Shown piece after piece: positions 1 to 64,000 of a stretch of 64,000 nucleotides of DNA. The number at the start of each line of letters is the position of its first letter. Position 1 is the first letter of the stretch. Source of the DNA: Candidatus Multivorans sp. (GTDB taxonomy: Bacteria; Acidobacteriota; Thermoanaerobaculia; Multivoradales; Multivoraceae); NCBI GenBank assembly GCA_965224025.1, contig OZ245033.1, positions 320,001 to 384,000 of the forward strand. Reading direction: 5' to 3'. The notes under the pieces are model-generated. The model saw only the letters and a list, made by a program, of their open reading frames with translations, was not told where the DNA came from and did no database searches. The position numbers and the translations under genes are program-made.

Positions 1-1
1 T

Positions 2-424
2 CTGCCTTCCCTCGTCCAGTACGGCGCCGACGCGCAGCGCGACGGCAGTTGGGCCTTCTGCACCCCCGCGATCAGCGCCGGCTACCCGCGCTGGTGGCGA
101 CCCGGCGAAGTGGGCATGCCGCACCGGAACCGGCCGCGGCACGGGCTCGCCGACACCGGTGAGTTCCGCGACGGCCTGGGCAACCGGGTCTACGTCTACG
201 CGGTCGGCAACCCCGAGGTCGGCACGGAGCCCGATCCCTACCGCCTCGCTCACCAGAAGAGCAGCGGCTTCGGCCTGGTAACGATCGACCCGGAGGCGAA
301 GACCTACCGGATCGAGGCGTACCGATTCCTGGCCGCGGCCCGCAGCGGCGATGCGGCCCAGTTCCCGGGCTGGCCGGTTACCCTGCACCAGGACGAGAAC
401 GCGGGCGAGAACCGGATCGGCTGA
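2..424 (+). CDS. Alkaline phosphatase D (PhoD)-like metallophosphoesterase, C-terminal fragment (5' end outside the window)
   Basis: Frame is open from position 2: [29 protein letters not shown]...[12 protein letters not shown]...SGFGLVTID...QFPGWPVT, which resembles C-termini of PhoD-like proteins. Confidence 0.6.
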
Positions 425-477
425 CCGGACTCCGCCCCTATACTCAACCGAAACCAGCGAACCAGGGAGGGCTCACC

Positions 478-1119
478 ATGAAGCTGAGAGCATGCATACT
501 GTTCACCGCCGTCGCCTTGCTGATCCTCGTCGCGCCCGTCTCCGCGCAGGACGGCGACATGAGCTTCTTCATCACCAGCACGGGTCCCGGCGACGGCGCC
601 AACCTCGGCGGCCTGGAGGGCGCGGACATGCACTGCGCGGCGCTCGCCGAAGCGGCCGGCAGTTCGGGCAAGACTTGGCGCGCCTACCTCAGCACCGATG
701 GCGAGGACGGAGTGAACGCCGGCGACCGGATCGGCTCGGGACCGTGGTTCAACGCGAAGGGCGCTGAGATCGCCCGCAACCTGGACGCGCTCCACTACTC
801 GAACGTAGGCCTGACCAAGGAGACACAACTCACCGAGAAGGGCGACATGGTCAAGGGCCGGGGCGAGACTCCCAACGAGCACGACATCCTCACCGGGTCG
901 AAGCTCGACGGCGCCCGCTTCACCGACGGCAACGACCACACCTGCGGCAACTGGACCAGCAACGACGAGGGCAGCGCCCAGGTCGGCCACCACGACCGCA
1001 CCGGCGGCGGCCCCGTCCCGTCGTCATGGAACTCGGCCCACGGTAGTCGCGGCTGCTCGCAGTCCAACCTCCAGGGCACGGGCGGCAACGGCTACTTCTA
1101 CTGCTTCGCGATCGACTAG
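478..1119 (+). CDS. Secreted lectin-like protein (C-type-lectin/endostatin-like fold)
   Basis: Signal peptide (…VSA|Q); FFITS…GANLGGLEGADMHC…WRAYLS, HDILTGS, TCGNWTS, WNSAHGSRGC, FYCFA motifs; AGGGAGG RBS. Confidence 0.7.
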   Translation: MKLRACILFTAVALLILVAPVSAQDGDMSFFITSTGPGDGANLGGLEGADMHCAALAEAAGSSGKTWRAYLSTDGEDGVNAGDRIGSGPWFNAKGAEIARNLDALHYSNVGLTKETQLTEKGDMVKGRGETPNEHDILTGSKLDGARFTDGNDHTCGNWTSNDEGSAQVGHHDRTGGGPVPSSWNSAHGSRGCSQSNLQGTGGNGYFYCFAID

Positions 1120-1130
1120 CGGATCGACCA

Positions 1131-1197
1131 AGGAGATTGCGCGGCAGAAACTGAGTGCGCCGGCGCGAAGCGTCGGCCTCCGGGAGTGCCGCGCCAG
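1131..1197 (+). repeat. Degenerate copy of the dispersed REP-like composite repeat
   Basis: AGGAGATTGCGCGGCAGA…CCGGCGCGAAGCGTCGGCCTCCGGGAG aligns with 44437-44528 and with the reverse complement of 5868-5962; the central GCGGGC..GCCCGC hairpin is missing. Confidence 0.6.
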
Positions 1198-1201
1198 GAC
1201 A

Positions 1202-3520
1202 TTGCACAGCGCAGCAGGCTGCCTGCTCATCATCGGCGGCCTCTTTCTGGCCCAAGCCGCCGAGGCCCGCCAAGAGGCTCAGGCCGCCTCCCCGCCCGCT
1301 TCGCCCGGCACGCCGGCCCAGGTGGACACGCCGGCTGATCTCCCCTTCTCCTTCGACGGTCCACCTCCACCCGTGCCGCCCGCCGTGGTGAACCGGGACG
1401 ACTCGAGCAAGGCCACGGTCCGAGCCGTGCGCCTCGCCACGCCGCTCCGGATCGACGGCCGGCTCGACGAGGTCCTCTACGACACCGTGCCCCCGATCTC
1501 GGACTTCCTTCAGGTCGAACCCCGGCCGGGAGAGCCGGCCACCGACAGGACGGACGTCTGGATCACGTTCGACGAAACCACGGTCTTCGTGTCGCTCCGC
1601 TGCTGGCAGGACCCCGACCGGATCGCCGCCAACGACATGAGGCGGGACTCGTACAGCCGGGACGACTATGTCGATGTCGCTCTCGACACGTTCTTCGACG
1701 GCCGCAACGCCTCCGTCTTCACCATCTACGCCTCGGGCGGCCGCTTCGACGCGCAGATCACCGACGAGCGCCAGATGAACATGGACTGGAATCCCGTCTG
1801 GGATCTCCGAACGGGCAGGTTCGAGGGCGGCTGGACGGCCGAAGCCGCGATCCCGTTCAGATCGCTCCGGTACCGCCCCGGCCGCGCGCAGATCTGGGGC
1901 GTCAACCTGCAGCGCTACACGCAGTGGAAGAACGAGAGTTCGACCCTGAACCGCATCCCGGTCGGACTGGGCTCAATGGGCATCATGCAGATGTCGCTGG
2001 CCGGACCCCTGGTCGGACTGGAAGCGCCGCCGGCCTCGAGGAACCTGGAGATCAAGCCCTATCTGGTCGCCGACATGGTGAGCGACCGCCTGACAACCCC
2101 GGAGATTTCGGACGAGACGGACGCCGACATCGGCGTCGACATCAAGTACGGGCTCAGCCAGAACTTCACGGCCGACTTCACCTACAACACCGACTTCGCC
2201 CAGGTCGAAGCCGACCAGCAGCAGGTCGACCTGACGCGCTTCAGTCTCTTCTTCCCCGAGAAGCGCGACTTCTTCCTCGAGAACCAGGGGACCTTCGGCT
2301 TCGGCGGGGCCGGGGGCGGCGGATTCGGGGGGTCTTTCGACACGCCGTCCCTGTTCTACAGCCGGCGCATCGGCCTGCACGAGGGACGCGTCGTACCCAT
2401 CGAGGCCGGCGCCCGGCTGACCGGACGGACGGGCCGCTACACGCTCGGGATGCTGAACATCCAGTCGGAAGACGAACCGTTGTCCGGTGCAATGGCAACG
2501 AACTTCGGCGTGATGAGACTCAAGCGGGACATCCTGCGCCGGAGCAGCGTCGGCGTCATCTACACGCGACGCTCGATCGACCAGACCGGCGGGGGACGCA
2601 ACGAGGCCTACGGCGTCGACGGGACGTTCGCCTTCTTCGACCACCTCACGTTCAACACCTACTGGGCCGAAACGAGCACGCCCGGGCTCACGGACGACAA
2701 CGCCAGCTATCGCCTGGAGATGGACTACAACGGCGACCGCTACGGAGTCCAACTGGAGCGCTTGCGGGTCGGCAGCCACTTCAATCCCGGCATCGGATTC
2801 GTCCGCCGCCACGACATGCGCCGTTCCTTCGGCGAGTTTCGGTTCAGCCCTCGACCAGCCGACAGCAAGCTGGTGCGCAAGTACTCCTGGACCGGGTCGA
2901 TGGCCTACGTCGAGAACGGCGCCGGCCTGGTCGAGACGCGGGAGGCCGAGGGCGAGTTCGGCATCGAGTTCCACAGCGGGGATGAACTCGAACTGAAGGT
3001 CGTGCGGTCCTACGAGTTTCTCCCGTTTCCTTTCCCCATCGCCTCGGACATCACGCTCGGCGTCGGCGGTTACGAATTCGACTACGTGCAAGCCGAGTTG
3101 CAACTGGGCCAGCAGCGGCGGCTATCGGGCCAGTTCTTCCTCGAGTACGGCGACTTCTACAGCGGCCGCAAGACGTCCTTCGGCTGGGGCTGGGGGCTCG
3201 TGAATCTGACCTCGCAGTTCCTGCTCGAACCCAGCATCTCGTTCAACCGCGTGGAGTTGCCGGAGGGCGACTTCGACGTGGAGCTCATCGACCTGCGCGC
3301 CGTCTACACGGTGACCCCGCGCATGTTCGTGAGCGCGCTGTTTCAGTACGACTCCGAGAGCCGGGGACTGGCGGCGAACGTGCGGCTGCGCTGGGAGTAC
3401 CGGCCCGGCAGCGAGCTGTTCGTCGTCTACAACGAGCAGCGCGACACGCTGACGCAGGGCTTCCCGGGGCTCAACAACAGCGCCCTGATCGTCAAGGTGA
3501 CTCGCCTGTTCCAACTGTAG
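1202..3520 (+). CDS. DUF5916 protein with N-terminal CBM9-like domain and C-terminal beta-barrel
   Basis: Signal peptide, IDGRLDE, WTAEAAIPFRSLRY, NTDFAQVEAD, FSLFFPEKRDFFLE, FYSRRIGL motifs. TTG start is uncertain. Confidence 0.8.
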   Translation: MHSAAGCLLIIGGLFLAQAAEARQEAQAASPPASPGTPAQVDTPADLPFSFDGPPPPVPPAVVNRDDSSKATVRAVRLATPLRIDGRLDEVLYDTVPPISDFLQVEPRPGEPATDRTDVWITFDETTVFVSLRCWQDPDRIAANDMRRDSYSRDDYVDVALDTFFDGRNASVFTIYASGGRFDAQITDERQMNMDWNPVWDLRTGRFEGGWTAEAAIPFRSLRYRPGRAQIWGVNLQRYTQWKNESSTLNRIPVGLGSMGIMQMSLAGPLVGLEAPPASRNLEIKPYLVADMVSDRLTTPEISDETDADIGVDIKYGLSQNFTADFTYNTDFAQVEADQQQVDLTRFSLFFPEKRDFFLENQGTFGFGGAGGGGFGGSFDTPSLFYSRRIGLHEGRVVPIEAGARLTGRTGRYTLGMLNIQSEDEPLSGAMATNFGVMRLKRDILRRSSVGVIYTRRSIDQTGGGRNEAYGVDGTFAFFDHLTFNTYWAETSTPGLTDDNASYRLEMDYNGDRYGVQLERLRVGSHFNPGIGFVRRHDMRRSFGEFRFSPRPADSKLVRKYSWTGSMAYVENGAGLVETREAEGEFGIEFHSGDELELKVVRSYEFLPFPFPIASDITLGVGGYEFDYVQAELQLGQQRRLSGQFFLEYGDFYSGRKTSFGWGWGLVNLTSQFLLEPSISFNRVELPEGDFDVELIDLRAVYTVTPRMFVSALFQYDSESRGLAANVRLRWEYRPGSELFVVYNEQRDTLTQGFPGLNNSALIVKVTRLFQL

Positions 3521-5122
3521 CTACTGCGACATCAGCACCGTCAGCCGATGAGGTTCCACCGGCGACGGATGGTGCATCAGCACGTCCTGCTTGCCGTCCC
3601 GGTTCAGATCAGCCAGCCAGGTGTACTCCTCGTCCTCGGGGACCGGGATCATGATCCGCTGAGGCTTCTTCGCGAACACGTCCGGCCCTGGTACGCCGAG
3701 GTGGACGTCGAGCCTCTTGCGGTTTCGGGCCACGAGCACGTCGGAGCGACCGTCCCCGTTCAGGTCCCCCAGCCGGACGGCCGGCCAGAAGGCCCTCTCC
3801 CCGGTCTTCCTGGGCGTCCTGGGCCTGATCTCGCGTACCGCGTTCGGGCGGTCGCCGTAGCGGCCGTCCTCCATGCGGAAGAACTCGAGGTCGAACGACC
3901 CGGCACCCGTCAGAATCGACATGACGAGCACCCGGATGGCAGAGAAGACCGTCGGCTCGAAAGCGGTCACCACCACGTCGACGTGGCCGTCCCGGTCGAA
4001 GTCATGTCGATCGATTCCCGAGATGATGCCCTCGGACTCGACCGCGGCGCCCGGCTCGCGTGAGAACTCCACACTTCCACCGGGGCCGGGGGCGCCGAAG
4101 TACAGCTCGTACGAGGAGTGCATTTTCCACAGGCTCGAGCCCTTGAGCGAGAACACGACGAGGTCGGTCACACCGTCGCCGTTCATGTCGGTCAGGGAGT
4201 GCAGCACTCTGCCCGTGCTTTCTCCCTCGGGCATGTGGTCCATGCGCCGACTGCGGATTCCCCCCGGCGCGGCGAGCGAGGCGATCTGGTCGGAGTCGAA
4301 GGGAATCGCGGTCGTGAACGTCGTGCTGGCCTTCGCGGGGAACAGACCGCCCTCGTCCTGTAGATGGACCGCGAAGTGGTCCTGGTTCCAGAACACGAGA
4401 TCGGTCCGCCCGTCCAGGTCGTAGTCCATGTCGTGAACACGGCCACCCTCTTCCCAGGGCCGGTAGCGGTAGCCGTCGGCGCCGTAGACCCGGTCGAGCC
4501 CGGTTGTTGGCCCTACCGTCACCGGATCGGCGAACCGCCCGCCCGGCATCTGGACCAGCACCTGGAAGCCGTGGCCCTGCACCAGCACGAGGTCGTCGCG
4601 GCCGTCTCCGTTCACGTCGCGTGTCATGTCTATGTGGAGAACTTCGCCCCTCTCGGACGCCCTGAAGTCGGACTTCACCGCAACCAGATCCCGTTCCGTA
4701 GCCGACTCCGGATCGAACCAGGTCAACCGGCCGCCTCCGTAGGCGATCAACCGGTCCCGGCCATCGATGCCCGCAACGTCGACCAAGGACACTTCCGGGC
4801 GCAGCGTGGCTTCGGTTGCCGTCGACCAGTTGCCCTCGGCAAACGAGAGAACGCGCAGGCGGCGGTATCCGTCACCGTCCAGGTGCACGGCGGCGAGGTC
4901 CGCGACCGACCGGCCCGTCAGGAACCCCGTCAGAACGGTCACGCGTTCCGCGACGCCCACGACGACCTCGTGGCGGGTGGGTGCGAACGCCGCGGGTGGC
5001 TCGGAACTCGCGTGGACGGCAACCGGCATCATGCACCCTGACAGGCACACCCGAACCGCCAGCAGGCTGATCCGGGTCGGCCGGTACCGGCTCCCGTCGC
5101 GGACTGTCGATCGTCTCTTCAT
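3521..5122 (-). CDS. FG-GAP/VCBS repeat protein, paralog 1, putative lipoprotein
   Basis: Repeated D-x-[N/D]-x-D-G-x-x-D motifs (DVNGDGRDD, DMNGDGVTD, DLNGDGRSD, DLNRDGKQD); LSGC lipobox-like motif; AAGGAG RBS. Confidence 0.8.
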   Translation of the reverse strand: MKRRSTVRDGSRYRPTRISLLAVRVCLSGCMMPVAVHASSEPPAAFAPTRHEVVVGVAERVTVLTGFLTGRSVADLAAVHLDGDGYRRLRVLSFAEGNWSTATEATLRPEVSLVDVAGIDGRDRLIAYGGGRLTWFDPESATERDLVAVKSDFRASERGEVLHIDMTRDVNGDGRDDLVLVQGHGFQVLVQMPGGRFADPVTVGPTTGLDRVYGADGYRYRPWEEGGRVHDMDYDLDGRTDLVFWNQDHFAVHLQDEGGLFPAKASTTFTTAIPFDSDQIASLAAPGGIRSRRMDHMPEGESTGRVLHSLTDMNGDGVTDLVVFSLKGSSLWKMHSSYELYFGAPGPGGSVEFSREPGAAVESEGIISGIDRHDFDRDGHVDVVVTAFEPTVFSAIRVLVMSILTGAGSFDLEFFRMEDGRYGDRPNAVREIRPRTPRKTGERAFWPAVRLGDLNGDGRSDVLVARNRKRLDVHLGVPGPDVFAKKPQRIMIPVPEDEEYTWLADLNRDGKQDVLMHHPSPVEPHRLTVLMSQ

Positions 5123-5144
5123 CGTGGTTCTCCTTGCCTTCGGG

Positions 5145-5191
5145 GCATGTTGACCACGTCAACATGCAGCCTCTTGTTGACGTTGTCAACA
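5145..5191. promoter_or_regulatory. Tandem palindromic operators TGTTGAC-N3-GTCAACA over a minus-strand promoter
   Basis: GCATGTTGAC-CAC-GTCAACATGC (5145-5167) and TGTTGAC-GTT-GTCAACA (5175-5191), cores 27 bp apart. Minus-strand TTGACA (5189-5184), 17 nt, CATGTT. Confidence 0.8.
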
Positions 5192-5256
5192 CCGAATCGT
5201 CCCGCCGCGAGAAACCGAGCACCAGCGGTCGCGATCCGCTCTTGCCATAATCGGCC

Positions 5257-5871
5257 ATGGCCGAACGGGCTCGCACCTACCACCATGGAGACCTTCGGGC
5301 CTCGCTCGTCGAGGTTGCCGCCGCGATGATCTCGGAGGGCGGCGCCGCGAGCGTGACGATGAGGGCGATAGGCAGCCGCCTCGGCGTATCGCGGGGCGCG
5401 CCCTACCGCCACTTCCCCGACAAGACGGCGCTCCTGGTCGCGGTCGCGGTCGAGGGGTTCAAACGTCTCAACCGCCGTCTGGGGGCCAGCGACACCGGTG
5501 TCTCTGCATCGAGTGTCGAGCGACTCCGACACATGGGCGAGCAGTACGTGCGCTTCGCCCTGGAGCATCCGGCCCACTATCGCCTGATGTACGGCAAGGA
5601 GGCCCTTGAGCGCCAGGATCAACCGGAACTGAGAAAGGCCGCCGGCGCCCTGCTCGAGAACCTGGTCGATGTGATCCGGGTCCACCAGCAGCGCGGCGAG
5701 ATCGAGGGAGGGGATCCGCGGGCGCAGGCCTACGTCGCATGGAGCGCCGTCCACGGTCTGGCTTCCCTGCTGATCGAGAGGCAGATCGACCCGAATGTCG
5801 ACGTGGATGAGCTGATCAGGCAAACCACCGAAACCCTCCTGGACGGCATGCGAGATCACAGCCCGGTCTAG
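5257..5871 (+). CDS. TetR/AcrR family transcriptional regulator (WHG-type C-terminal domain)
   Basis: YHHGDLRASL, HTH MRAIGSRLGVSRGAPYRHFPDK, AWSAVHGLA. Confidence 0.92.
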   Translation: MAERARTYHHGDLRASLVEVAAAMISEGGAASVTMRAIGSRLGVSRGAPYRHFPDKTALLVAVAVEGFKRLNRRLGASDTGVSASSVERLRHMGEQYVRFALEHPAHYRLMYGKEALERQDQPELRKAAGALLENLVDVIRVHQQRGEIEGGDPRAQAYVAWSAVHGLASLLIERQIDPNVDVDELIRQTTETLLDGMRDHSPV

Positions 5872-5962
5872 CGCGGCAGAACTACCGGAGACCGGCGCTT
5901 GGCGCCGGATGCGGGCCAGAAGGCCCGCGCACCCAGTCTCTGCCGCGCAGTCTCCTAGCGCC
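5868..5962 (-). repeat. Complete REP-like composite repeat, uninterrupted copy
   Basis: CCGGCGCTTGGCGCCGG and GCGGGCCAGAAGGCCCGCGCACCCAG hairpins inside GCGCGGCAGA/TCTGCCGCGC inverted repeats. The reverse complement aligns with 44437-44528. Confidence 0.8.
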
Positions 5963-5964
5963 GC

Positions 5965-7605
5965 TCACCGGGCGATCGGCATCGTCACCCGATGGGGCTC
6001 CGTCGTGGACACATGATGCATGAGGATGTCCTGCTTGCCGTCTCTGTTGAGGTCCACCAGCCAGGTGTACTCCTCGTCGTTGGGGATGGCGACCGACACT
6101 CTTTGAGGCTGCCGGGCGAACAGGTCCGGTCCCGAGACACCGGCGAAGACGAGCAGTTGCCTGTGGGTCTCCTCGATCAGCAGGTCCGGGCGACCGTCGC
6201 CCGTCACGTCCCCGATCAGCAAGGTCGTGTTGAACGCGCGCAGGTGACGCTTCTGTGTCTTCCGCTCCTCGTGCGTGGCCCCTCGAAGCACGATGTCCAG
6301 CGGCACCCACCCGAACTCCCTGACGCTGGGGTGGCCATCCAATTGCATTCTGCGGATGGCGTCGGGTTTGTCGGAATGGACGCCTGCTGTCATGGCATGG
6401 AACTCGAGATCCAACCAGACGTCATCGCCCATGAAGCCCTTGAGTCTCTTCCAGAGACTGCTCTCGAGGTAAGCGACCTCGATCGTCGTGAACATCAAGT
6501 CGAGGTCGCCGTCGCCATCGAAGTCGTGCCGGTTCATTCCGAGTTGAATCCTGCCGTCCGACCGGAAGGCGAAGTCGACGCTCCTCGTGAACAGGGTTCC
6601 GCCATCGGGTGCTGGCGCGCCGAGATGCACCTCGTAGGTTGAACGCTTGCGCGAGATGCTCTGGCCTTCCAGCGAGAAGACCACGAGATCACCGACACCG
6701 TCGCCGTTCATATCGGCCAGCGAGTGAAGCACCCTCCCCGTCATGCCTCCCGTGGCGAGCGAGGAAAGCTCGTCGGAGTCGAACGTGACATCGGTCGTGA
6801 AGGTCTCGGCCACCGGGGCAAACAGACCATCCTCGTCCTGGAGATGAACCGCGAAGTGGTTCTCGTTCCAGAACACCAGGTCCTCGCGTCCGTCCTGGTC
6901 GTAGTCCATCTCGTGGACACGGCTTTCACCCCAGGGGTTGTACCGGTATCCGTCGGCTCCGTAGATCCTGCTCAAGTCCGGGGACCGGCCGATCTTCACC
7001 GGATCCGCGAACTCGCCGGCGCTCGTCTGGATGAACACCCGGAAGCCATCGACGCCCGGCACGACCAGGTCGTCGCGGCCGTCGCCGTTCACGTCCCGAC
7101 TGATGTCTACATGGGGGATCTCGCCTCCGCGAGGCGGCTTGAAGTTGGCAGTGACCGCGACCAGGGCGTGCTCCGTCTCCGACTCGGGATCGAACCAGTT
7201 CAGGTGACCGGGCTCGTAGGTGACCAGCCGGTCACGTCCTCCGACGTTGGCCACATCGACGAACTGCACGTCGGGACCGAGTGTTGCGTCCGCTCCCGGC
7301 GCCCAGGTGCTGTCTCCCAGCTCGTAGATTCGCAGGCGGCGTTCGTCGCTGTCGTCGACGTCCACCACCGCGAGCTCCGCGCTTGCGCCTCCAAGAAGGA
7401 ATCCCGTCAGGACGGTCTGCCGTTTCGCGGAGCCGGTGACGACTTCGTACTGCGTGAACGTGAATTCCGCGGGCGGCTCGGCAGTGGACTGCGCGGCGGC
7501 AGGCCCGATCCATCCCGACAGGAACACACCAAGAAACAGTAGGGGCGACATGCTTCCTCGATACCGCATCGTGCGGTCGGTTGCCGGAGTGATCACTGTG
7601 TTCAT
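5965..7605 (-). CDS. FG-GAP/VCBS repeat protein, paralog 2, secreted
   Basis: Same DxxxDGxxD repeats and C-terminus (EEYTWLVDLNRDGKQDILMHH); ATGA overlap with the upstream paralog; signal peptide …AAA|Q. Confidence 0.8.
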   Translation of the reverse strand: MNTVITPATDRTMRYRGSMSPLLFLGVFLSGWIGPAAAQSTAEPPAEFTFTQYEVVTGSAKRQTVLTGFLLGGASAELAVVDVDDSDERRLRIYELGDSTWAPGADATLGPDVQFVDVANVGGRDRLVTYEPGHLNWFDPESETEHALVAVTANFKPPRGGEIPHVDISRDVNGDGRDDLVVPGVDGFRVFIQTSAGEFADPVKIGRSPDLSRIYGADGYRYNPWGESRVHEMDYDQDGREDLVFWNENHFAVHLQDEDGLFAPVAETFTTDVTFDSDELSSLATGGMTGRVLHSLADMNGDGVGDLVVFSLEGQSISRKRSTYEVHLGAPAPDGGTLFTRSVDFAFRSDGRIQLGMNRHDFDGDGDLDLMFTTIEVAYLESSLWKRLKGFMGDDVWLDLEFHAMTAGVHSDKPDAIRRMQLDGHPSVREFGWVPLDIVLRGATHEERKTQKRHLRAFNTTLLIGDVTGDGRPDLLIEETHRQLLVFAGVSGPDLFARQPQRVSVAIPNDEEYTWLVDLNRDGKQDILMHHVSTTEPHRVTMPIAR

Positions 7606-9203
7606 CGGGCGACCAGCATCGTCACCCGATGCGGCTCGGTAGTGGACGCGTGGTGCATGAGGATGTCCTGCTTGCCGTCCCTGTTGAGGTCCACCAGCCA
7701 GGTGTACTCCTCGTCGGGCATCGCGACCGGGACCTCCTCAGGCTTCCTGGCGAACAGCTCGGGCCCCGGCACGCCAGGAAAGACGTGCAGCCCCTTCCGA
7801 CCCTTCTGCACGAGCAGGTCCAGGCGGCTGTCGCCGTTCACGTCCCCGATCAGAACCGACGGATGGAAGATGCCCTTCTCCCCTGAAACGCCGGGGGCGC
7901 GGCCCTTGATTCTGCGGGTGGCGCTCGGTTTGTCGGAGTAGATGCCGCCTTCCATGCGGTAGAAGTCGAGACGCATCGGCACGGAACGAGTCAGCAACCC
8001 CTGTCCAATCATGCGGATCGTCTTGAAGACGCCGAACTTCATGGTGGTGTACACCACGTCAACCTGACCGTCGTGGTCGAAGTCGTACCGCCCGATCCCG
8101 TACGGGAGGCCGTCCGACAGAATCGCGGCGCCGGCATCAGGCGCGAACACGGTGCCGCCCTCGGGTGTGGGCTCGCCCGGGTGGACCTCGTACGTGGAGT
8201 GGACGTTCCACATGCTCTTGATCTCCAAGGAGAAGACCACGAGGTCGGCGACGCCGTCGCCGTTCAGGTCGGTCAGCGAATACAGCACCCTCCCCGTCGG
8301 GGCTCCGGTCAGGCCGTCGTCAATACGCCGGTGGCGGACCTCCCGCGGAGCGGCGAGCGAGGCCGGATCGTCCGAGTCGAACGCGACCTCGGTCGTGAAG
8401 GTCGTGCTGGCCTCGGCGGCGAACAGACCCCGCTCGTCCTGGAGATGCACCGCGAAGTGGTCCTGGTTCCAGAACACCAGGTCGCTCCGTCCGTCCAGGT
8501 CGTAGTCCATCTCGTGGACGCGGCCGCCCTCGACCCAGGGCCGGTACCGGTAGCCGTCGACGCCGTAGACTCGGTCCCGCCCGGTCGAGGGGCCGATGGT
8601 CACCGGATCGGCGAACGCGCCGGCACTCAACTGGACCAGCACCTGGAAGCCGTGGCCGTGCGGCACGACCAGGTCGTCGCGGCCGTCTCCGTTCAGGTCG
8701 CGCGTGATGTCCACGTGGAGAACTGCGCCCCGCGGAGGCGGACTGAAGTCGGAGGTCACCGCCGCGAGTTCCCGTTCCGTTCCGGTGTCGGGATCAAACC
8801 AGGTCAGGCGGCCGTCGCCGTAGGCGATCAACCGGTCCCGGCCGTCGATGTCGGCCACGTCGACGAAGGAGATCACGGGACGCAATGTGGTGTCGACTTC
8901 CGGCGCCCAGTCGCCGTCCGTGAACGTGAAGATGCGCAGCCGGCGGTCATCGTTTCCGTCCACATGGACCACGGCGAGGTCCGCGACCGAGCCGCCGGAC
9001 AAGAACCCGGTCAGCACCGTCTGGCGTTCCGCGGCGCCGATAGCGACTTCGTAGCGCTCGAACCCGTACGCCGCGGCCGGCTCGGAACCCGAGTGCATGG
9101 CGGCCGGCATCATGCACCCCGACAGACACACTCGAACAACGAGCATGGCAATCCGGCTCGATGGATGGCCCCTCCGGCGGCGGGTCGTCTGTGGCTTGGT
9201 CAC
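7602..9203 (-). CDS. FG-GAP/VCBS repeat protein, paralog 3, putative lipoprotein
   Basis: Repeats as above. GTG start at 9203 chosen from the AAGGAG RBS (the track start 9272 lies at the operators). N-terminus VRVCLSGCMMP is shared with paralog 1. Confidence 0.8.
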   Translation of the reverse strand: MTKPQTTRRRRGHPSSRIAMLVVRVCLSGCMMPAAMHSGSEPAAAYGFERYEVAIGAAERQTVLTGFLSGGSVADLAVVHVDGNDDRRLRIFTFTDGDWAPEVDTTLRPVISFVDVADIDGRDRLIAYGDGRLTWFDPDTGTERELAAVTSDFSPPPRGAVLHVDITRDLNGDGRDDLVVPHGHGFQVLVQLSAGAFADPVTIGPSTGRDRVYGVDGYRYRPWVEGGRVHEMDYDLDGRSDLVFWNQDHFAVHLQDERGLFAAEASTTFTTEVAFDSDDPASLAAPREVRHRRIDDGLTGAPTGRVLYSLTDLNGDGVADLVVFSLEIKSMWNVHSTYEVHPGEPTPEGGTVFAPDAGAAILSDGLPYGIGRYDFDHDGQVDVVYTTMKFGVFKTIRMIGQGLLTRSVPMRLDFYRMEGGIYSDKPSATRRIKGRAPGVSGEKGIFHPSVLIGDVNGDSRLDLLVQKGRKGLHVFPGVPGPELFARKPEEVPVAMPDEEYTWLVDLNRDGKQDILMHHASTTEPHRVTMLVAR

Positions 9204-9227
9204 GGTGCCTCTCCTTGCTCCAAGTGT

Positions 9228-9271
9228 TGTTGACGGCGTCAACATACACAGCTTTGTTGACATTGTCAACA
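9228..9271 (-). promoter_or_regulatory. Tandem TGTTGAC-N3-GTCAACA operators overlapping a sigma70-type promoter
   Basis: Palindromes at 9228-9244 and 9255-9271, 27 bp apart. Minus-strand TTGACA (9269-9264), 17 nt, TATGTT (9246-9241). Confidence 0.82.
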
Positions 9272-9317
9272 CCCTCGTGTCCCCCGAAAGGCGAGGCCAC
9301 TGTTCCCTGCGACACCT

Positions 9318-10838
9318 CTAGCCGAGACTGGCTGCTCCGTCTTTCCCCAGCAGAGAGTCCCGCACGGCGCGCTTCTGCAGCTTGCCCGTGGCGTTCTTCG
9401 GAATCTCGTCCAGCACGAAGAGTCGTGCCGGAACCTTGAAGCGCGTGACGTAGCTCGCCAGGTGCCGCAGGAGATCCTGCTCGCTCGCCTGGACGTCGCC
9501 GCTGAGCGACACCGCCGCCCAGATGTTCTCGCCGAACCGAGAGTCCGGCACGCCGAAGACCACGGCTTCGGCAACGGCTTCGTGCTTGTAGAGCGCTTCC
9601 TCGATCTCGCGCGGCGAGATGTTCTCGCCGCCCTTGATGATCAGGTCCTTCTTGCGATCGGTCAGGTAGAGGTAGCCGTCCTCGTCGAGATAGCCGATGT
9701 CGCCCGAATGGAGCCAGCCGTCGACCAGCGTCTCTTCAGTGGCCCCCGGATTGCGCCAGTAGCCCGCCATCAGAGTCGGTCCGGAGAGCAGGATCTCGCC
9801 GCGCACGCCGGCGGGCACGTCGGCGCCTTCGTCGTCGACCACCCGAATCGACATGGCGGGCTGCGCGCGGCCGACGGAGCCGGGCCGAAAGGCATCTTCG
9901 TCGTAGTAGGCGGCGCCTGCCCCTCCCGACTCGGTCATGCCGTAGCCGTCCCGCACGCGGCACGAGAACACCTGCTCGAACTCGCGCCGCACCGGGTCAG
10001 GAAGGGGGGCGCCGCCGGTCCACACGCCATCGAGGCTCGATGTGTCGTAGCGGTCCCGTTCGGGGAACTCCAGCATGTAGGTCAGCATCGTGGGGACCAT
10101 GGAGAAACGAACCACCCGCAGGTGCTGAACGGCCTCGAAGACGCCGCGAGTATCCCAATGCACAAGAAGGCCCGCCTGCATGCCCTTGATGAATCCCAGG
10201 TTCATCATCAGAACCCCGAACGAATGCGACAGAGGGAGCACGTGCAGGGTCGGCATGAAGGGCGGCAGGTCGACCATCCTCGGGTGCGGAACGGACACGA
10301 CGCTCTCGTGAGTCAGCATCACGCCCTTCGGCTTGCCGGTGGTGCCGGAGGTGTAGAGGAGAAGCGCGAGATCGTCGCCTGACCGGTCCGTCATCTCCAC
10401 CAGGGGCTCGGCGCCGGCTACCTCCAGAGACAGGTCGATCGCCTCGTTCCCAGCCGGACCGCCGGCGGCGAAGAGCAACTGCAGCTCGGGGCAGGCCCGG
10501 CGGATCAACGGCACGAGTTCGCCGACGGTGATCACTGCACGGGCCCCGGAGTCCCGCAGCATGTGCTCAATCTCCGGGACCGTGAGTTGAGGCCTGAGCG
10601 GGAGGATGACGGCGCCGATCTTCCACACCGCCTGGAATGCCTCGAAGACTTCCGGGCCGTTGGGCATCACCACGGCAACGCGATCACCGGCCAGGACACC
10701 GCGATCCCGCAGCACCCTCGCCAGCCTGCGCGCCCGCGCGTCCAGTTCGACGTTCGAGATCGTCTCGCCCCGCCAATGGAGGATCGGGTATTCGCCGAAC
10801 TGCTCGATGTTGGCGAGGGCCAGATTGGCTGCATTCAA
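9318..10838 (-). CDS. Long-chain fatty-acid/acyl-CoA ligase (ANL superfamily)
   Basis: YTSGTTGKPKG, GYGMTE, GWLHSGD, DRKKDLIIKGGEN, TGKL. TTG start at 10838 follows GGAGG; the track's longer N-terminus is translated repeat DNA. Confidence 0.9.
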   Translation of the reverse strand: MNAANLALANIEQFGEYPILHWRGETISNVELDARARRLARVLRDRGVLAGDRVAVVMPNGPEVFEAFQAVWKIGAVILPLRPQLTVPEIEHMLRDSGARAVITVGELVPLIRRACPELQLLFAAGGPAGNEAIDLSLEVAGAEPLVEMTDRSGDDLALLLYTSGTTGKPKGVMLTHESVVSVPHPRMVDLPPFMPTLHVLPLSHSFGVLMMNLGFIKGMQAGLLVHWDTRGVFEAVQHLRVVRFSMVPTMLTYMLEFPERDRYDTSSLDGVWTGGAPLPDPVRREFEQVFSCRVRDGYGMTESGGAGAAYYDEDAFRPGSVGRAQPAMSIRVVDDEGADVPAGVRGEILLSGPTLMAGYWRNPGATEETLVDGWLHSGDIGYLDEDGYLYLTDRKKDLIIKGGENISPREIEEALYKHEAVAEAVVFGVPDSRFGENIWAAVSLSGDVQASEQDLLRHLASYVTRFKVPARLFVLDEIPKNATGKLQKRAVRDSLLGKDGAASLG

Positions 10839-10965
10839 GTCGACGGTCCTCCGTGCTGATCGACTATCGCCCAGCCCATTCTCACCTACGCCGTATCGGA
10901 GCAACGATCCAGCGCCCGAGACAGCGCCGTTTGGCGTCAGCCGCCGAACTGAACCACCCGGGCTC

Positions 10966-11069
10966 CGCGCCGGATGCGGGCAGGATGCCCGCGTGCCATC
11001 CGCGCCCCCGGCGACGGGCGCGCGGAGTGGTTCTCGGGCGGTGCGAATCGCGCCACACCGGGTTCCCAG
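10966..11069 (+). repeat. REP-like repeat interrupted by a 69-bp two-hairpin element (10995-11063)
   Basis: CGCCGGATGCGGGCAGGATGCCCGCGT|insert|TCCCAG. Removing the insert gives the intact copy seen at 33101-33133. Confidence 0.75.
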
Positions 11070-11103
11070 CCGCTGCGGTAGTGTGCCGCCGGGAGGGCAG
11101 TCC

Positions 11104-13890
11104 ATGGAGAAGCGCCTTCGCTGGTTGGGGTTGACTTCGGCGATCGTGCTGGCGACAGTGCTGGTCTGGCGCCCGGCGCAAGTTCAGGAAACGACACGCC
11201 CGCTGCTCTCTTCCGGCAACGCTCCGGCGCCCGAGCCACGGGTGTTTCCGCCTCTGCGTTCCGAACAGAGCCCGGAAGACAGGCACTTCGATGCTCCGGG
11301 GCGCAATCCCGGATCGGCCGCGCACCCCATGGCGCCGGGGAGGGTGCGCAGCGACGCACCGGCGTGGCACGAACTCAACCACGTCGATCCGCCGTTGCCC
11401 TCCTGGGCCGGTCCGCTGCTCCATCCCCGGCAGACCGATCCCGAACCTCCGGTGGACTCGAGGTTCCACGACCCGATCCGTCTGTCCGACGACTTCCGCA
11501 ACGACGACTACCCGTTCATCCTCTCCGACCCCGACGACCGCGACGATGTTTGGATGGTCTGGACCAGCTACTCGGGCCGTCGGGACCGGCTCCAACTGGC
11601 TCGCCGCGACCCGGCCACAGGCACGTGGGGGCCGTGGAACCCGGTTCCCGGCGTCAACGGAGACGTCTGGCGCCCCAGCCTTGCCTTCGACGCGCACAAG
11701 CGGCTATGGGTCGTATGGGCACAGCCGCAACGGCTGTTCGAGGACGAGCCGAACTTCGACCTCTACGGACGCTGGTTCGACGGCGAACGCTGGGGCCGCC
11801 TGGTGCGGCTGACATCGGCGCCCGGAACCGACTTCAACCATCGCCTGCTCGGCGCGTCGGACGGCTCGCTGCACCTGGTCTGGCAGGGGTTTCGCCAGGG
11901 ACAGACCGACATCCTCTACATGAGCTACGACGGCGACTCGTGGTCGAGCGAACGCCGGATATCCGAGAGCCCGCGCAATGACTGGACTCCGGCCCTGGCG
12001 CTCGACTCGGAGGGCGCCGTGTGGATCGCCTGGGACAGCTACGACCGCGGCGACTACGACGTCTTCGCCCGCCGTCTGCGTCGAGGCCGCCTCGGACCGG
12101 TACGAACGATCGCGGCGACGCCCTTCTTCGAGGCGAGGCCGACCGTCGCAGTCGATGGCGCTGATCGTGTCTGGATCGCCTACGAGGTCGGCGAGGCCGG
12201 TTGGGGCAAGGACCAGGGCCTCCTGGTCGACCGCGAGCGCCAGCCGGGCTCGATGCTCAACCGGGAGCGCACGGTCGCGGTCCGCATCCTCGACGGCGGA
12301 GAAATCACCGCCGCCGCCGCGGAACTCGGCACGCTCTTCCCGGGGCGCAAGCGACTGCACTACACGAAGACGCCCAATCCCTCCCTCAGCAACCCGGAGC
12401 TGGCCGTCGACGACCGGGGGCGGGTCAGCCTTCTGGTGCGGGCGATGGAGAGTTCCGGCGCCTACGCCCAATACTGGCGGCTCTACGTCACGACGATGGA
12501 AGAAGGCGGCTGGAGCGCCCCCGCCGCGGTGCCTTGGAGCGTCGGCCGCCTCTCGATGTCGGCCTCGGCGACGCCCTCGGCCGACGGCGGCTTGTGGCTC
12601 GGCTGGGCGCGCGACAACTATCCCACCTTCTCGGCCATGCTGACGCTCCCCGAGGAAACCGTGGTCGAGAACGTCTACGCGGCGAGATGGGAGCCAACGA
12701 GCGGGCCCGGCCTGAAGGCGGTATCGCCGCGGCCGCCGCCCTTCCCCGAGCGGCCCGCGGGCCACGAACGGGAGGACGAGGACGTCGCGCGCATCCGCGC
12801 CTGGAGAACCCGGGTCGACGGCGAGGATTTGCAGATCCTGCGCGGCGACACCCATCGCCACACTGAGCTGTCACCGGATCTCCGCGGCGTTCCGGACGGG
12901 TCCGTCATGGACTTCTACCGCTACATGATCGACGCGGCGGCGATGGACTTCGGGCTCATCAGCGACCACCAGTACGGCGGCGAACTCGAGTACTGGTGGT
13001 GGCTGGAAGAGAAACTGGCCGATCTCTTCCACGCGCCGCAGAGCTACGTCGCGCTGTTCGGCTATGAACGTTCGATCAACTTCCCGATGGGGCACCGCAA
13101 CGTCCTCCACGCCGACCGCGGCCACATGCCGGTGCCTTTCTTCCAGAAGACGGGCTACGTCGAGTACCCGAACATCCGCTACCACAACGGCGCCGGCATC
13201 GTTCAGGACGACGACACGAAGATGCTCTACGAGGAGGTGCGACGTTCGGGGGGCATCACCATCCCCCACACCAGCGCCACCACCATGGGCACCGATTGGC
13301 GCGACAACGATCCCGAGATCGAGCCAGTCGTCGAGATCTTTCAGGGCGACCGGTACAGCTACGAGGCTCCCGGCGCCCCGCTGACCGACAGCGGCGCCTC
13401 GATCCAGTCGGAACTCACGCGCCCGCACGACCAGGGCTTCGTGTCCAACGCCTGGGAGAAGGGCTACCGGCTCGGCGTCATCGCCAGCTCCGACCACCTG
13501 TCGACCCACATCTCCTACGCGATGGTGTTCGTGAACGAGCGGTCGCGCCACGCCGTCCTCGACGCGATGCGCCAGCGACGAACCTACGGCGCCACCGACA
13601 ACATCGTGCTCGAGTTCTGGATGGGCGAGCACTTCATGGGGGCCGAGTTGAGGGGAGTGGACGAAGTGCCCGAAATGAGGATCGTCGCGGTGGGCACGAG
13701 ACCCTTCTCGATCGTCGAGATTCTCCGGAACGGAACAACGCTCTACCAGAACGACCCGGACGGCGCCGAGATCGATCTCCGCTACGCAGACCTCGCACCC
13801 GAGCCGGGACGAAACACCTACTATGCTCGGCTCATTCAGGAAGACGGTCAGATGGCCTGGAGTTCGCCGATCTGGGTTGAGATCGACTAG
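11104..13890 (+). CDS. Secreted protein with beta-propeller-like N-terminal repeats and C-terminal DUF3604/PHP-like metallohydrolase domain
   Basis: ATG at 11104 after GGAGGG; GDTHRHTE, SDH, GYE, GHRNV, IPH, VEIFQG, SSDH, YYARLIQEDGQMAWSSPIWV. Confidence 0.75.
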   Translation: MEKRLRWLGLTSAIVLATVLVWRPAQVQETTRPLLSSGNAPAPEPRVFPPLRSEQSPEDRHFDAPGRNPGSAAHPMAPGRVRSDAPAWHELNHVDPPLPSWAGPLLHPRQTDPEPPVDSRFHDPIRLSDDFRNDDYPFILSDPDDRDDVWMVWTSYSGRRDRLQLARRDPATGTWGPWNPVPGVNGDVWRPSLAFDAHKRLWVVWAQPQRLFEDEPNFDLYGRWFDGERWGRLVRLTSAPGTDFNHRLLGASDGSLHLVWQGFRQGQTDILYMSYDGDSWSSERRISESPRNDWTPALALDSEGAVWIAWDSYDRGDYDVFARRLRRGRLGPVRTIAATPFFEARPTVAVDGADRVWIAYEVGEAGWGKDQGLLVDRERQPGSMLNRERTVAVRILDGGEITAAAAELGTLFPGRKRLHYTKTPNPSLSNPELAVDDRGRVSLLVRAMESSGAYAQYWRLYVTTMEEGGWSAPAAVPWSVGRLSMSASATPSADGGLWLGWARDNYPTFSAMLTLPEETVVENVYAARWEPTSGPGLKAVSPRPPPFPERPAGHEREDEDVARIRAWRTRVDGEDLQILRGDTHRHTELSPDLRGVPDGSVMDFYRYMIDAAAMDFGLISDHQYGGELEYWWWLEEKLADLFHAPQSYVALFGYERSINFPMGHRNVLHADRGHMPVPFFQKTGYVEYPNIRYHNGAGIVQDDDTKMLYEEVRRSGGITIPHTSATTMGTDWRDNDPEIEPVVEIFQGDRYSYEAPGAPLTDSGASIQSELTRPHDQGFVSNAWEKGYRLGVIASSDHLSTHISYAMVFVNERSRHAVLDAMRQRRTYGATDNIVLEFWMGEHFMGAELRGVDEVPEMRIVAVGTRPFSIVEILRNGTTLYQNDPDGAEIDLRYADLAPEPGRNTYYARLIQEDGQMAWSSPIWVEID

Positions 13891-13940
13891 CGAGCCGTCG
13901 GCCAATCACGGAGTCCGCGGGGCGGCAGGAAGGAGCGGCC

Positions 13941-14750
13941 ATGGATCTCAAGGACATGACCTGGCAGCGCGACGGTGGCGTGGTCACTCTGACCATGAAC
14001 CGCCCGGAGAAGCTCAACGCCCAGTCGATGGACATGATGGATTCGTTGATCGCGGCCTTCGAGGAGATCGAGCGCGACGACGACATCAAGTGCGCGATCT
14101 GGACCGGCGCCGGCCGGGGTTGGTCGTCGGGGCGCGACTTCTCGGACCCGAAGCTCGCCGGAGTGGCGCCCTACGGCCCCGAGTTCCCCCGCGGTACCCG
14201 TCTGCTGCCGCTGTCTCTCGGCGGGCGCCTGCAGTACGCCCTCTGGCGCTGTCGCAAGCCGATCATCGCCGCGGTCAACGGGCACATGCTGGGCGGCGCC
14301 TTCTCGGCCGGGCTCATGACGGACTTCCGGATCGCTTCGGACCGCGCAAAGTTCGGCGCCCTCTTCGTCAAGCGCGGCCGGGTGCCCGACAACGGCGGCG
14401 TCTACATGCTGGTCAAGATCATGGGGTTGGGACCGGCGCTCGAGTTCATGTACTCCGGCGAGATCATCGACGCGCACCGGGCTGTCGAACTCGGTCTGGC
14501 GAACCGGGTCGTTCCCCATGACGAGCTGATGCCGACCTGCATGGAGATTGCCCGGAGCATCGCGAGCGGACCGTCGCTCGCGATCGAGTTCATGAAGAAG
14601 ATGGCCTACCGCACCTTCGAGGGCGACAGCATGGAGAGCCTGACCGCCTACGAGGCGTTCGCCCAGAGCGTCTGCGAGGCGAGCGAAGACGGCGAGGAGG
14701 GCGTGCGCTCCTTCGCCGAGAGGCGGGAACCGGTGTTCACGGGGCGTTGA
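13941..14750 (+). CDS. Enoyl-CoA hydratase/isomerase (crotonase) family protein
   Basis: TMNRPEKLNA, TGAGRGWSSGRD, KPIIAAVNG, EGVRSFAERREPVFTGR. Confidence 0.92.
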   Translation: MDLKDMTWQRDGGVVTLTMNRPEKLNAQSMDMMDSLIAAFEEIERDDDIKCAIWTGAGRGWSSGRDFSDPKLAGVAPYGPEFPRGTRLLPLSLGGRLQYALWRCRKPIIAAVNGHMLGGAFSAGLMTDFRIASDRAKFGALFVKRGRVPDNGGVYMLVKIMGLGPALEFMYSGEIIDAHRAVELGLANRVVPHDELMPTCMEIARSIASGPSLAIEFMKKMAYRTFEGDSMESLTAYEAFAQSVCEASEDGEEGVRSFAERREPVFTGR

Positions 14751-14753
14751 CCC

Positions 14754-15716
14754 TCACTGCTGGTAGTTCAGGCGCAGGCCCGGCCGCGGCCAGTCGGCCG
14801 CAACCAGGGCGCCGATCCCCGACAACGTGATGTAGGCGGTCCTGAGGTCGCCTCCGCCAAAGCAGATGTTCGTGGTCAGTGGATCGGGAGCGGACACGCG
14901 ATCGACGATCTCGCCCTCGGGCGAAACGACGGTGATGCAACCGGTGATCAGGGTGCCGAGACAGATGTTGCCGCCCGCCTCGACCGCCAGGGAGTCCCAG
15001 AGCCCGAGGCCGGGCGGGTCGACGACCAGGCGGCCGCTGATGGGCAGGACCGTCGTGTCCTGGACCACGGATCCGGGTGACGGAATCGGCCAGCTCCACA
15101 GCCGCGTCGGATAGGTCTCGGCGACGTAGAGCAGGTCGCCGTCAGGCCCGAGCCCGATGCCGTTCGGCCCGTCGAGCGGAAAGATGACCTCCTCGATGAG
15201 CGAGCCGTCCGCCCTGGCGTAGAAGACGCCGGTGCGGTCGCGGTCCCGCTCCCGGGTCTGGCCGTGGTCCGTGAACCAGAAGCCGCCGCGGTCGTCGAAG
15301 ACGATGTCGTTCGGCGCCCGTAGCGGCCTGCCGTCGCACTCGGTGTAGAGATCCTCGACCTTGCCGGTGTGGATGTCGACCCGCTGGATGCGGCCCCCGA
15401 TGTAGTCCGAATGCTGGAGCCCGGGGACGTGCAACTCGCCGCCAGGAAAACCGGCGATGGGCAGCGGCCCGACGTTCAAGCGCTGGTAGTCAAAGCCGCC
15501 GTTGTTGCACACGTAGACGCTGCCGTCGGGCCCGAAGGCGGCTCCGTTCGGCCCGCCGCCGCACCGCGCCAGGACCTGGTGACGGCCGTTCGCCTTGACC
15601 CGCTTGAGGTTTCCACCGGCTATCTCCACGACGATGACGCTGCCGTCATCCATGGCGATCGGCCCTTCCGGGAAATCCAGACCGGTCGTGATCTCGCGCA
15701 GGACCGGCATGCTCAC
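14754..15716 (-). CDS. SMP-30/gluconolactonase/LRE family protein
   Basis: GLDFPEGP, GGPNG, PNDIVFD, PNGIGL, TTNICFGG. Start may be the ATG at 15710. Confidence 0.9.
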   Translation of the reverse strand: MSMPVLREITTGLDFPEGPIAMDDGSVIVVEIAGGNLKRVKANGRHQVLARCGGGPNGAAFGPDGSVYVCNNGGFDYQRLNVGPLPIAGFPGGELHVPGLQHSDYIGGRIQRVDIHTGKVEDLYTECDGRPLRAPNDIVFDDRGGFWFTDHGQTRERDRDRTGVFYARADGSLIEEVIFPLDGPNGIGLGPDGDLLYVAETYPTRLWSWPIPSPGSVVQDTTVLPISGRLVVDPPGLGLWDSLAVEAGGNICLGTLITGCITVVSPEGEIVDRVSAPDPLTTNICFGGGDLRTAYITLSGIGALVAADWPRPGLRLNYQQ

Positions 15717-15722
15717 TTGTGC

Positions 15723-17198
15723 TCAGACGGTCGCATCGAAGGTCTCCGTCACACCCAGCCATGGAAGGAAGACATCGATCGGCCCCCTGTTGACCGGGGT
15801 CCACAAGGGTTCCTTCATTCCCGCCTCCCAGCCTCGGTAGAGCTCCAGGAGGGCTTCGACGCGCGCCGGTTCGCGGCGAGAAAGGTCCTCGACCTCGCCC
15901 GGTGAAGTCCGTAGATCGAAGAGGAAGAGGTGGCGCTCGTTGACGCTCACCAGTTTCCATGGACCACTTCGCACCGCGAAGTTCTCGGCGTTGCGCCAGA
16001 ACAGCGGCCTTGTCGCAGGCGGCTCGGCGGCTGTCAGCAGGCCTGTCAGGTCGACGCCATCGAGCGTCAAGCTACCCGGCGGAGAAATACCCGCAAGCCG
16101 GAGCACCGTGGGCAGGATGTCGAGAGAGCTCACCGGTGTCGACTCGACTCTTCCAGCCTCGATCCGGCCGGGCCACGAGGCCAGGAACGGCACCCGCACG
16201 CCGCCCTCGAAGTGCAACAGCTTGCCGCCCAGAAACGGATCGTTGGAACAGGCCTCCACATAGGTGGCGCAGCCATTGTCCGACAGGAAGAGCACCAGGG
16301 TGCGTTCCTCCACCCCGGTCGAGCGCAGCTTGGACATGATCGCGCCGACGCCGTCATCGAGGGCGCCGACCATGGCCGCGAAGACGCGCTTGCGCTCGTC
16401 GCCGATCTCGGGGAAGCGGTCGTAGTACTCGTCCGTCACCTGCAGAGGCGTGTGCGGCGCGTTGTACGCGACGTAGAGGAAGAACGGCCCGCCCTGGTGG
16501 CGGTCAATGAAATCGACCGCCTCCCGGGTGAAGGCGTCGGTTAAGTACTCCGTCTCCTGGACCGGCTCGCCGCCGCGCTGAATGGGGTTGATCCCGGGTC
16601 GATGCCGGAATTCGTGAGGTCGGCGGCCACCGGCGATCGACGCTGAGGCGACGGTGCGGACGCCCGGCTGATCCGCGGGGTCCATGTAGAGGTTGCCACC
16701 ATGCAGAAAACCGAAGAACTCGTCGAAGCCGCGTTGCCGCGGCTGAAACCGCGGTTGCGAGCCGAGGTGCCACTTTCCCACCATGCCGGTGGCGTAGCCG
16801 GCGCTCTTGAGCAGCTCCGGCAGCATGACCTCGGAAGTCGGCGCGCCGAGTCCCGCGTCCTCGACGCGTTGCATGGAGCCGGCGCCGAACTCGTGGCCGA
16901 AACGCTGCTGATAGCGACCGGTGAGCAAACCGGCTCGAGTCGGGCTGCACAGCGGAGCGCTGACGTAGCCGTCGGTGAAGCGAATGCCCGCGGCCGCCAG
17001 CGCGTCCATATGGGGCGTGCGCCCGTTCTCGCAACCGTAGGAACAGACATCGCCATAGCCGAGATCGTCAGCGACGATGAGCACGACGTTGGGTGGCGAC
17101 GGAGGGTCAACCGGCGAAGGCGCTCCATCCCCCCTCTCGCAGGCCGCAAACAGGACCGCGAGAGACAGCAGACAGATCCCCGAACCCGCGCCCTTCAT
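15723..17198 (-). CDS. Cys-type formylglycine-dependent sulfatase, lipoprotein
   Basis: PNVVLIVADDLG, CSPTRAGLLTGRY, GKWHLG, SDNG. ATG at 17198 overlaps the upstream stop (ATGA). Lipobox FAAC. Confidence 0.9.
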   Translation of the reverse strand: MKGAGSGICLLSLAVLFAACERGDGAPSPVDPPSPPNVVLIVADDLGYGDVCSYGCENGRTPHMDALAAAGIRFTDGYVSAPLCSPTRAGLLTGRYQQRFGHEFGAGSMQRVEDAGLGAPTSEVMLPELLKSAGYATGMVGKWHLGSQPRFQPRQRGFDEFFGFLHGGNLYMDPADQPGVRTVASASIAGGRRPHEFRHRPGINPIQRGGEPVQETEYLTDAFTREAVDFIDRHQGGPFFLYVAYNAPHTPLQVTDEYYDRFPEIGDERKRVFAAMVGALDDGVGAIMSKLRSTGVEERTLVLFLSDNGCATYVEACSNDPFLGGKLLHFEGGVRVPFLASWPGRIEAGRVESTPVSSLDILPTVLRLAGISPPGSLTLDGVDLTGLLTAAEPPATRPLFWRNAENFAVRSGPWKLVSVNERHLFLFDLRTSPGEVEDLSRREPARVEALLELYRGWEAGMKEPLWTPVNRGPIDVFLPWLGVTETFDATV

Positions 17199-18949
17199 TG
17201 CCCCGGTCCACCCGGCGCCTTTTCGAGCTCGTCCAGCAGGGACCCCCGCAGCCGGAACTTCTGGATCTTGTTGGTCGGGGTCCTGGGCAGATCGTCCAGC
17301 AACCGAACGTGACCGGGCCGCATGTGGCGGGGCAGGTTCCGGTGCAGCCACTCTTTGAACTCTTCCGCGCCGACCTCGGCGCCGGGCCTCATCACGGCGA
17401 ACACCGCAACCTCCTCCTCGTCACCCTCGCTGGCCGGCACTCCCACGGCCGCGCAAAGGCGGACATCGGGATGCTCGCCGACCAGTTCCTCGACTTCGTA
17501 CGAGGAGATGTTCTCGCCCTTGCTGCGGATGAAGTTCCCCATGCGGTCCGCGAAATAGAGCAGCCCGTCGCCATCCATGACCGCGGCGTCACCCGTGTGG
17601 AGCCAGCCGTTCGCGAGGAGTTCAGCGGTGGCTTCCGGCCGGCCCCAGTAGCCCGCGGTAAAGAGGTCGGGCAGCCGTCCTCGGAACGCGAGCTGGCCAT
17701 ACCGTTCCGGCGGCAATGCCTCGTCGTCGGGACCGAGGATCCCGGCTTCAACGAACACGCTGGGCGCGCCCATCAGACCCTTGCGGATCTTGCGGTCGCC
17801 CCGGTAGATCGGGTACCCCGAGCGGCGCGCGAACTCGAGCATCTCCTCCTTGGGGCGGCCGCGATACAGGTCCGGTGGCGTTCCGCCGCCGTCCGGGAAT
17901 TGGTCGATCAGGGCGAGGGCGCCGAGTCCCGTCTCCGTCTGGCCGTAGGCGGTCGCGCAGATGTCCAGGCCGAAGCGTCGGGCCAGACCGTGGTGGCTCT
18001 CGGGCAGCGGCGTCAGGTTGACGCAGCGGAGGGTGTTTCGCGCGTCGTCCGCCCTCTCGGCAGCCGCGACCAGCCTTGAGATCATGACGTCGATCAGGAT
18101 CGCCGTCGTGGCGCCCCGGCGGGCGATCCGCCGCCAGTAGTCGCGGGCGCTGAAGCGGTCCCACATCGCCACCTCGCACCCCACCCAGGCGGCGCGTACG
18201 ACATTGCTGATCGCGCCCGCGGCGTGGTACAGCGGCAGATCGTTGTAGACCACGTCGTCGCGGTCGATCAGGCAGCGGGGAGCGTAGCTGAACTGGTTCA
18301 TCCAGCGATGGGACTGGAGCACTCCCTTGCTCGGCCCCGTGGTACCCGACGTGTAGAGGATGTTCGCTAGGTCGGCCGGCTCCTGCGGTGCGCGCGAACC
18401 GTCACCGCCGGCCTCCAGCAACTCGGCGAAGTCGCCGACGGTCCGGCAGCCCTCGGCTGTAGCGCCCGACACGGCCGGATCGAAGTCGTGGTCGTCCCGA
18501 GCCGGTCGATGGACCACGAGATCCGGCTCAGCCAGAACGTCGGCGGCGGCCGCCAACCGGGGCAGCAGGCTCTCCTCGCTGATCACGAGCCGGGGCTGCA
18601 GGTCGCGCAGTTGATGCCCCAGAAGGCGGCCGGTCAGGCTGTAGTTGATCGGACAGTAAACGGCGCCGAGGCGCCACAGGGAGAACATCGACAGCGCGCA
18701 AACGAGAGGGTTGGTCAGGAACAGGGCGACCCGGTCCCCGGCCCCGACTCCGAGCCGGCGCAGCCCGCCGGCGATTCCTGAACACAGGCGCTCCATCTCG
18801 ACGAACGAGATCGAGCGGTCCTCCTCGCCGTAGTAGATGAAGGTCCGATCGCCCCGGCTGGCCGCCCACTCCTCGAGCCGGTCGAGGACGAGATCGCCGT
18901 CGCGGGCGAGTTCAGCCTCCAGGCGTCCGACGTCTTCAGGCGAAGTCAT
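17195..18949 (-). CDS. AMP-dependent CoA ligase (CaiC/bile-acid-CoA-ligase-like)
   Basis: YTSGTTGPSKG, AYGQTE, GWLHTGD, GENISSYEVE, PRTPTNKIQK. Confidence 0.88.
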   Translation of the reverse strand: MTSPEDVGRLEAELARDGDLVLDRLEEWAASRGDRTFIYYGEEDRSISFVEMERLCSGIAGGLRRLGVGAGDRVALFLTNPLVCALSMFSLWRLGAVYCPINYSLTGRLLGHQLRDLQPRLVISEESLLPRLAAAADVLAEPDLVVHRPARDDHDFDPAVSGATAEGCRTVGDFAELLEAGGDGSRAPQEPADLANILYTSGTTGPSKGVLQSHRWMNQFSYAPRCLIDRDDVVYNDLPLYHAAGAISNVVRAAWVGCEVAMWDRFSARDYWRRIARRGATTAILIDVMISRLVAAAERADDARNTLRCVNLTPLPESHHGLARRFGLDICATAYGQTETGLGALALIDQFPDGGGTPPDLYRGRPKEEMLEFARRSGYPIYRGDRKIRKGLMGAPSVFVEAGILGPDDEALPPERYGQLAFRGRLPDLFTAGYWGRPEATAELLANGWLHTGDAAVMDGDGLLYFADRMGNFIRSKGENISSYEVEELVGEHPDVRLCAAVGVPASEGDEEEVAVFAVMRPGAEVGAEEFKEWLHRNLPRHMRPGHVRLLDDLPRTPTNKIQKFRLRGSLLDELEKAPGGPGQ

Positions 18950-19796
18950 CTTCGATCAACGCCCGCCCCTGAGTGAGCACCGGCAACTCCCCGGTGGAAG
19001 CGGTGAACAGCACCTCTCCGCCGCCGGCCCGCCATGCCTCGATGGTCAACGTGTCACCCGGCACGACCGGCGCTGAGAACCGGACCTCGATCTCGGTCAA
19101 CCGCTCCGGGTTGCCGTCGCAGAACTCCCGAACGAGGGCGACCGCCGCGTAGCCGAGGGTCGCCGGACCCTGCAGGACGGGCCGCTCGAAACCGCGGCTG
19201 CGCGCGAACTCCTCTTCGACGTGGATCGGATCGGCGACGCCGTTGAGTTGGTAGAGAAGCGCCTGGGTTTCGGGAACCGCCGCGGACCAGCGCAGATCCG
19301 GCGGTCGATCCGGCGCTCGACGCTTCGGCGGCGACGCGAGTCCCGGATCGCCCCCGAATCCGCCCGACCCGAGCAGCGCGGAGCTGGCGATCAGCTCGAA
19401 GACCAGGTCGCCTTCGTCGCCCCGGCCCTCGACCCGGGTTCGCATGATCGCGAGCGACCCCTTGTCCCAGATGTCGGTGACCTCCGCCGACACGTGCAAT
19501 CGGCCGGAGGCCGCCAGCGGGCGACGCATGCGCAGGTGCTCGCCGGCCTCGACGCGATGGTAGTTCCGCACCAGGTCCTCAAAGTGCGGGCTCAGCGAGT
19601 GCATGGCGACCAGGCAGAACGTCGGCAGGACGCGCAGCCCTCCATTCGGATCCTCGGCGAACCGGGCGAGGTCCCCGGCGCCCGCGCCCACGCTCAGCGC
19701 GTAGAGACCGACATCCCGCTGGTCGTAGGCGAACACCTGGGGGCCGGCCCGGCGACCGATGTCGGCGAGATCGGCCTTGGGAGGCCTCGCCGCCAT
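18936..19796 (-). CDS. MaoC/hydratase-2 double hot-dog protein with altered catalytic motif
   Basis: ATG at 19796 (TGATG overlap); LYALSVG, VLPTF, GGFGG. Motif reads LYQLNGVADPIH instead of LYRLSGDxNPLH. Confidence 0.8.
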   Translation of the reverse strand: MAARPPKADLADIGRRAGPQVFAYDQRDVGLYALSVGAGAGDLARFAEDPNGGLRVLPTFCLVAMHSLSPHFEDLVRNYHRVEAGEHLRMRRPLAASGRLHVSAEVTDIWDKGSLAIMRTRVEGRGDEGDLVFELIASSALLGSGGFGGDPGLASPPKRRAPDRPPDLRWSAAVPETQALLYQLNGVADPIHVEEEFARSRGFERPVLQGPATLGYAAVALVREFCDGNPERLTEIEVRFSAPVVPGDTLTIEAWRAGGGEVLFTASTGELPVLTQGRALIEDDFA

Positions 19797-20632
19797 CAGT
19801 CGGTGACGGCGTAGGCGTTGCTGATGACGACTCCCCGGGGAGTCGAAACCTGAATCAGGGTGCGGCCGTTCTCCTTCCAACCCCGCGTGGTGAGGTCCTC
19901 GCCCGGAAACACGACATCCGAGAAGCGGGCCTTGAACTCGCGGAAGCGACCCACGTCGCCGTCGCACAGCCCCTCGACGATCGCTCGCACGGCGAAGCCG
20001 TACGTGCACAGACCATGCAGGATCGGCCGGTCGAAACCGGCCGTCCTGGCGAACTCCGGATCGATGTGCAGCGGGTTGTAGTCGCCGCTCAGACGGTACA
20101 GGGCCGCCTGACCTCGCGGGATCGTGTACGTGATGTCGAGATCGGGCCGCACGCCGGCGGGCGGATCCAGGGCCTCGGCCTTTGGACCGGGGTCGCCGCC
20201 GAATCCACCGCCGCCCCGGTAGAAGCCGACCTTGAGGGTTTCGAAGACCTTCTCGCCCTCCACCGTTGCGCCGGCTGCACTCGTGTGGATGACCGCCGCC
20301 TTGCCCTTGTCGAAGATGTTGACGACCCTTGCGGTCACGACCAACGGCCCCTCGGGCGGAATCGGACGGAACGTGCGAATCAGTTGCTCGCCGTGCAGCA
20401 TGCGCGTCTGATCGAACCGCCCTTCCAGATCCCCCATCGCCTCGTACTCGGGAATCACGCAGTAGCTCGGCAGCACCTGGAGGCCGCCCGAGGCGCCCTC
20501 ATAGAGAAGCCCAAGGTCGTCGACCGGCACTCCCACGCCAAGGGCGTAGAGAACAACGTCCTTCCAGCCGTAATCGACGGACCTCGCGGCGGTCTCCAGA
20601 CCGATGAGATCTGCAAGGCCCGGTTCCGGCAT
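19796..20632 (-). CDS. MaoC/hydratase-2 (R-specific enoyl-CoA hydratase, MFE-2-like)
   Basis: LHGEQ, DKGK, LYRLSGDYNPLHIDP, PILHGLCTYG. Confidence 0.9.
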   Translation of the reverse strand: MPEPGLADLIGLETAARSVDYGWKDVVLYALGVGVPVDDLGLLYEGASGGLQVLPSYCVIPEYEAMGDLEGRFDQTRMLHGEQLIRTFRPIPPEGPLVVTARVVNIFDKGKAAVIHTSAAGATVEGEKVFETLKVGFYRGGGGFGGDPGPKAEALDPPAGVRPDLDITYTIPRGQAALYRLSGDYNPLHIDPEFARTAGFDRPILHGLCTYGFAVRAIVEGLCDGDVGRFREFKARFSDVVFPGEDLTTRGWKENGRTLIQVSTPRGVVISNAYAVTD

Positions 20633-20742
20633 CTGCTCCTCCGCGGCGGCGGCTTCCCTGATCGGTTGGACTACGATAACAGCCCCCCGCGAGGCCCCGT
20701 CAATCGACTCCCGGTACGAGTCGGAATGCAGGAGACCACCCC

Positions 20743-21921
20743 ATGTACAGTCTAACCGACGAAGTGCGTGAACACCGCCAGCTCTTTCGGACCTTCATCA
20801 ACGAGCACGTGATTCCGGCGGAGGCCGATCTGGCGGCGGAGTACGACCCGACCGGACCGACCTTCACGCGCCTCAAGGAAGAGGCCAAGCGCCAAGGCCT
20901 GTGGGCAATCGGCCATCCAAGGGACCTCGGCGGCGGCGGTCTGGGCTTCATGCCCTTCGTTTACCTGAACGAGATCATCGGTCGCTCCTATTGGGGCCAA
21001 GTCTGCGTCGGCAGCGTCTCGATGCAGGACTCGATCATGCTCAACCTCTACGCCAGCGACGAGCAGCGGGAGCGGTTTCTCAAGCCATTGGTCGCGGGAG
21101 ACATGTATCCCTCGGTCGGCCTGACCGAGCCCGAGGTCGCGGGTTCGGACCCGACCCTGATGCAGACGACGGCCGTCCTCGACGGCGACGACTGGGTGAT
21201 CAACGGCCACAAGTGGTTCACGTCGAGCGCCGACATCGCGGCGTTCACCACCGTCTTCTGCATCACCGAGCCCGAAGCGGACCGCTACGCGAAGTTCTCT
21301 TCGATCATCGTCCCGACCGATACGCCGGGCTACAACATCGTGCGCGTCATCCCGACCATGGGCAACGTTCACAGCGGCCACTGCGAGGTCCGGCTCGAAG
21401 ACGTGCGAGTCCCCAGGGCCAACCTGCTCGGCAACCGTGGCGAGGGATTCGTGATCGCTCAGAAGCGCCTGGGACCGGGGCGGATCTTCCACTGCATGAG
21501 ATGGCTGGGTCAGGCCCAGCGAGCCTTCGAGCTGATGTGCGAACGGGCATCGAGCCGCTGGGCCCACGGTTCGCTGCTCTCCGAGAAGGGGGAGATTCAG
21601 CGCTTCATCGCGGAATCGGCGGCCGAAATCCAGGCGGCGAGGATGATGACCCTGAACGCGGCCCAGGTGCTCGATCAGGGAGGCGAAGCGCGGGTGGAGA
21701 TCTCACTGATCAAGTTCTGGGGCGCGCGCATGCTCCACAACGTGATCGACCGCGCCATCCAGGTCCACGGCGCCCTCGGCGTCACCGGCGATACGCCGCT
21801 CGAGCACATGTACCGCGAGGCCCGCTACGCGCGCATCTACGACGGACCCGACGAAGTCCACCGCATGGTGGTGGCGCGGCGCCTGTGCCGGGATCCCCAC
21901 GGCGCGCCGCCCTGGGCCTAA
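20743..21921 (+). CDS. Acyl-CoA dehydrogenase (ACAD10/11, FadE2-like)
   Basis: LTEPEVAGSDP, INGHKWFTS, RLGPGRIFHCMR, QVHGALG, RIYDGPDEVH. Confidence 0.92.
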   Translation: MYSLTDEVREHRQLFRTFINEHVIPAEADLAAEYDPTGPTFTRLKEEAKRQGLWAIGHPRDLGGGGLGFMPFVYLNEIIGRSYWGQVCVGSVSMQDSIMLNLYASDEQRERFLKPLVAGDMYPSVGLTEPEVAGSDPTLMQTTAVLDGDDWVINGHKWFTSSADIAAFTTVFCITEPEADRYAKFSSIIVPTDTPGYNIVRVIPTMGNVHSGHCEVRLEDVRVPRANLLGNRGEGFVIAQKRLGPGRIFHCMRWLGQAQRAFELMCERASSRWAHGSLLSEKGEIQRFIAESAAEIQAARMMTLNAAQVLDQGGEARVEISLIKFWGARMLHNVIDRAIQVHGALGVTGDTPLEHMYREARYARIYDGPDEVHRMVVARRLCRDPHGAPPWA

Positions 21922-21944
21922 GCCTGAACGGACGGCAGCCCTAC

Positions 21945-24662
21945 TCAGAAGCGGATGCCGACGTGTACGCGGTACTCGCGCGGCGATTGCAGGGCCGCCG
22001 TGCCCGGAAGCTGGCGGCCGTTGGCGCGGTTGATACCGATGATCTCCTGCTCGTTCGTGATGTTCACCAATTCGAGGCCCACCCTGCCGTGCGTCCCGCC
22101 TCCGAGAGGAAAGTCCCACATTCCGGTCAGGTTGACGGTGTGGGTGTCCTCGAGCTGGTTGACGTCTCGCGGTTCCCGGTAGGACGACGTGTTGATCCTG
22201 GCGCCCGTGACCGGGTGGACGAGCCGGGTCGCTTGCCGGCGCCCCCAGCGCTCGCCGCTGCGGAAACCGTAGTAGCCGCCGATTGAGATGTTGTGGCTCC
22301 CCAGAACGAAGTTCCGCAGAGCCACGACATTCAGGTTGTGGGTGCGATCGAGGAACCCGTGGCCTTCGCGGAAGACGACGGTCGCGTCGGTGGCGCCGGT
22401 GCCGAGTTCGACTCCGCCCAGACCTTCACCGAGATCGTCGTCGTAGATGACGGCGTTGTCGTTGCGGCCGAAGTTGTTGCCGTTGTTGTTCGACCAGGTG
22501 TAGTTCGCCTGCATCGTCCAGTCGTTGCGCATGGCGCGGCGAAGCGTCAGGCGCAGGCCTTCGTACTCGCGGAAGGCGTCGGGTCGATTCCGCACTTCAC
22601 GGAAGATCCGCCCCGCGTCGTCGTACTGATGGGTTGCCAGGTAAAGGTCATTCAGCTCCCAGGTGATGCCCGTGGCCTCGAAGAGCCATATGTCGCCGAA
22701 CTGGGCCGCGATTCCGATCGTGAACTCGTCCTTGTAGTACGGGTCCACCGCCTGCACCGCGTTCGGATTGGCCGGAGTCGCCCGCCGCGCGAAACGGTCG
22801 TAGCGCTGAGTCGCCGGGTTCCAGTTGTACTGGTTGTAGAGGTTGCGGCCATTGGGCAGGGTGCTGAACTCCCGGGTCACCAGATCGCCTTGAAGAATCT
22901 GGTAGTAGCGCCCGGCGTTCAACCTGAAGACCAGCGTGCCGTCACGCCTGATGTCGTAGTTGGCCGCCAGCCGCGGCGCCACCTCGGTCCAGTCATTGAT
23001 CTTGGTACCGACATCGTTGTTCTGTTTCTGGCTGTCCAGGCGCAGGCCGTAGTAGATGTTCCACTGGTCGGACGCCGCCACGCGATCGTCGGCATAGACG
23101 GAGAGGATCTCGTCGGCGTTGACGGTCGGACTCGGCGGATCGAAGACGTTGAGGAACTGCGGTCGAGCGAAGCCCCCAGGCAGGCTCGGGTCATAGCCGA
23201 TGCCGTAGAAGCGATGGCCGATCTCGTTCACGGCCTCGATCGAAAGGTCCTGGTAGTCGGCGCCGAACTTGAACTGGTGATTGCCGCGGAACGTGCCGAT
23301 CGACACATTCGCCTGCTCGCGCGGAATCGTGATGTAGCCCTCTCCCGCGGGGTGACCGATCGTGTTGTAACGAATGCGCGATCCCCGGTCCTCGTACGAG
23401 AAGTTGTTGCCCAGCGGAGTGTGGGAGTCGGCGCCCGGGCTGGGAGTTCGTGAACGGATGATGCCCCGGTTGACCGTGTTCTCCTGCGATGCGATCTTGA
23501 GCTCCAGGAAGGACGATGAACTGAGACTCGCGCTCCACGTACCGGAGAAGAACTCGCCCGGCAGGTCGCACTTGCAGACGGCGAACTCGTCGCCGGTCGA
23601 GACGTTGGCGTGGTTCTTGTCGATCGGGCTGTCCACGCCGGTGACAGTGAAGTAGTGGCGCTCGTTGGGCTGGAAGCTGAGCTTCAGCGTCGCCACGTTG
23701 GCCTTGAAGCTGATGTCCTCAAAACTGCCGTCCCCGAGAATGTCGAGACTGTTGGTGTTCTGCTTCGAGTGGGCGGCGAAGAACCAGGCCTTGTCGCGCT
23801 TCAGGTAGCCGCCGAGGTTGGCCTCGTAGCTGTTCTCGACATCGCTCGATCGCGGATGTCCGGGCGCCACATCCGAGGTCGCCTTCCACTTCTGGCTTTG
23901 CGGGATCAGCAAGGCCTGACCGTGAAAGTCGTTGGTGCCCGACTTGATCACCGCGTTGGTGACGCCGCCGACCACCCGGCCGTACTCGGCGCCGAAGCCG
24001 GCGTCCTCCAGCCGCACCTCTTCCAGCGAACTCGATGGCAGCATCGCTCGCGGGCTGCCGCCGAAGCGCATGAAGCTGATGTCGACGCCGTCGACGAACC
24101 CGGCCATCTCGACATCCTGGCCGCCGTTGACGGCGAACTTGATGTCGCCCTGAAAGCGGGACGTGGCGTCATGAACCACGCCCGGCAGCACCTCCATCGA
24201 CGCCTGGTAGTTGCGGCCCTTGAAGCTCAACTGCTCCGCGACCTCGGCCTCCAGACTGGTCTGCGAACCGACGGCGTACTTGTCGATGGTCACCGCATCC
24301 GAGACCACCGTGATCGTCTCTTCAGTCGCCGAAATCAGAGTCATGTCGAGCGTTCGGCGGCCGCCGGATTCGACCTGTACGGCCGCCTCCGCGGTTCCCA
24401 TGCCCTCCAGGTCCGCGCTGAGCCGGTAAGAACCCGGAGCAACCAGGAGGAACCTGAACCTTCCTTCTGCGTCAGTGATGCCGGCCATGTCGCCGCGGTC
24501 ACCGCCGAGTGTCACGGTCGCGCCGGGAACCCCGGCGCCGGCGTTGTTGCGAACGACGCCGTCCACGGTGCCGGTCTGGACACCGTCCGCCCACAACGAC
24601 AAGGGGCAACAGAGGGCGATCGCAAGGATCCAGGGCAGCAGGTGAAACGTCCGATCCTTCAT
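21945..24662 (-). CDS. TonB-dependent receptor, Oar-like, with carboxypeptidase-regulatory-like N-terminal domain
   Basis: Signal peptide, TGTVDGVV…PGATVT, AEYGRVVGGVTNAVIKSGTN, APRL, C-terminal …VGIRF. Confidence 0.88.
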   Translation of the reverse strand: MKDRTFHLLPWILAIALCCPLSLWADGVQTGTVDGVVRNNAGAGVPGATVTLGGDRGDMAGITDAEGRFRFLLVAPGSYRLSADLEGMGTAEAAVQVESGGRRTLDMTLISATEETITVVSDAVTIDKYAVGSQTSLEAEVAEQLSFKGRNYQASMEVLPGVVHDATSRFQGDIKFAVNGGQDVEMAGFVDGVDISFMRFGGSPRAMLPSSSLEEVRLEDAGFGAEYGRVVGGVTNAVIKSGTNDFHGQALLIPQSQKWKATSDVAPGHPRSSDVENSYEANLGGYLKRDKAWFFAAHSKQNTNSLDILGDGSFEDISFKANVATLKLSFQPNERHYFTVTGVDSPIDKNHANVSTGDEFAVCKCDLPGEFFSGTWSASLSSSSFLELKIASQENTVNRGIIRSRTPSPGADSHTPLGNNFSYEDRGSRIRYNTIGHPAGEGYITIPREQANVSIGTFRGNHQFKFGADYQDLSIEAVNEIGHRFYGIGYDPSLPGGFARPQFLNVFDPPSPTVNADEILSVYADDRVAASDQWNIYYGLRLDSQKQNNDVGTKINDWTEVAPRLAANYDIRRDGTLVFRLNAGRYYQILQGDLVTREFSTLPNGRNLYNQYNWNPATQRYDRFARRATPANPNAVQAVDPYYKDEFTIGIAAQFGDIWLFEATGITWELNDLYLATHQYDDAGRIFREVRNRPDAFREYEGLRLTLRRAMRNDWTMQANYTWSNNNGNNFGRNDNAVIYDDDLGEGLGGVELGTGATDATVVFREGHGFLDRTHNLNVVALRNFVLGSHNISIGGYYGFRSGERWGRRQATRLVHPVTGARINTSSYREPRDVNQLEDTHTVNLTGMWDFPLGGGTHGRVGLELVNITNEQEIIGINRANGRQLPGTAALQSPREYRVHVGIRF

Positions 24663-24807
24663 GGCTCGCCTCCGAACTGGTTCTTGATAGGGGATCTTGG
24701 GAGCCTATGACAACGTGGTTCGAATCTCAAACGCTGATTGGGGTCCGAGATTCCCGGCTGCTAGCGCCGAACGCGGGCCAGTCCGCCAAGTCGGATTCCG
24801 CCCGCGG

Positions 24808-24906
24808 CGGATGCGGGCCAGAACCCGGGTGGCGCGATCCGCGCCACCCGCGAACCACTCTGTGCGCCCGTCATCGGGCGCACAGATGGCAGGCCCGCGC
24901 ACCCAG
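24808..24906 (+). repeat. REP-like repeat interrupted by a 68-bp two-hairpin element (24823-24890, inverted relative to 10995-11063)
   Basis: CGGATGCGGGCCAGA|insert|AGGCCCGCGCACCCAG. Removing the insert reproduces 5906-5936 exactly. Confidence 0.8.
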
Positions 24907-24973
24907 AGACAAGTCGGTGCCCGCCTAGAGCGCGCCAAGCAACCAGCCAACATGCACAGCCACCGTTCCCTGC

Positions 24974-25005
24974 GCGTCAGCGCAGCGCACGCGCTGCGCT
25001 GACGC
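24974..25005. terminator. Strong GC hairpin directly after the sulfatase stop (terminator- or REP-like)
   Basis: GCGTCAGCGCAGCGC-AC-GCGCTGCGCTGACGC, perfect 15-bp inverted repeat; no clear U-tract. Confidence 0.45.
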
Positions 25006-26517
25006 CTAGCCGACGCGGTAGCTGCCCCCGCGCATCATGGCTTCCAGCTCGCGGCAACGGCGTGGATGATCGGCGCTCAGATCGACCTCCTCCCGGGGAT
25101 CATCCTGGAGATCGTAGAGGCGCCGGTCCGCGCCCTCGAAGCCCGTGATCAGCTTGTAGCGGCCGTCGTAGACCATCCTCCAGTCGTAGAGGCCTGACAG
25201 CACGTATTCGCGATGCCGGTCAATCTCCCCGGCAAGCAGCCCACGCAGCGAGATACCGTCCATGTCCTCGGGACCGCCGACGCCGCCGAGGTCGAGAAAC
25301 GTGGCCGTGAGATCGATCAGGCTGACCATGGCGCGGGTTCGCCGGCCCGGCGCCACCCCGGGTCCGGCGATCACCAGGGGTACCGCCGCCGAAGCCTCGA
25401 AGGGCACCGTCTTGCCCCAGCGCGAGCGGTCGCCCAGCATCTCGCCGTGATCGCTCGAGTAGACGACGATGGTGTTCTCGAGCTCGCCGCGTTCCTCCAG
25501 GCGCTCGACGAAGAAGCCGATCCAGCGGTCGATGTTCTCGATCATCGCGGCGTAGTTCTGGCGAATGCGGATGTGATGGTCCGCGTCCCAAGGGCCGTCG
25601 TAGTCGTGCGGCTGCGGGAAGTCGTCGATCACGCGATCCGGCCCCCTGTAGAGGCGCTCCATCCGCGTCGTGATGTCCATCGGCGGGTGGGGGCCGGCGA
25701 AGTTGACGGCCATGAACCAAGGCTCGCCGGCCGGAACGGCGTCGAGCAGCGACATGCCGTTGCGACCGATCCAGTTGTCGCAGTAGTCGGCGTCGGCGAG
25801 CGGTGAGACGCGGGTCTTCCCCCACTGCTCGACCGTCTCAGGGCTCCGCCGCTCGAGCATGTCCTCGGCGCAAATCTTCCCCTGACCCGGGTCGAGCGCG
25901 TCGAGATAGGCATAGTACGGGTCCTTCGCTCCCCGCGGCTGCGCGCTGTAGATCATCGCACCGGCGCCCTTGCCGGCGTTGTTGATCGCGTCGCTGAAGC
26001 CCCACTGTTCCGCGAAGCGACGCCCGTCGAGGCCCAGCCCAAGCGGCTCTCCGGCTCGGTCGCTCCGCCCGCTCTGCTCGATGACCTGGAACAACGCGCC
26101 CGAAGCCAAGTCCAGCTTGCCGCAGCCGAGCACGTGGTAGCCGCCGTCACGGAGCCGGCGGTAGAACGTCGTCCGGTCCAGGGGCAGGCTCTGTCTGTTC
26201 GTCGGCACACCGCAATCGTCGTACTCGCGTCCGAACGCCAGGCAGGCGCGCGAAGGCCCGCACACCGGGGCCGCGCAGTAGGTCCGCTCCAACGTCAGCC
26301 CCCGTGCCGCCAGCGCCTCGAGATGGGGCATCGGCACGGGGACAGCCGGGTTCCCGGGCATCCAGTCCCAACGATGCTGGTCGGGGAACAGGAGCAGGAT
26401 GTTGGGCCGCGAAGGCGGCTCGGCCGCCGGCTCCTGCGGACCGCACCCGTAGGCCGCTGACAGCACTCCGGTCGCCAGGGAACCCGTGAGGAACTCGCGT
26501 CGCGTCGGTCGGGACAT
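25006..26517 (-). CDS. Sulfatase (choline-sulfatase-like), Tat-exported lipoprotein
   Basis: TRREFL Tat motif, AYGC, PNILLLFPDQHR, CGPSR, GPHPP, SDHGEMLG. Confidence 0.88.
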   Translation of the reverse strand: MSRPTRREFLTGSLATGVLSAAYGCGPQEPAAEPPSRPNILLLFPDQHRWDWMPGNPAVPVPMPHLEALAARGLTLERTYCAAPVCGPSRACLAFGREYDDCGVPTNRQSLPLDRTTFYRRLRDGGYHVLGCGKLDLASGALFQVIEQSGRSDRAGEPLGLGLDGRRFAEQWGFSDAINNAGKGAGAMIYSAQPRGAKDPYYAYLDALDPGQGKICAEDMLERRSPETVEQWGKTRVSPLADADYCDNWIGRNGMSLLDAVPAGEPWFMAVNFAGPHPPMDITTRMERLYRGPDRVIDDFPQPHDYDGPWDADHHIRIRQNYAAMIENIDRWIGFFVERLEERGELENTIVVYSSDHGEMLGDRSRWGKTVPFEASAAVPLVIAGPGVAPGRRTRAMVSLIDLTATFLDLGGVGGPEDMDGISLRGLLAGEIDRHREYVLSGLYDWRMVYDGRYKLITGFEGADRRLYDLQDDPREEVDLSADHPRRCRELEAMMRGGSYRVG

Positions 26518-26531
26518 CTCCTATCCCCCTT

Positions 26532-26647
26532 CAGTCTCCTAGCGCCCCGAAACGCCTCGCAAGCTCGGAGTTTCGGCCCGTCCCGTCCTCACCATGACCT
26601 TGCGCCCCAGAACTCGCTTCGCTGCGTTCTGCGGCGCAAGCTCCTAG
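26532..26647. repeat. Intergenic hairpin-rich repeat bounded by CTCCTAG direct repeats
   Basis: CTCCTAG at 26536-26542 and 26641-26647. 26532-26546 is identical to 5948-5962; 26536-26558 nearly matches the reverse complement of 42763-42784. Internal CTTGCGCC…GGCGCAAG stem. Confidence 0.55.
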
Positions 26648-26660
26648 ACTATGCCCACTT

Positions 26661-29321
26661 ATGAACCAACGCCGAAGTCTCCGGGGCTCGGCCTTCCTGC
26701 AGGCCGGGTTGGTCGCCGTCCTCTTGCTGGGCTGTGAGGCCGCCCCCACGGTCGGCGGCGACTACCTCTCGCCCGACCTCCGCGCAAAGGTGGAACAACT
26801 GAAGGTCGACCGCGCGGCGGCGCCAACCAGTCCTGCCAACGTCTACGAACGCGTAGACATCCTCTGGGAATGGGCGAACGCGTACGCCCTGACCGGAGGT
26901 CCTCTGCCGGTGAACTTCGCTCTCGATACCGCGATCATGCGCTGGGCGGAGGCCGACGGCTCGCCTCCGGACGAGCGCCTGGTCACCGATGTCGAACTGA
27001 ACACCGTCGAGGACTACGTTCCCTACATCGATCGCTACCTCGAAGAGCTGCAGATCAAGGACGAGGATCCGGGCGCCCTGGGCAGCCTCCGCGTCGTGCC
27101 CGACGAACCGCTGACCGCGGGAACGAAGGCGACCGTCGAGCTCGTCTACGAAGTCGGCAACATGCCGATGCACGTCGGCGGCGGCGTGCTGGCCGGACGC
27201 CAGTGGCTGGCGGATGTCAACGACTTCCAGAACCAGGATCCGGCCGCTCCGAACTACCTCACCGCCCGAACGTCGAGGCCCGACGCCCGGCTCGAAGCGG
27301 TCATGGTTCCCCTCGTGGGGCCGCATGGTTCGCAGCGCTTCCCCAAGCCGACGCCGGCCTTCCGCCTTGTCGGCGCCCCCCTCGAACCCGGCGACACGAT
27401 TACCGTTACCTACGGCGATCAATCCGGCGGCTCGGAAGGAATCGGAGTCCAGGCCTTCGAAACCGACGCTCTGCTCCTCCCGCTCTACATCGATCCTCAG
27501 GGCAACGGGAACTGGCTGACACCGGAGTGGCCGCGCCTGACCGTGATCGGAGGCGCCGTGGCGGGGGCGAGAGTGCTGGCGCCGTCGGTGGTGGCGGCCG
27601 GAGAGTCCTTCGACCTTACCGTCCGCAGCGAGGACGGCGCCTTCAACCGCGCCAGCGGGGCATTGCCGGGATACGAGATCCTCCTGAACGGCGAAGTAGT
27701 GGCAACGGTCGCGGAGCCCGAAGGCGCCGTCGCCATCGCCGGCGGGCTGACGATTCAAGAGCCGGGAACGTACCGCCTCGTCGCACGTTCGAGCGACGGC
27801 GCGCTCGAGGCCACGAGCAACCCGGTGTGGGTCGAGAACGAGCCCCAGCGCAGGATCCTGTGGGGGGAGACCCACGGCCACACAGGCTTCGCCGAGGGCC
27901 AGGGATCGCTTGAGGGGTACTTCCGCTACGGCGTCGAGGACGCGCGTCTCGACTTCCTGACCCTCTCGGAGCATGACTTCTGGCTCGACGACTACGAGTG
28001 GCAACAGTTGCGGGAGATCAGCCGCCGCACCACGGAGGCCGGCCGGGCGGTCGCCTTCCTGGGCTACGAATGGACCCCGACCCGAAAACGCGGCGGCCAT
28101 CACAACGTGCTCTTCCGCAGCCCCGACCGGGAGCGGGTACCGGTCCAGGAAGCGCATCGCCTGCCGCTGCTGTGGGAGGGGCTTCGCGCCGCCAACGCAC
28201 CGGCCGACGTCCTGGTCATCCCGCACGCGCACTCCGCGGGAGACTGGACGCAGAGTGACGGCGAGCTGGAGCGCGTCGTCGAGATCCACAGCGAGCACGG
28301 CACCTTCGAGTGGTACGGCAACATGTTCCTGCGCAATGGTTTCGAGGTCGGCTTCCTGGCGGCCTCGGACGACCATCGCGCCAAGCCCGGCGCTCCCCAG
28401 GGACACTTCCAGGCCTCGCTGATCGGAGTTCCGGGACTGGCCGCCGTGCGCGCCGCCGAGAAGACCGCCGACGCCATCTTCGACGCCCTCCGCGAGCGCT
28501 CGGTCTACGCCGTCTCCGGACCGCGCATCCTTCTCGACGCCGAGTTGAACGGCTATCCGATGGGGGTCCGCCAGCCGCAGGCCGAACAGCGCCGCATCGT
28601 GGCCCGGGTATCCGGCACCTCCCCCATCGACCGCATGGAGGTGATCAAGAACGGCGAAGTCGCCTTCAGCCGCAGCTACCTGTCGGCGCCGCTTGGCGAC
28701 CGGTCCTGGCTGCAACTCGGCTTCGAGTCCTCCTCGGAGGTCTTCACGCTGGACGCGGTCGACAACCCACGCCCTTACCGCGTCTGGCGCGGGGAGCTGC
28801 GGGTGCGGGGCGCGCGGGTCCTGGGCGTCGTTCCTGTCGGCCTCGACAACCGGGTACTCGACTGGATCGAGACCGAAGACGCCGGCGTGTTTCGCTTCGA
28901 CATTCGTACCCGCGGCCGCGGCGACACCGTTCTGTTGGACGTCGCCGGCGCCACGGCGTCGACCACACTTGAGATCGAACTCGAGCCGAGCCGCGAGTAC
29001 GGCATCGGCCAGGGGCACGAACGTCCGGCGATGGACATTCCCGGCGCCCGCGTCGAACTCCGTCTGGACGCGCTTCGAAACAACCGGCTCGAGCACGAGG
29101 TTCCGTTCGGCGAGCACGTCGATCGCCTGACCCTGCACGTCGTTGTGCCCGACGCCCCGCTCGACCGCGAGTTCGAATACCTGGACATGGGGCCGGCAGC
29201 GCCCGGCGACTACTACTACGTCCGCGTCACCCAGCTCGACGGCGGTCAGGCCTGGTCGAGCCCGTTCTGGGTAAGCACGAGAACCGCCGCCTCGCAGTCC
29301 GCCGCCGGAGACGATCCGTGA
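26661..29321 (+). CDS. DUF3604/PHP-like metallohydrolase lipoprotein, paralog A
   Basis: LLGC lipobox; WGETHGHT, SEHD, GYEW, GGHHNV, IPHAH, VEIHSEHG, SDDH, YYYVRVTQLDGGQAWSSPFWV. Confidence 0.8.
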   Translation: MNQRRSLRGSAFLQAGLVAVLLLGCEAAPTVGGDYLSPDLRAKVEQLKVDRAAAPTSPANVYERVDILWEWANAYALTGGPLPVNFALDTAIMRWAEADGSPPDERLVTDVELNTVEDYVPYIDRYLEELQIKDEDPGALGSLRVVPDEPLTAGTKATVELVYEVGNMPMHVGGGVLAGRQWLADVNDFQNQDPAAPNYLTARTSRPDARLEAVMVPLVGPHGSQRFPKPTPAFRLVGAPLEPGDTITVTYGDQSGGSEGIGVQAFETDALLLPLYIDPQGNGNWLTPEWPRLTVIGGAVAGARVLAPSVVAAGESFDLTVRSEDGAFNRASGALPGYEILLNGEVVATVAEPEGAVAIAGGLTIQEPGTYRLVARSSDGALEATSNPVWVENEPQRRILWGETHGHTGFAEGQGSLEGYFRYGVEDARLDFLTLSEHDFWLDDYEWQQLREISRRTTEAGRAVAFLGYEWTPTRKRGGHHNVLFRSPDRERVPVQEAHRLPLLWEGLRAANAPADVLVIPHAHSAGDWTQSDGELERVVEIHSEHGTFEWYGNMFLRNGFEVGFLAASDDHRAKPGAPQGHFQASLIGVPGLAAVRAAEKTADAIFDALRERSVYAVSGPRILLDAELNGYPMGVRQPQAEQRRIVARVSGTSPIDRMEVIKNGEVAFSRSYLSAPLGDRSWLQLGFESSSEVFTLDAVDNPRPYRVWRGELRVRGARVLGVVPVGLDNRVLDWIETEDAGVFRFDIRTRGRGDTVLLDVAGATASTTLEIELEPSREYGIGQGHERPAMDIPGARVELRLDALRNNRLEHEVPFGEHVDRLTLHVVVPDAPLDREFEYLDMGPAAPGDYYYVRVTQLDGGQAWSSPFWVSTRTAASQSAAGDDP

Positions 29322-29806
29322 GGACGATCCGCTTCGACGACATCGACGCCCTACGCGGCGAGATCAGCGAGGAGTTCGGCCCCTGGAGCGAGCCCCTGGA
29401 AGTGAAGCAGGCGATGATCGACGCGTTCGCCGACCTCTCCGGGGATCACAACTGGATCCACGTCGATGTCGAGCGGGCTCGGCGCGAGAGTCCCTTCGGT
29501 CGACCGATCGCCCACGGCATGCTCACCCTGAGCCTGTTCGCCAACCTCCCGGACGGCGCCGACTTCCGGCTCACCGGATTCGGCAATTCGACGAACTACG
29601 GCATCGACCGGGTTCGTTTCCTCGCCCCGGTGCCGGCCGGCGCCCGCCTGCAGGCCAGCGTCCGGTTGGTCGACGTTCAGCAGAAGAGCCGCGGAACCCT
29701 GCTGGCGCGAGAGGTGCGTGTACGCCTGACCGGAGAGGACCGCCTCGTCTTCCTCGCCCGGCCCCTGGTTCTCTTCATGCCACCGGCCGCGGGAGGCACG
29801 AGCTAG
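29318..29806 (+). CDS. MaoC family dehydratase (NodN-like)
   Basis: FADLSGDHNWIHVD, PFGRPIAHGMLTLS, NYGIDRVRF; GTGA overlap. Confidence 0.88.
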   Translation: MRTIRFDDIDALRGEISEEFGPWSEPLEVKQAMIDAFADLSGDHNWIHVDVERARRESPFGRPIAHGMLTLSLFANLPDGADFRLTGFGNSTNYGIDRVRFLAPVPAGARLQASVRLVDVQQKSRGTLLAREVRVRLTGEDRLVFLARPLVLFMPPAAGGTS

Positions 29807-29889
29807 AGCCGCCAAACTCGTCGCAGACTCCGTGTTCGACCCCAGCCCCCACGTCACTATGACGCTGCAAACTCCTGGAAAGGAAGACA

Positions 29890-31488
29890 ATGCACGAGAG
29901 CGAGAACAGCTCCGACGCGAACCGTTCGACTCCGGCCGGGGGGCGGGCGTTCAGCGGCTACTCCTGGTACGTCCTCGCCATTCTCATCCTCTGCTATCTC
30001 TTCAACTACGTCGACCGCAACATCCTCTCGATCCTCGCCGAGGAAGTGAAGCGTGACCTCGGCCTCGACGACGCCCAGATCGGCTTTCTCTACGGCACCG
30101 CGTTCGCGGTGTTCTACGCCGTCTTCGGCATACCTTTCGGACGTCTGGCCGATGCCTGGATCCGCAAGAACCTGATCGCCATCGGGCTCTTCTTCTGGAG
30201 CCTGATGACCGCCCTCACCGGCACCGCCAGGACCTTCGGGATGCTTGGCGCCTACCGCGTCGGAGTCGGCGTCGGAGAAGCCAGCCTCAGTCCGTCGGCG
30301 TACTCGTTGATCGTCGACTACTTCCCCCAGAGGCTGCGAGCCACGGCCCTGGCTCTCTACTCCAGCGGCATCTACCTCGGCGCCGCCGTCGGTTTCGCCC
30401 TCGGCGGCTGGATCGTCGACTTCTGGAATGCAAGGTATCCCGACGGGTCGAGTCCACTCGGCCTGGCCGCCTGGCAGGCTGCCTTCCTCGCCGTCGGCGT
30501 CCCGGGGCTGCTCATGGCCGTCTGGGTGTGGACCCTGCGGGAGCCCGCCAAGGGCCAGCAGGAGGGAGTGACGGTCGAGCCCACGGGCCGTCCCGAGCCG
30601 CTCAAGGAGTTCGGAGCGGTCATACCGCCCTTCACGGTCCTGAGCCTGTGGCGCTCGGGATGCGATCGGAATGGGTTGCTGCTCCACGCCGGCTGCACCG
30701 CCGCGCTCGCCCTCCTGGCGTGGGCGATGGTCGCCTCGGTCGGCGAGCCGGCCCAGTGGATCGCCCTGGCGATCGGCATCTACGCCGCCTTCTCCTGGGG
30801 CCAGGGGCTGGCCTATCGCGACCCCGACACCTTCGGTTCCATCCTCGGCAGCCGCGCCTTCATGTACACCTGTGTGGGTTTCGCCAGCCTGTCCTTCGTC
30901 ACCAACGGTCTCGCCTTCTGGACGGCGCCGCTCCTGATCCGCAGCTTCGACGCCAGCCCGACCCGGGTGGGGGCGCTGATGGGGGTAGGAGTCGCGGTCG
31001 GCGGCTGGATCGGCGTCACGGCCGGCGGCCTCATCTCCGATCGCCTCAAGCAGAGGACGCCGAACGGCCGGGTCATCCTCGGCCTGGCGACGGTCGTCCT
31101 GTCCGTGCCCGCGATGGTCCTGATGCTCACCGCCACGAGCCTCACGGCGGCCTTCGTCTACTTCCTCTTCACCGTTGCCCTGGTGTCTCTGTGGATCGGT
31201 CCAGGAGCGGCCGCGGCCAACGAACTGGTGCCGCCGCGAATGCGCTCGACGGCATCCGCGGTCTACCTGCTGCTCAACACCCTGATCGGTTTCGCCCTCG
31301 GGCCGTTCGCGGTCGGCAAGATCAGCGATGTCCTGGCCGCTGCCGGCCAGTCGCCGGCCGACTCGCTGCGCTACGCGATGATGCTCAGCATGCTGTTCTG
31401 GGCGGTTTCGGCGGCGTTCCTGTGGCGCGCCCGCGCCTACGTCGGGCCGGCCGAGGCTGCGCTCGCGTCTACCGACGCCGGGTCATAG
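29890..31488 (+). CDS. MFS transporter, spinster-like
   Basis: NYVDRNIL, GRLADAWIRK, GVGVGEASLSP, many transmembrane segments. Confidence 0.9.
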   Translation: MHESENSSDANRSTPAGGRAFSGYSWYVLAILILCYLFNYVDRNILSILAEEVKRDLGLDDAQIGFLYGTAFAVFYAVFGIPFGRLADAWIRKNLIAIGLFFWSLMTALTGTARTFGMLGAYRVGVGVGEASLSPSAYSLIVDYFPQRLRATALALYSSGIYLGAAVGFALGGWIVDFWNARYPDGSSPLGLAAWQAAFLAVGVPGLLMAVWVWTLREPAKGQQEGVTVEPTGRPEPLKEFGAVIPPFTVLSLWRSGCDRNGLLLHAGCTAALALLAWAMVASVGEPAQWIALAIGIYAAFSWGQGLAYRDPDTFGSILGSRAFMYTCVGFASLSFVTNGLAFWTAPLLIRSFDASPTRVGALMGVGVAVGGWIGVTAGGLISDRLKQRTPNGRVILGLATVVLSVPAMVLMLTATSLTAAFVYFLFTVALVSLWIGPGAAAANELVPPRMRSTASAVYLLLNTLIGFALGPFAVGKISDVLAAAGQSPADSLRYAMMLSMLFWAVSAAFLWRARAYVGPAEAALASTDAGS

Positions 31489-33055
31489 TCTCAACCAGAT
31501 CCGTCTTGAGGATCTTGCCCGACGCGTTGAGCGGGAACTCGTCGACGAAGCGCCACACCCTTGGCGCCTTGTAGGCCGCCACGCGCTCCCGCACGTACAG
31601 GGAGAGTTCCTCCTCACTGGGCCTTTTCTCTCTGGCAGGTCGAATGACCGCCGCCACCTGCTCGCCCCACTCCGGATCGGGAACGCCGATGACCGCCACT
31701 TCCGCGACATCCGCCCGTTCCAGAAGCAGGTCCTCGATCTCCTTGGGGTAGATGTTCTCTCCGCCGCGGATGATCATCTCCTTGAGCCGGCCATGAATCC
31801 GGCAGTAGCCGCGCTCGTCCATCGATCCGACGTCGCCGGTGTGGAGCCACCCGTCCTCGTCGATCGCCGCCGCCGTCGCTTCCGGCATCTCGAAGTAGCC
31901 GTGCATGACCAGGTAGCCGCGGGCGCGGATCTCGCCGGCCTCGCCGATGGGCAGGACGTCCCCCGTTTCGCGGTCCGCGATCTTGACTTCGGTCTGGGGC
32001 AGCGGCGGCCCGGCCGTTGACGCCTTGTCCTCGATCGAGTCGTCCGGGTAGTTCTGCGTGACTCCCGGCGACGCCTCGGTCTGGCCGTAGGAGATCGAGA
32101 AGCTGACTCCGAGCGAGTCTTCGATGCGGCGCACCAGTTCCGGCGGCACGGAGGTGCCGCCCGAGCACACGCTGGTCAGCGACGAGAGGTCGCGGCGCTC
32201 GAAGTCCGCGTGCTCGATGATCCGAAGCAACATCGTCGGCACGCCGGGAAGGAAGGTCACCCGCTCGCTCTCGATCAACTCCAGGATCAGACCCGGGTCG
32301 AACTGTTCGACGAGCACCACCGTCGACTGCTCGAAGAGCGGACCGAAGATCGCCAGACCGCCGCCGCTCGAGTGGAAGAGCGGCACCGCGTTGACCCACA
32401 CGTCGCCCATCCGGCCGCGCTCGGCGACGAACCGGGCGTTGTTCACCATGCCGCGGTGGTGCAGGACGACCCCCTTGGGAACTCCTGTCGTGCCCGAGGT
32501 GTACTGGATCTGGACCGGCGCGTCGGGACTCACCTCCGGGAGTTCGCCCGCGACCGGATCGCCGTCGATGAAGTCGCCCCACTCATCGAAGAAGAAGGCG
32601 TGCCTCAGGTGTTCGAGTTGCGGTCGAGCTTCATTGAGCGCGGCGGCCATCGAGTTGCCCCGATAGTCGCGCACCAGAAACAGACCCGCGGCCCGGGACT
32701 GGCCGAGTACGTACCGGAGCTCGGCGCTCCGGTAGGCCGGGTTGACGGTGACCAGGGTCAGCCCGGCAAGGGCGGCGCCGAGTTCGACCAGCACCCATTC
32801 CGGCAGATTCGGCGCCCAGACGGCGACGCGTTCTCCGGGCTCGAAGTACCGCAGGAGCCGCCCGGCCACGCGTTCGGCATCAGCGCGGAGCTGTTCGAAG
32901 GTCCAGCGGCGGCGCGAAGCCGGATCGGCTACGCCTTCTACCAGGGCAGTCGCCTCGGGAGCCGCCGACGCGGCCTCCCGCAGCAGCCTGCCCACGGTCC
33001 ACTCGAGCACCGGCTGACTCGTATCGGCCGGCCAATAGGACTCGGTCAGAGGCAT
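31469..33055 (-). CDS. Acyl-CoA synthetase (ACSF2-like)
   Basis: QYTSGTTGVPKG, YGQTE, GWLHTGD, GRLKEMIIRGGEN. ATG at 33055 (MPLTESYWPAD). Confidence 0.9.
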   Translation of the reverse strand: MPLTESYWPADTSQPVLEWTVGRLLREAASAAPEATALVEGVADPASRRRWTFEQLRADAERVAGRLLRYFEPGERVAVWAPNLPEWVLVELGAALAGLTLVTVNPAYRSAELRYVLGQSRAAGLFLVRDYRGNSMAAALNEARPQLEHLRHAFFFDEWGDFIDGDPVAGELPEVSPDAPVQIQYTSGTTGVPKGVVLHHRGMVNNARFVAERGRMGDVWVNAVPLFHSSGGGLAIFGPLFEQSTVVLVEQFDPGLILELIESERVTFLPGVPTMLLRIIEHADFERRDLSSLTSVCSGGTSVPPELVRRIEDSLGVSFSISYGQTEASPGVTQNYPDDSIEDKASTAGPPLPQTEVKIADRETGDVLPIGEAGEIRARGYLVMHGYFEMPEATAAAIDEDGWLHTGDVGSMDERGYCRIHGRLKEMIIRGGENIYPKEIEDLLLERADVAEVAVIGVPDPEWGEQVAAVIRPAREKRPSEEELSLYVRERVAAYKAPRVWRFVDEFPLNASGKILKTDLVETMTRRR

Positions 33056-33086
33056 CCGTACTGTGCCGATTCGCCTCGCGCTGCCG

Positions 33087-35795
33087 CTAGCGTCGCGGCG
33101 CGCCGGATGCGGGCAGGATGCCCGCGTTCCCAGGGTCGGAGGCACGGGTCGCGCCGGTCGGGTTCCCAGGATCGGAGTCACGGGTCGCTCCGCGCTGCAT
33201 GCTCCTGGCGCTCTCGCCGGTGTCGCGGCGGCCGACCCAGAAGGGGCTCGACCAGGCCTGGCCGCCGTCGAGCTGGGTCGCGCGCAGATAGTAGTAGTCG
33301 CCGGACGCCGGCTCCTCGAGGTCCACGAACTCGAACTCACGGTCCAGCGCGGCGCCGGCGTCGATCACCTGCAGACGGACGCGGTCGAGGTGGCGGCCGA
33401 CCGGCAACACCCGCTCGATGCGGCTCTCCTGGAGCTCGTCGAGTCCGAAGGCCACCACGGCGGCTGGGATGTCCACCGGCCGCCGCACCAGCGGCGGAGC
33501 GAAGCCATTCTCCCGCGCCGCGTCGAGGTGCAGGGTAACTCGCGTCGAGCTGCTGGCGCCGGCGAGGCGAAGCAACAGCGTGTTCATCCGGCCGCGGGTC
33601 TCGGTGTAGAAGCGCACCCGCTGCGGCTGGTCCGGATCGACCTCGGCCCACTCGAGGTAGGGGTTCTTGAAGCCAGGGGACTCGATGCCGAGAAGCCGCG
33701 CCCCCGTGACCTCGAGCACACCCGTCCACACCCTGTAGACGCGCGGATTGTCGCGGTCGGGGGCGAACACCTCCGAAGACGACTCGAAGCCGATCTGCAG
33801 CCACGCGCTCGATTCCAGCGGCGCCGACAGGTAGCCGCGGCTGCGCAGGACGCGTCCGTTCTTGATCAGGTCGATGCGGTCGATCGGCGACGTGCCGGAG
33901 ACGCGGCAGAAGAACGCCCGCCGCTCCGCGTGTGGCTGCCGCGTTCCCATCGGCTCGCCATTCAGGGTGGCGGAGAGCAGGATTCGCTGGCCCGAGGTCG
34001 CGTAGGCGCGCCGTGCACGCAACGCGTCGAAGACCGCGTCCGTCGTCTTCTCCGGCGCCACAGCCGCCGCCAGGCCGGGGCCCTGAACGTGAGGCGAAAA
34101 GAAGAGCCCCGGGTTGTAGCCGGGCTTGGCGCGGTGATCGTCCGAGGCCGAGATGAAGCCGATCTCGAAGCCGTTCTGCAGGTAGCGGTTGCCGAACCAC
34201 TCGAAGGTCCCATGCTGTGACGTGATCTCCACCAGCGTCTCGAGATCGCCCGCGCTCTGGTTCCAGTCGCCGGCCTGATGGGCGTGAGGAATGACCAGAA
34301 CCGCAGACGGATCGTTCTCGGCCCGCAGACGTTCGTACATCTCGGCCAGGGTCGGCGCCTCCTGGTTCGGCACCCGGGGACGGTCGCGGGAGCGGAAGAA
34401 GACGTTGTGGTGACCGCCCAGATCCCGCCTGGCGCTCCATTCGTAACCGAGGATGGCCAGGAACTCTCTCTCTTCGGTGAAGTCGCGGCTGAGTTCCTGG
34501 AGATGGCTCCACTCCAGGTCGTCCATCGACGAGTCGTGATCGGTCAGGGCGACGAAGTCGAGCCGCGCGTCGTCGCGCGCATAGCGATAGAACTGCTCGC
34601 CGCCGCCCTGGCCCTCGGCGAAGCCAGCGTGTCCGTGCAGCTCGCCCCAGTAGATCCGCTCTGCCGGCGCCGCCTCGACCCAGACCGGGTTGCTCTCGGC
34701 CTCGAGCCGGCCGTCCGCGGAACGCACGACGAACCGAGCGACTCCCGAATCGCTCACCGTCACCCCCTCGACCCGGGCAGCCGACTCCGAACCCGCCGGC
34801 ACCGTGGCGACCGTTTCGCCGTCGAGCAAAACGATGTACTCCTGGCCGGTGACGCCGCGCGAGCGGTTGAAGTAGCGGTCCTCGCTGCGCACGACCAGAC
34901 CGATCTCCTCGCCCGCCGCGACCACCGACGGGGCGAAGACCGCCAGGGACTCCACCTCGTCCAGGCTGACGACTTCGTGGTGCGGCCAATTCGGCGTGAA
35001 GTAGACACCGGCGCCTTCAAGATCGACGTAGACGGGCAGCACCAGGGCTTCAGTGGTCAGCGTCTGCAGCCTGAGTCCGCCCGACCCCTGCGACCGGTCG
35101 CCATAGGTGAAGGTGACGGTGTCGCCCTGCTCGAGATTGCCTTCGGCGAGCCGGAACACCACCATCGGCTCCTCGTCCTGGAAGCCGCCGTGCTTCCCCG
35201 ACAGCGGAGTGCGGTCCTTCTCCCAGCGCGCATCGGGGTTCGAGGAACGAAGCGATACGTAGTTGTCAGCGGCCGGATCCTCGTGTTGCATCGACTCCTG
35301 GTCCGACATGATCTGGGCGCCGAGCAGGAAGGAACCGCCGGTCGCCATGCTCATCGAACCGACGGTGTACGTCTGTTCGATTTCGGCCCGCTCGCCGGCG
35401 ATCAGCAACCCGCCGGTCCTGGCCGTCACGTCGCCGATGGCGTCCGGGCGCTCGTCCCGAATCGCCAGTTCACCGATCTTGTCGTCGAGAGTTCCGAGGA
35501 TCCGTTCGGAGATGCCGCGGCCAAGTTCATGCTGGCTGACGACCCGCATGACCGTCGTCGTGCTGTCCATGGGCAGCGTTCGACCCGTGACCGCATAGGC
35601 GTTCAGCCACTCCCAGAACACGCCGGCGCGCTCGGTCGCGTTGTCCTGAGTCGACGGCCCCGCCTCGACCTCCTGCTTGAGCGTCTCCACGCGGGACCGC
35701 AGGTCCGCCTCGAGGTAATCGTCACCGGGCGCCGGCGCACAGCCGACAACAACGGCGAGCGCGGGCAGGGCCCTCCTGAGTGGAACGCTCAACAC
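33087..35795 (-). CDS. DUF3604/PHP-like metallohydrolase lipoprotein, paralog B
   Basis: VVGC lipobox; WGELHGHA, TDHD, GYEW, GGHHNV, IPHAH, SDDH. GTG start at 35795 inferred from AAGGAG. The C-terminal tail reads through repeat DNA. Confidence 0.8.
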   Translation of the reverse strand: MLSVPLRRALPALAVVVGCAPAPGDDYLEADLRSRVETLKQEVEAGPSTQDNATERAGVFWEWLNAYAVTGRTLPMDSTTTVMRVVSQHELGRGISERILGTLDDKIGELAIRDERPDAIGDVTARTGGLLIAGERAEIEQTYTVGSMSMATGGSFLLGAQIMSDQESMQHEDPAADNYVSLRSSNPDARWEKDRTPLSGKHGGFQDEEPMVVFRLAEGNLEQGDTVTFTYGDRSQGSGGLRLQTLTTEALVLPVYVDLEGAGVYFTPNWPHHEVVSLDEVESLAVFAPSVVAAGEEIGLVVRSEDRYFNRSRGVTGQEYIVLLDGETVATVPAGSESAARVEGVTVSDSGVARFVVRSADGRLEAESNPVWVEAAPAERIYWGELHGHAGFAEGQGGGEQFYRYARDDARLDFVALTDHDSSMDDLEWSHLQELSRDFTEEREFLAILGYEWSARRDLGGHHNVFFRSRDRPRVPNQEAPTLAEMYERLRAENDPSAVLVIPHAHQAGDWNQSAGDLETLVEITSQHGTFEWFGNRYLQNGFEIGFISASDDHRAKPGYNPGLFFSPHVQGPGLAAAVAPEKTTDAVFDALRARRAYATSGQRILLSATLNGEPMGTRQPHAERRAFFCRVSGTSPIDRIDLIKNGRVLRSRGYLSAPLESSAWLQIGFESSSEVFAPDRDNPRVYRVWTGVLEVTGARLLGIESPGFKNPYLEWAEVDPDQPQRVRFYTETRGRMNTLLLRLAGASSSTRVTLHLDAARENGFAPPLVRRPVDIPAAVVAFGLDELQESRIERVLPVGRHLDRVRLQVIDAGAALDREFEFVDLEEPASGDYYYLRATQLDGGQAWSSPFWVGRRDTGESARSMQRGATRDSDPGNPTGATRASDPGNAGILPASGAPRR
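33097..33188 (+). repeat. REP-like hairpin plus a 27-bp direct repeat with 36-bp period
   Basis: GCGCCGGATGCGGGCAGGATGCCCGCGTTCCCAG; 33126-33152 and 33162-33188 match at 25/27 positions. Confidence 0.75.
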
Positions 35796-35929
35796 TCGAA
35801 TCCGACGCTCCTTCGAGCCTGAATGGCCGCAATCAAGGTAGCACGGCCGGCCGACCACGCCCGCGACGGCCCCGGTCCGGGCCGGTAGTATGTGCCGTTC
35901 CAACACGAAACAGGACAACCGGAGGGGCC

Positions 35930-36778
35930 ATGGGACTGCTGGACGGCAAGGTGGCCATCGTTACCGGCGCGGGCAACGGCCTGGGCAGATCGCACGCCCT
36001 GCTCCTCGCCGCCGAGGGCGCACGGGTACTGGTCAACGACCCGGGCTGTGCGCGGGACGGTTCTGGCGAAAGCGACGTTGCGGACGAGGTCGTCGACCTG
36101 ATCCGCGCCGAAGGCGGAGATGCCGCCGCAAGCAAGGTCGCGGTCGGACCGTTCGAAGCCGCCGCGGAGCTCGTCCAGCAGGCGGTGGACACCTTCGGCG
36201 GAGTCGACGTCCTGGTCAACAACGCCGGCATCCTGCGCGATCGCACGGCCCTCAAGATGAGTGAAAAGGAGTGGGACTCCGTTCTCACCGTGCATCTGAG
36301 CGGCACCTTCTCCTGCCTGCAGGCCGCCGCCCGCGTGATGCGCGAGCAGGGCCGGGGTGGCCGGATCATCAACACCACGTCCGTTGCCGGCATGCAGGGC
36401 AACTTCGGCCAGAGCAACTACTCCGCCGCCAAGGCCGGCATCTACGCGGTGACGCGCACCGCCGCCATGGAACTCCAGCGCTACAAGATCACCGTCAACA
36501 CGATCTCGCCCACCGCCTACACGCGGATGACCGCGGACAATCCCGGCGTCACCGAGAGCTTCGGGGACCGCTATGGACCCCAACACGCCTCGCCCCTGGT
36601 CGTGTTTCTGGCCTCGGACCACGCCGCTCACATCACCGGTCAGACGCTGGGAGTCGAAGGCACGCACATCTTCGCCTACCGCATGATGAGCACCGTGGGC
36701 GTCAAGCAGTACGTGGGCGACGACCCCTGGAAGCCGGCCGCGATCCGGCACGTGATCGACCAGGTGATCGGCCACTGA
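35930..36778 (+). CDS. SDR oxidoreductase (MFE-2 hydroxyacyl-CoA dehydrogenase-like)
   Basis: TGAGNGLG, LVND, NNAGILRD, GNFGQSNYSAAKAG. ATG at 35930 after GGAGG. Confidence 0.92.
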   Translation: MGLLDGKVAIVTGAGNGLGRSHALLLAAEGARVLVNDPGCARDGSGESDVADEVVDLIRAEGGDAAASKVAVGPFEAAAELVQQAVDTFGGVDVLVNNAGILRDRTALKMSEKEWDSVLTVHLSGTFSCLQAAARVMREQGRGGRIINTTSVAGMQGNFGQSNYSAAKAGIYAVTRTAAMELQRYKITVNTISPTAYTRMTADNPGVTESFGDRYGPQHASPLVVFLASDHAAHITGQTLGVEGTHIFAYRMMSTVGVKQYVGDDPWKPAAIRHVIDQVIGH

Positions 36779-39393
36779 TGCCGCTCCCCAGCCGTGCCGC
36801 GGCCGGAGTGGTCGCGTCGCTGGCGGTGCTGTGGATCGGCTGCGGCCTCGGGTCCGAGTCGGTCCCGCGCGACAGGGATCTGCGCCACCGGGTCGAGAAG
36901 CTGATCGCGGACGTCGAGCGGAAGCCCACCTCGGCGGCCACCGTCTTTCGCCGGACCGACACGCTGTGGGACTGGGGCAACCGCTTCGCCATGGACGGCG
37001 GCGTTCTGCCGGCCGACCTGCCTCTGGCGGTGGCTCTGATTCGCTTCGCCGAGGCGGACGGCGGTGAAGTCGACCTGCCGCCGGCCATCGACCTGTACCT
37101 CGAGACGCACCTGGAGCGCTTCGACCAGTACGTGCGCGAACTCGCGTTGAAGGAGTCCGAGCCCCACGCTGTCGGCGAGCTGCGCATGTCGACGCCCGGC
37201 CCCCTGATCGCCGGCGCCACGGCCACCGTCGAGCAGACATACATCGTCGGGTCCCGCGGTCTCGCACCGGGCGGTGGATTCCTGGTCGGCAAGTCGGGAA
37301 CCGGCAACGAGACGCGACCCCAGAACCTGAATCCGGCCGGGGACAACTTCGTGTCGCTGCGCAGTTCCAACCCGGCGGCGACCTTCGAGCCCCTCCAGGT
37401 CGAATGGAACGGGGTCCATTCGCACGTCCCGGGCAAGCGACCGCTGCCCGGTTTTCGGCTTGAAGGAGCCGCGCTCGAGTCTGGCGAAACGGTCACGTTC
37501 ATCTACGGCGGCGAATCGAGCCGTCTCACGGTGCCGGCATTCAGCAACGACGAGTTGGTGCTTCCGGTCTACGTGGACATCGACGGCAGCGGGACCTACC
37601 TGACTCCCGCGCTGCCCGGAATCGAGGTCGTCGGCGAGCCGGAAGTCCACGCGGTTCGGCTCCTGGCGCCCTCGGTCGTTGCCGCGGGCGAGCCCTTCGA
37701 GATCACGGTGCGCAGCGAGGACCGGGCGATCAACCGGTCCAGCGGCGCGATTCCCGCCTACGAGGTCCTCCTGGAAGGCGACGCGATCGCCAGGATCGAG
37801 GCCGCGCACGGCGCCCTGTCGGTGGTGCAGGGACTGACGATCGAGACGCCCGGCGTCCATCGCCTCGAGGTGCGCTCAGTCGACGGCAACCTGAATGCCA
37901 CCAGCAACCCGATCCGCGTCGAGCTCGAGCCGGAGGTACGCATCTACTGGGGCGACACGCACGGCCACACCGGACTGGCCGAGGGCACCGGCTCGGCGCG
38001 GGCCTTCTTCGAGTACGCCAGCCGGGACGCCCGCCTCGACTTCGCCACGCTCTCGGAGCACGACATCTGGATGGACGACGGTGAGTGGCTCGACCTCCAG
38101 GAGTTGACCCGCGACTTCAGCGAAGACGGCCGCTTTGTCGGCATCCCGGGCTATGAATGGACGGCGTTCCGCAACCGCGGCGGGCACCACAACGTCTTCT
38201 TTCGGGATCCAGGAAGCCGTCGAGTTCCGGTTCAGGAAGCGACGCGGCTGCCCGATCTCTACCGGCAACTGCACGCCATCTACGAGCCCGACGAGGTCCT
38301 CGTCATTCCGCACGCCCACCGCGCCGCCGACTGGACTCGGAGCGATCCCGAACTGGAGAAGCTGGTCGAGCTGTACTCCGTTCACGGCAGTTTCGAGTGG
38401 TTCGCCAACCGTTACCTGCAGAGCGGCTTCGAACTCGGCTTCGTCGCCGCCTCGGATGACCACCACGCCAAGCCGGGACTCGCGCCGGGCCCCGTCTCGA
38501 GCGTTTCCCAGCCCGGCGGCCTGGCCGCTGTCCTGGCGCCGGAGCTCAGCCGAGACGCCCTCTTCTCGGCGCTGCGCAATCTCTCGTCCTACGCCACCTC
38601 GGGACAGCGCATGCTCCTCGAAGCGACCGTCAACGGAGCCGGAATGGGCACTCGGCAGGAGAGCGCGGAGCGGCGTGAGATCCGGGTCAACGTGAGCGGC
38701 ACGGCCCCGATCGACAGCATCGACGTGGTGCGCAACGGCGAGATCATTCTCAGCAGACGGTACGTGGCCGCACCGCTTGGCGCGCGCAGTTGGCTGCAGG
38801 TGTCCTTCGAGTCATCCTCCCAGGTATTCGGCCAGCAAGTCGACAACCCACGCGGCTACAGGCTCTGGGAGGGAACCCTCGAGGTGCGGGGAGCCCGGGT
38901 CCCGCAGGTGGTTCCGGCCGGCCTCGACAACCCCCTTCGCGACCAGGTCTCACGGCTCGATCCGGGCGCCGGTCACGGCGCCAGGTTCCGCATCCTGACT
39001 CGGGGCCGCGCCGACTCCTTCCTGGTCGAACTCGATGGCGCGGGCCCCCATACGCTGCTGAGTTTCCATCTGAACGAGAGCGCCGAGTCCGGTTTCGCGC
39101 CGGGAATCCGGCCCGCCGCCCGGATTCCCGCCGCCGACTTCGCCATCCGGCTGGGCGAACTCGAAGCTGGCCGCCTCGACCATGAGCTGCCGGTCGGGCC
39201 CCATCCGGATCGCCTGAGTCTGCAGGTGATCGATCCCGCCGCCGCCCTCGATCGGGAGTTCCAGTTCGTCGACCTCGACGGCGTCCGAGACGGCGACTAC
39301 TACTATGTCCGCGTGACCCAACTCGACGGCGGCCGTGCCTGGTCGAGCCCGTTCTGGGTCGGAAGTCGACCCGCCGGCAACGGAGGACAGTAA
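36778..39393 (+). CDS. DUF3604/PHP-like metallohydrolase lipoprotein, paralog C
   Basis: TGATG coupling to the SDR; WIGC lipobox-like; WGDTHGHT, SEHD, GYEW, GGHHNV, IPHAH, SDDH, WSSPFWV. Confidence 0.8.
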   Translation: MPLPSRAAAGVVASLAVLWIGCGLGSESVPRDRDLRHRVEKLIADVERKPTSAATVFRRTDTLWDWGNRFAMDGGVLPADLPLAVALIRFAEADGGEVDLPPAIDLYLETHLERFDQYVRELALKESEPHAVGELRMSTPGPLIAGATATVEQTYIVGSRGLAPGGGFLVGKSGTGNETRPQNLNPAGDNFVSLRSSNPAATFEPLQVEWNGVHSHVPGKRPLPGFRLEGAALESGETVTFIYGGESSRLTVPAFSNDELVLPVYVDIDGSGTYLTPALPGIEVVGEPEVHAVRLLAPSVVAAGEPFEITVRSEDRAINRSSGAIPAYEVLLEGDAIARIEAAHGALSVVQGLTIETPGVHRLEVRSVDGNLNATSNPIRVELEPEVRIYWGDTHGHTGLAEGTGSARAFFEYASRDARLDFATLSEHDIWMDDGEWLDLQELTRDFSEDGRFVGIPGYEWTAFRNRGGHHNVFFRDPGSRRVPVQEATRLPDLYRQLHAIYEPDEVLVIPHAHRAADWTRSDPELEKLVELYSVHGSFEWFANRYLQSGFELGFVAASDDHHAKPGLAPGPVSSVSQPGGLAAVLAPELSRDALFSALRNLSSYATSGQRMLLEATVNGAGMGTRQESAERREIRVNVSGTAPIDSIDVVRNGEIILSRRYVAAPLGARSWLQVSFESSSQVFGQQVDNPRGYRLWEGTLEVRGARVPQVVPAGLDNPLRDQVSRLDPGAGHGARFRILTRGRADSFLVELDGAGPHTLLSFHLNESAESGFAPGIRPAARIPAADFAIRLGELEAGRLDHELPVGPHPDRLSLQVIDPAAALDREFQFVDLDGVRDGDYYYVRVTQLDGGRAWSSPFWVGSRPAGNGGQ

Positions 39394-39397
39394 GAAC

Positions 39398-40780
39398 TTG
39401 GCTGGAATCGTCACCTACGGCTCCTACGTGCCGTACAACCGGCTGGACCGCTCCGCGCTCGGCGGCCGCGGCGAACGGGCCGCGGCGAGCTACGACGAGA
39501 ACTCGGTGTCGATGGCCGTCGAAGCGGCGCGCGAAGCTCTGCGCGGCGACGCCCGAATCGACACGCTGTGCTTCGCGACGACCACCCCGGGCTACGCCGA
39601 GAAGCTCGACGCGGCCACGATCCACGCGGCGCTCGATATACCGGCCAACGTCGGAAGCCACGACCTCGGCGGGTCGGGTCGGGCAGGCCTCTCTTCCCTG
39701 GCGCTGGGAAACGACCTGGCGCTGGCCGGACGCCGGCCCCTCGTGTGCCTGAGCGAAGTGATGGTCGGCGCCCCCGGCGGCGCGCGCGAAGCGACTGCCG
39801 GCGACGGGGCCGCGGCCTTCACCTTCGGTCCCAGCTCCGAAGCTTGCGCCGAAGTCCTGGGCCGCGGCTCGACGACCGACGAGTTCATGGACGTCTGGCG
39901 TGCGCCGAACGAGCCCTTCGCCAATCAATGGGAAGAGCGTTTCGGGACCCGGATCATCGTTCCGCTCATGCTCGGCGCGCTTGAAGAGGCCCTCACTGGC
40001 GCCGGCGTCACCGCCGAGAGCCTGACCAGGGTCATCGTGGACAGCACGAACCCGCGCGCGGTTCGGAGCTTCGCCGCCCGAGCCGCTATTCCCGCCGACC
40101 GCTTCGCCGACGATCTTGCGGCCTCCGTCGGGCGAACCGGCACGGCGCACGCGGGCCTCGCCCTGGCGAACGCTCTCGACCAGGCCGCTCCCGGCGACCG
40201 GATCGCGGTCATCACCGGCATCGACGGCGCCGACGCGGTCATCTTCGAGGTGACCGACGCGATCGCGGCCAACCGCCCCGAGCGCAGCGTCGAACGCTGG
40301 GTCGAAGCCAAGCGCAATGATCTGGAATACAACACCTACCTCAAGTGGCGCGGCGTGCTCCCCTTCGAGAAGCCCCGGCGGCCGGACCCCAAGCGCCCGG
40401 CCGCGCCGCCCTCGTATCGGGCCGAGCGCTGGAAGTTCGCCTTCGTCGGATCGCGCTGCACGAACTGCGGCACGGCGAACCTGCCACCCCAGAGAGTGTG
40501 CGTCGAATGCGACTCGATCGACGAGACCGAGCCCGAGTCCTTCGCCGACAGCGCGGCACGGGTCGCCACCTACACACAGGACAATCTCGCCTACTCCCTG
40601 CAGCCGCCGGTGGTCGTCGCCATGCTCGACTTCGATCGAGGCGGCAGGCTACCCTGCCAACTCACTGACATCGACCCGCACAACGTACGGATCGGAGACC
40701 GGGTCGAGATGACGTTTCGCTGCCTGCACACCGCCGAGGGCATCCACAACTACTTCTGGAAAGCGAGACCGCGGCGGTGA
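39398..40780 (+). CDS. KAS-III/HMG-CoA-synthase-like domain fused to Zn-ribbon/OB-fold (DUF35)
   Basis: GIVTYGSYVP, DENSVSMAVEA, GDGAAAF, GRTGTAH; C-terminal CTNC…PPQRVCVEC…YFWKARP. TTG start after GGAGGA. Confidence 0.85.
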   Translation: MAGIVTYGSYVPYNRLDRSALGGRGERAAASYDENSVSMAVEAAREALRGDARIDTLCFATTTPGYAEKLDAATIHAALDIPANVGSHDLGGSGRAGLSSLALGNDLALAGRRPLVCLSEVMVGAPGGAREATAGDGAAAFTFGPSSEACAEVLGRGSTTDEFMDVWRAPNEPFANQWEERFGTRIIVPLMLGALEEALTGAGVTAESLTRVIVDSTNPRAVRSFAARAAIPADRFADDLAASVGRTGTAHAGLALANALDQAAPGDRIAVITGIDGADAVIFEVTDAIAANRPERSVERWVEAKRNDLEYNTYLKWRGVLPFEKPRRPDPKRPAAPPSYRAERWKFAFVGSRCTNCGTANLPPQRVCVECDSIDETEPESFADSAARVATYTQDNLAYSLQPPVVVAMLDFDRGGRLPCQLTDIDPHNVRIGDRVEMTFRCLHTAEGIHNYFWKARPRR

Positions 40781-40819
40781 AACCAGAAGGCCGGTCTCAG
40801 TGAAGAGAGGAAGGAACTC

Positions 40820-42001
40820 ATGCCTAGTCATGGAATCAAGGATCGGGTCGCCATCATTGGCATGGGATGCACCTCCTTCGGAGAGCATTGGGATCAGAGC
40901 ATCGGCGATCTTTCGCTGACAGCGTCGCAGGAAGCGGTCCGCTCGGCGGGGCTCGATCTCGCCGAGATCGACGCCTTCTGGCTCGGCAACGCCGGCACGC
41001 TCGCCTCCGGACTGCTCATCGCCGAGCCGCTCAAGATCCGCTACAAGCCTGTCACCCACGTCGAGAACTTCTGCGCCACCGGCAGCGAAGCGCTGCGCAA
41101 CGCCGCCTACGCGGTCGCCAGCGGCGCCTACGACATCGTCATGGCCCTCGGCGTCGAGAAGCTGAAGGACTCGGGTTACTCAGGACTGTTCGACCTGAAT
41201 CCGACGACCGACGGCACGGAACTCGAGATGACGCCGCCGGCGGCGTTCTCCATGATCGTGCCCGCCTACGCGGAGAAGTACGGCGTCGGCGAAGACACGC
41301 TGAAGGACGTGATGTCCCGAATCGCGCACAAGAATCACGCCAACGGGGCCAAGAACCCCAAGGCCCAGTTCCAGCGTGAGGTGCCGCTGGAGCGGATCAA
41401 ATCCGCTCCCCCCATCGCCGGCAAGCTCGGACTCTTCGACTGCTCGGGAGTGAGCGACGGCGCCGCTGCCGCGATCCTGTGCAGAGCGGAGGACGCCCAC
41501 CGCTACTGCGACGATCCGGTCATCCTCAAGGGAGTCGGATTCGTCGTCGGGCCGGCGGAAGGGGTCAAGAAACCGGACTACGACTTCACCACCTTCCCCG
41601 AAGTCGTGGCGAGCGCCGAGGACGCCTACCGGCAGGCCGGCATCACGGACCCGCGCGAAGAGATCAGCGTAGCGGAGGTGCATGACTGCTTTACACCGAC
41701 CGAGCTGGTGCTGATGGAGGATCTTGGATTCTCCGAACGCGGAAAGGCCTGGCAGGACTGCCTGGACGGCCGCTTCCAGCTCGACGGCCGCCAGCCGGTC
41801 AACCCCGACGGCGGCCTCAAGAGCTTCGGCCATCCCATCGGCGCCAGCGGTCTGCGCATGATGTACGAGATCTGGCTGCAGCTACGCGGTGAGGCAGGTG
41901 TGCGCCAGATCGCCGATGCCCGGATTGGACTGACCCACAACCTCGGCGGCCTCCCCGGCAACTGCGTGAGCTGCGTCTCCGTGGTCGGAAAGGCGGCGTG
42001 A
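40820..42001 (+). CDS. Thiolase family protein (SCP-x/PhlC-like acetyl-CoA acetyltransferase)
   Basis: VENFCATGS, SDGAAA, EVHDCF, NPDGGL, GHPIGASG, HNLGG. Confidence 0.92.
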   Translation: MPSHGIKDRVAIIGMGCTSFGEHWDQSIGDLSLTASQEAVRSAGLDLAEIDAFWLGNAGTLASGLLIAEPLKIRYKPVTHVENFCATGSEALRNAAYAVASGAYDIVMALGVEKLKDSGYSGLFDLNPTTDGTELEMTPPAAFSMIVPAYAEKYGVGEDTLKDVMSRIAHKNHANGAKNPKAQFQREVPLERIKSAPPIAGKLGLFDCSGVSDGAAAAILCRAEDAHRYCDDPVILKGVGFVVGPAEGVKKPDYDFTTFPEVVASAEDAYRQAGITDPREEISVAEVHDCFTPTELVLMEDLGFSERGKAWQDCLDGRFQLDGRQPVNPDGGLKSFGHPIGASGLRMMYEIWLQLRGEAGVRQIADARIGLTHNLGGLPGNCVSCVSVVGKAA

Positions 42002-42034
42002 AGCGATCGGCGTCCACTGTGCTGGAGCCTGCAC

Positions 42035-42043
42035 TGCTATAGT
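42035..42043 (+). promoter_or_regulatory. Candidate extended -10 promoter for the selenoprotein gene
   Basis: TGcTATAGT 30 nt upstream of the ATG, followed by a GAGGAGG RBS. Confidence 0.4.
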
Positions 42044-42073
42044 GGATTCACGATATCTTGAGGAGGATCCGTC

Positions 42074-42757
42074 ATGAACCGCTGGATCAAGATCGCCGCT
42101 TGCGGTGTCGTCGTCGCCGGTGTCCTGGGATGGGGCGGTTTCAAGACCTACCGCTTCCTGCTGGAGAGCGGGCTCATCCGGTTCAACGAGTACGACATTC
42201 GGACCGAGGGCATCCTTCAGGTCGGCGAGCCTGCTCCGGACCTGCCGTTGACTCTGGTCGGCGGCGGCGACGCGCGTCTCTCGGACCTGTGGGCCACCAA
42301 GCCTCTGGTCCTGGTCTTCGGCAGCTACACGTGACCGCCCTTCCGAGCCCGTGTGGCTCGGCTCGAGGAGATGAGGGAAGAGTGGAGTCCGGCCATCGAA
42401 TTCAGCTACGTCTACATCAAGGAGGCCCACCCGGAGGACGAGTGGCAGGCGCCCAGGAACGAAGCGACGAACCTGATCTTCAATCAGCCAAAGACGATGG
42501 TTGACCGCATGGATCTCGCCAGAGAGTTCGTCGAAGCGATGGATGTCAAGACACGGACCCTGGTGGACGACATCGCCAACACGGCCAACGCCTGCTATGC
42601 CGGCTGGCCCGAGCGCATCTACGTGATCGACAAGGGCGGCACGATCGCCTACAAGGGCGGCATGGGGCCCTTCAACTTCGATACGGACGAGCTCGAGGAG
42701 TTCCTCGCGGACAACTACGTCGGGCTGCGCACCGCGAGCGAAGCCACAGCCGGCTAG
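42074..42757 (+). CDS. Iodothyronine deiodinase-like selenoprotein (thioredoxin fold; TGA 42332-42334 read as Sec)
   Basis: The two track ORFs share one frame and join as PLVLVFGSYT-U-PPF…YIKEAHPEDEW…YAGWPERIYVI…YKGGMGPF, matching deiodinase motifs. N-terminal hydrophobic anchor. 227 aa. Confidence 0.9.
42332..42361 (+). promoter_or_regulatory. Sec codon with candidate bacterial SECIS hairpin
   Basis: TGA, 8 nt, CCGAGCC-CGTGT-GGCTCGG: perfect 7-bp stem with GU in the loop. Confidence 0.7.
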
Positions 42758-42873
42758 CCATAGAGGCGTTTCGCGCGCTAGGAGTGTCCGCAGCGTTGTC
42801 GCTGCGCTGTCGCGCAGGGAACAGGCAGCGAGTAGCCAACGTTACAGCGGCGTCGTGGGTTCGTAGAGTTGGC

Positions 42874-43029
42874 CGCGCTGGGCAGCGAGGCCGCGCAGGC
42901 ACTGGTGTGTTGGCGCCCGACTAGGAGTTTGGCCCGGACCGTGATCGGCGCTCTGACGCTGGCGGCGCGGCTTGTGTCGCGACCCCGTATGCAAGATTGA
43001 GCTTTTCGCCGCGGTCTCTGCCCAGCGCG
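42874..43029 (+). ncRNA. Putative bridge RNA in the IS110 left end (bounds approximate)
   Basis: 12-bp perfect closing stem (42874-42885/43018-43029) with nested stems. CTAGGAG (42921-42927) equals the target left flank; ATGCAAG (42989-42995) equals the IS right end. Confidence 0.65.
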
Positions 43030-43062
43030 ACGATTGGATTCCACATCTACGGGAGGCAGGGG

Positions 43063-44382
43063 ATGGCAAAGCGGAAGGCGGAGCGTCTGGAAGTCGTTCA
43101 CCCGGATTGCGCCGGTGTGGACGTAGGCAAGCGCAAGCACTACGTGGCGGTGGCCCCGTCGCGTTTCGAGCGGCCGGTGCGCAATTTCTCGTCGTTCACG
43201 GAGGACCTCGAGGCGATGGCCTCGTGGCTTCAGGAGTGCGGCGTGCGTGAGGTGGCGCTGGAGTCGACGGGGGTGTACTGGATTCCGGTGTTCGAGGTGC
43301 TGGACCGGGCGGGGTTCGAGGTGCATCTGGTGAATCCTCGGGCGACCAAGCAGGTGAGTGGCCGCAAGAGTGACGTTCTGGACTGCCAGTGGATCCGGCA
43401 GTTGATGAGCTACGGGCTCCTGCGCGGTGCGTTTCGCGCGCCGGACGAGTTGTGTCCGCTGCGTTCGTACACGCGGCAGCGCGCCCAGTTGGTCCGCGAC
43501 CGCAGCCGCGCGGTGCAGCACATCCAGAAGGCTCTGGTGCAGATGAACGTGCAGTTGGACAACGTGCTGAGCGACATCATGGGCAAGACCGGCCAGTTGA
43601 TCGTGCGCGCGATCGTCGCCGGCGAGCGCGACGGCGCGGCGCTGGCCCGTCACCGGGACGGTCGCTGCAAGGCTGGTCCGGCTGTGATCGCGGCGAGTTT
43701 GCAAGGCAACTGGCGAGACGAGCACCTGTTCGCTCTGGGCCAGGCGCTGGCCCGCTACGACATGCTGCAAGGCCAGATCGAGATGTGCGAGAAGCGCATC
43801 GACGCCGAGCTCGACGGCCTGGCCCAAGACGGCGTCGAGGACGCGCCGCCGCCCGGTTCGAAGGCGCGCGAGCGCGCCCTGCGGAAGCGGCTGCATCGCA
43901 TGCTCGGCGTGGACCTGGTCGCCATTCCGACGGTCGGCGTCGAAACCGCGCTGACCTTCGCCGCTGAGATCGGCCCGGACCTGTCCCGGTTTCCCTCGCA
44001 GGGCAACTTCTGCTCGTGGCTGTGTCTGGCTCCACCGACCAACATCAGCGGCGACAAACGGCTGAACGGCCCTCCCGTGAAGCAGACCAACCGGGTCGGC
44101 CAGACGCTGCGCCAAGCCGCCACCACAGCCCGCAACAGCAAGACCGCCATCGGAGCCTCTCACCGCCGGCGTCTCCAGCACATGGAGAAGGCGAAGGCCA
44201 TCAAGGCCACCGCTCATCAACTCGGCCGACTGATCTACGCCATGCTGACCCACGGCGAAGAGTACGTCGAGCGCGACCTCGCCGAAATGGAGGCCGTCCG
44301 ACGCGAACGACAAATCAGAAACCTGCAGCGTCAGGCCCGCCGCCTGAATCTGGCTCTCGTGCCGACCGAACATGCCGCCTGA
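43063..44382 (+). CDS. IS110 family DEDD recombinase/transposase
   Basis: GVDVGK, LESTGVYW, RKSDVLD (D-E-D-D); Tnp domain with IPTVG…EIG…F…LAPPTNISG. ATG after GGGAGG. Confidence 0.95.
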   Translation: MAKRKAERLEVVHPDCAGVDVGKRKHYVAVAPSRFERPVRNFSSFTEDLEAMASWLQECGVREVALESTGVYWIPVFEVLDRAGFEVHLVNPRATKQVSGRKSDVLDCQWIRQLMSYGLLRGAFRAPDELCPLRSYTRQRAQLVRDRSRAVQHIQKALVQMNVQLDNVLSDIMGKTGQLIVRAIVAGERDGAALARHRDGRCKAGPAVIAASLQGNWRDEHLFALGQALARYDMLQGQIEMCEKRIDAELDGLAQDGVEDAPPPGSKARERALRKRLHRMLGVDLVAIPTVGVETALTFAAEIGPDLSRFPSQGNFCSWLCLAPPTNISGDKRLNGPPVKQTNRVGQTLRQAATTARNSKTAIGASHRRRLQHMEKAKAIKATAHQLGRLIYAMLTHGEEYVERDLAEMEAVRRERQIRNLQRQARRLNLALVPTEHAA

Positions 44383-44436
44383 ATCGCGCAACCTGCGCTG
44401 CCAACAAGGAACCCCTACCCGTTTGTTCCATGCAAG

Positions 44437-44528
44437 CCTGCGCGGCAAAACGATCTGACTTGGGAACGCGGGCGTCTCGCCCGCATCCGGCGCCAAGCGC
44501 CGGCCTCCCGGGAGTTCTGTCGCCCTAG
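44437..44528 (+). repeat. REP-like composite repeat, right part of the IS110 target
   Basis: CTGCGCGGCA…TGGGAACGCGGGCGTCTCGCCCGCATCCGGCGCCAAGCGCCGG…GTTCTGTCGCCCTAG aligns with the reverse complement of 5868-5950. Confidence 0.8.
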
Positions 44529-45331
44529 CCGGATTGGCCGGCCGGGTTGTTGACCCGATAGGTCAGGCGCGCCGCCGCGCGCCGCGTCAGGATGCGCATC
44601 AGGAAGATGACGGCGCGGTTGCGCCAGCCCGGTACGACCGAGGGGGCGCGACCGAGCCCTCGCAGGCTGGCGTCCACCACCTGCTCGGGGCTCGTCCAAC
44701 CGGTCATCGGCTCGGGCGCCCCCATGCCGGCCTTCTTCTGGTACTCGGTCGGCGTGAATCCCGGCGACAGCACGATGACGTCGATTCCGTGCTCCGAGAG
44801 CTCCGCCCAGAGCGCTTCGCCGAACATCAGGTTGAACGCCTTCGACGCGCCGTAGACGGCCTCGAACGCCACCGGCTGGTAGGCCGCCGTGCTCGACAGG
44901 AAGATCAGCGCGCCGCGACCGCGCTCGACGAGCCGCGGAGCGAGAATCGTCGCCAGCCCGACGGCCGCCCGGTTGTTGACCTCGACGATCTGAAGTTGAA
45001 GCTCGGGATCCTGCTCGACAAAGGGCCCGTAGGTGCCGAAGCCGGCGTTCGACACCAGCATGCCGACCTCGATCCCGAGATCGTCGACGGCCTTGAAGAC
45101 GAGCCGCGGGCCGTCGCGCTCCCCAAGGTCCTGGGGAACGACATGGACCGTCACACCCGAGGCCGAGCGCAATTCCCGCGCCAACTTCTCGAGCCGGTCG
45201 GTGCGCCGTGCGACAAGCACCAGTTCCATGCCCTCATCGGCAAGCCGCCGCGCGTAGGCCTCCCCGATACCGCTGGAGGCGCCCGTAATCAGGGCGGCGC
45301 CGCCGTAGCGTTGCGGGATTCGCGGGCTCAT
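44525..45331 (-). CDS. SDR family oxidoreductase
   Basis: TGASSGIG, LVARR, NAGFG, YGASKA. Confidence 0.92.
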   Translation of the reverse strand: MSPRIPQRYGGAALITGASSGIGEAYARRLADEGMELVLVARRTDRLEKLARELRSASGVTVHVVPQDLGERDGPRLVFKAVDDLGIEVGMLVSNAGFGTYGPFVEQDPELQLQIVEVNNRAAVGLATILAPRLVERGRGALIFLSSTAAYQPVAFEAVYGASKAFNLMFGEALWAELSEHGIDVIVLSPGFTPTEYQKKAGMGAPEPMTGWTSPEQVVDASLRGLGRAPSVVPGWRNRAVIFLMRILTRRAAARLTYRVNNPAGQSG

Positions 45332-45409
45332 CGCGTCCGGACGTTCCTCGCAGCGCCGCGCGCGACGCCTGCGGGTCGTGGTCCTACTCGTAGCGTAGCT
45401 GCTAGCGGG

Positions 45410-47146
45410 CTACGCAACCGCGCCGGGCGTCGCGACCCGGGGATCGTTTACGCCCATGCGATCCACCAACTCCTGAAAGCGTGGTTCGCCGTGCAGGCAG
45501 TCGAAGGCTGGATGCACCTTGGTCCAGAGAACAGGCCCGAACTTCGCCCTCACAGCATTTTCCAACCAGACCAGAGCCGTTTCCTTTTCGTCGAGCCAGG
45601 CGTAGAGGATCGCCAGGGAGGCAGAGCGGCTATCCCCATTGTTCACCCGCTTCAAGAGCTGATCCACCATCCAGCGAAACGCTCCCGGTTCGCCTCCCTT
45701 CGCGTAGGCGCTCCCGAGCGCCTCCGCTTCCTCCTCGCGGTCAGTGTTCCGCAGTTGCACCTGACGTTCATGGATCGCCTCGTCCGTGCGGCCCATGGCG
45801 CTGTAGCAAGCCGCCAGCAGCGAGCGCACTATCGGATAGTCCTCTTCCAGCGCGAGCATGTGACGAGCCTGCACCGCCGCCTCTTCGTAACGTCGCGTGT
45901 AGTAGAGGATCTGAGACAACCCCTGGCCAAACGTCGGCGACAGGGGATCCAGCTCCAGCGCAGTCCTGATTTCCCGTTCCGCTTCCTCGACACGGCCAAC
46001 CGGCGACAGAAAGTGGTTTCCGTAGGAGTAGTGGGCAGTCGAATTGCCAGAATCGAGCTGCAGAGCCCGCAGGAAGGCCCGTTGCGCCGTTGACCACTCC
46101 CACCGGAACGTGCTCACAAGACCCAAGGCCCGGTACGCGAGCACACTCGAGTCGTTGAGTTCCAGCGCCCGGTGGACCGCTTCCTCCGCCTTGGCCACCA
46201 TCTCGTTCACGGGCACGAAGCCATAGGCCAGGAGATTCGCGTAGCACGCCCCGAGCAGTGCGTGGCCGCGCGCGAAGTCCGGTTGCAACTCGAGCGCCCG
46301 ATTCAAGAGGCTGATCGCCTGTCGTAGGCGGCCCTCCGTCTGGTAGGGAATGCAGTACCGCGCCTCCAGGTAGAGGCGATAGACCTCCTGGTTGTCCGTA
46401 TGACGCGCCACCACCGGACCCGGGTGCGGATCCAACAGCTTCGTGCACACGTGATCCACGATCGCGCGGGCGATCTCCTCCTGGATCTCGAAGACGTCTC
46501 CCAGTTCCCGATCGTAGTGCTCGGACCAGAGCTGCGTGCTATCCGACGTCCGTATCAGTTGCGCCGAGATCCGCAGCCGGTCGCCCGCCTTCCGCAAGCT
46601 ACCCTCAAGAATCGCCGATACACCCAGCTCTTGGCCAACCGCGGAAGCGCTGAGATCCCTCAGTCGGAGGTCAAAGGAAGATGTTCGGCCCACAACCCTC
46701 AGGCCCTCGACCGCGGCCAACGTGTCAATCAGCTCTTCCGCCACCCCGTCGCAGAAGAAGGCCCGGTCCGGGTCGGCGCTCATGTTGGCGAAGGGCCGGA
46801 CAGCGATCGACCCTTCAAGAGAGACCTCGACCGGAGCGGTGAACCGGTAGCCGCGACCCGGAACCGTAACGACGTACTGGGTCTCCTTGCTCTGCCCCAA
46901 GGTCTTCCGCAGCACGGAGAGGTTGTGCATGAGGTTGCTCTCGTCCACCGTCGTATCCGGCCACACCATCGCCATCAACTCCTCCTTGTGGAGGAGGCGG
47001 TTGTTGTTCTCGACTAGCGCCCGCAGAGTGTCGAAGATCTTCGGGCGCACCCCTATCAGGCGCCCGTCCCGGAGCAGCCGGCGCTGACCCACATCGAGCA
47101 GGTACGGGCCGAAGGCGTAAGAGCGGCGGTGAGGAAGCGAGGACAT
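45410..47146 (-). CDS. Winged-helix (CadC/ToxR-like) regulator with TolB-like and TPR domains
   Basis: FGPYLLD, EELMAMVWPDTTVDESNL…LRKTL, TVPGRGYRF, SIAVRPFANMS, TPR helices. ATG at 47146 chosen. Confidence 0.88.
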   Translation of the reverse strand: MSSLPHRRSYAFGPYLLDVGQRRLLRDGRLIGVRPKIFDTLRALVENNNRLLHKEELMAMVWPDTTVDESNLMHNLSVLRKTLGQSKETQYVVTVPGRGYRFTAPVEVSLEGSIAVRPFANMSADPDRAFFCDGVAEELIDTLAAVEGLRVVGRTSSFDLRLRDLSASAVGQELGVSAILEGSLRKAGDRLRISAQLIRTSDSTQLWSEHYDRELGDVFEIQEEIARAIVDHVCTKLLDPHPGPVVARHTDNQEVYRLYLEARYCIPYQTEGRLRQAISLLNRALELQPDFARGHALLGACYANLLAYGFVPVNEMVAKAEEAVHRALELNDSSVLAYRALGLVSTFRWEWSTAQRAFLRALQLDSGNSTAHYSYGNHFLSPVGRVEEAEREIRTALELDPLSPTFGQGLSQILYYTRRYEEAAVQARHMLALEEDYPIVRSLLAACYSAMGRTDEAIHERQVQLRNTDREEEAEALGSAYAKGGEPGAFRWMVDQLLKRVNNGDSRSASLAILYAWLDEKETALVWLENAVRAKFGPVLWTKVHPAFDCLHGEPRFQELVDRMGVNDPRVATPGAVA

Positions 47147-47334
47147 GCAACCGGTGATCCAGAGGCCGAATCCTAACGCTTCAAAGGAAATCTGGCGCTT
47201 CAGCGGCGCTGGGGAACCGAGAAGACGTACAGGTATCGCCCGCACCGGCCTTCCAAGTGACATCATCGACCATCGGACCTCGCCACCGAGATCTTCACGG
47301 GCTTCGTCGCAGCCAACACATCGGAGCATCCGCC

Positions 47335-48645
47335 ATGAGCCAGCACGACGCCGCCGGGCCTGGACGATCGAGCCGCCGAGACTTCCTCAGCCGCAGCACT
47401 GGTCTGGTCGCGGTCGCGGCATCCTCGGGGTTGGCCGGCCCGTCCACTCCGGCAGCGGGGGTCGCGCGTGCTCGCACAACACGGCAGGAAGACGCCGACC
47501 CAAGCCGGATCCAGATCAGCTCCGTCGACGCCTACCACATCCGCATCAACCAGCGCTCGGAAGGCCTGCTCGACCCGCCCGTCTTCTTCGGCGACGACGA
47601 CCCGCGGCGCTGGCGCTACGGCGGACCCTTCGAACAGCTCCCCTCGGCGATCATCGCGATCGTCAAGACGAACACCGGCGTCACGGGCTTCGGGATGGGG
47701 GCCGGGGGCAGCGCGGCGGTCGAGATCATCGACGGCCATCTGCGTCACCTTCTGGTCGGCGCCAATCCGCTCAACGTCGAGCAACTCTGGGACCAGATGT
47801 ACAGCTCGGCCCTGCTCTACGGCCGGCGCGGCCTCTTCGCAATGGCGCTCTCCGCCGTCGACAACGCCCTCTGGGACATCGCCGGCAAGCACGCGGGCAA
47901 GTCGGTTCATGCGTTGCTCGGCGGTCAACCCGACGATCGCGTCGCCGTCTACCAGACCGGCGGCGACATCGACGCGGGCAAGAGCCAGGGCATCCGCCAC
48001 TTCAAGCGCATCCTGCCGATCGGGCCGTACAGCACGAAGGCCGACACGGACCGCGGCATCGACGACGTGCTGGCCGCCCGCGAGGCGATGGGGCCGGAAG
48101 GCAATCTGATGACCGACTGCGTCTCGCGCAACGGCACGGTCGACTGGGCGGTCGGCATCGCGGAACGTCTGCGACCGGCGAACCTCTACTTCATGGAGGA
48201 GCTGCTCTCCCCGGACAACGTGTTCGGCTACGCCGAACTGGTCGAGAAGATCGGCGGCGGCGGTCCCGGCTGGACGAAGGTCGCCTGCGGCGAACACGAG
48301 TACACGGAGCACGGCTTCGAGGTCCTGGTGCGCGTCGGATCCGCCGAGGTGCTGCAACCGGACATCACCTGGTGCGGCGGCCTCACGGCGGCGAAACGCA
48401 TCGCCGACCTCGTGGAGGCCGCCGCCCTCGAGCTCATTCCCCATCGCGGCGGCAGCCTGTGGGGGTTGCCGATCTCGCTGACGGCCCCGAGCTGCACGAT
48501 GGCCGAGAGCTTCGCCACCGGCTCCGCCATCCTCGACGCGATGCAGGCGCCGTTCGCCGACGGCGATTTCCTGGCGCCCGAGGAACCGGGCTTCAGTACC
48601 GCGCTCACCGAGGAGATGGTCCTCGACCACCGGTTCCGGCGGTGA
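47335..48645 (+). CDS. Mandelate racemase/enolase superfamily acid-sugar dehydratase-like protein with Tat signal
   Basis: SRRDFL; SAVDNALWD; metal ligands in TDC, MEE, GEHE; QPD and IPH. ATG at 47335. Confidence 0.85.
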   Translation: MSQHDAAGPGRSSRRDFLSRSTGLVAVAASSGLAGPSTPAAGVARARTTRQEDADPSRIQISSVDAYHIRINQRSEGLLDPPVFFGDDDPRRWRYGGPFEQLPSAIIAIVKTNTGVTGFGMGAGGSAAVEIIDGHLRHLLVGANPLNVEQLWDQMYSSALLYGRRGLFAMALSAVDNALWDIAGKHAGKSVHALLGGQPDDRVAVYQTGGDIDAGKSQGIRHFKRILPIGPYSTKADTDRGIDDVLAAREAMGPEGNLMTDCVSRNGTVDWAVGIAERLRPANLYFMEELLSPDNVFGYAELVEKIGGGGPGWTKVACGEHEYTEHGFEVLVRVGSAEVLQPDITWCGGLTAAKRIADLVEAAALELIPHRGGSLWGLPISLTAPSCTMAESFATGSAILDAMQAPFADGDFLAPEEPGFSTALTEEMVLDHRFRR

Positions 48646-48677
48646 AGCAGCGGTGAAGTAGCATTCGCGCCTTCCGA

Positions 48678-50807
48678 ATGAAGTGCTCAAGCCGCCTGAC
48701 CTGCGCCCGGCTCGGGGTGCTGCTCCTCGGTGCCGGCGTCGGCGCCCAGGAAACCGGTTTCGAGCCGGTCACCCAGGAGATGCTGCGCAACCCGGAACCG
48801 GGCCAGTGGCTCCACTGGCGGGGGACGCAGAACGCATGGGGCTACAGCCCGCTCGACCAGATCACCACCGAGAACGTCGGGCAGCTTCAATTGGTCTGGG
48901 CGTGGGCGATGGACGACACCGGCCCGCAGGAGGCGGCGCCCCTCATCCACGGCGGCGTCATGTACGTGCCGAATCCGGGCAACGTCGTCCAGGCCCTGCA
49001 CGCGGCGAACGGCGACCTGATCTGGGAGTACCGCCCGGAACAGGTCGGCGACGGTAGCGGCGCCTTCGGCCGCGGGGTGCAGAAGAACATCGCGATCTAC
49101 GGCGACCGGATCTTCGGCGCCAGTTCGCGAGCAACGATCTTCGCCCTCGACGCCCGCAACGGGAAGCTGATCTGGGAGACCCGGACCGCCGACACGAGCC
49201 TCGGCTACCGCTACTCCGCCGGCCCGATCGTCGCCAACGGCAAGCTGGTCACCGGCATCACCGGCTGCGGCCGCTACAAGGACGACGTCTGCTTCATCAC
49301 CGGCCACGATCCGGCGACCGGCGAGGAACTCTGGCGCACCTCCACGATCGCTCGTCCCGGAGAGCCGGGCGGCGACACCTGGGGCGACCTGCCCTTGCGC
49401 TTCCGCGCCGGCAGCGACGCCTGGATCGCCGGCAGCTACGACCCGGACCTGAACATCGTCTACTGGGCCACGTCCCAAGCCAAGCCCTGGGCCCGGTCCG
49501 TGCGCGGCACGGACGGCGACGCGCTGTACACGAACTCGAGCCTCGCGCTCGACCCCGACACCGGGAAACTGCTCTGGTACTACCAGTACCTCCCCGGCGA
49601 GACCCACGACATGGACGAGGTATTCGAGTCGCTCCTCATCGATGTCGACGGCCGCAAGCAGCTCTTCAAGATGGGCAAGCTCGGCATCCTCTGGCAGCTC
49701 GACCGGGAAACCGGCGAGTTCCTGAACGCCACCGACATCGGCTACCAGAACCTCGTCGACGTGGACCGGGAAACGGGCGAGGTGACCTACCGCCCGGAGC
49801 TGATCCCGGAGATCGGCGTCGAGATCAACATGTGCCCGAGCACGTCCGGCTTCAAGGGCTGGCGGGCGATGTCCTACAACCCGAACACCCGGGCGCTCTA
49901 CATCCCGGTCACCCTGAACTGCGAGCTGGCGACGTTCGGCCCGGTCGAGCGCGTCCTCGGCGGCGGCGGTGCGGGGCCGGTCAAGCGGATCAACACCCTG
50001 CACCCGTACTCGGACGGCAACCTCGGCGAGCTGCTCGTGATCGACGTCAAGGAGGGGGACATCATGTGGCGGCACCGCACGGAGTCGCCGATCAACACCG
50101 CCGCCCTGTCTACCGGGGGAGGCGTGGTCTTCGCCGGCGACTACGACCGCTACGTGTACGCCTACGAAGCGCGGACCGGCGCGATCCTCTGGCAGACGCG
50201 GCTACCCACGTCCGCCCAGGGATTCCCGGTGACCTACCTCGCCGGCGGTCGCCAGTACGTGGCGATTCCGGTTGGAACCGGCGGCGCCAGTTGGGCGACG
50301 ATGGTGCCGAGGGATCTCATCCCCCACATTCGCCGTCCGACCAACGGCAACTCGATCCACGTATTCGCGCTGCCGGCGGACATGCCGGTTGAGACCGCCC
50401 GGACCCGCACCACGACGGCGGACCGCGACACCACGGAGGCGACCGCCGCCTCCCGGACCGTCTGGGACGGCGTCTACACCGCCGAGCAGGCCGAGCGCGG
50501 CCTCGGGCCGTACCTTGCGAACTGCGCGACCTGCCACGGCGAGGACCTCGGCGGAGGCAGCAACTCGCCGGGCCTGACCGGCGTCAGCTTCCAGTTCCTG
50601 TGGGGCGACAAGACCCTCCACGAGCTGTTCGAGGCAATCCGCACGACGATGCCGACCGACAACCCGGCCAGCTTGCCCCGGGACACCTACCTCGACATCC
50701 TGACCTACATGCTGCAGGTCAACGAGTTCCCAACGGGCGACGCCGAACTCGACGTCGATCCCGCGGCCCTCGGCAACGTCCTGATCACCGGCAAGCCCGA
50801 CGCGTAA
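48678..50807 (+). CDS. PQQ-dependent dehydrogenase with C-terminal cytochrome c domain
   Basis: YSPLDQITTENVGQLQLVW, repeated A/G-x-x-G-x-x-x-W propeller motifs, GRQYVAI; VWDGVYT…CATCHG…MP. Confidence 0.88.
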   Translation: MKCSSRLTCARLGVLLLGAGVGAQETGFEPVTQEMLRNPEPGQWLHWRGTQNAWGYSPLDQITTENVGQLQLVWAWAMDDTGPQEAAPLIHGGVMYVPNPGNVVQALHAANGDLIWEYRPEQVGDGSGAFGRGVQKNIAIYGDRIFGASSRATIFALDARNGKLIWETRTADTSLGYRYSAGPIVANGKLVTGITGCGRYKDDVCFITGHDPATGEELWRTSTIARPGEPGGDTWGDLPLRFRAGSDAWIAGSYDPDLNIVYWATSQAKPWARSVRGTDGDALYTNSSLALDPDTGKLLWYYQYLPGETHDMDEVFESLLIDVDGRKQLFKMGKLGILWQLDRETGEFLNATDIGYQNLVDVDRETGEVTYRPELIPEIGVEINMCPSTSGFKGWRAMSYNPNTRALYIPVTLNCELATFGPVERVLGGGGAGPVKRINTLHPYSDGNLGELLVIDVKEGDIMWRHRTESPINTAALSTGGGVVFAGDYDRYVYAYEARTGAILWQTRLPTSAQGFPVTYLAGGRQYVAIPVGTGGASWATMVPRDLIPHIRRPTNGNSIHVFALPADMPVETARTRTTTADRDTTEATAASRTVWDGVYTAEQAERGLGPYLANCATCHGEDLGGGSNSPGLTGVSFQFLWGDKTLHELFEAIRTTMPTDNPASLPRDTYLDILTYMLQVNEFPTGDAELDVDPAALGNVLITGKPDA

Positions 50808-51115
50808 CACTGCGTGCGCGGGTCTCGGCACGGCCTCCACCAGCAGCGCCAGCGCGCCCTGCAACGCCGCCCCGGAATGGCCGCTAAACGACGGTGATCA
50901 ATAGCTTAGGCGAAAGTCCGCCAGTGGCGTTAGGGAGGCATCTCAAGATGCGCGTGAGGCACCTCTTCTGGTCCCCCACCGAGGGCCGGGACGTCAACGA
51001 GTTCGCAGGCTGACGCAACATCCGAGCAACGGATACGCTCGATCAAACGCGCTCTTTGCCCGCCCCATGATCGGAAACACACAATGTTACAAACAACTGC
51101 TCGCCCCACTATACC

Positions 51116-51781
51116 CTAGTCAATCTTCCCTCGGTTTTCGGCAAGCTCTCTCAGTCTCTCCAAGCGGCCAGGGGTCTCGTAGAGTTCTCTTGCCACTTCC
51201 TCTAGAAAAGCAAAGAGGCCGGAGGCTTCTTCGCGGCTCCACTCTTCGTCAAAGTCGTGGGCCGCATCGTTTCCGCTGTCCTTCAGCCGCCCGAAGATCT
51301 CGATCAGCATCGGTCGCAGTTCGTCTTTCATGCTCCTTATGCGGTCATAAAGAGTTTTTCCCGATGCACCTTTGTCGATCAAAGCCGCGTCCAGACCTGC
51401 CCGCGTCATCACAACCGACGCCCGAAAGCAGCCCGCTGCTAGGCACTGCGCTGCTTCTCGATACAGCCCCTTGATCTCGGATGGAAGATAGCTCGGCACC
51501 TTGACCCTCGCTGTCGGCCACATCGCAACCACGCGCCACTCGAGTCTGCTTCTTTCCCGTGGCGACCGCTCGTAGGACTGCACCACTAAACTCTGTTGCT
51601 GACATGCTTGGCAAACACATACTAGGAAGCGTTCATCGTGCGTTTGCGGGGGACTAAGGTCGAAGCCAGGGCGTTCGCCAACGTCAAACTTGAATTCCGC
51701 ATAAGCGCCACAACGCCGACACGTTCCGCCAGCGTCTTCGATTGTCGGCACTTTAAGCTTCCGTTTGCGGTCGTCGAGCAT
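51116..51781 (-). CDS. DUF4145 (HEPN-like) protein with N-terminal Zn-finger
   Basis: CRRC…CQAC; YREAAQC…ASVVMTRAGLD; LYDRI; RLKDSGNDAAH. Confidence 0.75.
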   Translation of the reverse strand: MLDDRKRKLKVPTIEDAGGTCRRCGAYAEFKFDVGERPGFDLSPPQTHDERFLVCVCQACQQQSLVVQSYERSPRERSRLEWRVVAMWPTARVKVPSYLPSEIKGLYREAAQCLAAGCFRASVVMTRAGLDAALIDKGASGKTLYDRIRSMKDELRPMLIEIFGRLKDSGNDAAHDFDEEWSREEASGLFAFLEEVARELYETPGRLERLRELAENRGKID

Positions 51782-51854
51782 TCTAAGTCACTTCCGTAAG
51801 TAATCAAGTGTACGTGGTCAATAACTATAGTGTGCAAGGGACAACATCGCCCAA

Positions 51855-53306
51855 TCAGAGCCTCTTCTCCCACAGCGCCAAGCCGCGCTCAATCGCCTCG
51901 TCCAGCCACTTGCGGAAGCGCGGCTCGATCTCTTCGACCTCCTCCTTGTAGTTGATCCGGAACACGTCAGCGCAAAGTGGTCGCTCCTCAGTTGACTCCA
52001 TTCGGTCGTCGTCACTCAGAATCTGTCGAAACCAAGTCGCGGAGCAGGCCAGTACGCCCCGGAACTCGTGACCGATCGAGTGAAAGGAGATAAGGACGTT
52101 GGCCTGGGTTCCCTTCTGGTTCGCCTCCGCGATGCCTAGACGCACCCAGGAACAATGTTGGTCCGTGTTTGCGAAGTAGCCAAGCTCCTTGGCTGTCGAG
52201 ATGACCTGGCGTCTGAACCAGTGGCTCCGCTCCCCTTGGTCGATCTCGCTGATACCAAAGAACTGGAAGTCGGTAGTAGCGGACAAAGCCGCGTCGAGTT
52301 CCGCTCGAACTTCGAGTATCCGCCGGTCGGCCCTCTCGTGAAGCCTGTCTGCGATTGAGACGGCCGTGTTCCACTCCCTCGCGATCTCCTTCCTTCTCCG
52401 GGCGAGCCGCCGGCCGATGCCCCGAATGCGGAGATCGACCCGCGCTTCCTTCTCGACCTCTCTCGCTAGGCTGATTGCGTTCAGAAATTCCTTCTTCTGG
52501 AGGGCGGAGAAGAACCCGACAAGCGGCCCCAGATCTCCTCCGTCCGCGTCTTCCAAAGTCTGGATGTAGTCTGCTCGCCTAGCATCGCGAACGACTAGGG
52601 GTAGCCAGTCGGCCTGGATGAAGACAAGCGTCGCGAGCGCCCTTGCCACCCGCCCGTTTCCGTCCTGGAACGGATGAATCTGCGCGAAGCGATGGTGGAG
52701 CCAAGCCGCTTCAACCTCCGGCGCGGCTTCACCGTGTCGCTGGTGCAACTCCATGAGGCGGTCCATCTCTGCCGTGACGTGCTCGGGCGGGCAGTACTCG
52801 TGAACGCTTCCGTCTTCTCGGGTCGGGTTGTTGGGTCGCCTCTTGTAGTCGCCCTTTCGCAACACGATCGTCGTCTTGCGGCCAAACTGGTCACGGCCTT
52901 CGGCGAAGTCCTGGTGACGCGTGAACAGATGATGGAGTTCCTTGACGTAGCTTGTGGAGAGGGCCCGATCCCTCTTCACGAACGAGAAGAGGCTCTCGAT
53001 GGCGTTCTTCTGGTCGCCGATCATCGCGACCTTCTCCTCCCCTAGGCCCGACCGATGAGGGATCAGAGCGGCGTCGATTCCACGCTCGATCAGGAGTTCA
53101 GTCACGCCCCGGTCGAGATCGTAGAGCCGCTCTATCAGTCCCGTCTCGACCGCCCATTCCCGCTTAAGACGTTCGGTGAACTGCTCAAGACCCTCGAGTC
53201 CTGACTTCTGTTCCTTCCAGACGGCCGACAGAGCAGCCAATTCGGGATCGGCTAGATCGCCTGGATGAACCTCGTAGTCGCTGATCGGTTTCCACTGATG
53301 AGCCAT
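51855..53306 (-). CDS. Fic family protein
   Basis: HPFQDGNGRVAR; N-terminal ETGLIE resembles the inhibitory motif; GGAGG RBS. Confidence 0.92.
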   Translation of the reverse strand: MAHQWKPISDYEVHPGDLADPELAALSAVWKEQKSGLEGLEQFTERLKREWAVETGLIERLYDLDRGVTELLIERGIDAALIPHRSGLGEEKVAMIGDQKNAIESLFSFVKRDRALSTSYVKELHHLFTRHQDFAEGRDQFGRKTTIVLRKGDYKRRPNNPTREDGSVHEYCPPEHVTAEMDRLMELHQRHGEAAPEVEAAWLHHRFAQIHPFQDGNGRVARALATLVFIQADWLPLVVRDARRADYIQTLEDADGGDLGPLVGFFSALQKKEFLNAISLAREVEKEARVDLRIRGIGRRLARRRKEIAREWNTAVSIADRLHERADRRILEVRAELDAALSATTDFQFFGISEIDQGERSHWFRRQVISTAKELGYFANTDQHCSWVRLGIAEANQKGTQANVLISFHSIGHEFRGVLACSATWFRQILSDDDRMESTEERPLCADVFRINYKEEVEEIEPRFRKWLDEAIERGLALWEKRL

Positions 53307-53420
53307 TCAACCTCCGTACCGTGTGTTCGCCAGGAGCGACGGCTCCCGGATGCCATCCTTTCTAGTTCCGGCCGAGTCCGCAAGCGCCGAGACTTCTGGC
53401 GAGGACACTAGCTCGGGCTC

Positions 53421-56048
53421 CTAAGCGCCTGTCTTCTCGCCAATCTGAGACGCCACGTCCTTGCCCTGGACCGACTTCTCGGCCATGAGGAACAGCCCCT
53501 TACCACCGCTCGAGCGTTCCCAGAGCTCACCAATGGCTCGTTTCTCGCGTGCGTCCTCCAACATGTGAGCGCCCTTGTACTCGACGACCAGGAGCCGCCC
53601 GTCGTCCAACAGCGCCAGGAAATCAGGATAGAACTTGCCGGTTGCGGTGGGCAACCAGAAGGACTCGGCGTGCCTCGCGACGTTACGGACCCATAACCGA
53701 ACACCGGCCAAGCTGTCGATCGCCTGGGCACACTGGAACTCCTCGCCATCAAGCGCCCCGTCGAAGGCGGGAACCCTGTCGGGGCCGAGGAAGTGCCGAT
53801 TCGGCCTCCACGGACCTCGATAGACGCGTTGGCCCTCGTACATGCCATCCCGAAACTCGAAGGCATGGTCAAACGACACCTCGACCTTGGCACCCGGCTC
53901 GAACAGGAATCGAGCGTACACGCGCTCCCGCTCCATTCTGCGAATTTCTGCGATCTTGCCACTCACCTTCCGCGCAAGGATGAACTTGCACCGCATCAAG
54001 GCAGCGATGCTCATTCCGCGAGCGCCCGTCAGGTGGCCAACAAGTTTGCTCAGCCAGCGGATCAACTCGCCCTGGCCGATGTCTGGCTGGCGGACTTGAC
54101 GGTCGAGCCACAGGACCAGCGCGGTGTCGGTCCATCCCTCAACGTCTACGTCGAGAGCCAACTGCTCCTCCACGGCCGTTAGTTGATAGGTGAGGCGTCT
54201 GCCGTCCAAGTCGATCTTGAAGCTGCGAGCGGTCTCCCGGATGGCGAACTCGGCCTCGCCGAGCATAGCCGTGTGCCCCTGCAGCCCCCAGTCGTGGCTC
54301 TCCACGAACAGGTCCGTGTCGGCGAAGTCGAGCCTGCCTTGGACGACTGACATCAACCGTGGAACCTCCAGAACTTCTCCGCGCTCGGCAGGCGATAGCA
54401 AACGCTCGATTCGCAGCCGGTGGGTCGCGACTTCCCGAGCGAACCTCCCACGCTCCGCTCTGGGCAGCGCATCGAGCATCGCCTTCTCCCGTTCGCCATC
54501 TACTTCACCTACCGCCACGAGTTCCGCCCGGCCCCCGCCCCGCCGGTTGATCTCGAATCCCAGCCCCCTCAACCCTTCAAGCTCACCTTCCGTGACTTCG
54601 ACAACATGGTTGAACGTCGGCGCCGGGGCCGGCGCCGGTGGCGTGAACAGGTCGCCGTTCCGGTCGAACTCGCCCTGCACCGGCTCAATACTGTCCCAGG
54701 CCTCCTCTTCGTCGAACCCCATCTTCTTCACCAGCTTGTCGACCAGAGCCCGCGCCGCTTCGCCGGCAACCGGCTCCGAGAAAAAGGCGTAGGCCCTGTT
54801 GAGTGCGTCCGCTTCGCGCTTTCTGGCGTAGGGCATGCGGAGCACACGCCCCAGGAGTTGTTCGACATCGGTGGCGCTTCGAAGACGGCAGACGGAACAG
54901 AACGCGTAGGCGAAGGAACAATCCCAGCCTTCCTTGAGCGCCTCGACCGTGATCACGTGCTCGATCAGGCAGGTGGGGTCGAACAGATCGATGCCGTCCA
55001 GTTCCCGCTGAGTGCCGGTTGCGACAGCGATTCGCTCTTCCGGCACCCTCTCGACGTCGATCAGGTGCTGCTTCAACGCGTCAACCGTGACCTCCTGGTT
55101 CTTCGGCTGAGCCTGAAACAACACAATGGGCCGGATCAGGTCCTTCTCGCCCGCGGCATCAGCGGCCAGGGACGCACGCATCTGAACCGCGCCGTTGACC
55201 GCGTTCTGCCAGGAGTCGTGCTCCGAAAGCATGACCGGCAGCTTGATCATCTCCTCGGCCTTGAGCTCCCTCGCCGTAACGCTGTGGAGGATGTTCGACT
55301 TCTCTCGCGGAGTGGCCGTGAACTCCACGATCGCACAGGGTTTCACACGCGCCTGCATCTCCTGGCTCAAGCCGGTGACCGCGTTGTGGGCCTCGTCGAC
55401 GATCAGCAACGGCCGGTGCAAGTGCATCAGGTTGGCGAAAGAAAACCTGGGGCTGCCGTCAGCCAGCGTCTCAAGACCCTCCTGCGACCCTGCGATGCGG
55501 CTGAAGTGCGTCTCCAGGTTCTCGTTGTGGGCGTAGACCTTGCGCCCCTCCGTACTCTTGACGCGCAGTGTCTGGATGGTTCCGACCACGATGCAGCAGT
55601 GGTCACGGAGGTCGTGCGGGCGGATGTGGGTGAAGTCGGCGATGTCGAAGATCCGCACCCGGCCATCGAACGCGTCGTCCAGGGCCTGCCGATAGGGGTG
55701 CGCGGGATCCTTAAGGGCTTCCGCCGTCTGGTGCCGGATTGTCTTCGTCGGAACCAGCCATAGCACCATCGGCCAGTCCCTCTCAATCCAGGCATCACGC
55801 GCCACGGCGACTGCGTGAGCTGCCAGGATCGTCTTACCCCCTCCAGTCGGCAGACGCAAGCAGACGTACGGCACCCCCGGCAGGCCCGCGCGAGGCTGGT
55901 ACGCGTCCTGGTAGCGGCCGAGCCGTTCGGCCTGCTCCGCCTCCCGCGTGATCTCTCCGTAGGCTGCTTCCGCGCCGGCAACACGCGCCTCCTCAAGGAA
56001 ACGGCGCAGGATGGCCAACGTCTCGGCCTGATACAGCTTGAGCTTCAC
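53421..56048 (-). CDS. res: Type III restriction-modification Res subunit (SF2 helicase plus nuclease)
   Basis: LPTGGGKT, DEAH, FTATP, LKEGWD, QLLGRVLR; C-terminal FYPDF…VEYKG. Confidence 0.88.
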   Translation of the reverse strand: MKLKLYQAETLAILRRFLEEARVAGAEAAYGEITREAEQAERLGRYQDAYQPRAGLPGVPYVCLRLPTGGGKTILAAHAVAVARDAWIERDWPMVLWLVPTKTIRHQTAEALKDPAHPYRQALDDAFDGRVRIFDIADFTHIRPHDLRDHCCIVVGTIQTLRVKSTEGRKVYAHNENLETHFSRIAGSQEGLETLADGSPRFSFANLMHLHRPLLIVDEAHNAVTGLSQEMQARVKPCAIVEFTATPREKSNILHSVTARELKAEEMIKLPVMLSEHDSWQNAVNGAVQMRASLAADAAGEKDLIRPIVLFQAQPKNQEVTVDALKQHLIDVERVPEERIAVATGTQRELDGIDLFDPTCLIEHVITVEALKEGWDCSFAYAFCSVCRLRSATDVEQLLGRVLRMPYARKREADALNRAYAFFSEPVAGEAARALVDKLVKKMGFDEEEAWDSIEPVQGEFDRNGDLFTPPAPAPAPTFNHVVEVTEGELEGLRGLGFEINRRGGGRAELVAVGEVDGEREKAMLDALPRAERGRFAREVATHRLRIERLLSPAERGEVLEVPRLMSVVQGRLDFADTDLFVESHDWGLQGHTAMLGEAEFAIRETARSFKIDLDGRRLTYQLTAVEEQLALDVDVEGWTDTALVLWLDRQVRQPDIGQGELIRWLSKLVGHLTGARGMSIAALMRCKFILARKVSGKIAEIRRMERERVYARFLFEPGAKVEVSFDHAFEFRDGMYEGQRVYRGPWRPNRHFLGPDRVPAFDGALDGEEFQCAQAIDSLAGVRLWVRNVARHAESFWLPTATGKFYPDFLALLDDGRLLVVEYKGAHMLEDAREKRAIGELWERSSGGKGLFLMAEKSVQGKDVASQIGEKTGA

Positions 56049-56060
56049 GCGGAGCTGACG

Positions 56061-57193
56061 CTAAGCCCGCGCCTTCACGTCGTAGGGCGTCTGCTTGAAC
56101 GTGATGCGTTCGCGCTCCAGCGTCGGCAACTGCAACCGGCAGCTCTCGCCGTAGACGGTGAGCCGCCCATCGAAACCCGGAGCAGTCCGGGCGGCCTCTT
56201 TGCGAATGAAGTCAAGCGTCGCCCGGGTCAAGACGTTGCCACCACCTGGCCGGCGGTCTCCCAACACGCCATTGTAGAGCAGCGCCCAACCCTCGCCCTC
56301 GTGAATGCCCAGGAGGGGTGACTGGCCGCCACCGCTCCACGGCCGCCCCGTCTCCGAGAACCAGACATGCGCCGCCAGAACACGAAACGAAATGTCGGCC
56401 CGGATCCGGCCCTCGGCGTCGAACGCGCGCGGTCCGAGCCGGTAGAAGCGAAAGCCGCCGCCGCCTTGCCACTCGACGCTCTTCGAGATGCCACCCTGCT
56501 CTCCCTCGATCACCTTGCGCAGCCGCGGCGCGCAGTGCGTGACGGCGTGCTCCCCCATCTCCACGCCAATCCAGCGACGACCCATCTTGTGCGCCACAGC
56601 GGCGGTCGTTCCGGAGCCGAGGAACGAGTCGAGCACCAGGTCGCCCGGGTCCGTCGCTGCCTCAAGCACGTACCGGATAAGACCCTCTGGCTTTGGGAAG
56701 TTGAACTTGTCCGCTAGACCAAAGAGCGCCATGCTCTCAAGCGTGCCGTGCTGAGTGTAGTGACCCTCAATCAGAGTCATCGGCTTGCGTTTTCTCTCCT
56801 CTCCAGTCTCGTCTCGAAGGTAATGTTTGTATGAGACGACCGTCCGTTCTCCCCTCCTGCGGAAGACCAGCCCGTCATTCTCCAGAGCTCGATACGTCCT
56901 CTCCTTCGACCACTGCCATTGCTTCTCCGGCCACACGCAGGAACCATCCGGCAGGTTTATGCCATATCGCAAGTTGGGCCGATCATCCATGCTGGTCGTT
57001 GCCAAGGGCTGCAAGCGGTACGGCCCGCGGACACCGAATCGCTCATCCTGGTACTTGTAGTACTTCTTGATCGTTTCGGGGGAGGGAGGCAGGAACATAT
57101 GTGGAAGGAGATCCTTCGACCTCGCGAAACAAAGCACGTGCTCATGAAGGCCAACGAACCACTTCGACTTCGCTCCTCCGCCGTAACTTTTCC
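56061..57193 (-). pseudogene. mod: Type III Mod DNA methyltransferase, 5' part missing at the ISL3 boundary
   Basis: FPKPE and VLDSFLGSGTTAAVAHKMGRRWIG are present. The frame continues upstream of the track start (KSYGGGAKSKWFVGLHEHVLCFAR) to the IS end. No DPPY motif on either side of the IS. Confidence 0.85.
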
Positions 57194-58691
57194 GCCTCTT
57201 TCGAGTTGCGAGTGGGTAGGGCGCGGGCGAGTGCAGATGCTGAGGGGGTCTTGGGATAGCGGCCTCCGCCGCCGTAGCCGCCGCCGTCGGGCTGTGGAAT
57301 CTGCGGAAGACCGGTAGCGGCGAGGGCGCAAGCTGTCCGGTGGGGAGGGCGTTCGCGGCGATTTCGGGTGGTGGCGGTAGTCGCGGGCGATCGGAATGAG
57401 CAAGACTCGTCTCTCCTGTTCCGACTGAAGGAGGACGAGAGATGCAGAGGGAATTGTTCGCGAGAGCGCTGGGCGTGTCGGCGCCGTGGTTCGTTGACGG
57501 CGTGGACTTCTGTGAGAGGGAGCGTCGGTTGACGATACGGATCGACTTCAGGAAGGGCAGCCGATTCGCCCACGAGGGGGACGGCGGTTCTCATCCGGTG
57601 CACGACACGCAGATCAAGCGCTATCGGCACCTCAACTTCTTCCAGCACGAGTGCCTGCTCGAGGCGCGAGTGCCCCGTGTGCGACTCCCCGACCAGCGGG
57701 TGGCGTTGGTGACTCCGCCCTGGTCGGGCAGATTGTCCGGCTTCACGCTGCTGTTCGAAGCCTTGATTCTGGCCATGTGCCGAGACATGACCTTCGCTGC
57801 GGTGGCCCGGTTGACCGGGGTGTCGTGGCATCGGGTGCACGCGATCTGCAAGCGCTACGTCGAGCTGGCGGTCGACCGGGACGACCTCTCCGAACTGCGC
57901 CACGTGGCCATTGACGAGACTTCCCGCGCCAAGGGGCACGACTACGTGACCGCGGTCGCCGACAGCGAGCGCCGGCGCGTGGTGTTCCTCGCCGAGGGAC
58001 GCAAGTCCGGCACGATCGAGGAGTTCGCCGACGATCTGCAAAGGCGCGGCGGCGATCCCGCCGCGATCAGCCGGGCGTCCATCGACATGTCGGCCGCCTT
58101 CCTCAAGGGCGTCGCCGAGAATCTCCCCAACGCCGAGGTGACCCTCGACAAGTTCCACGTCATGGCCCTGGCCTCGAAGGCGGTGGACGAGACCCGGCGC
58201 CTCGAACAGCGCCTCGATCCGTCGCTGAAGGGCCTGCGCTGGACGCTGCTCAAGAACCGCGACTCCCTGACGCCGGCCCAACGGGCCGACCTCGACCGCT
58301 TCGTCAAGAGGGTCGCCAGCCGACGCACCGCACGCGCCTGGCTCTATCGGGAGCAACTCCGCGAAATTCTCAACCGCAAGCAGATCAACGTCGTGCTGCG
58401 AATGCTCCATCAGTGGTGCACCAACGTGAACCGCTCCAAGGTCGAACCCATGAAGGCCGTCGCCCGCACCATCCGAAAGCACCTGCAAGCGATCGCTGCC
58501 TGGGCGCGAACCCGGCAGACCAACGGCTTCCTCGAAGCCCTCAACGGACTCTTCCAGTCCGCCAAACGCAAGGCCAGAGGCTACAAGCGATTCGACACCA
58601 TACGCATCGCCTTCTTCCTCATCGCCGGCAAACTCGACTTCCACACGCTCAACCCGCACACCGCTTGACCCACTCGTAATTCAAAAGAGCC
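57194..58691 (+). mobile_element. ISL3-family insertion sequence (1498 bp)
   Basis: 24-bp inverted repeats with 20/24 match: GCCTCTTTCGAGTTGCGAGTGGGT (57194-57217) and ACCCACTCGTAATTCAAAAGAGCC (58668-58691). No 8-bp target duplication. Confidence 0.9.
57442..58668 (+). CDS. ISL3 family transposase
   Basis: RHLNFFQHEC, AIDETS, IDMS, DKFHV, TNGFLEALN, ARGYK. Confidence 0.95.
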   Translation: MQRELFARALGVSAPWFVDGVDFCERERRLTIRIDFRKGSRFAHEGDGGSHPVHDTQIKRYRHLNFFQHECLLEARVPRVRLPDQRVALVTPPWSGRLSGFTLLFEALILAMCRDMTFAAVARLTGVSWHRVHAICKRYVELAVDRDDLSELRHVAIDETSRAKGHDYVTAVADSERRRVVFLAEGRKSGTIEEFADDLQRRGGDPAAISRASIDMSAAFLKGVAENLPNAEVTLDKFHVMALASKAVDETRRLEQRLDPSLKGLRWTLLKNRDSLTPAQRADLDRFVKRVASRRTARAWLYREQLREILNRKQINVVLRMLHQWCTNVNRSKVEPMKAVARTIRKHLQAIAAWARTRQTNGFLEALNGLFQSAKRKARGYKRFDTIRIAFFLIAGKLDFHTLNPHTA

Positions 58692-58845
58692 TTCCAAGTT
58701 CGCGCACATATCTCGGACCCTTCAGCATGGACCTCATCGGTCGATCACCCCAACTCGCACAACATCTCTTTCGTGTGCTCGCCATGGGCCGGCGGGTGCC
58801 CGCGAATTTTGGCCGGGCGATAGAAGAAAGTCCAAAGGAGAAGAG

Positions 58846-59724
58846 ATGACGATCGAGATCCGAGATCCACGCTTTCTGGACATCGTCGACGACGGCCTGG
58901 AGCTCGAGACCCTGGCCGACGGCTTTCGCTTCACCGAGGGACCGATCTGGCATCCACGAGAAAAGCACCTCATCTTCAGCGACATTCCGTCCAATCGAAC
59001 GCACCGCTGGAGCGAGAGTGAAGGGCTCTCCGTCCATCGCGAGCCGAGCGAGCGGAGCAACGGCAACACCTACGATCGCCAGGGAAGGATGCTCTCTTGC
59101 GAGCACGGCACCTCAAGCGTCACTCGGGAAGAGGCGGACGGCTCACGAAGCATCCTCGCCTCCCACTATCAGGGTAAGGAGCTCAACAGCCCCAACGACA
59201 TCGTGGTCCGAGAGAACGGAGACATCTTCTTCACCGACCCGACCTACGGCCGTCGGGCGAAGGGGGATCCCGAGCTCGACTTCCAAGGTGTGTACAAGAT
59301 CGACGGGGCAAATGGGGCCCTGACGCTACTGCGAAGCGACTTCGAGCAACCGAACGGGCTCGCCTTCACCGTCGATGATCACGAGCTCTACGTCGCCGAC
59401 TCGCCCCGCATACACATTCGAAAGTTCCAGGTCGCCGACGACGGCTCACTCTCCGGCGGCGAGGTCTTCGCTGAATCGACCGGTGAGGGTACCGGTGCGC
59501 CCGACGGTCTCAAGGTGGCCTCGACCGGGCACGTCTTCTGTGCCGGCCCCGGTGGCGTCCACGTCTACGATCCAGATGACGGCATCTGTCTCGGCGTCAT
59601 CCGCACCCCCGCCTTCTGCGCCAACTTCACCTGGGGCGGGGACGACTTTCTGACCTTCTTTATGACCTCCTCGCAGCATCTCTACCGTACGCGAGTGAAG
59701 GTGGCCGGCATCCCTCTGTTCTGA
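58846..59724 (+). CDS. SMP-30/gluconolactonase/LRE family protein
   Basis: FTEGPIW, FSDIP, SNGNT, LNSPND, FTDPTYG, PNGLAF, PDGL; AAGGAG RBS. Confidence 0.92.
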   Translation: MTIEIRDPRFLDIVDDGLELETLADGFRFTEGPIWHPREKHLIFSDIPSNRTHRWSESEGLSVHREPSERSNGNTYDRQGRMLSCEHGTSSVTREEADGSRSILASHYQGKELNSPNDIVVRENGDIFFTDPTYGRRAKGDPELDFQGVYKIDGANGALTLLRSDFEQPNGLAFTVDDHELYVADSPRIHIRKFQVADDGSLSGGEVFAESTGEGTGAPDGLKVASTGHVFCAGPGGVHVYDPDDGICLGVIRTPAFCANFTWGGDDFLTFFMTSSQHLYRTRVKVAGIPLF

Positions 59725-59941
59725 CCTGCGAGTGGGATCATGCGGGCTCGGCGAAGCACGTACTCCTCGGAGTATTTGATCCGCTAGCCTTTGCGTCCGG
59801 GGACCTTGAAAGCGTGGATATTCGTCGTTTCTGCGCCGATGGCGGAGCTGCGCCTGTGGAAGCCGAGTTGTACATGAAGTCGGCGGTCGAGGCTTGTCTA
59901 GTGGCGTCGCCGCCGTTGGGGACGATGGAACGGGACGGCCA

Positions 59942-60855
59942 TTACGGCGCGAAGCTCGAACGGCCGCTAATTCCCCACTTTTCGTTCTCTTTCGTCACCA
60001 GGTACAGGGTATTGAAGGTCGAGATCACTTCGCCGGCGGCGTTGTAGCGACTGAAGGTGAGCGCCACGTTGGCGGCGTTCTCGGCGACCTGGATGGCCTC
60101 GATCTCATCCCAGGCGCTGTGGTCCCAGCCGAAGCGCTCGGCGAAGGCGTCGAAGTCCATGTTGGCGACGAACTCTTCTTCGGTTTCGGTCACGACCACT
60201 TCGCCGCTCGCGAGGCGAAGGTGGGGGAAGTGGAGGGTCGATGCCCAGGCTTGCGGGTCGCGTGCGTTGAACGCCGTCATGTACTCCTCGACCTTGGCGA
60301 TGGCGATGGCGGCGTTCGATTCCTGGAGCTCCGCCTCGACCGGTGTACCGGCGTGGAAGCGAGCTTGGACGCCCCAGTGGCCGTCAACCTGGTAGCGACG
60401 TAGGTGACGAGGTTGCGGTGTGTCTTGTTGCCCTCCGCATCGACCCGGACCCAGCGACCGGCGATGTGCGCTTTGCTGTCGCCATGGTGGATCGTCCGCA
60501 GCTCTTCGACCTCGGTTCGCTCCCAGCCGGTGGCGATGACTCTCGCGTAGTCGACGCCGGCGACGTAGTCGTCTTGGGTCTGCCAGATCCGATGCGGGCG
60601 CAGGTCGTCAAACTTCCAGCTCGACGGACGGGTGTGAGGGTAATTGAGCGAGCTCGCATAGGCGTCGGGATCGCGGGCGTTCCAGGTCTCCATGAACTTC
60701 TCGGTGGCGCGCAGACCCGGGGAGTCAGACGCCGCTGGGGCGGCTTGCACGGGCGGCTCGAGCGCCGGGGGCGCGTCTGATGCGCAGCCGGCGGCGGTCA
60801 TTGCGATGGCGGTGAGGCAGAGGAATCTCTCCGTACGTTGAGTCTTGAGCTTCAT
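59942..60855 (-). pseudogene. Tandem NTF2/SnoaL-like domain lipoprotein split by a 1-nt frameshift near 60390
   Basis: AAGC lipobox. Domain 1 ends TYVAT and continues in another frame as VDGHWGVQARF…, which is in frame with ORF 59942-60280. The two domains are homologous (WNARDP/FNARDP, YPH/FPH, GW). Confidence 0.75.
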
Positions 60856-60999
60856 TCGTCTCTCCCGAGAGCAGAGCGCGTTCCGTTTGGGTGGGGTGGT
60901 CTGACCCATGGGTGAGTCGTCGGGCGGGTATGCCGCCCGCGGCAGGACGCACTCGCTTCACGGTCAGACCGTGCAGCTCTCCTTCTGAGGCTCCGCGGC

Positions 61000-62076
61000 T
61001 TACCTTCCGGAGTTCCCCAGCGCGTCCGCCTCGAGCACGCGAGCGCCGCGCAGGATGTTCCCCATGGAGTAGTTCCCCTCGTGGCAGGCGTACTCGAAGA
61101 CCCGGTCGGTCGTCGAACGCAACACATACTCGCCGGTCCAGGGCGCTGTCCACGATGAGGGATCGTCCACCGTGAAGCGGTAGAGCACGTCGCCGTCCTC
61201 GAGCTTGGTAAAGCGCTCGACAACGTGCATCTCCGTGGACCCGCCGCGGAAAAACGCTTCGGGATGGAAGTTCGTCGTGTCGACGACCAACGTGTCGCCC
61301 TCCCACCACCCGATCGAATCGCCGGCCCACTTCTTGATCTCTGACGGCAGATGCGCCACGGCGCGCCCCTCGGACTTCATTCGCACCACCCGGGCGTCGT
61401 GGACCATCTCGATCAGGATCATGACGTGGTCCTCGGTCTGGACGATGGTCTTGTAGTTGTTGTAGCCGCTCGGGAGCGTCGGCGTGGCGCCGGTGAACCC
61501 CACGATGCAACGCTCCTGGGCCAGCAGCGACTCCGGACCGTCGAAGGGTCCGGGCTCGTCGCTCTCGAGCCAGAATGCCGTGCCGTCGTTGTCGCCGCGC
61601 ACGATCTTGGCCTGGGTCGCCGCCGCACGCCTGGCCGCGCTCTCGGTCATCGGTGGAAAACGACCGTTCGGTGGATCGATCAGAATCGAGGTACGAAACC
61701 TGCCGTCCACCGCGAAGGCCTCGGTGCCCCGGTCGAGCCAGAAGAAGTTGTAGCCGCCGACATTGCCAGCACCGCCGTCCGATCCGTCGCCACCCTCGGG
61801 TGGCGCCTCGCGATCCGGATCGCTGGCCTGGGATGTCTCCTCGATTCGCGCAGCCATGTTGCCCTCGATCCGCGCGGCCTCCTCCTTGCTGAGATAGAGG
61901 TTGTCGCCGTAGCGTTCCGGGCGCTGGAGCGGGGTCACGGTCGCGGCGTTGTAGTTACCCGTGAGATCGGGACGGCCACTGGCCGTGCGCGGCACCCCGT
62001 CGCCGGCGGCGGCGATTCCGGGATTGAGGCCGAGCATGAGCGCGACGGGCAACAGGGATCGGATGACTCTCTTCAT
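61000..62076 (-). CDS. Secreted conserved hypothetical protein
   Basis: Signal peptide; PRTASGRPDLTG, GDSIGWWEGDTLVVDTTNF, VVERF, FEYACHEGNY. Confidence 0.8.
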   Translation of the reverse strand: MKRVIRSLLPVALMLGLNPGIAAAGDGVPRTASGRPDLTGNYNAATVTPLQRPERYGDNLYLSKEEAARIEGNMAARIEETSQASDPDREAPPEGGDGSDGGAGNVGGYNFFWLDRGTEAFAVDGRFRTSILIDPPNGRFPPMTESAARRAAATQAKIVRGDNDGTAFWLESDEPGPFDGPESLLAQERCIVGFTGATPTLPSGYNNYKTIVQTEDHVMILIEMVHDARVVRMKSEGRAVAHLPSEIKKWAGDSIGWWEGDTLVVDTTNFHPEAFFRGGSTEMHVVERFTKLEDGDVLYRFTVDDPSSWTAPWTGEYVLRSTTDRVFEYACHEGNYSMGNILRGARVLEADALGNSGR

Positions 62077-62223
62077 ACGCGCCCCACAAGCCTAACACCG
62101 GGGCCGACGTCACTCAGCCCGCCACCCCCTCCAAGAATTTGATTTCTCGCATGGTGTTTGAGAGAATCCGATCCGAACGGTGAACTAGACGCTGGAGAAC
62201 AGGCGTATCTGGAGGACAGGAAC

Positions 62224-64000
62224 GTGAAAGCAATCGCCCGCAAGTCACTCATTGGAATCTGCGCTATCGCCCTTTGCGCCTTGCCGCTATCGGCAGACGG
62301 TCCGCAGACAGGAACCATCGACGGAACCGTGACCGATGCCGAGGGCGACGGCCTGCCCGGCGTCACCGTCATCCTTACCGGACCTCAGAATACGAGGACC
62401 GAAATGACCGACGCCGAGGGCAAGTACCGCTTCGCCCTGCTCCAGGCTGGGGCCTACACGGTCAACGCAGCCCTCGAGGGCCTGGGCACGGCCGAGCGGG
62501 CAGTCGCCCTCGAAATGGGGCAGCGCCACGACGTCGCGCTCACTCTGCAGACAGCCACTTCCGAGACCATCACCGTCACCGCCGAGGCGGCACTGATCTC
62601 CAAGTACGACATCGGCGCCACCTCTGCGATCCAGGAGGAGGCACTCGAGAACGTCACCTTCGCCACGCGCAACTACAACACGAGCGTCCAAATGATGCCG
62701 GGCTTGGTAACCCGCAGAAAGCAGGACTATGCCCGCGTTTCAGTTAACGGAGGCATCAGCACCGAGCTCGGCGTCTTCATCGACGGCGTCGACGTCAGCA
62801 TGCCCCGTCGTGGCGGCGAGCTGCGCTTTCAGATCCCGTCGACCGCAATCACCAATACCCGGATGGAAACGTCGGGTTTCGCCCCCGAGTACGGCCGCGC
62901 GACCAGCGGTGTCATGAACTCGACGATCAAGACCGGCACCAACACCCTCCACGGCGATTTTCTCTATATCGGCCAGAACCCGAAGTGGCGGTCCGAGGAC
63001 TGGCTCGGGATCGAGCGTCCTGACGATCAGATCAGCAGCTTCGAGGCCGGCCTCGGTGGGCCGCTCTGGCGCGACAAGGCCTGGTTCTTCGCTTCCTACA
63101 ACCAACTGAATGACAACCGGCTCGACCGAACGCGGTCTGGCGAAACATTCAATGTCACTCGCACATCAGAACCGCTCATCGGCAAGGTGAACTTCCAGCC
63201 CGGGAGCCGCCATCAGGTCGCGCTGACGTTGATCGACTCGCCGTCCTCAGCGATCGGTGCCGCGGCAGTCGGCGACCAGTACGCCGTCATGACCTTTCCG
63301 ATCAACAACAGGCTCCAGACCGGGACCTGGAGCTACGCCATGACCAGCTCCGCGTTCCTCGAAGCCAAGCTGGCCAACCGCGAAGAGTTTGTGGGACGCG
63401 TTGCTGCCCCCCCCGCCCCGATCATGCCCGACGTGTCTTTTGACGATCCCAACGGCAACGACTTCCGCTACCAAGATCTCAACGACGGTTTGCGATACAA
63501 CGGTCCCTCGATACGCCTGGGCGCCGGGTTCAACGACTATCCCCGCGATCAGGCGAATGTCTCGGTGACCCTGTTCCAGGGAAATCACGAGCTCAAGGGC
63601 GGCGTCGACTTCCAGGACGTCACTTTCGAAAACCTGACCAGCATCGGGACCGAGTATCGCGGCCGCGGTTTCTGCCGAGAGTGCACCGGAGGCTTCCTCA
63701 CGCCATCCACCAAGCGGGTCTTCGAGCTCGGCCCGCCGATCTCGATGAATACCCTTATGAGTGCAGCCTATGTCCAGGACCGGTTCGAGGTCGGTGACAA
63801 GCTGACCTTCAACGTGGGGCTGCGCTACGACGAACAGTCGATCGACAACGACCGCAACGAGCGAGTCAACGAGTACAGCGTGTGGGCGCCGCGCGCAACC
63901 GTGGTCTACGACATCAACGCCGACGGCACGCTGCTGGTGCGCGGCAGCTTGGGGCGCTACTACCACAACGTCGGCCTCGGTGTCGTCTTCACGGAATTCA
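62224..64000 (+). CDS. TonB-dependent receptor, Oar-like, 3' end outside the window (absent from the ORF track)
   Basis: GTG after GGAGG; MKAIARKSLIGICAIALCALPLSA-DGPQTGTIDGTV…PEYGRATSGVMNSTIKTGTN; paralog of 21945-24662. Confidence 0.88.
   Translation, partial: MKAIARKSLIGICAIALCALPLSADGPQTGTIDGTVTDAEGDGLPGVTVILTGPQNTRTEMTDAEGKYRFALLQAGAYTVNAALEGLGTAERAVALEMGQRHDVALTLQTATSETITVTAEAALISKYDIGATSAIQEEALENVTFATRNYNTSVQMMPGLVTRRKQDYARVSVNGGISTELGVFIDGVDVSMPRRGGELRFQIPSTAITNTRMETSGFAPEYGRATSGVMNSTIKTGTNTLHGDFLYIGQNPKWRSEDWLGIERPDDQISSFEAGLGGPLWRDKAWFFASYNQLNDNRLDRTRSGETFNVTRTSEPLIGKVNFQPGSRHQVALTLIDSPSSAIGAAAVGDQYAVMTFPINNRLQTGTWSYAMTSSAFLEAKLANREEFVGRVAAPPAPIMPDVSFDDPNGNDFRYQDLNDGLRYNGPSIRLGAGFNDYPRDQANVSVTLFQGNHELKGGVDFQDVTFENLTSIGTEYRGRGFCRECTGGFLTPSTKRVFELGPPISMNTLMSAAYVQDRFEVGDKLTFNVGLRYDEQSIDNDRNERVNEYSVWAPRATVVYDINADGTLLVRGSLGRYYHNVGLGVVFTEF

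Follow-up and report, generated by a model that had tools for sequence, protein, structure and literature searches.

It is twenty years since bacterial relatives of the thyroid-hormone deiodinases came to light, and no substrate has been assigned to them. Deiodinase-like selenoproteins from the Sargasso Sea were described in 2005 by Zhang, Fomenko and Gladyshev; according to the text of that report, the dataset held four marine selenocysteine (Sec) sequences and six cysteine (Cys) homologues, and a redox role was proposed for them (PMC1088965). The first-pass annotation of the locus analysed here had said that such proteins were already on record with no established substrate, and the text of the 2005 report agrees. 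The deiodinase-like family still appears among the prokaryotic selenoprotein families in a 2026 review, where a table gives its motif as UxxC (PMC13188914).

The locus lies within a 64,000-nucleotide stretch of a Candidatus Multivorans genome (the window). With the bacterial family as set out in the 2005 text it has in common homology to PF00837, an in-frame UGA with Cys homologues, a bacterial-type SECIS hairpin immediately downstream, identification by bioinformatics only and no known substrate. It differs from that family in a conserved N-terminal anchor and a U-P-P-F motif, although the figures or supplements of the 2005 report or of the 2026 review may already show anchored forms, and, in contrast to the marine sequences of 2005, its Sec clade occurs in Acidobacteriota-type genomes and in some Planctomycetota. 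It is a well-supported but unsurprising addition to a catalogued selenoprotein family, of a kind in print since 2005. Judging from sequence, we put the probability that the gene, the recoding of its UGA as Sec and the assignment to the deiodinase family all hold together at roughly 0.92, a figure that leaves the substrate aside.

Positions 42074-42757 of the plus strand are one gene, not two, and the gene is mis-annotated. Its principal features are:

42074..42757, plus strand: whole coding region of the deiodinase-like selenoprotein, spanning 227 codons, the 87th of them for Sec, plus a TAG stop
42060..42066, plus strand: Shine-Dalgarno-like GAGGAGG, 7 nt 5' of the ATG and the sole such site for the 227-codon frame
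42332..42334, plus strand: UGA read as selenocysteine (U87), as indicated by TGA in relatives, Cys in homologues, alignment to Dio enzymes and short-read contigs

The upstream reading frame opens with an ATG and runs from 42074 to 42334, giving 86 amino acids before the TGA at 42332-42334, past which the frame is uninterrupted until the TAG at 42755-42757. Read through, it yields ...LVLVFGSYT-U-PPFRARVARL..., then YIKEAHPEDEW, then PERIYVIDKGGTIAYKGGMGP. On inspection, the sequence upstream of the in-frame internal GTG (42353) contains no purine run comparable to GAGGAGG. The first-pass annotation had described two same-frame ORFs split by a TGA at the position of Sec in animal deiodinases, the second lacking an evident ribosome-binding site of its own and both motifs following the TGA; the reading frames and the alignment to Dio2 and Dio3 given below bear this out in each respect. 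A search of 41800-43000 for consensus promoters and terminators, in which the promoter part covered sigma-70-type sites, returned no match.

The identity of codon 87 is uniform among relatives. The homologous codon was TGA at all 160 related loci, and TAA, TAG or TGY at none: 80/80 loci in genome_contigs, where the search patterns excluded the TGA site, and 80/80 in metagenomes. The metagenome search, made with a Cys-form alignment as the query, recovered only these 80 Sec forms. Seven weak matches (L035-L041) without the family motif were excluded from every count. In the database, by comparison, the position is Cys in 7/7 full-length homologues, and the Cys form accounts for at least 40 of the top 150 cluster representatives; one Cys form (P0041) is nested within the Sec clade. 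The TGA also aligns with the Sec-to-Cys site of mouse Dio3 (4tr3, FGSCT-C-PPF) and mouse Dio2 (9h48, FGSAT-C-PPF), both of which are Sec-to-Cys mutants according to their entry titles. Across 35 sequences, flanking residues are invariant on both sides of the codon, those on its 5' side being L48, G51, P55, P77, G83 and T86. The earlier proposal of a conserved Sec codon with Cys counterparts is therefore upheld by 160/160 TGA and 7/7 Cys. Among the 120 nearest database proteins, 113 are C-terminal fragments of 124-167 amino acids, pieces of the kind produced by gene callers that halt at the TGA. Gene callers therefore systematically truncate the family, and its size and anchored architecture go unseen.

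Sequencing data agree with the assembly at this site. In run X1, a short-read contig of depth 48.7 spans 42316-42579 with 0 differences, and four sequencing runs, from at most three samples, list zero variants at 42332-42334; the TGC or TGT that the first-pass annotation had considered for reads at this position gave way to a confirmed TGA. The genome may come from the sample behind runs X1 and X2, whose contigs leave 42172-42307 uncovered, a gap to which we attach no meaning. One contig from run X3 joins 42339 to 42605 (31-nt side, likeness threshold 88) and was taken to come from another organism or to be a chimera. Runs X3-X23 have small word shares, on which we base no statement of habitat. 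The RNA support consists of one contig from a relative, in a library that may contain DNA.

Immediately downstream of the UGA lies a hairpin that had likewise been noted beforehand:

42343..42361, plus strand: SECIS upper stem-loop CCGAGCC-CGUGU-GGCUCGG, 7 bp with loop CGUGU, beginning 8 nt past the TGA
42339..42368, plus strand: possible extended SECIS, predicted only, with a lower stem (42339-42342/42365-42368), a 3-nt bulge and the upper stem-loop

The 19-nt hairpin has a predicted energy of -12.0 kcal/mol, and 0/200 shuffles were as good. In a 40-nt context the fold reaches -16.5 kcal/mol (z -1.51; 16/200 shuffles equally stable), and a 75-nt fold gives z +0.61. When the window's own sequence was resampled synonymously, 23% of the resamples were equally stable and 28% contained the strict hairpin; by folding, the segment after the UGA ranks 15th among 214 windows of the gene. 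The folding energy of the hairpin alone is not significant, so the case for a SECIS rests on position, conservation and covariation.

Of 73 unique family segments, 59 contain the strict hairpin, against expectations of 13.7% when codons are resampled synonymously and 7.0% from other parts of these genes. Covariation was seen in two clades, in alignments grouped by hairpin register after inspection, with five odd-register sequences excluded, and with a shuffle control that kinship among sequences can inflate. In one clade of 16 members, 88.4% of cells are paired and double-change cells number 12 against 3.4 expected. Two Arg third-codon positions pair with each other as G:C 39 times, C:G 5, A:U 2 and U:A 1, and in the contig of a relative 42346 A>G is matched by 42358 T>C, so that both partners of a single pair have changed. 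Related clades retain a hairpin at this spot that is built from different sequences, with compensatory changes. Both the 7-bp hairpin 8 nt past the TGA and its suggested role as a SECIS-like element 3' of the UGA thus found support, the former at 42343-42361 and the latter from position and covariation.

The bacterial SECIS model, as the 2026 review states it, has an apical loop of 3-9 nt, an upper stem of 4-16 bp, a G at loop position 1 or 2 that often has G or U after it, a minimum free energy no higher than -7.5 kcal/mol, and 16-37 nt separating the UGA from the apical loop (PMC13188914). The 5-nt loop and 7-bp stem of the present hairpin are within these limits, the loop C-G-U-G-U has its G at the second position (the main clade has G-G-U-C), and the energies of the 19-nt hairpin and its 40-nt context are both below the limit. 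The spacing of 15 nt from the A of the UGA, or 18 from the U, is borderline, as the counting convention of the model may differ; among relatives it is 17 nt in the main clade and 20 nt in the Vicinamibacteria type. An Rfam search of 42000-42800 found no family at E up to 10. The element is located in the coding region right after the UGA, whereas in animal deiodinases it is in a 3' UTR, the eukaryotic arrangement that the same review describes (PMC13188914).

As the first-pass annotation had assumed, the host is equipped to decode Sec, with selA, selB, selC and selD. Profile matches to selA (434 bits), selB (308 bits) and selD (257 bits) all exceed their cut-offs, and a tRNA-Sec match of 74.8 bits was assigned the anticodon tca (UCA) by ARAGORN. 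A Pfam domain spans a TGA in at least four more genes, and the genome encodes two exported Sec-containing AhpC/TSA proteins. A TIGR01553 search for a Sec-type formate dehydrogenase found none, the top match (62 bits) being without internal stops. The gene selA is present in 41/41 genomes of the genus, in which the Sec machinery is core; the deiodinase-like gene is an accessory selenoprotein.

Three other accounts of the TGA were weighed against its recoding as Sec. If it were a genuine stop, leaving two small genes or a Cys-type ancestor's gene that has decayed into a pseudogene, one would understand why gene callers agree on the C-terminal piece alone in 113/120 nearest entries, and the in-frame GTG at 42353 could serve as a start. 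A mixture of TGA, TAA and TAG together with frameshifts would then be expected, but the codon is TGA at 160/160 loci with the frame and the active-site residues intact on both sides; moreover, the split would sever a single thioredoxin fold at its active site, and the second piece lacks a ribosome-binding site. We consider a genuine stop highly improbable. The genome appears to be metagenome-assembled, and single-base errors occur in such assemblies, which is the sole support for the idea that a TGC or TGT was turned into TGA by a mistake in sequencing or assembly; with 0 differences in the X1 contig, no variant in the four runs and the identical codon in 160 independent relatives, an error of this kind is the least credible of the three. 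Sequence cannot distinguish read-through as such from Sec insertion, and a suppressor tRNA or a reassigned code might place Trp, Gly or Cys at the codon. The adjoining upstream thiolase gene ends with a TGA at 41999-42001, however, indicating that the code is not reassigned, while the genome holds a dedicated tRNA-Sec with selA, selB and selD, the codon coincides with the Sec of animals and the Cys of homologues, and a conserved hairpin lies at SECIS distance. Read-through without Sec is therefore very unlikely, and Sec insertion is the reading that we carry forward.

The encoded protein matches Pfam PF00837 at 115.9 bits (cut-off 27, E 2.3e-33), with residues 47-212 aligned to profile positions 72-234 of 237 across the TGA, and sequence alignment to Dio3 and Dio2 gave E values of 4.5e-25 and 4.1e-23. 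Weak Pfam matches to AhpC-TSA and Redoxin were also seen, the former (PF00578, 28.9 bits, cut-off 26) lying under the far stronger PF00837 match on the same residues. Peroxiredoxins have a spaced T..C motif, unlike the Thr adjoining Sec here; outscored by PF00837, and with Thr immediately before Sec, PF00578 was rejected as the best-fitting family. NCBIfam NF038285 (deiodinase_rel), which describes longer, Cys-type proteins, scored 167.8 bits, below its cut-off of 250. The C-terminal deiodinase domain is shared with it (profile positions 177-340 of 347), and the N-terminal half of that profile is missing here. Pairs of EF-hands occur in 14/20 of the long Cys-form relatives examined, with none in the present protein.

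A structure model built with Cys replacing Sec has a pLDDT of 91.9. Its best Foldseek matches were Dio2 (9h48; E 1.4e-14, TM-score 0.83) and Dio3 (4tr3; E 1.5e-13, TM-score 0.78), both scores being target-relative, at 31-32% identity, and the modelled fold is a deiodinase-type thioredoxin fold. Together with the PF00837 score, these top matches substantiate the first-pass annotation of a deiodinase-like enzyme. Two further features describe its architecture:

42086..42142, plus strand: N-terminal hydrophobic segment, residues 5-23, IKIAACGVVVAGVLGWGGF, a putative membrane anchor or uncleaved signal
42413..42445, plus strand: YIKEAHPEDEW, a deiodinase-type loop with Tyr114, Glu117, His119 and Trp124, four residues invariant in 35 sequences

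Like Dio1-3, the protein has a single N-terminal hydrophobic anchor followed by a thioredoxin-fold domain, an FGSxT-U-PPF active site, the Y..E.H....W loop and the ER of a WPER / FER motif. In Dio2, the text of one study names Ser127, Thr129, Tyr157, Glu160, His162 and Trp167 as proton-relay and loop-D residues, His182 as the third relay histidine, and Dio3 Arg275/Dio2 Lys241 as the clamp for the substrate carboxylate (PMC11592359). By alignment, Tyr114, Glu117, His119 and Trp124 correspond to Dio2 Tyr157, Glu160, His162 and Trp167, while Ser127 and Thr129 map to S84, at least 90% conserved, and T86, invariant in the 35 sequences. His182, by contrast, aligns to Pro139, which is Pro in at least 90% of the family, and the carboxylate clamp to Met197, in a variable column (M, P, T, I, V, Q, K). 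With these two thyronine-handling residues not conserved, iodothyronines appear an unlikely substrate; thyroid hormones would in any case be unexpected in this host, unlike in animals.

The predicted anchor had been noted at the outset, and the hydrophobic segment is indeed kept throughout the family. Its best 19-residue window has a Kyte-Doolittle mean of 1.76, versus an average of 2.29 in 53 family members, and residues 2-39 form a single long helix in the predicted structure. A positive-inside count over 53 sequences (2.4 K/R per 5.8 residues in the N flank; 2.9 K/R plus 1.0 D/E per 15 in the C flank) indicates no orientation. We infer that the catalytic domain faces the periplasm, with a modest leaning in favour of this topology.

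In the standard bacterial mechanism, SelB with Sec-tRNA(Sec) is recruited by an mRNA hairpin. At this locus, translation would start at ATG 42074, the hairpin at 42343-42361 would recruit SelB and Sec-tRNA(Sec), components present in the genome, Sec would be inserted at UGA 42332-42334, and translation would continue to TAG 42755. The predicted product of 227 residues has a hydrophobic anchor at its N terminus and a catalytic domain with a thioredoxin fold, which the profile and structural matches place in the iodothyronine-deiodinase family. The Sec87 selenolate would then attack an electrophilic atom of the substrate, presumably assisted by Thr86, Ser84, Tyr114, Glu117 and His119, and the resulting selenenyl intermediate (Se-X or Se-OH) might be recycled by thiols.

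What that substrate could be is a question of competing chemistries. To our knowledge, reductive halogen removal is the sole chemistry demonstrated in the deiodinase family, and removal of halogen from a halogenated phenolic other than thyronine is the proposal that we narrowly prefer, at less than even odds. It is also conceivable, with some doubt, that the protein is no dehalogenase but an extracytoplasmic enzyme acting on a peroxide or disulfide, either a selenoperoxidase or a thiol-disulfide oxidoreductase, of the kind represented by peroxiredoxins or TlpA/ResA, an alternative that concerns the substrate only. The next-best structural matches after Dio2 and Dio3 (E 1e-9 to 1e-7) are ResA, other anchored oxidoreductases, Etrx2 and 1-Cys peroxiredoxins, and ResA, TlpA/CcmG-type proteins and 1-Cys peroxiredoxins share the N-terminal anchor followed by a thioredoxin fold. 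The AhpC-TSA match above its cut-off, the loss of thyronine-site residues and the two exported Sec-containing AhpC/TSA proteins point the same way, as do the long Cys-form relatives, of which 1/20 is fused to a CMD/AhpD-like domain and 2/20 to CcmH-type TPR domains, and the redox role proposed in the 2005 text (PMC1088965). Against this, identity to these oxidoreductases and peroxiredoxins is 12-21%, CxxC is replaced by a single Sec right after Thr, and the deiodinase-type insertion loop sets the protein apart from both ResA/TlpA-type oxidoreductases and 1-Cys peroxiredoxins. Two deiodinase-specific elements, the motif T-U-P-P-F-R and the loop E-A-H-P-x-D-x-W, do not vary between bacteria and animals, and we know of neither in the peroxiredoxin or TlpA signatures. 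A second Cys has no fixed position (C173 in the protein's own clade, VCYPQP in the main clade, LPCLVD in other Cys forms), and the retention of Sec at 160/160 loci suggests a chemistry in which selenium is hard to replace. Some quite different substrate is less likely than either.

A broader version of the dehalogenase proposal, which we regard as rather improbable, is that the anchored Sec forms work outside the cytoplasm as aryl-halide reductases of natural halogenated phenolics. They would then be a third, selenium-based class of bacterial reductive dehalogenase that uses neither corrinoid nor flavin and is widespread in Acidobacteriota and Planctomycetota. Sec at 160/160 loci, the invariant deiodinase loop and the missing thyronine-clamp residues are compatible with this without demonstrating it. 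If dehalogenation did prove true, it would add a selenium-dependent route of organohalogen turnover in soils and sediments. For any of these chemistries, the clade supplies many full-length sequences, a defined catalytic core and a list of features shared and not shared with the animal enzymes; it shows Sec to be almost never replaced, and gives expression work and assays something definite to begin from.

The first-pass annotation had also tied the enzyme to the adjacent catabolic cluster, and this part did not extend beyond the genus. No conserved operon partner emerged across 81 loci, and the thiolase neighbour recurs at 6/81, so the tie amounts to synteny within one genus. The most frequent neighbour family is DUF2127, found at 10/81 loci.

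The frame at 42074-42757 (+), which the first-pass annotation had proposed as a hidden selenoprotein gene, was examined in the window sequence. The elements behind that proposal, a split frame, deiodinase motifs, a downstream hairpin and a second open reading frame with no evident ribosome binding site, were all located where described.
42074-42334 (+), ATG open reading frame of 86 aa ending in TGA
42343-42361 (+), hairpin CCGAGCC-CGUGU-GGCUCGG, starting 8 nt past the TGA
The frame stays open past the TGA to a TAG at 42755-42757, and the 227-residue read-through product includes LVLVFGSYT-U-PPFR, YIKEAHPEDEW and WPERIYVIDKGGTIAYKGGMGP. GAGGAGG lies 7 nt 5' of the ATG; no comparable purine run was found in the window sequence ahead of the internal GTG at 42353. 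Short-read data confirmed TGA, rather than TGC or TGT, at 42332-42334: a short-read contig from run X1 covers 42316-42579 with 0 differences, and no alternative letter occurs at the codon in any of the four runs compared, two of which (X1 and X2) may derive from the sample that gave the genome.

The TGA is conserved among related loci. Using query peptides that excluded the active site, we found it at the homologous codon, between FGS[YFC]T and PPFR, in 80/80 loci from species-representative genomes. When an alignment of Cys-form proteins was used to query JGI metagenome contigs, the best 80 loci also had TGA in every case (78 called by a strict motif and 2 by a relaxed motif). A search of relatives returned 20 loci, 12 with the strict motif and TGA and one more (L034) reading FGSYT-U-PVF, while the remaining 7 were weak non-family matches and were excluded. 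TAA, TAG, TGC and TGT were absent from this codon in all family loci examined in the genome, metagenome and relatives searches. The Sec/Cys pairing sought among homologues was also found: TGA stands at 160/160 loci, and of the 120 closest database proteins the seven that are full-length all have Cys. The other 113 entries are fragments of 124-167 aa spanning the post-TGA part only, the pattern expected when gene callers stop at a Sec codon. Residues L48, G51, P55, P77, G83 and T86, all encoded 5' of the TGA, are invariant in a 35-sequence alignment, indicating that both halves evolve as one protein. One Cys form, P0041 (FGGFT-C-PPFRRSVERL), has the same N-terminal anchor and falls inside a group of Sec forms; the 80 metagenome sequences closest to it are all of the Sec type. 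It probably arose by a rare Sec-to-Cys conversion and would offer a useful natural SECIS control.

The host genome (5.14 Mb, 3 contigs) encodes the Sec machinery, as had been anticipated: selB (308 bits), selA (434 bits) and selD (257 bits) each exceed their curated cut-offs, and a tRNA-Sec (selC) scores 74.8 bits, with anticodon tca by ARAGORN. The thiolase gene 72 nt upstream of the window gene itself terminates in TGA (41999-42001), which shows that TGA is not reassigned. A screen that required an in-frame TGA, coding-type GC3 to either side of it and a hairpin gave 13 candidates including the window gene; it was crude, and more may exist. Besides the window gene, four have a single Pfam domain spanning the TGA and are probable further selenoprotein genes (L238-L241, all on contig C1).
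3795199 (+), 591909 (-), 4441618 (+) and 931313 (+), Pfam domain across an in-frame TGA
Two encode AhpC/TSA proteins that combine W-U-PYC with a signal-peptide-like N-terminus, one a CMD/AhpD-like protein with CFY-U, and one a UGSC-family protein (PF24696); these genes indicate that the Sec machinery is in use. Across the genus, selA is present in 41/41 genomes and the deiodinase-like gene in 9/41, with one TGA in each. The selD match (L010, contig C1, 4861514-4862434) sits within an open frame of 800 aa uninterrupted by stops; the frame may encode a fused protein or may simply run on too far because the DNA is G+C-rich.

The hairpin satisfies the bacterial SECIS limits given in a 2026 review for loop size, stem length, energy and a G at loop position 1 or 2; its UGA-to-loop distance, 15 nt or 18 from the U, is borderline against the published 16-37 (PMC13188914). 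Taken alone it folds at -12.0 kcal/mol, and 0/200 shuffles were as stable. The 75-nt post-UGA fold was not unusually stable (z +0.61), 23% of codon-usage-weighted synonymous resamples were as stable as native, and the post-UGA segment ranked 15th of 214 in the gene; in the context of this G+C-rich gene the energy is unremarkable. The comparative evidence for a SECIS, drawn from aligned sequences, is stronger than the energy. Among 77 unique post-UGA segments the hairpin recurs at nearly the same place with different sequences and different encoded peptides.
RARVAR, window's clade
RRSVER, largest clade, loop GGUC
RKKIGD, Vicinamibacteria-type sequences
RREVGY and RRQVGD, added later from metagenomes
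With groups sorted by hairpin register after inspection, which favours structure, and five odd-register sequences omitted (L050, L091, L060, L065 and L083), 88.4% of cells were paired in the window's clade (16 sequences) versus 15-52% with partners slid, with 12 double-change cells versus 3.4 in shuffles, and 87.3% were paired in the large clade (56 sequences) versus 30-68%. Pair 15:30 of the large clade, which joins the third bases of two Arg codons, is G:C in 39, C:G in 5, A:U in 2, U:A in 1, G:U in 2 and unpaired in 6. A hairpin defined strictly (6 or more contiguous pairs, loop of 3-7 nt with a G, start 8-15 nt past the UGA) occurs in 59/73 unique family segments, against expectations of 13.7% for synonymously resampled sequences and 7.0% for other parts of these genes, and in 57/76 metagenome segments. 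A relative's contig from a metatranscriptome library that may contain DNA spans the TGA and carries both 42346 A>G and 42358 T>C, which pair with each other. Covariation in the SECIS-like hairpin is seen in two clades. L050 (3247-3306) and L091 (3196-3255), encoding RKKVVN/RRKVVD, have instead a predicted 12-bp stem incorporating the UGA itself; this could be an alternative form of SECIS or could have arisen by chance.

Residues 47-212 match PF00837 (115.9 bits, cut-off 27); NCBIfam deiodinase_rel scored 167.8 bits, below its cut-off of 250, with the match confined to the profile's C-terminal half. Among proteins of solved structure, mouse Dio3 (E 4.5e-25) and Dio2 (E 4.1e-23) come closest in sequence. 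An AlphaFold2 model (35-sequence alignment, Cys in place of Sec; pLDDT 91.9) best matched Dio2 (TM-score 0.83 relative to target) and Dio3 (0.78), followed by ResA/TlpA-type thiol-disulfide oxidoreductases and 1-Cys peroxiredoxins. The Dio2 relay residues Ser127, Thr129, Tyr157, Glu160, His162 and Trp167 (PMC11592359) correspond to S84, T86, Y114, E117, H119 and W124, invariant or nearly so, whereas Dio2 His182 is replaced by conserved Pro139 and the carboxylate clamp (Dio3 Arg275, Dio2 Lys241) by variable Met197. The review's table gives UxxC as the motif of the deiodinase-like family (PMC13188914), whereas the window's clade has U-P-P-F without Cys at +3, as in the animal enzymes; C-x-x-x-C is present in some marine-type Cys forms. 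The family is large, with profile matches to 564 clusters at E <=1e-30 and 4087 at <=1e-10 among 1.84 billion cluster representatives.

The conserved N-terminus has a short positive head followed by ~19 hydrophobic residues (mean hydropathy 2.29 over 53 sequences), and residues 2-39 form one long helix in the model. This family-wide segment is consistent with the predicted membrane anchor. Charge counts flanking it gave no clear orientation. There are hints that the catalytic domain is extracytoplasmic: signal-peptide-like starts in some Cys forms, the anchored periplasmic oxidoreductases among the next-best structural matches, and the domains of 20 long forms hand-picked from 82 cluster representatives >260 aa (EF-hand pairs in 14/20, CcmH-type TPR domains in 2/20, a CMD domain in 1/20). 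In long Cys forms such as P0135, P0139 and P0142 (340-910 aa) the EF-hand pairs precede the deiodinase domain; single examples among the 20 have a ceramidase-like N-terminus, the CMD domain or a tandem pair of deiodinase domains.

With family membership, fold, conserved catalytic core, Sec codon and decoding apparatus established, the chemistry can be considered. The Sec87 selenolate would attack an electrophile, and the resulting selenenyl intermediate would be recycled by thiols. We lean towards dehalogenation of a non-thyronine halophenolic (probability about 0.4), because Sec persists at all 160 loci and the motifs specific to deiodinases do not vary between bacteria and animals. Activity as a peroxidase or thiol oxidoreductase is nearly as likely, given the proteins closest in fold, the absence of residues of the thyronine site and the fusions to redox-type domains; a redox role was suggested for bacterial deiodinase-like proteins in 2005 (PMC1088965). 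That paper, by Zhang, Fomenko and Gladyshev, described bacterial Sec and Cys forms (4 Sec sequences, 6 Cys homologues) and bacterial SECIS elements (PMC1088965), bearing out the earlier statement that such proteins had been reported, and in the 2026 review the family is still grouped with those identified by bioinformatics alone (PMC13188914). In the openly accessible literature covered, we found no enzymatic test of any bacterial protein of this family and no report of the family in Acidobacteriota. The window gene is a newly recognised, mis-annotated member of an already known bacterial selenoprotein family.

The suggested functional tie between the enzyme and the adjacent catabolic cluster found no support beyond the genus. 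On the upstream side are an SDR, DUF3604 proteins, a ChsH2-like protein and a thiolase; on the downstream side an IS110 element is followed by an SDR.
40820-42001, thiolase, second, accessory copy
42778-44445 (approximate ends), IS110-family element, transposase ORF 42997-44382
44525-45331 (-), SDR gene, directly downstream of the deiodinase-like gene in related genus genomes lacking the intervening IS110
Across 81 loci no conserved neighbour emerged; the most frequent family, DUF2127, occurs at 10, and a thiolase at 6, all in the same genus. Thiolase copies at 93-95% identity occur in 8/41 genus genomes, all eight of which have the deiodinase-like gene; a ninth has the gene without this copy, and a paralogue at 65-72% identity lies elsewhere in 41/41. 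By this distribution the deiodinase-like gene belongs to an accessory region. The IS110 element begins ~21 nt past the window gene's stop codon, where read depth rises ~14-fold (at 42778); 14 copies with >=98.7% identity and one with 85% are present in the genome. Two very long open reading frames, at 33087-35918 (-) and 36271-39393 (+), each have only a short DUF3604 match.

Follow-up and report, generated by a model that had tools for sequence, protein, structure and literature searches.

A putatively RNA-guided IS110-family insertion sequence with an AG core at a host repeat of Candidatus Multivorans sp.

The stretch of DNA analyzed here (64,000 nucleotides of Candidatus Multivorans sp. contig OZ245033.1, hereafter the window) carries an IS110-family insertion sequence of 1652 bp at positions 42785-44436 on the + strand. 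Fourteen full-length copies, each of 1652 bp and 99.82-100% identical, were found in the genome, and when these were aligned the sequences diverged exactly outside 42785 and 44436. The common ends of the 14 copies thus fix the element boundaries independently, and contig pieces from public runs also break at 42778 and 44436. The junctions proposed in an earlier note on this DNA were all found in place, with CTAGGAG at 42778-84, TGTCC from 42785, ATGCAAG at 44430-36 and CCTGCGCGGCA at 44437-47, and the mapping of other copies and their flanks that it had proposed gave 14 copies with the same ends, all beside CTAGGAG. The left end (278-279 nt) begins with a box at 42785-42823 (+), conserved in relatives, which comprises the hairpin GCAGCG-TTGT-CGCTGC (42790-42805), with changes on both arms among aligned relatives, and GGAAC (42818-42822), which is repeated in inverted form as GTTCC near the right end. 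In the 54 bp right end, a box at 44424-44436 (+) consists of the subterminal inverted repeat TGTTCC followed by the 7-base extension ATGCAAG, and this arrangement is conserved family-wide as GTTCC or GTTTC and then 7 bases. The inverted repeat itself (TGTTCC/GGAACA, 5-6 bp) is set in from the right end by 7 bases and from the left end by 33.

Between the ends lies a transposase/recombinase gene of 439 aa (43063-44382, +), preceded by GGGAGG. Profile searches matched its product to PF01548 (1.1e-25), PF02371 (2.9e-11) and NF033542 (270.7 bits against a cut-off of 140), and the architecture is that of an N-terminal DEDD RuvC-like domain and a C-terminal Tnp domain. Residues D20, E67, D104, D107 and S329-G330 align with the catalytic region of IS621 and are invariant in nine diverse relatives (51-86% identity); similarity to the IS621 protein (E = 1.1e-8) lies chiefly in the first domain. 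The recombinase had been described as apparently intact, and with these domains and residues present its reading frame is indeed unbroken in 14/14 copies, which carry 0-3 substitutions each and leave the guides and catalytic residues untouched. Together with a 2-nt core and a predicted structured RNA in the longer end, the domains and catalytic residues identify the element as a member of the IS110 family. At least 7,995 proteins were matched at E <= 1e-30 among 8,000 candidates scored. Neither the plasmid collection nor the protein collection yielded an ISfinder name for the element; the best match in the plasmid collection (51.7% identity) is annotated simply as "IS110 family transposase", and among named relatives the nearest one found is on a contig of Pseudomonas sp. 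GM50 (57% identity).

Insertion of the element is site- and orientation-specific. Every copy is flanked on the left by CTAGGAG (42778-42784, +; the same at 14/14 copies) and on the right by a degenerate sequence with the 14-copy consensus NCTGCGCGGCA, starting NCTGCGC and represented here by CCTGCGCGGCA (44437-44447, +), and sequence further upstream of CTAGGAG is variable between the copies. Both halves of the target belong to a host repeat, with CTAGGAG at its 5' edge, and CTAGGAG heads many unoccupied repeats in the host genome, as anticipated by the earlier suggestion that the guide is aimed at a host repeat family. Since empty sites consisting of CTAGGAG plus NNTGCGC exist, the heptamer belongs to the repeat and the common core is AG, these two bases alone being common to target and element end in 14/14 copies. 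One empty target copy lies in the window at 5941-5961 (-), where the reverse complement reads GCGCTAGGAG followed by ACTGCGCGGCA and agrees with the rejoined target at 20/21 positions, as had been claimed. The further targets predicted at 5952, 26536 and 26641 are the only other CTAGGAG/CTCCTAG sites in the window, and by sequence match those at 5952 and 26641 are candidates, the latter (26641-26647, -) being an unoccupied CTAGGAG followed by CTTGCGCCGCAG; the site at 26536 (26536-26542, -) is a weaker one in which CTAGGAG is followed by a partial right half, ACTGAAGG. In one contig from a relative, 42757 is connected to 44532 through 27 other letters; with only 24 letters on its shorter side, this join is too weak to count as an empty site.

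The left end is predicted to encode a two-loop RNA on the + strand, and this prediction is supported by compensatory changes. A consensus fold built on an alignment of 21 relatives contains 49 pairs, 16 of which show changes on both sides; paired cells amount to 96.6% versus 35-44% with partners slid, and 0/500 shuffles attained the values observed. The region covered by the covariance model, and so the predicted bridge RNA, spans 42868-43036 (+). Its helices include P1 (42871-85/43018-32), P2 (42887-92/42931-35), P3 (42903-08/42915-19), P4 (42936-43/43010-17), P6 (42962-65/42985-88) and P7 (42966-72/42975-81); P2 and P6 are without compensatory change. A further predicted helix, P5 (42946-51/42956-61), never varies among the aligned relatives, hence shows no covariation, and may be loop sequence instead. 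With the covariance model, + strand scores of close relatives were 130-183 bits and - strand scores 24-28 bits, and G-U pairs also favor the + strand for the RNA. An Rfam search of 42000-45200 at E <= 1 gave no family match. The single-sequence minimum-energy fold of the whole left end was not better than shuffles (z = 0.53), so the case for the RNA structure is a purely comparative one.

Upstream of the outer stem and adjoining it, a custom scan (8/12) picked out a weak promoter-like site at 42841-42869 (+; GTTACA, 17 nt, TAGAGT), and at this position relatives have an A/T-rich, TATAAA-like box. This may represent a weak internal promoter. A standard promoter and terminator scan returned no promoter, and in the custom scan of the joined ends no site spanned the junction, the weak internal site being the sole candidate. 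No circle junction was present in contigs from four public runs.

Three of the four guide segments expected in such an RNA were located. As the earlier note had stated, two heptamers occur in target-then-donor order, namely CTAGGAG at 42921-42927 (+), identical to the left flank including AG, and ATGCAAG at 42989-42995 (+), identical to the last 7 element bases including AG. Each follows the inner hairpin of its loop and so occupies the 3' strand. The third segment, 42890-42900 (+; GCCGCGCAGGC), is the exact reverse complement of 44436-46, again as claimed, and pairs with the + strand of the right flank from the 5' strand of the target loop. From base composition, the numbers of occurrences expected by chance in the left end are 0.015 for CTAGGAG, 0.007 for ATGCAAG and 0.0009 for the 11-mer.

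Covariation of the heptamers with target and donor, which had been proposed as a check, was observed across approximately 90 related elements, both heptamers changing with the left flank and the right end; the first heptamer occurs in seven forms among relatives and the second in five. The 3' target guide equals its own left flank (7/7 match) at 49/52 sites, covering seven guide variants, and the 3' donor guide equals its own right end at 49/51 sites. Because one element contributes many of these 52 and 51 sites as copies of itself, it is the count of guide variants and the metagenomic tests that provide independent evidence. Among metagenomic relatives the 3' target guide matched in 31/55 (0.9 per permutation) and the 3' donor guide in 42/48 (0.5 per permutation). 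In distant genomic relatives the 3' target guide is found exactly upstream in 9/11 loci and the donor guide matches in 7/11, the four misses all being loci with broken or truncated genes. The final two bases of both heptamers, proposed as an AG core, also covary, 57 metagenomic relatives having AG/AG (45), AA/AA (10) or AG/AT (2). The base following the target guide, T42928, is the first base of the element, and this handshake-like identity holds in 26/30 and 32/32 elements of two sets.

The 11-nt complement, left unassigned in the earlier note, is best read from its pairing as a second target guide on the 5' strand. In this geometry C42900 would pair with the core G and 42893-99 with flank bases 1-7, 42890-92 also lying inside stem P2. 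With wobble counted, 6-7 of the first 7 flank bases are paired in 11/14 copies, and 26 of the 96 other CTAGGAG sites in the genome pair with this guide at >= 6/7. The Watson-Crick fraction with the flank (40 sites, 2000 shuffles) has a mean of 0.614, whereas the shuffles averaged 0.333 and did not exceed 0.429. In metagenomic relatives (n=41) the first four flank bases form 2.34 pairs versus 1.18 when permuted, a value reached in 0/5000 permutations, and in relatives just about four flank bases covary with the guide. Among close relatives cross-type specificity of the 5' guide is weak since these all target similar repeats.

A second donor guide was not found. A mutual-information scan for a complement of the core and left end gave no antiparallel diagonal, and in 32 elements the 7-9 nt preceding the donor-loop CAUUGG motif paired no better than permuted partners. 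Across the RNA (59 elements) and the remainder of the left end (32 elements), exact 5-6 nt complements were no commoner than with permuted partners. The left end may be recognized through its conserved hairpin.

Sibling elements provide further variation. In some, the 3' target guide is aimed at the right end of another element, and at ten such sites the 5' guide had no match to the right flank; a search near the junctions for a cognate right flank gave none. The genome contains 67 and 163 occurrences of the 10-mers from the siblings' 5' guides, and these are not associated with ATGCAAG. MITE-like derivatives and tandem RE-LE junctions are also present, and in relatives L042 and L084 and at genome position C1:4134229 the internal CTAGGAG DNA has itself been used as an insertion site. 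One of the siblings in this genome has been split in two.

The best overall explanation of these data, and one we consider very probable, is an active-looking RNA-guided IS110 element with an AG core, boxed ends and a REP-like target. Transcription of the left end on the + strand would yield a bridge RNA with two loops, presumably bound by the recombinase, in which both 3' guides end in AG, where the DEDD/Ser enzyme would exchange strands. A circular copy with the predicted junction ATGCAAG-TGTCC, that is GTTCCATGCAAG joined to TGTCCGCAG, would have entered the 5' edge of the host repeat, with CTAGGAG to its left and NCTGCGC to its right. As expected of a handshake position, the target guide is followed by a copy of the element's first base.

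The earlier note had implied another arrangement of the guides, in which the heptamers are left target and donor guides on 5' strands, as in IS621, closed by a GGCGCCCGA/TCGGCGCT stem and with the right guides after them. The heptamers do represent the top strand left of the core, like the IS621 left guides as described (PMC11208160, PMC11208158), and their target-then-donor order is identical. However, they lie on 3' loop strands following inner hairpins and next to the handshake-like base, and the stem shows no covariation: in the 21-relative alignment its 5' half varies with its 3' half constant, and the consensus fold replaces it with P3 just before the CTAGGAG heptamer. In addition, the segment pairing with the right flank sits 5' of CTAGGAG, the base 3' of CTAGGAG tracks the donor like the handshake bases described beside the IS621 right guides, and no complement of the right flank or left end was found downstream of either heptamer. 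We therefore consider the IS621-type assignment very improbable; the heptamers would instead correspond to the IS621 right guides on the complementary strand, where the core is CT, and not to the left guides.

Equally little probability is given to the heptamers acting as DNA, either as site copies recognized by the protein or as DNA-paired ones, with no guide RNA in the left end. The insertions at internal CTAGGAG DNA in relatives speak for such a role, but the helices carry compensatory changes, their G-U pairs would turn into A-C mismatches if the opposite strand were read, the covariance model discriminates strongly between the strands, and ISEc21, ISEc11 (PMC11187229) and IS621 (PMC11208160) are reported from experiment to need and bind a non-coding RNA. 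A slightly greater, although still small, chance is that the family died recently, its copies being identical through recent spread and its guides fossils. The public-run contigs show no circle junction or polymorphic insertion, and the broken sibling would fit such a history; against this, 14/14 copies are intact with <= 3 substitutions each and untouched catalytic residues and guides, and MITE-like derivatives and 26 well-matched empty targets persist. An RNA-guided element that is probably active at present thus remains the preferred reading, and the locus holds a real element of the RNA-guided IS110 type already described.

A broader reading, offered tentatively and in its joint form rather doubtful, would place the element in a very large clade of approximately 440 aa IS110 recombinases, with ISPpu9 as a candidate member by features only. 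In this clade the bridge RNA would lie upstream of the gene and the recombination frame would be inverted relative to IS621, so that reading the strand opposite to that of the gene gives a CT core and, in each loop, an exactly IS621-like order of left guide, hairpin, right guide and handshake base. There would be three RNA guides only, with the left end recognized through its terminal hairpin without base pairing, and lineages would repeatedly have re-aimed the 7-nt target guide from the host repeat to the right ends of siblings. Such re-aiming, if true, would explain tandem stacks of IS modules and MITEs and insertions into guide-coding DNA. The element offers a clean natural case of a bridge or seek RNA decodable from sequence alone, with 14 insertion sites, dozens of empty targets and natural guide swaps in relatives as resources. 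The covariance model and the three guide segments assigned here, the longer second target guide among them, apply to a large and little-studied branch of bridge recombinases, and the element raises the question of how a left end is recognized when its RNA complement cannot be found.

The element is not a new kind of system, as RNA-guided IS110/IS1111 elements, the AG-core ISPpu9 and REP targeting have already been published, and guide calls for as many as 32,190 bridge RNAs are given in a preprint of 2026 (10.64898/2026.10.21.760802). With IS621, as described in the reports of its bridge RNA (Durrant et al. 2024, PMC11208160; Hiraizumi et al. 2024, PMC11208158), it shares a DEDD RuvC-like domain and a Tnp domain with a Ser nucleophile, an upstream RNA of two loops with the target loop first, the order of stem, guide, hairpin and guide within each loop, a 2-nt core within the guides, a handshake position beside one guide and a REP target. 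The protein is however only distantly related (439 aa, versus the 328-residue IS621 chain of the solved structure), and the core on the transposase strand is AG (CT on the other) rather than the CT of IS621. The guide that pairs with the bottom strand occupies the 3' rather than the 5' side of its loop, the second target guide reaches 8-11 nt instead of 4, and no second donor guide was found, unlike in IS621. With its guide order reversed and AG on the transposase strand, the element departs from the IS621-type layout.

As assigned by covariation, the guide order is that reported for the IS1111-type seekRNAs of ISEc11, ISPa11 and ISKpn4 (Siddiquee et al. 2024, PMC11187229), in which the top-strand target match is 5' of the bottom-strand match, and not that of IS621. 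Subterminal inverted repeats and a 7-base extension at one end are likewise common to both (PMC11187229). In the IS1111 group as described there, however, the non-coding RNA is downstream of tnp and the transposase is 330-350 aa, whereas here the RNA is upstream and the transposase is 439 aa; the RNA position and protein length place the element outside that group. The repeat here is 5-6 bp, 7-17 bp being the length given for the IS1111 group, and the extension is at the right end. ISPpu10 is described as an IS110 element with a single REP family as target and a target hairpin beside the paired bases, as here, but its core is given as CT, its pairing follows the IS621 logic and its junction carries a strong promoter (10.64898/2026.03.19.712850).

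Judged by described features, the closest described element appears to be ISPpu9 of Pseudomonas putida KT2440 (IS110 family; Pares-Guillen et al. 2025, PMC12288879). The text of that paper, figures and supplements aside, leaves the guide segments unassigned, and it reports an AG dinucleotide at both junctions as the crossover point, a REP-type repeat target with a similar palindrome in its right part, a left-end box with a palindrome (the A box), a short right-end box and a long structured leader upstream of tnp. All of these features have likenesses here, so that the element has the feature set of an ISPpu9-like subgroup when compared by description and not by transposase sequence. The promoter of ISPpu9 is described as native rather than formed at the junction; here there is a weak internal candidate. 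Non-autonomous modules with look-alike ends are reported directly after the ISPpu9 right end (PMC12288879), and their counterpart here is the MITE-like elements and tandem RE-LE junctions; target guides aimed at the right ends of siblings suggest an explanation for this modular arrangement of ISPpu9.

The genome carries 14 full-length copies of the IS110-family element (99.82–100% identical), which define its ends and hence a length of 1652 bp (window 42785–44436). At all 14 copies CTAGGAG lies directly before the element and the degenerate sequence NCTGCGCGGCA directly after it, and the sequence upstream of CTAGGAG is different at each; CTAGGAG is part of the target and not of the element. 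The left flank and the right end have only AG in common, and AG is therefore the largest possible core. The reverse complement of an empty repeat at 5941–5961, proposed earlier as an unoccupied target, agrees with 20 of the 21 bases of the rejoined target, and the further sites predicted at 5952, 26536 and 26641 are indeed the only other occurrences of CTAGGAG in the window. Across both strands of the whole genome CTAGGAG occurs at 136 sites compared with 571 expected from base composition, a four-fold deficit. These sites comprise 14 left junctions, 14 internal copies, 12 sites before MITE-like left ends and 96 others, 26 of which are followed by sequence pairing with 42893–42899 at 6–7 of 7 positions, the scores being bimodal; a large share of the existing sites lies in the IS, its MITEs or targeted repeats. 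The window's copy carries a G at 42863, just before a −10-like TAGAGT, where the other 13 copies and contigs of three runs carry an A. In four public runs the repeat to the right of the element (window 44388–44561) has a much higher summed contig depth (127 to 10,700 per run) than the element body, most bins of which lie between 3 and about 400; summed contig depth is not copy number, but the difference is consistent with a very abundant repeat family.

A single-sequence fold of the left end carried no information (z = 0.53), and no Rfam family matched the RNA region. When 21 distinct left ends, taken from this and related genomes, were aligned, a consensus fold of 49 pairs emerged, 16 with changes on both sides. 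In this consensus 96.6% of cells were paired, compared with 35–44% when partners were slid, and none of 500 shuffles reached the observed values. The helices include an outer stem, P1 (42871–42885/43018–43032), P2 (42887–42892/42931–42935), which closes the target loop, P3 (42903–42908/42915–42919), a hairpin within that loop, P4 (42936–42943/43010–43017), which closes the donor loop, and P6 and P7 within the donor loop (42962–42988); helix P5 is predicted, yet invariant in the alignment. G-U pairs favour the + strand as that of the bridge RNA, and a covariance model gave close relatives 130–183 bits when read on the + strand, compared with 24–28 bits on the − strand. The stem GGCGCCCGA/TCGGCGCT, which the earlier note had placed immediately before CTAGGAG, is unsupported, its 5′ half varying and its 3′ half being constant.

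Within this fold CTAGGAG (42921–42927) occupies the 3′ strand of the target loop and ATGCAAG (42989–42995) the 3′ strand of the donor loop. Among close relatives the first heptamer has seven variants (CTAGGAG, CCAGGAG, ATGCAAG, ATGAAAG, ATGCGAG, ATGGAAG and ATTGTAG) and, of 52 sites, 49 show it identical to the seven bases preceding the element that carries it, the remaining three matching at 6/7; the second has five variants, and at 49 of 51 sites it equals the seven bases with which its element ends. Since one element supplies many of these sites as copies, the number of variants is the true measure of independent evidence. In 11 more distant genomic relatives located by the model, the first heptamer was present upstream exactly in nine and with one mismatch in two, and the second was found downstream of the gene in seven, the four misses all having broken or truncated genes. 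At metagenomic loci (42–54% identity) the RNA was present upstream of the gene in 58 of 80; of the 55 loci with sufficient flank, 31 had the first heptamer upstream, and 42 of 48 had the second downstream, compared with 0.9 and 0.5 matches per permutation, respectively, when heptamers were borrowed from other loci. The final two bases of the heptamers change together (AG/AG 45, AA/AA 10, AG/AT 2; n = 57). The base following the first heptamer (42928) equals the element's first base in 26 of 30 and 32 of 32 elements. The earlier note had interpreted the heptamers as guides sharing an AG core; the finding is real and that interpretation correct in substance. A natural core change is seen in a metagenomic subclade (L118, L123, L129, L131, L133, L137, L141, L149, L159 and L161) in which both 3′ guides end in AA rather than AG (e.g. 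TAAAAAA, TTAGGAA), as do flanks and right ends.

The 11-nt complement at 42890–42900 represents a second target guide; it occupies the 5′ strand of the target loop, and its first three bases belong to P2. At 11 of 14 copies, 6–7 of the first seven right-flank bases pair with it, wobble counted. In repeat-targeting elements (40 sites) the mean fraction of 5′-guide positions in Watson-Crick pairs with the flank was 0.614, compared with a shuffle mean of 0.333 (maximum 0.429 over 2000 shuffles) and 0.25–0.38 in shifted registers. The metagenomic test excluded two loci in which the right-end match was over 100 nt away from the gene, as well as any locus with a flank shorter than 9 bases or a guide segment of a length other than 7 nt. 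In the 41 relatives that remained, cognate pairs in the first four positions of the flank averaged 2.34, compared with 1.18 when permuted (0 of 5000 permutations reached this), with no signal beyond position 4. Because the signal is confined to these four bases, the family's 5′ guide is predicted to read about four flank bases plus the core G; the longer match in the present element may be real or partly due to the GC-rich repeat.

Short non-autonomous elements outside the window (C1:908927–909025 and C1:721958–722246) have IS-like left ends (hairpin plus GCGCAGGGAAC) and right ends terminating in GTTCCATGCAAG, and occupy the same CTAGGAG|NNTGCGC targets as the IS. The abundant 'host repeat' CTAGGAG-TCGAGTCGCGGCGTCCGCGCCGCGCTGACGCACAGGGAAC...GTTCCATGCAAG also belongs to this class, and TTCC[AC]TGNAAG occurs at 49 sites genome-wide, many of them right ends of elements or MITE-like sequences. 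Siblings L031, L032, L050, L053, L055, L056, L080 and L016 (C1:909043–909275) carry a right-end heptamer (ATGCAAG, ATGAAAG, ATGCGAG or ATGGAAG) as their 3′ target guide and lie immediately after the right end of a further element or MITE, so that tandem stacks result. Their 5′ target guide lacks a right-flank match at 9 of 10 sites tested, the exception being L050 (7/8 positions, wobble counted). DNA encoding the 3′ target guide has itself been a target at L042:3827–3933, L084:2214–2470 and C1:4134220–4134334 (L017), where the internal heptamer runs without a gap into a right end (in L084, into a whole 91-nt MITE), followed by TTTGGCCCGG, and the RNA gene is therefore destroyed or truncated. 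An 85%-identical sibling, L015 (C1:2129200–2130600, − strand), retains an intact 439-aa gene and right end without the RNA region, its matching left end with RNA lying 1.2 Mb away (C1:909043–909290). The two break points adjoin one and the same foreign end, oppositely oriented (GGGGATTATA/TATAATCCCC), suggesting that another mobile element inserted at this sibling and a rearrangement then split it.

The transposase ORF (43063–44382; 439 aa; PF01548 and PF02371) is intact in all 14 copies, with 0–3 substitutions per copy and none in the guides. The protein scores 270.7 bits on NCBIfam NF033542 'IS110 family RNA-guided transposase' (cut-off 140). Its sole solved relative is IS621, a distant match (E = 1.1e-8); D20, E67, D104, D107 and S329-G330 align to the IS621 catalytic region and are unchanged in nine relatives (51–86% identity). 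A complement to the core plus left end was not found by mutual information or at the donor-loop position analogous to the 5′ target guide, nor did a search for exact complements across the RNA and left end yield one. The left end does contain a conserved hairpin (42790–42805), co-varying in relatives, which parallels the A-box palindrome of ISPpu9.

The system is of interest for how complete its natural evidence is, and additionally for a guide order reversed in an upstream RNA, a left end to which no complement in the RNA was found, and the re-aiming of guides at the ends of siblings. In the text passages covered by the literature search no guide assignment was found for ISPpu9-like elements. 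Guides have been called for 32,190 bridge RNAs from 86 models in a 2026 preprint (10.64898/2026.10.21.760802), so such guides may have been described elsewhere. Features shared with ISPpu9 as described include an AG crossover, a REP target, boxed ends with a palindrome, a native promoter (here a weak internal candidate) and companion modules with look-alike ends (PMC12288879). The 439-aa transposase falls within the 395–455 aa reported for the subgroup containing IS110 itself (PMC11187229). IS621 loops are reported to consist of a stem, a left guide pairing with the bottom strand, a hairpin and a right guide pairing with the top strand (PMC11208158; PMC11208160), ISEc21 has the same guide order, and all tested IS1111-type seekRNAs have the reverse (PMC11187229). 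Despite its position upstream of a 439-aa gene, the RNA described here follows the IS1111-type order, and its base 42928 mirrors the handshake bases adjoining the right guides of IS621 (PMC11208158; PMC13626964). Read on the complementary strand, the core is CT and the layout would, by its geometry, correspond to that of IS621, including the handshake base.
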